From positions 1-16,266 of the forward strand of contig CAJOQB010000038.1 in assembly GCA_905236405.1 (NCBI GenBank): DNA of 16,266 bases, written 5' to 3'. This DNA comes from an uncultured Bacteroidales bacterium (GTDB lineage Bacteria > Bacteroidota > Bacteroidia > Bacteroidales > P3). The notes under the pieces are model-generated. The model was not told the origin of the DNA. It was given only the letters and a program-made list of their open reading frames with translations, and ran no database searches. Below, piece after piece: positions 1 through 16,266 of this stretch (positions are counted from its first letter, which is position 1; the number at the start of each line of letters is the position of its first letter). The position numbers were made by a program, and so were the translations under genes.

Positions 1-370
1 AGTAGCGGCTGTCCTGCTCGTCCTGCGAGGAGAACATGCTGGGGTCGTCGGCCACGACGATGATGACGCCCTTGGTGCCGATGATGGCTGCGTTCATGAA
101 GGGGTCGCCGCAGACGTTGAGACCCACGTGCTTCATGCAGGTCATGGCACGCTTGCCAGCGTAAGCCACACCGATGGAAGCCTCGAGGGCTGTCTTCTCG
201 TTGGCGCACCAGTTGGCCACGATGCCTTTTTCCTTGGCCTCTTTCGATTTGATCACATATTCGGTAATCTGGGTGGAGGGAGTGCCAGGGTAACTGTTGA
301 TGGCACTGCCGCCTGCATCAATGAATGCTTGGGCGATTGCTTCGTCGCCCAGAAGAAGGGTTTTGGACAT
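1..370 (-). CDS. iorA: Indolepyruvate:ferredoxin oxidoreductase alpha subunit, N-terminal part (the gene continues beyond the window edge)
   Basis: Absent from the ORF track because it runs off the window. My reverse-complement translation from ATG (complement of 368..370) reads MSKTLLLGDEAIAQAFIDAGGSAINSYPGTPSTQITEYVIKSKEAKEKGIVANWCANEKTALEASIGVAYAGKRAMTCMKHVGLNVCGDPFMNAAIIGTKGVIIVVADDPSMFSSQDEQDSRY. The LLGDEAIAQ...YPGTPST.ITEY and DDP..SSQ.EQDSR patterns are typical of the IorA/TPP-dependent 2-oxoacid:ferredoxin oxidoreductase family. Confidence 0.8.
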   Translation of the reverse strand, partial: MSKTLLLGDEAIAQAFIDAGGSAINSYPGTPSTQITEYVIKSKEAKEKGIVANWCANEKTALEASIGVAYAGKRAMTCMKHVGLNVCGDPFMNAAIIGTKGVIIVVADDPSMFSSQDEQDSRY

Positions 371-422
371 ATCTATCTATATTTGTATTGTTTATTATAC
401 ATTTAACATTGTTTAGCAACTG

Positions 423-453
423 CAAAGATAGACAAACTTTTTGAATCTGCAAC
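423..453 (-). promoter_or_regulatory. Candidate Bacteroidota-type promoter for iorA (-33 TTG, 19-nt spacer, -7 TAtcTTTG)
   Basis: The minus strand reads gTTGc, 19 nt, then TATCTTTG (complement of 423..430). This matches the Bacteroides -7 consensus TAnnTTTG. The box lies about 53 nt upstream of the iorA ATG at 370. Confidence 0.4.
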
Positions 454-473
454 ATTTTTCCTGTCGGCACTCC

Positions 474-1976
474 TCAATGTCGGCTGTTGTTGGGTGTGCC
501 GTCGAGCGCCCACGGCAGCATGTCGAGCACCTGCGGGGCAAAGGTCTCTTCCAGTTCGAAGTACTCGCGGACGGTGCCCTTCTGGCAGTGTTGGAACAGA
601 TGGTTCAACTCCAGCGACATCACGATGTCGAGTCCCGACGGATCGTGTCCTGAGAGGGTTTTCCGCGGACGCGACGCTATCTGGCGAAGTCGCTCCATAT
701 TGGGCGCAGCCGACACCTGCAGGTCGCGTTCGTTGTAGAAAGCGGTGATGGGGCAACGTACCTTGCCGAGGTAGTCTATTGGGTCGGTCACAAGGAAGGT
801 GTGCATCCACGGCATGGCCAACTGCTGTGCCAACGCAAAGCGGGTGCCGCGGTCGAAACCGATGGCCTTGCGTTCGTCGGCGGAAAGGTGGGCGGTATGG
901 CGGTCGATGATGTCGTTGAACACCTCGCGGTAACGGTCGGGGGAGACTGTCACTGCCGAGTCGAAGACTTCGGCCATGGTGCTCAGTCGTATGGCCACCA
1001 GACTGCTGTCGACACCGGTAGCAAGAAACAGCAGCTCGTTCTGTTGCAACAGCGTCTCGCGACCGGTGCAGGCAGGACCTGCCAGCATTACGATGCTGTG
1101 CACGTCGCGGTTGTGGCTACCCACGATGGCGGCAATCAGGCCCCCTTCACTGTGGCCCATAATACTGACACGACTCTTGTCGATGCGTGGATGGCGACGC
1201 AACTGGTTGAAGAGGGCTTCGGCGTCGTCGGCAAAGTCAAAAGTGGTGGCCTCGTTGACCTCGCCTCGTGAGCCGCCCACACCGCGGTCGTCGTATCGCA
1301 GCACGGCGTAGCCTTGGCTTGCCAGATAGTCGGCAATGACCAGGAAGGGTCGGTGCTTGAACAGCTCTTCGTCACGGTTCTGTTGTCCACTTCCGCTCAC
1401 AAGCAGCACGGCAGGATAGCGACGTTTCTTCGATTGGTCGTCGCCTAATTGTGGCTTGGGGAGGGTGAGCGTGCCGCTGAGGGTCACCTCGCGGCCTTGG
1501 GCGTCGCGACGGGTGACGGTCACCTCCTCTTCGGTGAAGTTGAACGGCTCGGTCGGGGTCTGGGGACGCGGATAGGTATAGAGCGAGTCGACACAGGCAA
1601 ACACCTGTTGTGTTTTCATCATCCCTTGGCGAAACGTGCCCACAAACGACGTGTCGGCAGCGTTGAGCCGCAACGTGATGCGAAGTCCCAACTGTCCTTG
1701 GTCGAAACGTAGGGTGTCGTTGCGGAAGAACCATTGAGTGGGCACGATGGGCTGGTCGCTCTGCAGCGGGCTGAGGAGCAGCGGTGTCAAGCTGAGCGAT
1801 GCCTGCCCTTCGTCGATGTCCACGTTGGGCTGGAATGTCAGGTAGAGCGGTAGCATGGCCTCTTCAAGGAAGGTGTTCCACCAGCGGTTCTGCCAGCTCC
1901 ATGGCACTTGCGACTGTTGGGCGTCCAACAGCGAGAAGGAGGCAAGAAGGAGCGTCAGCAAGAGTGTCTTTCTCAT
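474..1976 (-). CDS. Secreted alpha/beta-fold serine hydrolase (S9/S33-like) with an N-terminal accessory domain
   Basis: 500-aa ORF. N-terminal signal peptide MRKTLLLTLLLASFSLLDAQQ. Nucleophile elbow GHSEGG (GxSxG). LLVSGSGQQNRDE and RYDDRGVGGS segments are typical of Bacteroidota alpha/beta hydrolases. It starts 21 nt after the upstream gene's stop. Confidence 0.8.
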   Translation of the reverse strand: MRKTLLLTLLLASFSLLDAQQSQVPWSWQNRWWNTFLEEAMLPLYLTFQPNVDIDEGQASLSLTPLLLSPLQSDQPIVPTQWFFRNDTLRFDQGQLGLRITLRLNAADTSFVGTFRQGMMKTQQVFACVDSLYTYPRPQTPTEPFNFTEEEVTVTRRDAQGREVTLSGTLTLPKPQLGDDQSKKRRYPAVLLVSGSGQQNRDEELFKHRPFLVIADYLASQGYAVLRYDDRGVGGSRGEVNEATTFDFADDAEALFNQLRRHPRIDKSRVSIMGHSEGGLIAAIVGSHNRDVHSIVMLAGPACTGRETLLQQNELLFLATGVDSSLVAIRLSTMAEVFDSAVTVSPDRYREVFNDIIDRHTAHLSADERKAIGFDRGTRFALAQQLAMPWMHTFLVTDPIDYLGKVRCPITAFYNERDLQVSAAPNMERLRQIASRPRKTLSGHDPSGLDIVMSLELNHLFQHCQKGTVREYFELEETFAPQVLDMLPWALDGTPNNSRH

Positions 1977-1997
1977 GATTGTGTTTGTTTTTGTTGG

Positions 1998-2588
1998 TTA
2001 TTCCCTCCAGCGAATGCTTTCCACCAAGTGACGCAGGTCGTGCTGCAGATAGTCGAGCACCGGTGCAAGCGAGTCGTTGTTGGGTGTGCGGTCTAAGAAG
2101 AGCGCTCCGCGGAGGAAGTGGTTCGTGGTGTCGCTCACCCAGAACTGATAGGTTGAAGCCACCTTGCTACCCTTCAGTTGGTAGGTGGTGGCCACGATGT
2201 GGTTCGACGGGTCGAGATATTGTTTCTCGTCCACTCCCGACGAGAAGTCGAAATGCTGCGAGAGAAACTTGTACGAGGTGTCGACCTGGGCATGCCATTC
2301 GCCTGGCTCGAGAGCCTTGTAGGTGAGGAAGGCTGTGGCTTTGTAGCGGGGATAGTATAGGTCGATGTATTTCTCTCGGGGTTGGTCTTTTTTGATGTGC
2401 ACTTCGGCCTCGTCGGACGCTTCGAACACAAAGGGCAGTGCCGTGGTGTCCACTTTGTGGTAGCTTTGTTGAGGCATGTCCAACCGAAGGTATGCCTCGG
2501 GCTTGGGGCTGTAGTCGTCGCGGTGTCTACAGCTGACGGTTGCGGTCAGCAGGAGCAACGCAAAAAGCAAAGTCGATATTCTTCTCAT
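1998..2588 (-). CDS. gldD: GldD-like gliding-motility/T9SS-associated lipoprotein
   Basis: 196-aa ORF with a lipoprotein signal (LLLLTATVSC, lipobox Cys). Mature N-terminus PKPEAYLRLDMP and C-terminal QFWVSDTTNHFLRGALFLDRTPNNDSLAPVLDYLQHDLRHLVESIRW resemble the GldD family as I remember it (PKPKAYLRL.YP ... TDS..HFLRG.LYF...PN.DS). Assignment is from memory and has not been searched. Confidence 0.55.
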   Translation of the reverse strand: MRRISTLLFALLLLTATVSCRHRDDYSPKPEAYLRLDMPQQSYHKVDTTALPFVFEASDEAEVHIKKDQPREKYIDLYYPRYKATAFLTYKALEPGEWHAQVDTSYKFLSQHFDFSSGVDEKQYLDPSNHIVATTYQLKGSKVASTYQFWVSDTTNHFLRGALFLDRTPNNDSLAPVLDYLQHDLRHLVESIRWRE

Positions 2589-2617
2589 GATTGTTCAGAA
2601 TTGATGTATGGATACGC

Positions 2618-3115
2618 TTAGTTTCGTCTTGCGGCCACCTCGGTCAATGCCAGACAGATGGCCAACAGCAAAAAGCAGATAATGAGGATGGGGCTCATCC
2701 ACTTTATGATGTTGAAAACACTAAAGACTGTGATGATGGTCATTGCCAGATTGATAAAGAACGCCACCAGTCCACCTTGGATGCAGTAGATTTGGAAACC
2801 TTGCGGACTGAAATAGCCATCGCTGTCCATCCGTCCGTGTTTGATCCATTCTTGATAGGTGCGTCTTTTCGATTTGCGTATGCGCTGTTTTCTGCCCCAG
2901 TTGGGATGGGTGGATGCCAACCAGCACAACACTATCACACCAATCCCCAATGCGTGGTTGATGTATATCTGGCTTCGTCCCATAGAGTCGTTGGAGGAGA
3001 AAACTATCTCGTCAGGCAGATGGGGCACCATGATGATGGCCAAAACAAGGCCCCCCACCGCTATGGCAGCGGCGAGGGCCAAGAGTATGTAGAAAAGGGT
3101 TTTGTCGGTTTCCAT
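2618..3115 (-). CDS. Uncharacterised small integral membrane protein (about 4 TM segments)
   Basis: 165-aa ORF in the same-strand gene string, 11 nt after the permease stop. Hydrophobic segments are FYILLALAAAIAVGGLVLAIIMV, ALGIGVIVLCWLA, GGLVAFFINLAMTIITVFSVF and ILIICFLLLAICLAL, with a strongly basic loop GRKQRIRKSKRRTYQEW. The TM1-HLPDEI start weakly recalls DUF1648/SdpI-like proteins (unverified). Confidence 0.65.
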   Translation of the reverse strand: METDKTLFYILLALAAAIAVGGLVLAIIMVPHLPDEIVFSSNDSMGRSQIYINHALGIGVIVLCWLASTHPNWGRKQRIRKSKRRTYQEWIKHGRMDSDGYFSPQGFQIYCIQGGLVAFFINLAMTIITVFSVFNIIKWMSPILIICFLLLAICLALTEVAARRN

Positions 3116-3126
3116 AGGTCAATATG

Positions 3127-4329
3127 TTAGCTGCGGAACATCACCTTCTCGCTGTCGAACATCTTGGAGAGCCCGAAGATGGCGAGTGCAGTATAGATAA
3201 TGTTCGAACCGACTGTGATAATCATGGCGTTGGCCATGTTGGCATGGTTAAACACCGACGACATGTATTGAACGCTGTTGTAGACAGGAATCAGGTATGC
3301 CCACAACTGTTCGGGGGCACCGTCACCCAGCATGGGCGATAAACCCACCAACATGATGAGCAGCATCAGCGGCGTCACCATCGTGCCAGCGTTCTTCACA
3401 TCCTTGGCATAGGCTGAAATGATGGCGATGACAGACACCAAGACCAGCGTGGTGCTCAAGATGACGAACAAGAGACACAAGTAGTCGCCAGTTGTGTAGA
3501 GGTTAGAAGGAAGAGACAGTTCGTCGGAGTGAATCATCTTCGGCAGCGAAAGCATGATGCCGATGAAACTCGACAGGCCGCTCAGCAAAGCAAAGCACGA
3601 CAGTGCCACAATCTTGCCTAATGCCAGCTCGTGGCGTTTCAAGGGGGTGACGAGCAAGGTGGCCATGGTGCCACGCTCTTTCTCGCCAGCAATCGAAGTG
3701 GGAGCGATGGCCATACAGCCCGAGAAGAGGAGCATCACGATGAGCATGGGGATGATGCCGCTGAGCAGATTGCCTAAGAAGTCCTCTTCGGATATTTGGT
3801 CGAACATCTCGGGCTCCTCGCCGTCAACTTGGGCGTTGATGTCGAAGAGGTTCACTTTTGCGCTCTCCCAAGACTCCAGACCGGCACGGATGGCGTTATA
3901 GGCCGACTCGGCTTCGGGACATGCCGAGTTGTAATATATACGCACGTTGGGGGCGGGCTGTCCCGAGGCAGCGTTATAGCAGGCTGTTAGGCTGTCGAAG
4001 GCTGGGGGAAAGACCACATAGATAAGATTGTTGTCCTTGTCGGCAATCTCTTCCAGCATTGCATCGTGGTCGAACGTTCCTTCGTTGATTAGCATCGGAA
4101 TGTCTTGAATGGCGGGATAGATGGAAGGGGGCATGTTCTCTATCTTTGCCACGGTGATATTGTCGGGGTCGACTTGTATTTGTTTGTTGATGGCGTTGCC
4201 CATCAATGTATATATTAGGTATATCAGCAAACCCGGCATGATGATGGAAGTGAACACCAACGAGCGGTCGCCGAAGAAGCGGCGGCATTCCTTGCCTATG
4301 ATGGTGAGTGTATTGCTGTGTTGTTTCAT
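3127..4329 (-). CDS. ABC-2 type transporter permease, NatB-like, with a large extracytoplasmic loop after TM1
   Basis: 400-aa ORF. The N-terminus MKQHSNTLTIIGKECRRFFGDRSLVFTSIIMPGLLIYLIYTLMG matches the NatB/ABC-2 permease pattern. A soluble segment of about 140 aa follows, then 5 C-terminal TM helices. Its ATG overlaps the ancestral ATPase stop (ATGA). Confidence 0.85.
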   Translation of the reverse strand: MKQHSNTLTIIGKECRRFFGDRSLVFTSIIMPGLLIYLIYTLMGNAINKQIQVDPDNITVAKIENMPPSIYPAIQDIPMLINEGTFDHDAMLEEIADKDNNLIYVVFPPAFDSLTACYNAASGQPAPNVRIYYNSACPEAESAYNAIRAGLESWESAKVNLFDINAQVDGEEPEMFDQISEEDFLGNLLSGIIPMLIVMLLFSGCMAIAPTSIAGEKERGTMATLLVTPLKRHELALGKIVALSCFALLSGLSSFIGIMLSLPKMIHSDELSLPSNLYTTGDYLCLLFVILSTTLVLVSVIAIISAYAKDVKNAGTMVTPLMLLIMLVGLSPMLGDGAPEQLWAYLIPVYNSVQYMSSVFNHANMANAMIITVGSNIIYTALAIFGLSKMFDSEKVMFRS

Positions 4330-4457
4330 TGCAGGCCTCCTTTCTGTTCTATGTAGGCATTGTCACCTGTTTTGATTTCTTTGTAGATGTTGAAGAAGCG
4401 GTCTTCAAGGGGCAAGCCTTGGCAGATGCCTTCGAGCGTGTCGCAATGGGTCAGATG
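4326..4457 (-). pseudogene. Orphaned 3' coding remnant of the ABC ATPase gene, in frame and downstream of the internal TGA
   Basis: The ATPase frame continues past TGA (4458..4460) as HLTHCDTLEGICQGLPLEDRFFNIYKEIKTGDNAYIEQKGGLQ (43 codons, no Met). It ends at TGA 4326..4328, which overlaps the permease ATG 4327..4329. The GTLE...LED.F..I pattern is the usual C-terminal tail of NatA-type ATPases. Confidence 0.6.
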
Positions 4458-5165
4458 TCAGTCGATGATGATTACCACGCGGTCGCACAGCCGCTCCACC
4501 AGACTGAAGATATGGGTGGAGAGAATGATGGTCTTGCCCTGTTCACGCAATTCTTGTAGATAGTCGGTCACTGTTCGGGCGGTGATGACGTCGAGCCCGT
4601 TGGTGGGCTCGTCGAAGATGATGATTTCGGGGTCGTGAACCAGTGAAATCACCAACGAGGCTTTCTGCTTCATGCCGGTGCTGAGACTGGCCACCTTCAC
4701 TTCGGCAAACTGGCTGATGCCGAAGCGGTCGAAAAGCCGGCGTTTGCGGTCCTCGGCCACCACTTCGTCCACGCCGTGCAAGCGACTGAAGAAGTCGTAA
4801 AGATAGTTGGGGGTAAAGAAATCCTCCAGTTTCAGTTCGCTGGTGAGGAACCCTATCTTGCCCCGCACTTCCTCGGGTTGGCTGACGATGCTGGCACCGT
4901 CAATCAAGGCATCACCTTGGTCAGGTTTGATCAATGTGGCCAACATACGCAGCGTGGTGGTCTTGCCAGCCCCGTTGGGACCCAGCAGGCCGAAAATCTC
5001 GCCGCTGTAGGCATCGAACGACAGATCGTCAACGGCTTTCTTGTATCGCTTTTGTGATTGTTCAATTTTTTGCTGCTTACGTGACAGTTTGAATGTCTTG
5101 CAGAGGCCCTCCACATGAAGGATGGGCTGCTGCATATCCGTAGCGTTTGTTTCCTCGGGAATCAT
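4458..5165 (-). CDS. ABC transporter ATP-binding protein (NatA-like), C-terminally truncated by an in-frame TGA
   Basis: 235-aa ORF. Motifs: Walker A GPNGAGKTT, signature LSTGMKQK, Walker B IIIFDEPTNGLD, H-loop LSTHIF. It ends ...CDRVVIIID then TGA, where homologues normally continue for about 40 more residues. The ATG at 5163..5165 is 1 nt from the upstream RHH stop. An alternative start is M11 (MQQPILHVEGL). Confidence 0.9.
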   Translation of the reverse strand: MIPEETNATDMQQPILHVEGLCKTFKLSRKQQKIEQSQKRYKKAVDDLSFDAYSGEIFGLLGPNGAGKTTTLRMLATLIKPDQGDALIDGASIVSQPEEVRGKIGFLTSELKLEDFFTPNYLYDFFSRLHGVDEVVAEDRKRRLFDRFGISQFAEVKVASLSTGMKQKASLVISLVHDPEIIIFDEPTNGLDVITARTVTDYLQELREQGKTIILSTHIFSLVERLCDRVVIIID

Positions 5166-5166
5166 A

Positions 5167-5352
5167 TTATTCTTTGTCCTTTGATGTTGTTGTATTCTTT
5201 TTCTTGGGATAGCGTTTGGCTTTTTTCAGTGCTTCGGCAATAAGCCACTCCATCTGACCGTTGACGCTGCGGTACTCGTCGGCAGCCCACTTCTCGAGTG
5301 AGTCGTAGACTTCTTCGTCAATACGTAGAACGAATGTTTTCTTTGCAGCCAT
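5167..5352 (-). CDS. Arc/MetJ-type ribbon-helix-helix DNA-binding protein
   Basis: 61-aa ORF MAAKKTFVLRIDEEVYDSLEKWAADEYRSVNGQMEWLIAEALKKAKRY... It has a beta-strand (KTFVLRI) followed by two helices containing the RS.NGQ motif seen in Arc-like proteins, then a lysine-rich tail. Its stop abuts the ATPase start. Confidence 0.8.
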   Translation of the reverse strand: MAAKKTFVLRIDEEVYDSLEKWAADEYRSVNGQMEWLIAEALKKAKRYPKKKNTTTSKDKE

Positions 5353-5391
5353 GACAAACGGTTTAGGTGTTGTAAAACAAGGTGTGCTTTT

Positions 5392-6396
5392 TTATTGGTA
5401 CAACGTGCCAGTGTTAATGACAGGGCTGGCACTCTCGTCGGCACAGAGGACCACCAGCAGGTTCGACACCATGGTGGCTTTTTTCTCTTCGTCAAGTTCC
5501 ACGATGTGGTCTTCCGACAGTTTTTTCAGAGCCAGGTCGACCATGCTGACGGCACCTTCGACAATCTTTTCGCGTGCAGAGATGATGGCGTTGGCCTGTT
5601 GGCGACGAAGCATCACGCTGGCGATTTCAGCGGCATAGGCCAGGTAATTGATGCGGGCTTCCACCACTTCAATGCCGGCGATGCTCAAACGTTGACGAAT
5701 CTCATCTTCCAGTCGTTCGTTGATTTCCTCTCCACCGCTGCGGAGGGTCAGCTCGTCGCTGCCGCCGTCCATGTTGTCATATGCGTACATGCCTGCCACC
5801 TTACGGAGTGTGGCGTCGCTTTGCACGCTGACAAAATTGTCAAAGCTGTTCAGCGATTGCTCGGCTCCGTTTTCTGTCTTCGTCACATGTGAGTCGATGT
5901 CGAAGCAAGCACGGTAAGTGTCAGCAATACGCCATACAAGCACCAAGCCAATCATGATGGGGTTGCCGTTGCGGTCGTTGACTTTGATAGGCTCGACATC
6001 CATGTTACGGGCACGCAGCGACAATTTGCGTCGTCCGCAGAAAGGATTGATCCAGAAGAAGCCGTTGTCGCGTACCGTCCCGTGGTATTTTCCGAACAGG
6101 GTCAGCACAACCGACATGTTGGGCTGGATGATTTTCAGACCAACGAGATGGAGCAGCCATACCACAAAGAAGATAATGGCCAAGAAAATGGGTAGAGCAA
6201 TCCAACCCGTGGCTTCGGTGGATCCGTCGGCAGTGACCGTGGTCATGCAGTCCAGCATAGATAGCGATGCAATGATTAAGAAAAAGACCACAATCATGGC
6301 CAAGTTGATAAACAGATGCAGAAAGCCGTTGTTGGCGGCAGTCATCTTTCTGACAAATTCTTTTGTCTCAGTTGTTTTTTCGACAGTTGTATTCAT
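5392..6396 (-). CDS. SPFH/band-7 (stomatin/prohibitin-like) membrane protein
   Basis: The ORF track gives 5392..6471. I place the start at M26 (ATG = complement of 6394..6396, MNTTVEKTTETKEF...) because the longer form would run through the predicted promoter. There are two N-terminal TM segments (FLHLFINLAMIVVFFLIIASL and IALPIFLAIIFFVVWLLHLVGL). An SPFH core follows (IIQPNMSVVLTLFGKYHGT...GFFWINPF...VNDRNGNPIMIGLVLVWRI) and then a coiled region. Confidence 0.85.
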   Translation of the reverse strand: MNTTVEKTTETKEFVRKMTAANNGFLHLFINLAMIVVFFLIIASLSMLDCMTTVTADGSTEATGWIALPIFLAIIFFVVWLLHLVGLKIIQPNMSVVLTLFGKYHGTVRDNGFFWINPFCGRRKLSLRARNMDVEPIKVNDRNGNPIMIGLVLVWRIADTYRACFDIDSHVTKTENGAEQSLNSFDNFVSVQSDATLRKVAGMYAYDNMDGGSDELTLRSGGEEINERLEDEIRQRLSIAGIEVVEARINYLAYAAEIASVMLRRQQANAIISAREKIVEGAVSMVDLALKKLSEDHIVELDEEKKATMVSNLLVVLCADESASPVINTGTLYQ

Positions 6397-6441
6397 ATCA
6401 ATATTTATGTTTTGAATTAATATCATTTTAATATCACAATG

Positions 6442-6474
6442 CAAAGGTAAACGCTTTTTTTTATACCGCACAAA
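6442..6474 (-). promoter_or_regulatory. Candidate Bacteroidota promoter for the SPFH-led gene string (-33 TTTG, 21-nt spacer, -7 TAccTTTG)
   Basis: The minus strand reads TTTG (complement of 6471..6474), a 21-nt spacer, then TACCTTTG (complement of 6442..6449). Both boxes and the spacing fit the Bacteroides primary-sigma consensus. The -7 box is about 46 nt upstream of ATG 6396. Confidence 0.5.
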
Positions 6475-6485
6475 TTTTTTTTTCG

Positions 6486-6493
6486 TATTTTTG
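6486..6493 (+). promoter_or_regulatory. Candidate -7 box (TAttTTTG) for the M1 peptidase gene
   Basis: TATTTTTG at 6486..6493 matches TAnnTTTG, 38 nt upstream of ATG 6531. I found no clean -33 TTTG at the expected spacing, so confidence is moderate to low. Confidence 0.4.
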
Positions 6494-6530
6494 CACCTCG
6501 AACTTATTAACCGTTATAAACTAACTGTTT

Positions 6531-8861
6531 ATGAATCAATATTTTTTTTATCCGCTCGTGCTTTTCTTCCTCGTTTGGGGTACTCAAACGAGTGCACAGA
6601 CCCCTGGATATAGTAAAAATGTGACCGATTATATCGATGTGATGCACTACGATTTGGTGTTAGATATGGGTCATCAATATGAGAATCAGTTGGCAGGATG
6701 TGCTACATTGTATTTTTGGCTGTTGGCTCCTGTCGATTCTGTAGAGTTAAGTCTGGTGGCCTCACAAGTTGATTCTGTTTTTCTTGACCAGCAGTCAGTG
6801 GGCTATAGTTTCCGTGCGAGGTCGCTTTATGTCAACACATCGTTTGTTCCTGTGGGTAACATCGTAACATGTCGTATTTATTATCGTTCCAATGGGCATG
6901 TGGAACCCTATGGTTTCGGTGGACTGCATTTCGACCCCACCTTATATTATAATTTAGGTGTGGCTTTCGATGACAATCCTCACAACTATGGCAAGGTGCT
7001 CTTCCCGTGTCGAGACAATTTCCACGACAAGGCTACCTATACAGTCCATGCCACCGCACCTATAGGGTGGACCACCCAGTGCAGCGGTATGCTCGACAGT
7101 GTCGTCATCAATAACGATGGCAGCCAGACCACCCATTGGCGGCTCGACCAGCCTATCCCGACCTATTTATTGGGCATCGCCATGGCCAACTTCCACACGG
7201 TGGAACGAGATGTTCAAGGTGTTTATGGAAGTTATCCCGTCACGGTGGCATTCCGTACTGAGGACAGTCTCCAAGTGGCCACCTATTTCGAACTGCTCGA
7301 CGATGTGGTGCCGATGTTCGAACGTTGTTTCGGCCCTTATCGTTGGGGGCGCATCGGTTATGTGGGTACCACCAAGGGCTCGATGGAGCATGCCACCAAT
7401 ATTGCTTTGGTCAACGGATGTATCGCAGCCATCAACCATGAGCTGTGCCAATCGACCACATCCCATGAGTTGGGTCATGCTTGGTTCGGTAACCTGATTA
7501 CTTGTGAGACAGCCGACGAGATGTGGTTCAACGAGGGCGGTGCCACCTTTACCTCGGAAGTGGCCATCGAGGCGCTCTTTGGCAAGGACTATGCCAACGA
7601 TTTCTACCAGTCCAGTCTTGAGTCGGTGTTTCGAACCACCCATAGAAAGGATGGCGGTTATTACCCCCTCCAAGGACAATCCCACGCCAATGTCTATGGT
7701 AGCACCACCTACGACAAGGGAGGCATGGTGTGGCACTCTTTGCGTGGCTATTTGGGCGACAGCCTTTTCTATGCGACGATGCAGCAACTTTTCCTCCGCA
7801 ACGCATTTACCTCGATGAACGCCATCGCCATACGCGACAGCCTGTCGTTGTACAGCGGTACCGACCTTACCGACTTCTTCGATTTCCATGTATTCGGCCC
7901 GGGCTTCCAAGATTTCTATGTCGAGTCGATGCACAGTGGGCGGCAAGGCAACATCTATCAGACCACTGTGGAGTTGCGGCAGAAACTTGTCCATGCACCG
8001 CAGTATGCCAACTCCAACCGCATACCGCTCACCTTCGTTGGCGGTCAAAACCAGCGTCACACGTGTCTTGCCACCTTCGATGGAGCTTCGGCCACACTGA
8101 CGTTCCAGCTTCCTTTCGAGCCAAAGATTGTGCTGGTTGATTTCGACCGCACTTTCTCCGACGCTGTCACCAGCAACGAGATAGTGTTGGCTCCCAACGC
8201 CTCGGTGGTGACCGACGAGGTCATTCACTTCAAGACACTTCCCGCCACCCTTTCCGACACGGCACGTCTCTTTGTCGAGTTGCATTGGAGCGACCCCGAT
8301 CTCGATGGCAATCCAGGTATTGTCCGCACGTCGCACCACTATTGGGTTGTCCAAGGGCTGGTGCCCGACAGCAGTGTGCTGCGTGGTTATTTTGGATATG
8401 GCTCGTCGGGACAGTTCGACGAAGATTTGATGTATGGGTCGTCCTCACGCGATTCGGTGCGTCTGCTTTATCGACGCGACAGTCATAGCCCTTGGCAGGT
8501 GGTCAACTCATCGGTGGCCAATGGCTATTTGCTCTGCAAAAACATCTCCATGGGCGAATACACCGTTGCCATTGTCGACGAGAACCAACTTGAGGTGCCT
8601 ACACCGATTTCTTCGACAGCCAAGGTGAAAATTTTTCCTTGCCCCAGTAGAGACGGCATCACCGTCGACATCGAGGGCTATCAGGGCAAGGTCGATGTTA
8701 ATATCTTTGACCTTGGTGGTCGTCAAGTGGCACATTTTCAGGATCAGACAGTCGGCCAATATGTTCCCCTTAACCTTCCTTCGGGCACCTATGTGGTCAC
8801 CGTTTCCGACCGTTTTCATACCTTCAAATATGTCCAAAGATTGTTAATTAAGATTTTTTAA
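6531..8861 (+). CDS. Secreted M1-family zinc aminopeptidase with a C-terminal T9SS type-A sorting domain
   Basis: 776-aa ORF. Signal peptide MNQYFFYPLVLFFLVWGTQTSAQ. Gluzincin motif HELGH (7464..7478) with the third zinc ligand Glu exactly 18 residues later (NEGGATF, GAG at 7533..7535), giving HExxH-x18-E. The GxMEN-like exopeptidase motif reads GSMEH (7377..7391). The C-terminal 79 aa resemble a Por/T9SS CTD. Confidence 0.9.
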   Translation: MNQYFFYPLVLFFLVWGTQTSAQTPGYSKNVTDYIDVMHYDLVLDMGHQYENQLAGCATLYFWLLAPVDSVELSLVASQVDSVFLDQQSVGYSFRARSLYVNTSFVPVGNIVTCRIYYRSNGHVEPYGFGGLHFDPTLYYNLGVAFDDNPHNYGKVLFPCRDNFHDKATYTVHATAPIGWTTQCSGMLDSVVINNDGSQTTHWRLDQPIPTYLLGIAMANFHTVERDVQGVYGSYPVTVAFRTEDSLQVATYFELLDDVVPMFERCFGPYRWGRIGYVGTTKGSMEHATNIALVNGCIAAINHELCQSTTSHELGHAWFGNLITCETADEMWFNEGGATFTSEVAIEALFGKDYANDFYQSSLESVFRTTHRKDGGYYPLQGQSHANVYGSTTYDKGGMVWHSLRGYLGDSLFYATMQQLFLRNAFTSMNAIAIRDSLSLYSGTDLTDFFDFHVFGPGFQDFYVESMHSGRQGNIYQTTVELRQKLVHAPQYANSNRIPLTFVGGQNQRHTCLATFDGASATLTFQLPFEPKIVLVDFDRTFSDAVTSNEIVLAPNASVVTDEVIHFKTLPATLSDTARLFVELHWSDPDLDGNPGIVRTSHHYWVVQGLVPDSSVLRGYFGYGSSGQFDEDLMYGSSSRDSVRLLYRRDSHSPWQVVNSSVANGYLLCKNISMGEYTVAIVDENQLEVPTPISSTAKVKIFPCPSRDGITVDIEGYQGKVDVNIFDLGGRQVAHFQDQTVGQYVPLNLPSGTYVVTVSDRFHTFKYVQRLLIKIF
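8622..8858 (+). other. T9SS type-A C-terminal sorting domain of the M1 peptidase
   Basis: KVKIFPCPSRDGITVDIEGYQGKVDVNIFDLGGRQVAHFQDQTVGQYVPLNLPSGTYVVTVSDRFHTFKYVQRLLIKIF. This fits the (V/I)(Y/F)PNP-like start, the ...iyd..Gr.v.... middle, L..G.Y.v.v and a hydrophobic/basic end, as in TIGR04183-type CTDs. Confidence 0.7.
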
Positions 8862-8907
8862 CTATACCGCGTGTTTCTTTTTGGGGGGTTCATACGTCTA
8901 CACGTTC

Positions 8908-9495
8908 GTGATTCAAGAATCTGACATAAAACTCAACGAACTCGTTCGCCGCTGTCAGCACCATGATGCTGTAGCTCAGCGGCTGCTCTATGACCGCTAT
9001 AACAGGCTGTTATATGCTATATGTCTACGCTATTTGGGTTCACGTGACGAGGCTGACGATTTGTTGGTGGAATCGTTCGTCAAGATTTACCAACAGATCG
9101 AAGGATTCGGAGGCGACGAACGGGCTTTTGTGGCTTGGATGAAGCGTATCGTCATCAACGGGGCCATCGATATCATTCGCTACAGGCGTTACCGTGATCA
9201 CCTCGACGTCGATGACTCAGAAGCCATGGCCTCTGTTCGATGTGCCGACGACAATGGTATAGAAAGGTTTATGAATCGTGAACTTATCGACCGAGCCATG
9301 CAGCGGATTTCCGACATGTATCGGCAGACGTTGCTCCTGATAGCCGTCGACGGATACAGTTACACGGAGGTGGCCGAGATGCTTCAGCAGTCAGTCCCCT
9401 TGGTGAAGACACACTACTACAGGGCCTGCAATCAGTTGCGGAAGATTATCCGCAATCTGGATTACGAAACGTGGAAAGAGTACAGTGGAGAATAA
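8908..9495 (+). CDS. ECF-subfamily RNA polymerase sigma-70 factor (start codon uncertain: GTG 8908 or TTG 8881)
   Basis: Region 2: LLYDRYNRLLYAICLRYLGSRDEADDLLVESFVKIYQQIEGF...FVAWMKRIVINGAIDIIR. Region 4 helix-turn-helix: YRQTLLLIAVDGYSYTEVAEMLQQSVPLVKTHYYRACNQLRKII. There is no in-frame ATG upstream of region 2. In-frame candidates are TTG 8881 and GTG 8908; GTG gives the usual spacing before region 2. Confidence 0.85.
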   Translation: MIQESDIKLNELVRRCQHHDAVAQRLLYDRYNRLLYAICLRYLGSRDEADDLLVESFVKIYQQIEGFGGDERAFVAWMKRIVINGAIDIIRYRRYRDHLDVDDSEAMASVRCADDNGIERFMNRELIDRAMQRISDMYRQTLLLIAVDGYSYTEVAEMLQQSVPLVKTHYYRACNQLRKIIRNLDYETWKEYSGE

Positions 9496-9546
9496 CAATG
9501 TGAACATAAGAGCTGCTTCGGCAGTACCAAATATTAAACAGGAAAA

Positions 9547-10389
9547 ATGAAACAGAACGAATATAAAGACATCGAGCAATTGCTGCAGGACACCTACGGG
9601 CAGCAAGAAGTCGCCCCCGACAGCGACCTCTGGTCGCGTATCGCATCGCAAATGGAAACACCCGCTGTCCAACGTGGCCCATGGAAGAAGAAATCCACCG
9701 AGCTCATCATTGCGTTGGCTTCGTTGACGGCTGTGGTGACTACCATCCTTTTGGTCTTTCCTCCGAGCTCCTATCGCCAGCCCGACCCCATCGTCGCCGA
9801 GGTAACGACGGCTACTGTCACCGAACCATCACAGTCGGTGGCTGCCTCGACCGTTGCCGCCGCGCAACCCGAGGCCAAGACCGTTAAGGGAAAGGTTGTT
9901 TCCTCCACCACAGAACCTGCATCCTCATCCTCGCAGTTGGTAGCCGCACCTCGTACCGCTGCTAACCGTCCTGTGGTTGCCAGCCGAACCACTGTTGTTC
10001 CCTCCGCCGCACCTGCTGTGACGACAGTCGACCATCCTGCTGCCGACCCCGTGGCACCGTCGCAACCTACAGCCGGTGGCCAGACGGCTCCAGCCCCTGT
10101 CACACCCTCGGCTCCGACGAACTTTCCTACTGTGTCGCTGAATATTCCTAACGTCATCACCCCCAACGGCGACGGCATCAACGACCGTTTCGACATCGAG
10201 GGCATCCAGGATATCGACGACCTGAAGCTGCAGATTTTCGACCGTCGCGGTCATCTGCTCTACACCTCCAACCACTACAAGGGTGGCTACACCGGCGACG
10301 GCCTTGAAGACGGCACCTATATCTACAGCCTGACCTCAAGCAGTCGAGGCATCCAACGACGTGGGTCGTTGCTCATCAAGCGGAAGTGA
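9547..10389 (+). CDS. Single-pass anti-sigma-like membrane protein with a P/A/T/S/V-rich linker and a T9SS type-B (gliding-motility-associated, CHU_C-like) C-terminal domain
   Basis: 280-aa ORF starting 51 nt after the sigma stop. The hydrophilic N-terminus carries ...PDSDLWSRIASQM, a pattern common in Bacteroidota proteins encoded after ECF sigma genes. KKK followed by the hydrophobic LIIALASLTAVVTTILLVF gives an N-in topology. A low-complexity region of about 125 aa follows, then a terminal 81-aa CTD. Confidence 0.8.
   Translation: MKQNEYKDIEQLLQDTYGQQEVAPDSDLWSRIASQMETPAVQRGPWKKKSTELIIALASLTAVVTTILLVFPPSSYRQPDPIVAEVTTATVTEPSQSVAASTVAAAQPEAKTVKGKVVSSTTEPASSSSQLVAAPRTAANRPVVASRTTVVPSAAPAVTTVDHPAADPVAPSQPTAGGQTAPAPVTPSAPTNFPTVSLNIPNVITPNGDGINDRFDIEGIQDIDDLKLQIFDRRGHLLYTSNHYKGGYTGDGLEDGTYIYSLTSSSRGIQRRGSLLIKRK
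9766..10143 (+). repeat. Low-complexity P/A/T/S/V-rich linker coding region, probably disordered
   Basis: Translated: SSYRQPDPIVAEVTTATVTEPSQSVAASTVAAAQPEAKTVKGKVVSSTTEPASSSSQLVAAPRTAANRPVVASRTTVVPSAAPAVTTVDHPAADPVAPSQPTAGGQTAPAPVTPSAPTNFPTVSLN. The composition is biased, with no hydrophobic core pattern. Confidence 0.7.
10144..10386 (+). other. T9SS type-B sorting domain (TIGR04131 / CHU_C-like)
   Basis: IPNVITPNGDGINDRFDIEGIQDIDDLKLQIFDRRGHLLYTSNHYKGGYTGDGLEDGTYIYSLTSSSRGIQRRGSLLIKRK. This matches the hallmark P(N)(V/A)(F/I)TPNGDG(I/V)ND.F.I.G...... L.I(F/Y)(N/D)R.G..(V/L)(F/Y)......... G....G..L..G(T/V)Y(Y/I)Y.........G.(V/L).(L/I).R. Confidence 0.8.
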
Positions 10390-10423
10390 AAAGATAGTGG
10401 TTTCGATAATGCTGTTTGAAACA

Positions 10424-10466
10424 AAAACCTCGTTTTCGTTCGTACCGAAAACGAGGTTTTCGTTTG
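10424..10466 (+). terminator. Rho-independent-type terminator hairpin after the sigma/anti-sigma unit
   Basis: Perfect 15-bp stem: AAAACCTCGTTTTCG (10424..10438) pairs with CGAAAACGAGGTTTT (10446..10460). The loop is 7 nt (TTCGTAC). The hairpin is followed by CGTTTG. Four more base pairs are possible beyond one mismatch (10419..10422 with 10462..10465). The hairpin begins 34 nt after stop codon 10387..10389. Confidence 0.75.
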
Positions 10467-10585
10467 CAATGTGTTTATCGAAGGGTCGTTGGCTGTCGAT
10501 GGGGGAGGGTCGCCAACTTTAATTTCCATATGATACAATTTTATTGCCACAGTTACGTTTCTTAAATTATCAAAATAGGATATCT

Positions 10586-11380
10586 ATGCAACAATATCTT
10601 GACCTACTGCAACATGTGCTCGACCATGGCACACCCAAACAGGACCGCACCGGCACGGGCACCCGCTCGGTGTTCGGATACCAGATGCGGTTCGACCTGC
10701 AGAAAGGCTTTCCGCTGTTGACCACCAAGAAACTGCACCTGCGTTCCATCATCTACGAACTGTTGTGGTTCCTTCGTGGCGACACCAATGTGCAGTACCT
10801 CCACGACCACAAAGTGACGATATGGGACGAGTGGGCCGATGAGCAGGGCGACCTGGGCCCCATCTACGGCCATCAGTGGCGTTCGTGGGGATGTGCCGAC
10901 GGCAGTACGGTGGACCAGATAGGCCAGTTGGTGCATCAAATCAAGACCAACCCCGACTCGCGACGACTGCTGATTTCGGCATGGAACGTGGGCGAGTTGG
11001 AGCAGATGGCGTTGCCTCCCTGCCATATTATCTTCCAGTTCTATGTGGCCGACGGACGTCTGTCGTGCCAGCTCTACCAGCGCAGCGCCGACATCTTCCT
11101 TGGCGTGCCGTTCAACATTGCCAGCTATTCGTTGCTCACCATGATGCTGGCACAAGCCACGGGACTCCAGCCAGGCGAGTTCATCCATACGTTGGGCGAC
11201 GCCCATATCTACAACAACCACATAGAGCAGTGCCGCCTGCAGCTCACGAGGACACCTCGACCGCTGCCCACCATGCGGCTCAATCCCGACAAGAGAGATA
11301 TCTTTGGTTTCGACTACGACGATTTCACGCTGGAGGGCTACGACCCCCATCCACACATCAAAGGAGAGGTGAGCGTTTGA
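10586..11380 (+). CDS. thyA: Thymidylate synthase (ThyA, folate-dependent)
   Basis: [68 protein letters not shown]... is near-collinear with E. coli ThyA ([31 protein letters not shown]...). The catalytic Cys context is ALPPCH. I set the start at ATG 10586 rather than the track's upstream TTG at 10544. Confidence 0.95.
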
Positions 11381-11405
11381 CAACACAAATAAAGGAGAGA
11401 GAGGT

Positions 11406-12488
11406 ATGAACCGTAATAATTTCTGCATCATCATGGCGGGTGGCTTCGGAAGCCGTTTCTGGCCGCTGTGCGACACAGCTAACCCCAAGCAGTTTATCGA
11501 CATCTTGGGCAACGGACAGTCGATGTTGCAAAACACCTTCCACCGCTATGCTCAGGTGTGTCCTCGCGAGAACATCATCATCGTTACCGCCGAGGGCTAC
11601 GGCAAGAGGGTCCACGACCAGATACCTGACCTGCAACGCTACCAAGTGCTCGAGGAACCCATGCGTCGCAACACGGCTCCTTGTGTGGCTTGGGCCGCCT
11701 CGGTCATAGAGGGCATCAACCCTAACGCCAACATCATCGTCACCCCGTCGGACCACGCCATCTTTGGCGACCGTATGTTTCAGGAGAAGATGAACAAGGC
11801 GGTGGATGCTGTCAACCGTTTCGACTGGATTGTCACCGTCGGTGTCAGACCCACCAACCCCAACACCAAATACGGCTACATCCAGTTTGCCGAAAGTCCC
11901 TCGTGCCAAGACATGCCCGACCTTCACAAGGTTATCACCTTTACTGAGAAACCACCCATCGAGATGGCCCGTCAGTTCATCCAGACCGGCGAATTCTTCT
12001 GGAATGCCGGTATCTTTGTGTGGCGGCTCGAAGTGATGAGAGAAGCCTTCAAGTGCTACCTTCCCTCGGTGTACGAGTCAATGCACAACTTGGGTGCCGA
12101 CCTCGACAGAGAACAGCTGCTGCAGTGCTATACGCGATTGGACAACATCTCCATCGACTATGGCATCATCGAAAAGGCCGACAACGTCCATGTATTGGAA
12201 GCCGACTTCGGATGGTCCGATGTCGAGACATGGGAACTGCTCTACAATGCCAGCATCAAGGACCCCGACGGCAATGCTATCGTGTCGGGTGATGTGATGA
12301 CATACGATGTGAAGAACTGTGTCGTCAACGCCCCAGGAGTCAAACAGACGTTGGTGCTGCAAGGGCTCGACGGATACATCGTCACCGCCAGCAAGGATGT
12401 GCTCATGGTGTGCCGTCGCGACCAACAGTCTGACATCACCCGTTTTGCCACCGATTATGAACTGCGGAAACATCGCAAGCAATATTAA
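11406..12488 (+). CDS. manC: Mannose-1-phosphate guanylyltransferase (GDP-mannose pyrophosphorylase), short form without a C-terminal PMI/cupin domain
   Basis: The N-terminal nucleotidyltransferase motif is NFCIIMAGGFGSRFWPLCDTANPKQFIDILG. Length (360 aa) and downstream blocks (EPMRRNTAPCVAWA, TPSDHAI, YGYIQ, FTEKP, FFWNAGIFVW, SIDYGIIEKA) are typical of the ManC/RfbM family. Confidence 0.8.
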   Translation: MNRNNFCIIMAGGFGSRFWPLCDTANPKQFIDILGNGQSMLQNTFHRYAQVCPRENIIIVTAEGYGKRVHDQIPDLQRYQVLEEPMRRNTAPCVAWAASVIEGINPNANIIVTPSDHAIFGDRMFQEKMNKAVDAVNRFDWIVTVGVRPTNPNTKYGYIQFAESPSCQDMPDLHKVITFTEKPPIEMARQFIQTGEFFWNAGIFVWRLEVMREAFKCYLPSVYESMHNLGADLDREQLLQCYTRLDNISIDYGIIEKADNVHVLEADFGWSDVETWELLYNASIKDPDGNAIVSGDVMTYDVKNCVVNAPGVKQTLVLQGLDGYIVTASKDVLMVCRRDQQSDITRFATDYELRKHRKQY

Positions 12489-12512
12489 CATCGAAAAGTA
12501 ATACAACATTCA

Positions 12513-13913
12513 ATGATTAAGCATATCGAAATAGCCCGTCTGCTGAAGGGCGACAATGAACAACTGATGGGCACCAGCATCGAAGTGAAAGGCTGGGTGC
12601 GTACCAAACGCGGCAACAAGCATGTTGCCTTTATCGCGTTGAACGACGGTTCGACAATCAACAACCTGCAGGTGGTTGCCGACGTGGAACGTTTCGACGA
12701 TGAGCTCCTGAAACGGATTACCACAGGCGCCTGCCTCCATGTGACAGGCAAGCTGGTGGCTTCGCAAGGCAGCGGACAGAGCGTCGAGGTGCAGGCCGAA
12801 CAAATCGAAATCTACGGCGAGGCTTCCCCCGAGGACTATCCGCTCCAGAAGAAAGGCCACACCCCCGAGTTCCTGCGTAGCATCGCCCACATGCGTCCCC
12901 GCACCAACACCTATGGTGCCATCCTTCGTCTGCGTCACCACATGGCGTTCGCCATCCATAAATACTACAACGACCATGGCTTCTTCTACCTCCACACACC
13001 GCTGATTACCAGCAGCGATGCCGAAGGCGCTGGCGACATGTTCCATGTCACCACCCTCGACCTGAACCATCTTCCCATGACTGAAGAGGGTAAGGTGGAC
13101 TACGAGCAGGATTTCTTCGGCAAGCACACCAACCTTACCGTGTCGGGTCAGTTAGAGGGCGAGCTGGGTGCCTTGTCGTTGGGCAAGATATACACCTTCG
13201 GTCCCACCTTCCGTGCCGAGAACTCGAACACCCCGCGTCACTTGGCCGAGTTCTGGATGATTGAGCCCGAGATGGCTTTCTACGAACTGGAAGACAATAT
13301 GGACTTGGCCGAGGACTTCCTCAAGTACTTAATCAAGTATGCTATCGACAACTGCGAGGACGACCTTAAGTTCATGAACGATATGTGGGACAAGGAGCTG
13401 CTGGATCGTCTCCATTTCGTGCTCGAACATCCCTTTATCCGCCTGCCTTACACCGAGGCCATCGACATCCTGCAGAAGTCGGGACAGAAGTTCGAGTTCC
13501 CCGTCTATTGGGGTGTCGACCTCCAGTCGGAACACGAACGCTATCTGGTCGAGAAACATTTCAAATGCCCTGTTATCTTGATTGACTATCCTGCCGAAAT
13601 CAAGGCGTTCTATATGAAACAGAACGACGACGGCAAGACGGTGCGTGCCATGGATGTGCTCTTCCCAAAGATTGGCGAGATTATCGGCGGTTCGCAGCGT
13701 GAAGAGAACTACGACAAACTGATGAAGGCCATCACCGACCGCAACATCCACATGAAAGACATGTGGTGGTATCTCGACACCCGTCGTTGGGGTACCGCTC
13801 CTCACAGTGGTTTCGGCCTCGGCTTCGAGCGTCTCATGCTCTTCATCACCGGCATGTCCAACATCCGTGACGTCATCCCCTTCCCCCGTACGCCAAAGAA
13901 CGCAGAATTCTAA
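12513..13913 (+). CDS. asnS: Asparagine--tRNA ligase
   Basis: 466 aa, collinear with E. coli AsnS. Shared blocks: [15 protein letters not shown], class II motifs [21 protein letters not shown] and GGSQRE, and the C-terminus [40 protein letters not shown]. Confidence 0.95.
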
Positions 13914-13933
13914 TCCTTTAAAACCTTTATATT

Positions 13934-14365
13934 ATGTCCAAATTCCTTAATGAGTTCAAAGAGTTTGCCGTCAAAGGCAACATGATTGACATGGCTGTGG
14001 GTATCATCATCGGTGGTGCCTTCGGCAAAATCGTTTCTTCGTTAGTGAACGACATCATCATGCCACTGTTCGCCGCCATCATCGGCGATGGTGCTTTCAA
14101 GGACTTGTCCGTCACGTTGAAGCAGGCAGTTCTCGACCCAGCCACAGGCGAGGAAGTGAAAGCTGCCGTGATGTGGAACTACGGTGCTTTCGTTCAGGAG
14201 TGTGTCGACTTCCTGATTATTGCATTCGTTATTTTCTTGCTCATCAAAGGCATCAACAAGCTGAAAGAGGCTGGCAAGAAAGAGGAAGAGGCTCCTGCTG
14301 CTCCCGCTGGTCCCACTCAGGAAGAGCTGCTTGCCGAGATTCGCGACCTGCTGAAGAAAGACTGA
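13934..14365 (+). CDS. mscL: Large-conductance mechanosensitive channel
   Basis: [45 protein letters not shown]... and ...[13 protein letters not shown] closely parallel E. coli MscL ([44 protein letters not shown] ... LLTEIRDLLKE). Confidence 0.95.
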
Positions 14366-14395
14366 TGCTTCATCGGTTGAGTTAATGAATGGATT

Positions 14396-14427
14396 CCTCC
14401 CTCGCCACAAGGTGAGGGAGGTTTTTT
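14396..14427 (+). terminator. Rho-independent terminator after mscL
   Basis: CCTCCCTCGCC (14396..14406) pairs with GGTGAGGGAGG (14411..14421). The stem is 11 bp including one G-U pair, the loop is ACAA, and TTTTTT (14422..14427) follows directly. It lies 31 nt after the mscL stop. Confidence 0.8.
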
Positions 14428-14441
14428 GCCCTGAAAGAACG

Positions 14442-15410
14442 ATGTACACCGACCAAGACTATATGAGACGCTGTCTGCAGCTGGCTCGCAACGGGCTGGG
14501 CTATGTCCGTCCCAATCCCATGGTGGGTTGTGTGGTGGTCAGCGACGGCGAGGTGGTGGCCGAGGGGTTCCATCGGCAGCATGGCGGCTACCATGCCGAA
14601 CGCAACGCCATCCTCGATTGCCGCTGTCCCGAACGCATCGAAGGCAGTACACTCTATGTCAATCTGGAGCCTTGCAGCCATCAGGGGTTGACTCCGCCGT
14701 GTGCCGACCTGATTGTCGAACGAAAGGTGAGACGGGTGGTGGTGTGCAACGATGACCCCAATCCGCAAGTGTCGGGTAGGGGATACGAGAAACTGCGCTC
14801 CGCAGGCATCGAGGTGGTGACCCATGTGCTGGAACAGGAGGGCCGATTCCTGAATCGTCGTTTCTTCACCTTCATGGAACAACGTCGCCCCTATATCATC
14901 TTGAAGTGGGCCGAGACAGCCGACGGTCTGATGGATATCGACCGCGGCAGCGACCCGCAGGGCAGTTATTGGATTACCAACCCTCTGCTCAAACAGCTGT
15001 CCCATCGCTGGCGTACCGAAGAGGCCGCCATTTTGGTGGGCAGTGAGACCTACCTTAACGACCGTCCACAGCTGACGGCCCGTCTGTGGCACGGCAACCA
15101 ACCGCTCCGTCTGGTTTACGATCGGCGTGGACGGTTGGGCGAGGTGGACGGATTCACGGTGTTGCAACAACCGACGCTTTCCGAGGCGATGGAATGGCTA
15201 TATCAACAAAAGGTACAGTCGTTGATTGTCGAAGGAGGGCGGCATCTGCTCGACGCATTCTTGGCCGAAGGGCTGTGGGACGAGATTCGACGGCTGCGTG
15301 GCGACCAGTGCTTTGGCAAAGGTATGCCGGCACCGTCGTTGACAATGACACCCGACCGAACCGAGACTTTTGATAACAACCAAGTGGAGTGCTACTATCA
15401 TGTTCGATGA
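14442..15410 (+). CDS. ribD: Bifunctional riboflavin biosynthesis protein RibD (pyrimidine deaminase / uracil reductase)
   Basis: MYTDQDYMRRCLQLARNGLGYVRPNPMVGCVVV...GFHRQHGGYHAERNAI...LYVNLEPCSHQGLTPPCADLI gives the CDA-type zinc motifs HAE and PCxxxxxxPPC. The C-terminal reductase part is RPYIILKWAETADG... I set the start at ATG 14442 because the track's 14385 start would place the mscL terminator inside the CDS. Confidence 0.9.
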   Translation: MYTDQDYMRRCLQLARNGLGYVRPNPMVGCVVVSDGEVVAEGFHRQHGGYHAERNAILDCRCPERIEGSTLYVNLEPCSHQGLTPPCADLIVERKVRRVVVCNDDPNPQVSGRGYEKLRSAGIEVVTHVLEQEGRFLNRRFFTFMEQRRPYIILKWAETADGLMDIDRGSDPQGSYWITNPLLKQLSHRWRTEEAAILVGSETYLNDRPQLTARLWHGNQPLRLVYDRRGRLGEVDGFTVLQQPTLSEAMEWLYQQKVQSLIVEGGRHLLDAFLAEGLWDEIRRLRGDQCFGKGMPAPSLTMTPDRTETFDNNQVECYYHVR

Positions 15411-16014
15411 CACCTATCGCACCATAGCGGCTCCTGCCGAGGGAATCTATAAAGAGAAAGGCAGCCGTTTCCTTGCTTTTGCCATCCATGTGACGAGTGA
15501 ACAGGAGGTGAAAGGGCATTTGGAACGCCTGCGGAAGGAATACTTCGACGCCCGTCACCATTGCTATGCCTATATCTTGGGTCCCTACAAGGATGCCTAT
15601 CGTGCCAACGACGACGGCGAGCCTTCGGGCACAGGAGGCAAGCCCATTCACGGGCAACTGCTTTCGCTCGACCTGACCAACGTCTTGGTGGTGGTGGTAC
15701 GCTATTTCGGTGGCATCAAACTGGGGGTGTCGGGACTTATCAACGCCTATCGAACAGCTGCCCGTGATGCGTTGGATCATGCCACGATAGTGGAACGCAC
15801 CATCGACCGTCATTACCGTGTGCGGTTCGAGTACCCGTTGATGAACGATGTGATGAGACTCCTCAAGGAATACGACACGCCTCCTCGCAACCAGCAGTTC
15901 GACATGGACTGCTCGTTGGAGTTCTCCATCCGTCAGTCGCTCAGCATCCGCATCTACGATGCTTTTGTGCAACTGAGGGGGGTGGAGATAGAGGAGATTA
16001 CCGCTAATCTTTAA
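15400..16014 (+). CDS. yigZ: YigZ/IMPACT-family (UPF0029) protein
   Basis: MFDDTYRTI...YKEKGSRFLAFAIHVTSEQEV...EYFDARHHCYAYILG...DDGEPSGTGGKPI...VVVVRYFGGIKLGVSGLINAYR matches the YigZ family signature. ATG 15400 overlaps the ribD 3' end by 11 nt. The track's upstream TTG at 15370 is less likely. Confidence 0.8.
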   Translation: MFDDTYRTIAAPAEGIYKEKGSRFLAFAIHVTSEQEVKGHLERLRKEYFDARHHCYAYILGPYKDAYRANDDGEPSGTGGKPIHGQLLSLDLTNVLVVVVRYFGGIKLGVSGLINAYRTAARDALDHATIVERTIDRHYRVRFEYPLMNDVMRLLKEYDTPPRNQQFDMDCSLEFSIRQSLSIRIYDAFVQLRGVEIEEITANL

Positions 16015-16028
16015 CTGAAAACAAGGAA

Positions 16029-16266
16029 AATGTCTGATATATTATCCCAACTGAACGAGGCACAACGTGAGGCGGCGGCATGTACCGAGGGGCCTGTGAT
16101 GATTATCGCCGGTGCTGGCTCGGGCAAGACACGCACGCTCACTTATCGTATCGCCCACTTGATAGACAAAGGAGTGGATCCCTTCCATATTCTGGCACTC
16201 ACCTTCACCAACAAGGCGGCAGGCGAGATGAAGGAGCGCATCATCAAGCTGGTGGGCCCCGAGGCA
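16029..16266 (+). CDS. UvrD/PcrA/Rep-family ATP-dependent DNA helicase, N-terminal part (the gene continues beyond the window)
   Basis: My translation from ATG 16029 reads [79 protein letters not shown]. It shows LN..Q..A, Walker A GAGSGKTR and motif Ia TFTNKAA.EM. It is absent from the ORF track because it is open-ended. Confidence 0.85.

Follow-up and report, generated by a model that had tools for sequence, protein, structure and literature searches.

The window, that is, the whole stretch of 16,266 nt analysed here (uncultured Bacteroidales bacterium, assembly GCA_905236405.1, contig CAJOQB010000038.1), carries two closely spaced genes on its forward strand. The upstream gene (8908..9495, +) encodes an ECF sigma factor that is recognised by the models Sigma70_r2 (55.7 bits) and Sigma70_r4_2 (40.2 bits) and by the ECF superfamily model TIGR02937 (76.5 bits against a cutoff of 42.9), and that scores below the cutoff of TIGR02985 (74.9 vs 126.4 bits). 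Its start is most likely the GTG at 8908, which gives a protein of 195 aa, as in the NCBI product for this gene (MBQ2508462.1, 195 aa); the mechanically called ORF opens at the TTG at 8881. The downstream gene (9547..10389, +) opens with an ATG, 51 nt after the sigma stop at 9495, and encodes 280 aa plus the stop: a single-pass, anti-sigma-like protein that ends in a T9SS (type IX secretion system) C-terminal domain (CTD) of type B. It is followed by a terminator-like hairpin (10424..10460, +) with a perfect 15-bp stem and a 7-nt loop (dG -30.2 kcal/mol, z -4.5), a stability reached by none of 200 shuffles. A simple terminator scan is blind to this hairpin because its T-tract is interrupted. 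Further downstream lies a thymidylate synthase gene (PF00303, 428 bits). The earlier note had placed the ORF 51 nt after an ECF sigma gene and ahead of a terminator and thyA, with no PorP/SprF-like gene adjoining, and this layout was borne out in every part: the PorP/SprF family found no match in any large ORF of the window, and it is likewise absent from the gene tables of related loci (L001-L006, L088, L091).

On the other side of the sigma gene, the window encodes an M1-family metallopeptidase (6531..8861, +; Peptidase_M1, 77 bits) that carries a T9SS CTD of type A (TIGR04183, 27.5 bits against a cutoff of 23). The triad formed by the peptidase, the sigma factor and the CTD protein is conserved and recurs in L001/L002, L003 and L013. 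Since the type-A CTD peptidase adjoins the pair and GldD is also encoded within the window, the source organism very probably possesses a T9SS. Just upstream of the sigma gene, the sequence TGTTTC-N17-CGTCT (8872..8899, +) may be an ECF-type autoregulated promoter. This candidate is partly supported by the motif TGCAAC-N16/17-[CA][GA]TCT, found upstream of 5 of 14 homologous sigma genes as compared with 0.5% of 123-nt windows drawn at random; only a looser version, TGTTT(A)C...CGTC[TC], occurs in the window and in L001. The best explanation for the arrangement would be an ECF sigma/anti-sigma operon made up of 8908-9495 and 9547-10389 and ended by the hairpin, the putative anti-sigma role being assigned by association and by analogy to Dma1.

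How is the 280-aa protein built? Its N-terminal motif (aa 7-37; 9565..9657, +), presumed to be a cytoplasmic sigma-binding module, consists of two short helices according to AlphaFold2 (AF2; residues 7-17 and 26-36), with the consensus niDqlFkdkLsnyEvpPpagvWdkIadeL in the family. A KKK follows at residues 47-49, and then a single transmembrane (TM) helix, LIIALASLTAVVTTILLVF (aa 53-71; 9703..9759, +; Kyte-Doolittle mean 2.65; AF2 helix at 53-70), that we read as an N-in signal-anchor. Four K/R are found in the 10 residues before this segment and one after it, a positive-inside signal that is clear in the window protein and weak across the family (0.68 K/R before vs 1.23 after). The hydrophilic N-terminus (52 aa by our count) with its DLWSRI motif (residues 27-32), the KKK and the single 19-residue TM segment were all described in the earlier note, as were a P/A/T/S/V low-complexity stretch (about 125 aa in the note, 127 aa at residues 72-198 in our analysis) and a C-terminal type-B CTD as the only folded extracytoplasmic module; we recovered each of them, AF2 leaving the low-complexity stretch disordered and the CTD as the sole folded unit beyond the membrane.

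The N-terminal motif matched none of the anti-sigma models searched. The anti-sigma family search that the earlier note had proposed came back empty: residues 1-78 have no Pfam or NCBIfam match even at E <= 10, the classical anti-sigma domains (zf-HC2/ASD class I, RskA, FecR) have no HMM match in the cytoplasmic part, and among PDB sequences the motif has no significant match. Two barrel-type relatives, described below, weakly match NF052375 ('anti-sigma factor', E 0.017-0.085). A translation start at Met36, which would turn the hydrophobic segment into an ordinary cleavable signal peptide and which had been put forward as a refutation of the anti-sigma idea, was rejected. Met1 is favoured because residues 1-37 are kept in homologues that are only 20-28% identical overall, with W29 invariant, and because none of these homologues shows conservation of a Met aligned with Met36. 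Inspection of the sequence also revealed no AXA-type (small-residue) cleavage site after the 19-residue hydrophobic core.

The linker (aa 72-198; 9760..10140, +), presumably a periplasm-spanning tether, is composed of A (19%), P (16%), V (14%), T (14%) and S (13%), which together make up 76% of its residues, and AF2 models it at a pLDDT of about 50 and without secondary structure. Across the family (n=96), linkers show no sequence conservation and have a median length of 144 aa, with an interquartile range of 129-155 and a minimum of 113. Because its length is constrained while its sequence is not conserved, the linker behaves as expected of a spacer. Linkers of the CTD type (~113-155 aa) fall short of the ~190-320 aa measured in the four barrel-type proteins that were checked.

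No passenger domain was found by AF2 between the TM helix and the CTD, only the disordered linker, and no OMP barrel model matched the window protein, whose C-terminus is CHU_C. The CTD itself (aa 199-280; 10141..10386, +) is of full length. It matches PF13585 (CHU_C) with 70.7 bits (E 1.2e-19, cutoff 27; residues 199-275, profile positions 2-84 of 86) and TIGR04131 with 48.5 bits (cutoff 35; residues 199-279, profile positions 2-85 of 85), the HMM searches that the earlier note had suggested. It is modelled at a pLDDT of 92-98, and its best Foldseek matches in the PDB are T9SS CTDs, namely PorZ (5m11) and, from the translocon complex, the CTD of NucA (8glk_D), with a TM-score of 0.78 on the target; by sequence, its PDB match is the type-B CTD of GhpA. 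Type-B CTDs are not cleaved and remain bound to outer-membrane barrels of the PorP/SprF type (PMC9143113), and orphan type-B CTDs without an adjoining sprF-like gene share a shuttle (PMC12618676). The window CTD keeps PNxxTPNGDGxND, G250, GxYxY and R279, and it has D-R-R-G where cargo has N-R-W-G, N246 being replaced by G and W248 by Y. The Trp of N-R-W-G has a frequency of 0.87 in 89 cargo CTDs, and in 109 family CTDs it does not rank among the top two residues. Sigma-linked CTDs are also degenerate at the cargo-invariant positions Y244, N246 and G273, and family CTDs often score under the TIGR04131 cutoff of 35 (P0055, 24.4 bits; P0098, 32.8 bits). The CTD of the window clade is nearer to cargo than to the diverged bulk of the family, the cargo HMM exceeding the family HMM by 28 bits. 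Secretion of the SprB CTD needs all five conserved motifs, A to E (PMC12618676). Loss of the N-R-W-G Trp in sigma-linked CTDs means that canonical T9SS recognition is not assured.

The architecture is not peculiar to this genome. A 36-position profile of the N-terminal motif found 1845 cluster representatives in Bacteroidota, in which a TM segment and a long linker come after the motif. At the C-terminus these proteins carry a type-B CTD, as in 86 of the top 150, or else an OMP_b-brl_2 beta-barrel. The CTD type comprises at least 86 clusters at 50% identity, from Bacteroidales, Flavobacteriales and Hymenobacteraceae. The N-terminal module is common to both types: PF13568 is present in sister proteins with the same motif, and an HMM built from barrel-type proteins only scores the window motif at 22.6 bits, against 16.9 for the best of 1000 shuffles. 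Linkage to a sigma gene is strict. An ECF sigma gene lies directly upstream in 17/17 N-motif loci examined, both CTD-type (the window, L001/2, L003, L004, L005, L006/7, L008, L010, L013, L052, L088 and L091) and barrel-type (L089, L090 and L092), in neighbourhoods that are otherwise unrelated; the gaps between the two genes range from -13 to +51 nt, with starts and stops often overlapping. Ordinary type-B-CTD cargo genes were found directly after an ECF sigma gene in none of about 85 cases. A genome scan with the family alignment provided a useful negative control, 76 of its 80 loci being ordinary type-B cargo without the N-motif: these proteins have signal peptides and passenger domains, and none of the 76 loci, as fetched from genomes, has an ECF sigma gene within 4 kb. 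Thus, the anti-sigma reading of the earlier note is well supported by association (the 17/17 adjacency) and, through the motif found in barrel-type proteins, by analogy to Dma1. The earlier note overlooked how large this family is, and also that, in Dma/Reo, a relative is already known in which an anti-sigma factor has an outer-membrane tether.

The partner sigma factors were compared as well. The window sigma can be aligned with those encoded upstream of the other family members, being 23-32% identical to other CTD-linked sigmas and 28-30% identical to barrel-linked ones. CTD-type and barrel-type partners are 28-45% identical to each other, about as alike as the CTD-linked sigmas are mutually. 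For Dma proteins, the partner is a sigma factor of group ECF21. A homologue search with the window sigma alone gave 5 matches, and a profile of six partner sigmas gave 735. No natural fusion of a sigma factor to the N-motif, of the Dma3 type, was present among 187 proteins.

On balance, we lean towards the view that the 280-aa protein is a Dma-like anti-sigma factor with a type-B CTD in place of the barrel, acting as a tether across the envelope. The first ~40 residues, two helices around Trp29, would keep the sigma factor against the inner membrane on its cytoplasmic side; the TM helix would anchor the protein in that membrane; the 127-residue disordered linker would cross the periplasm; and the CTD, standing where Dma1 and Reo have their built-in beta-barrel, would dock the far end at the outer membrane, either on the T9SS translocon or on a shuttle barrel of the PorP/SprF type. 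Once docking was lost, through outer-membrane damage or through a blocked or saturated T9SS type-B pathway, the tether would be open to periplasmic and intramembrane proteolysis and, in consequence, the sigma factor would be freed. Two elements of this model, an N-terminus that binds the sigma factor and a topology involving both membranes, are taken from the literature on Dma1/Reo and would apply here as well; that the CTD engages a T9SS or PorP-like partner, and which way the signal runs, is inferred. Against the tether stand the lack of an anti-sigma match for the N-terminus, the degenerate sigma-linked CTDs with their missing Trp, the lack of a PorP/SprF gene in the vicinity, linkers that are shorter than in the barrel-type proteins, and the weak positive-inside signal of the family as a whole. 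The secretion-coupled checkpoint envisaged in the earlier note is a plausible hypothesis. More tentatively, the protein might be a 'sentinel substrate' of the T9SS type-B pathway, a single polypeptide reaching from a cytoplasmic sigma factor to an outer-membrane translocon or shuttle. If so, T9SS capacity or outer-membrane integrity would be read directly as ECF sigma activity, and this would be the first T9SS-engaged protein to stay anchored in the inner membrane.

Could the CTD have another function? An anti-sigma factor that resides wholly at the inner membrane, its CTD having lost T9SS engagement and become a periplasmic beta-sandwich sensor, is a somewhat unlikely alternative that nevertheless draws on several of our observations. 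The missing N-R-W-G Trp, the degenerate Y244, N246 and G273 and the many family CTDs under the TIGR04131 cutoff (among them P0055 and P0098) all point in that direction when each conserved motif is needed for secretion of the SprB CTD (PMC12618676), as do the lack of an adjoining PorP/SprF gene and the precedent of the PorA CTD, which signals from the periplasm. However, the window-clade CTD is still nearer to cargo than to the family bulk, by 28 bits, and it passes both curated cutoffs at full domain length. In addition, the sister proteins have an outer-membrane barrel at their C-terminus, an argument that this module is selected for reaching the outer membrane, and it is difficult to see why a sensor confined to the inner membrane would need a linker of at least 113 aa.

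The evidence from the architecture would also fit an export mechanism resembling that of FlgM, a stronger form of the idea in the earlier note. Here the periplasmic tail would be pulled on or cut off by the T9SS, and active secretion would thereby eliminate the anti-sigma factor and turn the sigma factor on. It is known that the proton-motive force powers the T9SS, which draws CTD proteins out by way of SprA (PMC12618676), and that Dma1 is processed proteolytically in a growth-phase-dependent manner (PMC10927553). Yet we regard this mechanism as improbable: with a membrane anchor, export alone cannot remove the protein and proteolysis would be required, constitutive T9SS activity would leave the sigma factor permanently on, and the direction of the signal cannot be read from sequence. 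Least credible of all, and very improbable in our judgement, is that the gene product has no anti-sigma role and is just a small surface protein or T9SS cargo, cotranscribed with the sigma factor or regulated by it, its hydrophobic segment being a long or uncleaved signal peptide (the Met36 start included). The empty anti-sigma HMM searches and the public annotation would agree with such a protein. Against it, the motif ahead of the TM helix has been kept in different orders, W29 being invariant, is confined to sigma-adjacent genes in the loci examined (17/17) and also heads the barrel-type proteins of Dma architecture; the 19-residue hydrophobic core lacks an AXA-type site; and there is no passenger domain to supply a cargo function.

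Why have these proteins gone unrecognised as probable regulators? Public annotation calls the 280-aa protein only a gliding motility-associated C-terminal domain-containing protein. Genome surveys that go by this label, or by 'T9SS type B sorting domain', take the whole family for T9SS cargo and overlook its probable regulatory role. We found no literature linking anti-sigma factors to type-B CTDs. How Bacteroidota monitor their T9SS and outer membrane is poorly understood, the known routes being PorXY-SigP with PorA in Porphyromonas gingivalis and Dma1/Reo for outer-membrane stress. Our analysis suggests a possible undescribed link from secretion or outer-membrane status to gene control, for which this widespread family offers a concrete and genetically tractable candidate that may connect T9SS/outer-membrane docking to transcription. 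It would also challenge the textbook view of T9SS CTD proteins as soluble periplasmic intermediates cleaved by the Sec pathway.

Several known systems share part of these features. Type-B cargo such as SprB with SprF, PG1035 with PorP and the orphans Fjoh_1123, Fjoh_1720 plus Fjoh_4934 with their shuttle Fjoh_1677 (PMC9143113, PMC12618676) also bears a full-length TIGR04131/PF13585 domain at the extreme C-terminus, with PNxxTPNGDGxND, WxG (Y at 248 in the window protein, G250 being kept), GxYxY and a terminal R, and the orphan substrates likewise have no adjoining sprF-like gene. In contrast to this cargo, the window protein has, by sequence and AF2, no cleavable signal peptide or passenger and instead carries a cytoplasmic sigma-linked motif and a membrane anchor, and the N-R-W-G Trp is lost in all sigma-linked members. 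In the PorA-PorXY-SigP system of P. gingivalis (PMC7712824, PMC12152298), a T9SS CTD almost without passenger serves for regulation, its signal finally reaching an ECF sigma factor, and the PorA CTD signal works even when tethered to the inner membrane. However, the CTD of PorA is of type A, its signal peptide is cleaved, and it influences the sensor kinase PorY in trans, whereas the window protein combines the CTD and the presumed sigma-binding module on one polypeptide, with no two-component system. In FecA-FecR-FecI and RseA/DegS/RseP, too, a single-pass anti-sigma factor informs an ECF sigma factor of outer-membrane conditions (PMC10927553), with release probably by sequential proteolysis in our protein too; our protein differs in lacking FecR, zf-HC2 or RseA-type domains, and receptor and anti-sigma function would be on one chain or be formed by the chain and a T9SS shuttle. 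The likeness to FlgM, a soluble protein exported whole through the secretion apparatus, is conceptual only, and the analogy is loose because a membrane-anchored protein could not simply be exported.

The closest counterpart is Dma, a likeness that rests on the common architecture and on the barrel-type sigma-adjacent proteins found here. The Dma gene also lies directly after a Bacteroidota ECF sigma gene and encodes a ~40-aa cytoplasmic N-terminus, one TM segment, a long disordered periplasmic region and a C-terminal module destined for the outer membrane. For Dma1, whose layout is TM, long disordered region and barrel, the N-terminal 40 aa are sufficient to pull down the sigma factor Das1, and total membranes contain the full-length protein, OMVs its C-terminal barrel (PMC10927553); Reo/EcfO respond to outer-membrane stress (PMC13114119). 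The Dma paper makes no mention of T9SS or CTDs (PMC10927553). In the window protein, the 8-stranded OMP_b-brl_2 barrel is replaced by an 82-aa type-B CTD, the linker measures 127 aa as against ~190-320 aa in the barrel-type proteins checked, and any hold on the outer membrane would have to come from non-covalent attachment that needs the T9SS or a PorP-like protein, not from insertion of the BAM type. The Dma concept would thereby be widened from barrel tails to a modular architecture and, if our reading is true, both would form one class of envelope-spanning anti-sigma factors in which a BAM-inserted barrel or a T9SS CTD reports on different export and assembly routes.

The gene at 9547..10389 (+) opens 51 nt past the end of the preceding ORF (9495), an ECF sigma gene, and encodes a 280-aa protein that public annotation describes merely as a 'gliding motility-associated C-terminal domain-containing protein'. 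Its hydrophilic N-terminus contains DLWSRI (residues 27-32) and KKK (47-49) and is followed by a single hydrophobic helix (residues 53-71, with a core of 19 residues), a 127-aa linker in which A, P, V, T and S account for 76%, and a type-B T9SS C-terminal domain (CTD). The CTD covers the whole of both PF13585 (70.7 bits) and TIGR04131 (48.5 bits) at scores above the cutoffs. An AlphaFold2 model, computed from an alignment of 37 family sequences, predicts two short N-terminal helices (residues 7-17 and 26-36), a transmembrane (TM) helix (53-70), a linker without structure (71-198, pLDDT ~50) and a confident beta domain (199-280, pLDDT 92-98). The top two matches of the model in a Foldseek comparison with the PDB are T9SS CTDs, PorZ (5m11) and the NucA CTD in the translocon complex (8glk_D). 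At the sequence level, a single PDB relative is significant (E 2.4e-10), namely the type-B CTD of GhpA, a T9SS substrate from Aureispira; the remaining listed matches have E > 0.1. ORF, HMM and AlphaFold2 analyses thus bear out the sigma-adjacent, single-TM protein with a low-complexity linker and a type-B CTD that the earlier note had described.

Could translation start at Met36 instead, leaving an ordinary signal peptide, as the earlier note had offered as a refutation? This start was rejected because residues 1-37 are conserved in homologues only 20-28% identical overall, Trp29 is invariant among them, and the 19-residue hydrophobic core is followed by no small-residue cleavage site. A profile of the N-terminal segment alone (36 positions) retrieved 1845 cluster representatives at E <= 1e-3 among 1.84 billion proteins searched. 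The motif, with consensus niDqlFkdkLsnyEvpPpagvWdkIadeL, is present in 1-8 tandem copies ahead of the TM segment. Among the best 150 matches, 86 end in a type-B CTD (PF13585 was confirmed in this set) and many others in an outer-membrane beta-barrel, assigned to PF13568 OMP_b-brl_2 in P0045, P0046 and P0164 and, in P0080, to PF13505 OMP_b-brl, the PF13568 score of this protein being just short of the cutoff. The N-terminal module is shared between both types, since residues 7-37 of the window protein score 22.6 bits against an HMM built exclusively from 60 motif copies of 22 barrel-type proteins, and no shuffle out of 1000 exceeds 16.9. In many members the ~31-aa motif is repeated 2-8 times before the TM segment (P0045, P0046, P0048, P0059, P0060 and others), and P0051, P0055 and P0063 form a CTD-type clade with two repeats. 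Such tandem copies are unusual for an anti-sigma domain. Could one tether hold several sigmas, or are sigma regions 2 and 4 contacted by separate repeats?

The homologues are proteins of 280-330 aa with the same four-part architecture, and every locatable member lies directly after an ECF sigma gene, the two being -13 to +19 nt apart in otherwise unrelated neighbourhoods. This holds for the CTD-type members at L001/2, L003, L004, L005 and L006/7, for four more in GTDB genomes (L008, L010, L013 and L052), for L088, found by starting from the sigma side, and for L091, which carries two motif repeats. The three barrel-type loci looked up (L089, L090 and L092) are likewise directly downstream of ECF sigma genes, which, with the window, adds up to 17/17 family loci. 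A genome scan that mostly gave ordinary type-B cargo, each such protein having a classical signal peptide and a folded passenger domain, served as a control; none of its 76 other type-B-CTD loci had an ECF sigma gene within 4 kb. The family comes from Bacteroidales MAGs of horse faeces, buffalo caecum and yak rumen and from one Hymenobacteraceae MAG, and Flavobacteriales membership is based on the source names of partner-type sigma proteins; the window itself comes from an uncultured member of the Bacteroidales. The sigma partners of the two types are 28-45% identical, the same range as among CTD-linked sigmas, which suggests that a single sigma clade and a single N-terminal module are combined with two alternative C-terminal modules.

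In the window, the sigma gene most likely runs from GTG 8908 to 9495 (+) and encodes 195 aa (Sigma70_r2, 55.7 bits; Sigma70_r4_2, 40.2 bits; TIGR02937, 76.5 bits, cutoff 42.9); the mechanical ORF opens at TTG 8881, and the alignment of homologues and the 195-aa NCBI protein MBQ2508462.1 favour the GTG. Upstream of the sigma genes in 5 of 14 homologous loci (L004, L005, L006, L052 and L088) we found a bipartite motif, TGCAAC-N16/17-[CA][GA]TCT, 42-49 nt ahead of the start and present in 0.5% of random windows. A weaker version, TGTTTC-N17-CGTCT at 8872-8899 (+), is the candidate ECF-type promoter in the window; it is consistent with autoregulation and, being only ~10 nt ahead of the GTG, implies a very short leader. 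With the GTG start, only 46 nt separate the sigma gene from the preceding gene (6531-8861, +), which encodes an M1-family metallopeptidase carrying a type-A T9SS CTD. The triad of peptidase, sigma and CTD protein recurs at L001/2, L003 and L013 (peptidases at 2158-4383, 2127-4370 and 956-3361), that is, in four diverged Bacteroidales genomes with the window, the anti-sigma proteins being only ~25% identical. The peptidase may be regulated together with the pair or form part of its regulon. Further upstream, all on the minus strand, lie the gliding-motility lipoprotein GldD (1998-2588, 164 bits), a 165-aa ORF without a Pfam match (2618-3115), an ABC-2 permease (3127-4329), an ABC ATPase (4458-5165) and a Band 7/SPFH protein (5392-6471). 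Because of GldD and the type-A CTD peptidase, the organism very probably has a T9SS. In F. psychrophilum, T9SS genes are transcribed from an ECF-type promoter class (SM6, CGT -10 box) along with those for two Band-7 proteins, for an ABC ATPase and for the ECF/anti-sigma pair THC0290_1774/1773 (PMC9723704). Downstream, a very stable terminator-like hairpin (10424-10460, +; 15-bp perfect stem, dG -30.2, z -4.5), missed by a consensus terminator scan because its T-tract is interrupted (UUUUCGUUUGC), precedes thyA. No PorP/SprF gene was found among the window ORFs searched, in agreement with the earlier note; orphan type-B substrates, which have no sprF-like gene beside them, are served by a common shuttle (PMC12618676).

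The barrel-type relatives have the architecture of the Dma family (Pardue et al. 2024, PMC10927553). Dma1 (BT_4721, annotated OMP_b-brl_2) shares an operon with the ECF21 sigma Das1 and has a TM helix that is followed by a long disordered stretch and by a barrel of 8 strands; its N-terminal 40 aa suffice to pull down Das1, the barrel is found in OMVs and the full-length protein in total membranes (PMC10927553). Its orthologues Reo/EcfO of B. fragilis and P. vulgatus respond to outer-membrane stress (PMC10927553, PMC13114119). By this analogy, and given the strong sigma association, which support an anti-sigma role, we interpret the 280-aa protein as a Dma-like anti-sigma factor that would span the envelope, with a type-B CTD in place of the built-in barrel. 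Sigma binding and a dual-membrane topology would follow as in Dma1. The family linkers are constrained in length (n=96; median 144 aa, interquartile range 129-155 aa, none below 113 aa) but not conserved in sequence, and the outer membrane is the address of both C-terminal modules, which points to a tether. Type-B CTDs remain uncleaved on PorP/SprF-type outer-membrane barrels, as in PG1035-PorP-PorE and SprB-SprF (PMC9143113). The CTD would reach the outer membrane only via the T9SS translocon or such a barrel, so that the barrel would be supplied in trans; this engagement, like the signal's polarity, is our inference. Once docking is lost, the tether would be open to proteolysis and sigma would be freed, as proposed for Dma1 (PMC10927553). 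Such a loss could arise from outer-membrane perturbation or from blocked or saturated type-B secretion. The secretion-coupled checkpoint of the earlier note is a plausible hypothesis.

The main rival explanation, that the sigma-linked CTD is a purely periplasmic sensor, draws on its divergence from cargo, and we regard it as unlikely. We compared 109 sigma-linked CTDs with 89 cargo CTDs, the latter chosen by similarity to the window CTD. Both sets have PNxxTPNGDGxND, WxG, GxYxY and a terminal R. The N-R-W-G turn (232-235), near-invariant in cargo (N 0.89, R 0.98, W 0.87, G 0.99), has decayed in the sigma-linked set (R 0.21, G 0.31), where Trp is systematically lost and outside the two commonest residues; Y244, N246 and G273 (0.87, 0.79 and 0.94 in cargo) are degenerate. 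The window protein itself reads D-R-R-G at this turn (10240-10251). Since secretion of the SprB CTD needs all five conserved motifs (PMC12618676), the sigma-linked CTD may be recognised differently. However, CTDs of the window clade are otherwise cargo-like, a cargo HMM beating that of the diverged family bulk by +17 to +36 bits (a margin biased by this choice of cargo set), which argues against a sensor confined to the periplasm. Altered recognition could mean, for example, that the CTD is captured without release.

Many sigma-linked CTDs score below the TIGR04131 cutoff (P0055, 24.4 bits; P0098, 32.8 bits), and annotation pipelines therefore probably under-count this subfamily. Full-text literature searches returned no paper joining an anti-sigma factor to a type-B CTD; the PorA study alone holds both terms, listed apart. 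The Dma paper defines its family by the barrel and mentions neither T9SS nor CTDs (PMC10927553). The 280-aa protein, which has no such barrel, is not a Dma member by that criterion, and, unlike ordinary T9SS cargo, it has no classical signal peptide or passenger. It is a widespread, undescribed variant that joins Dma-like and T9SS-cargo features.
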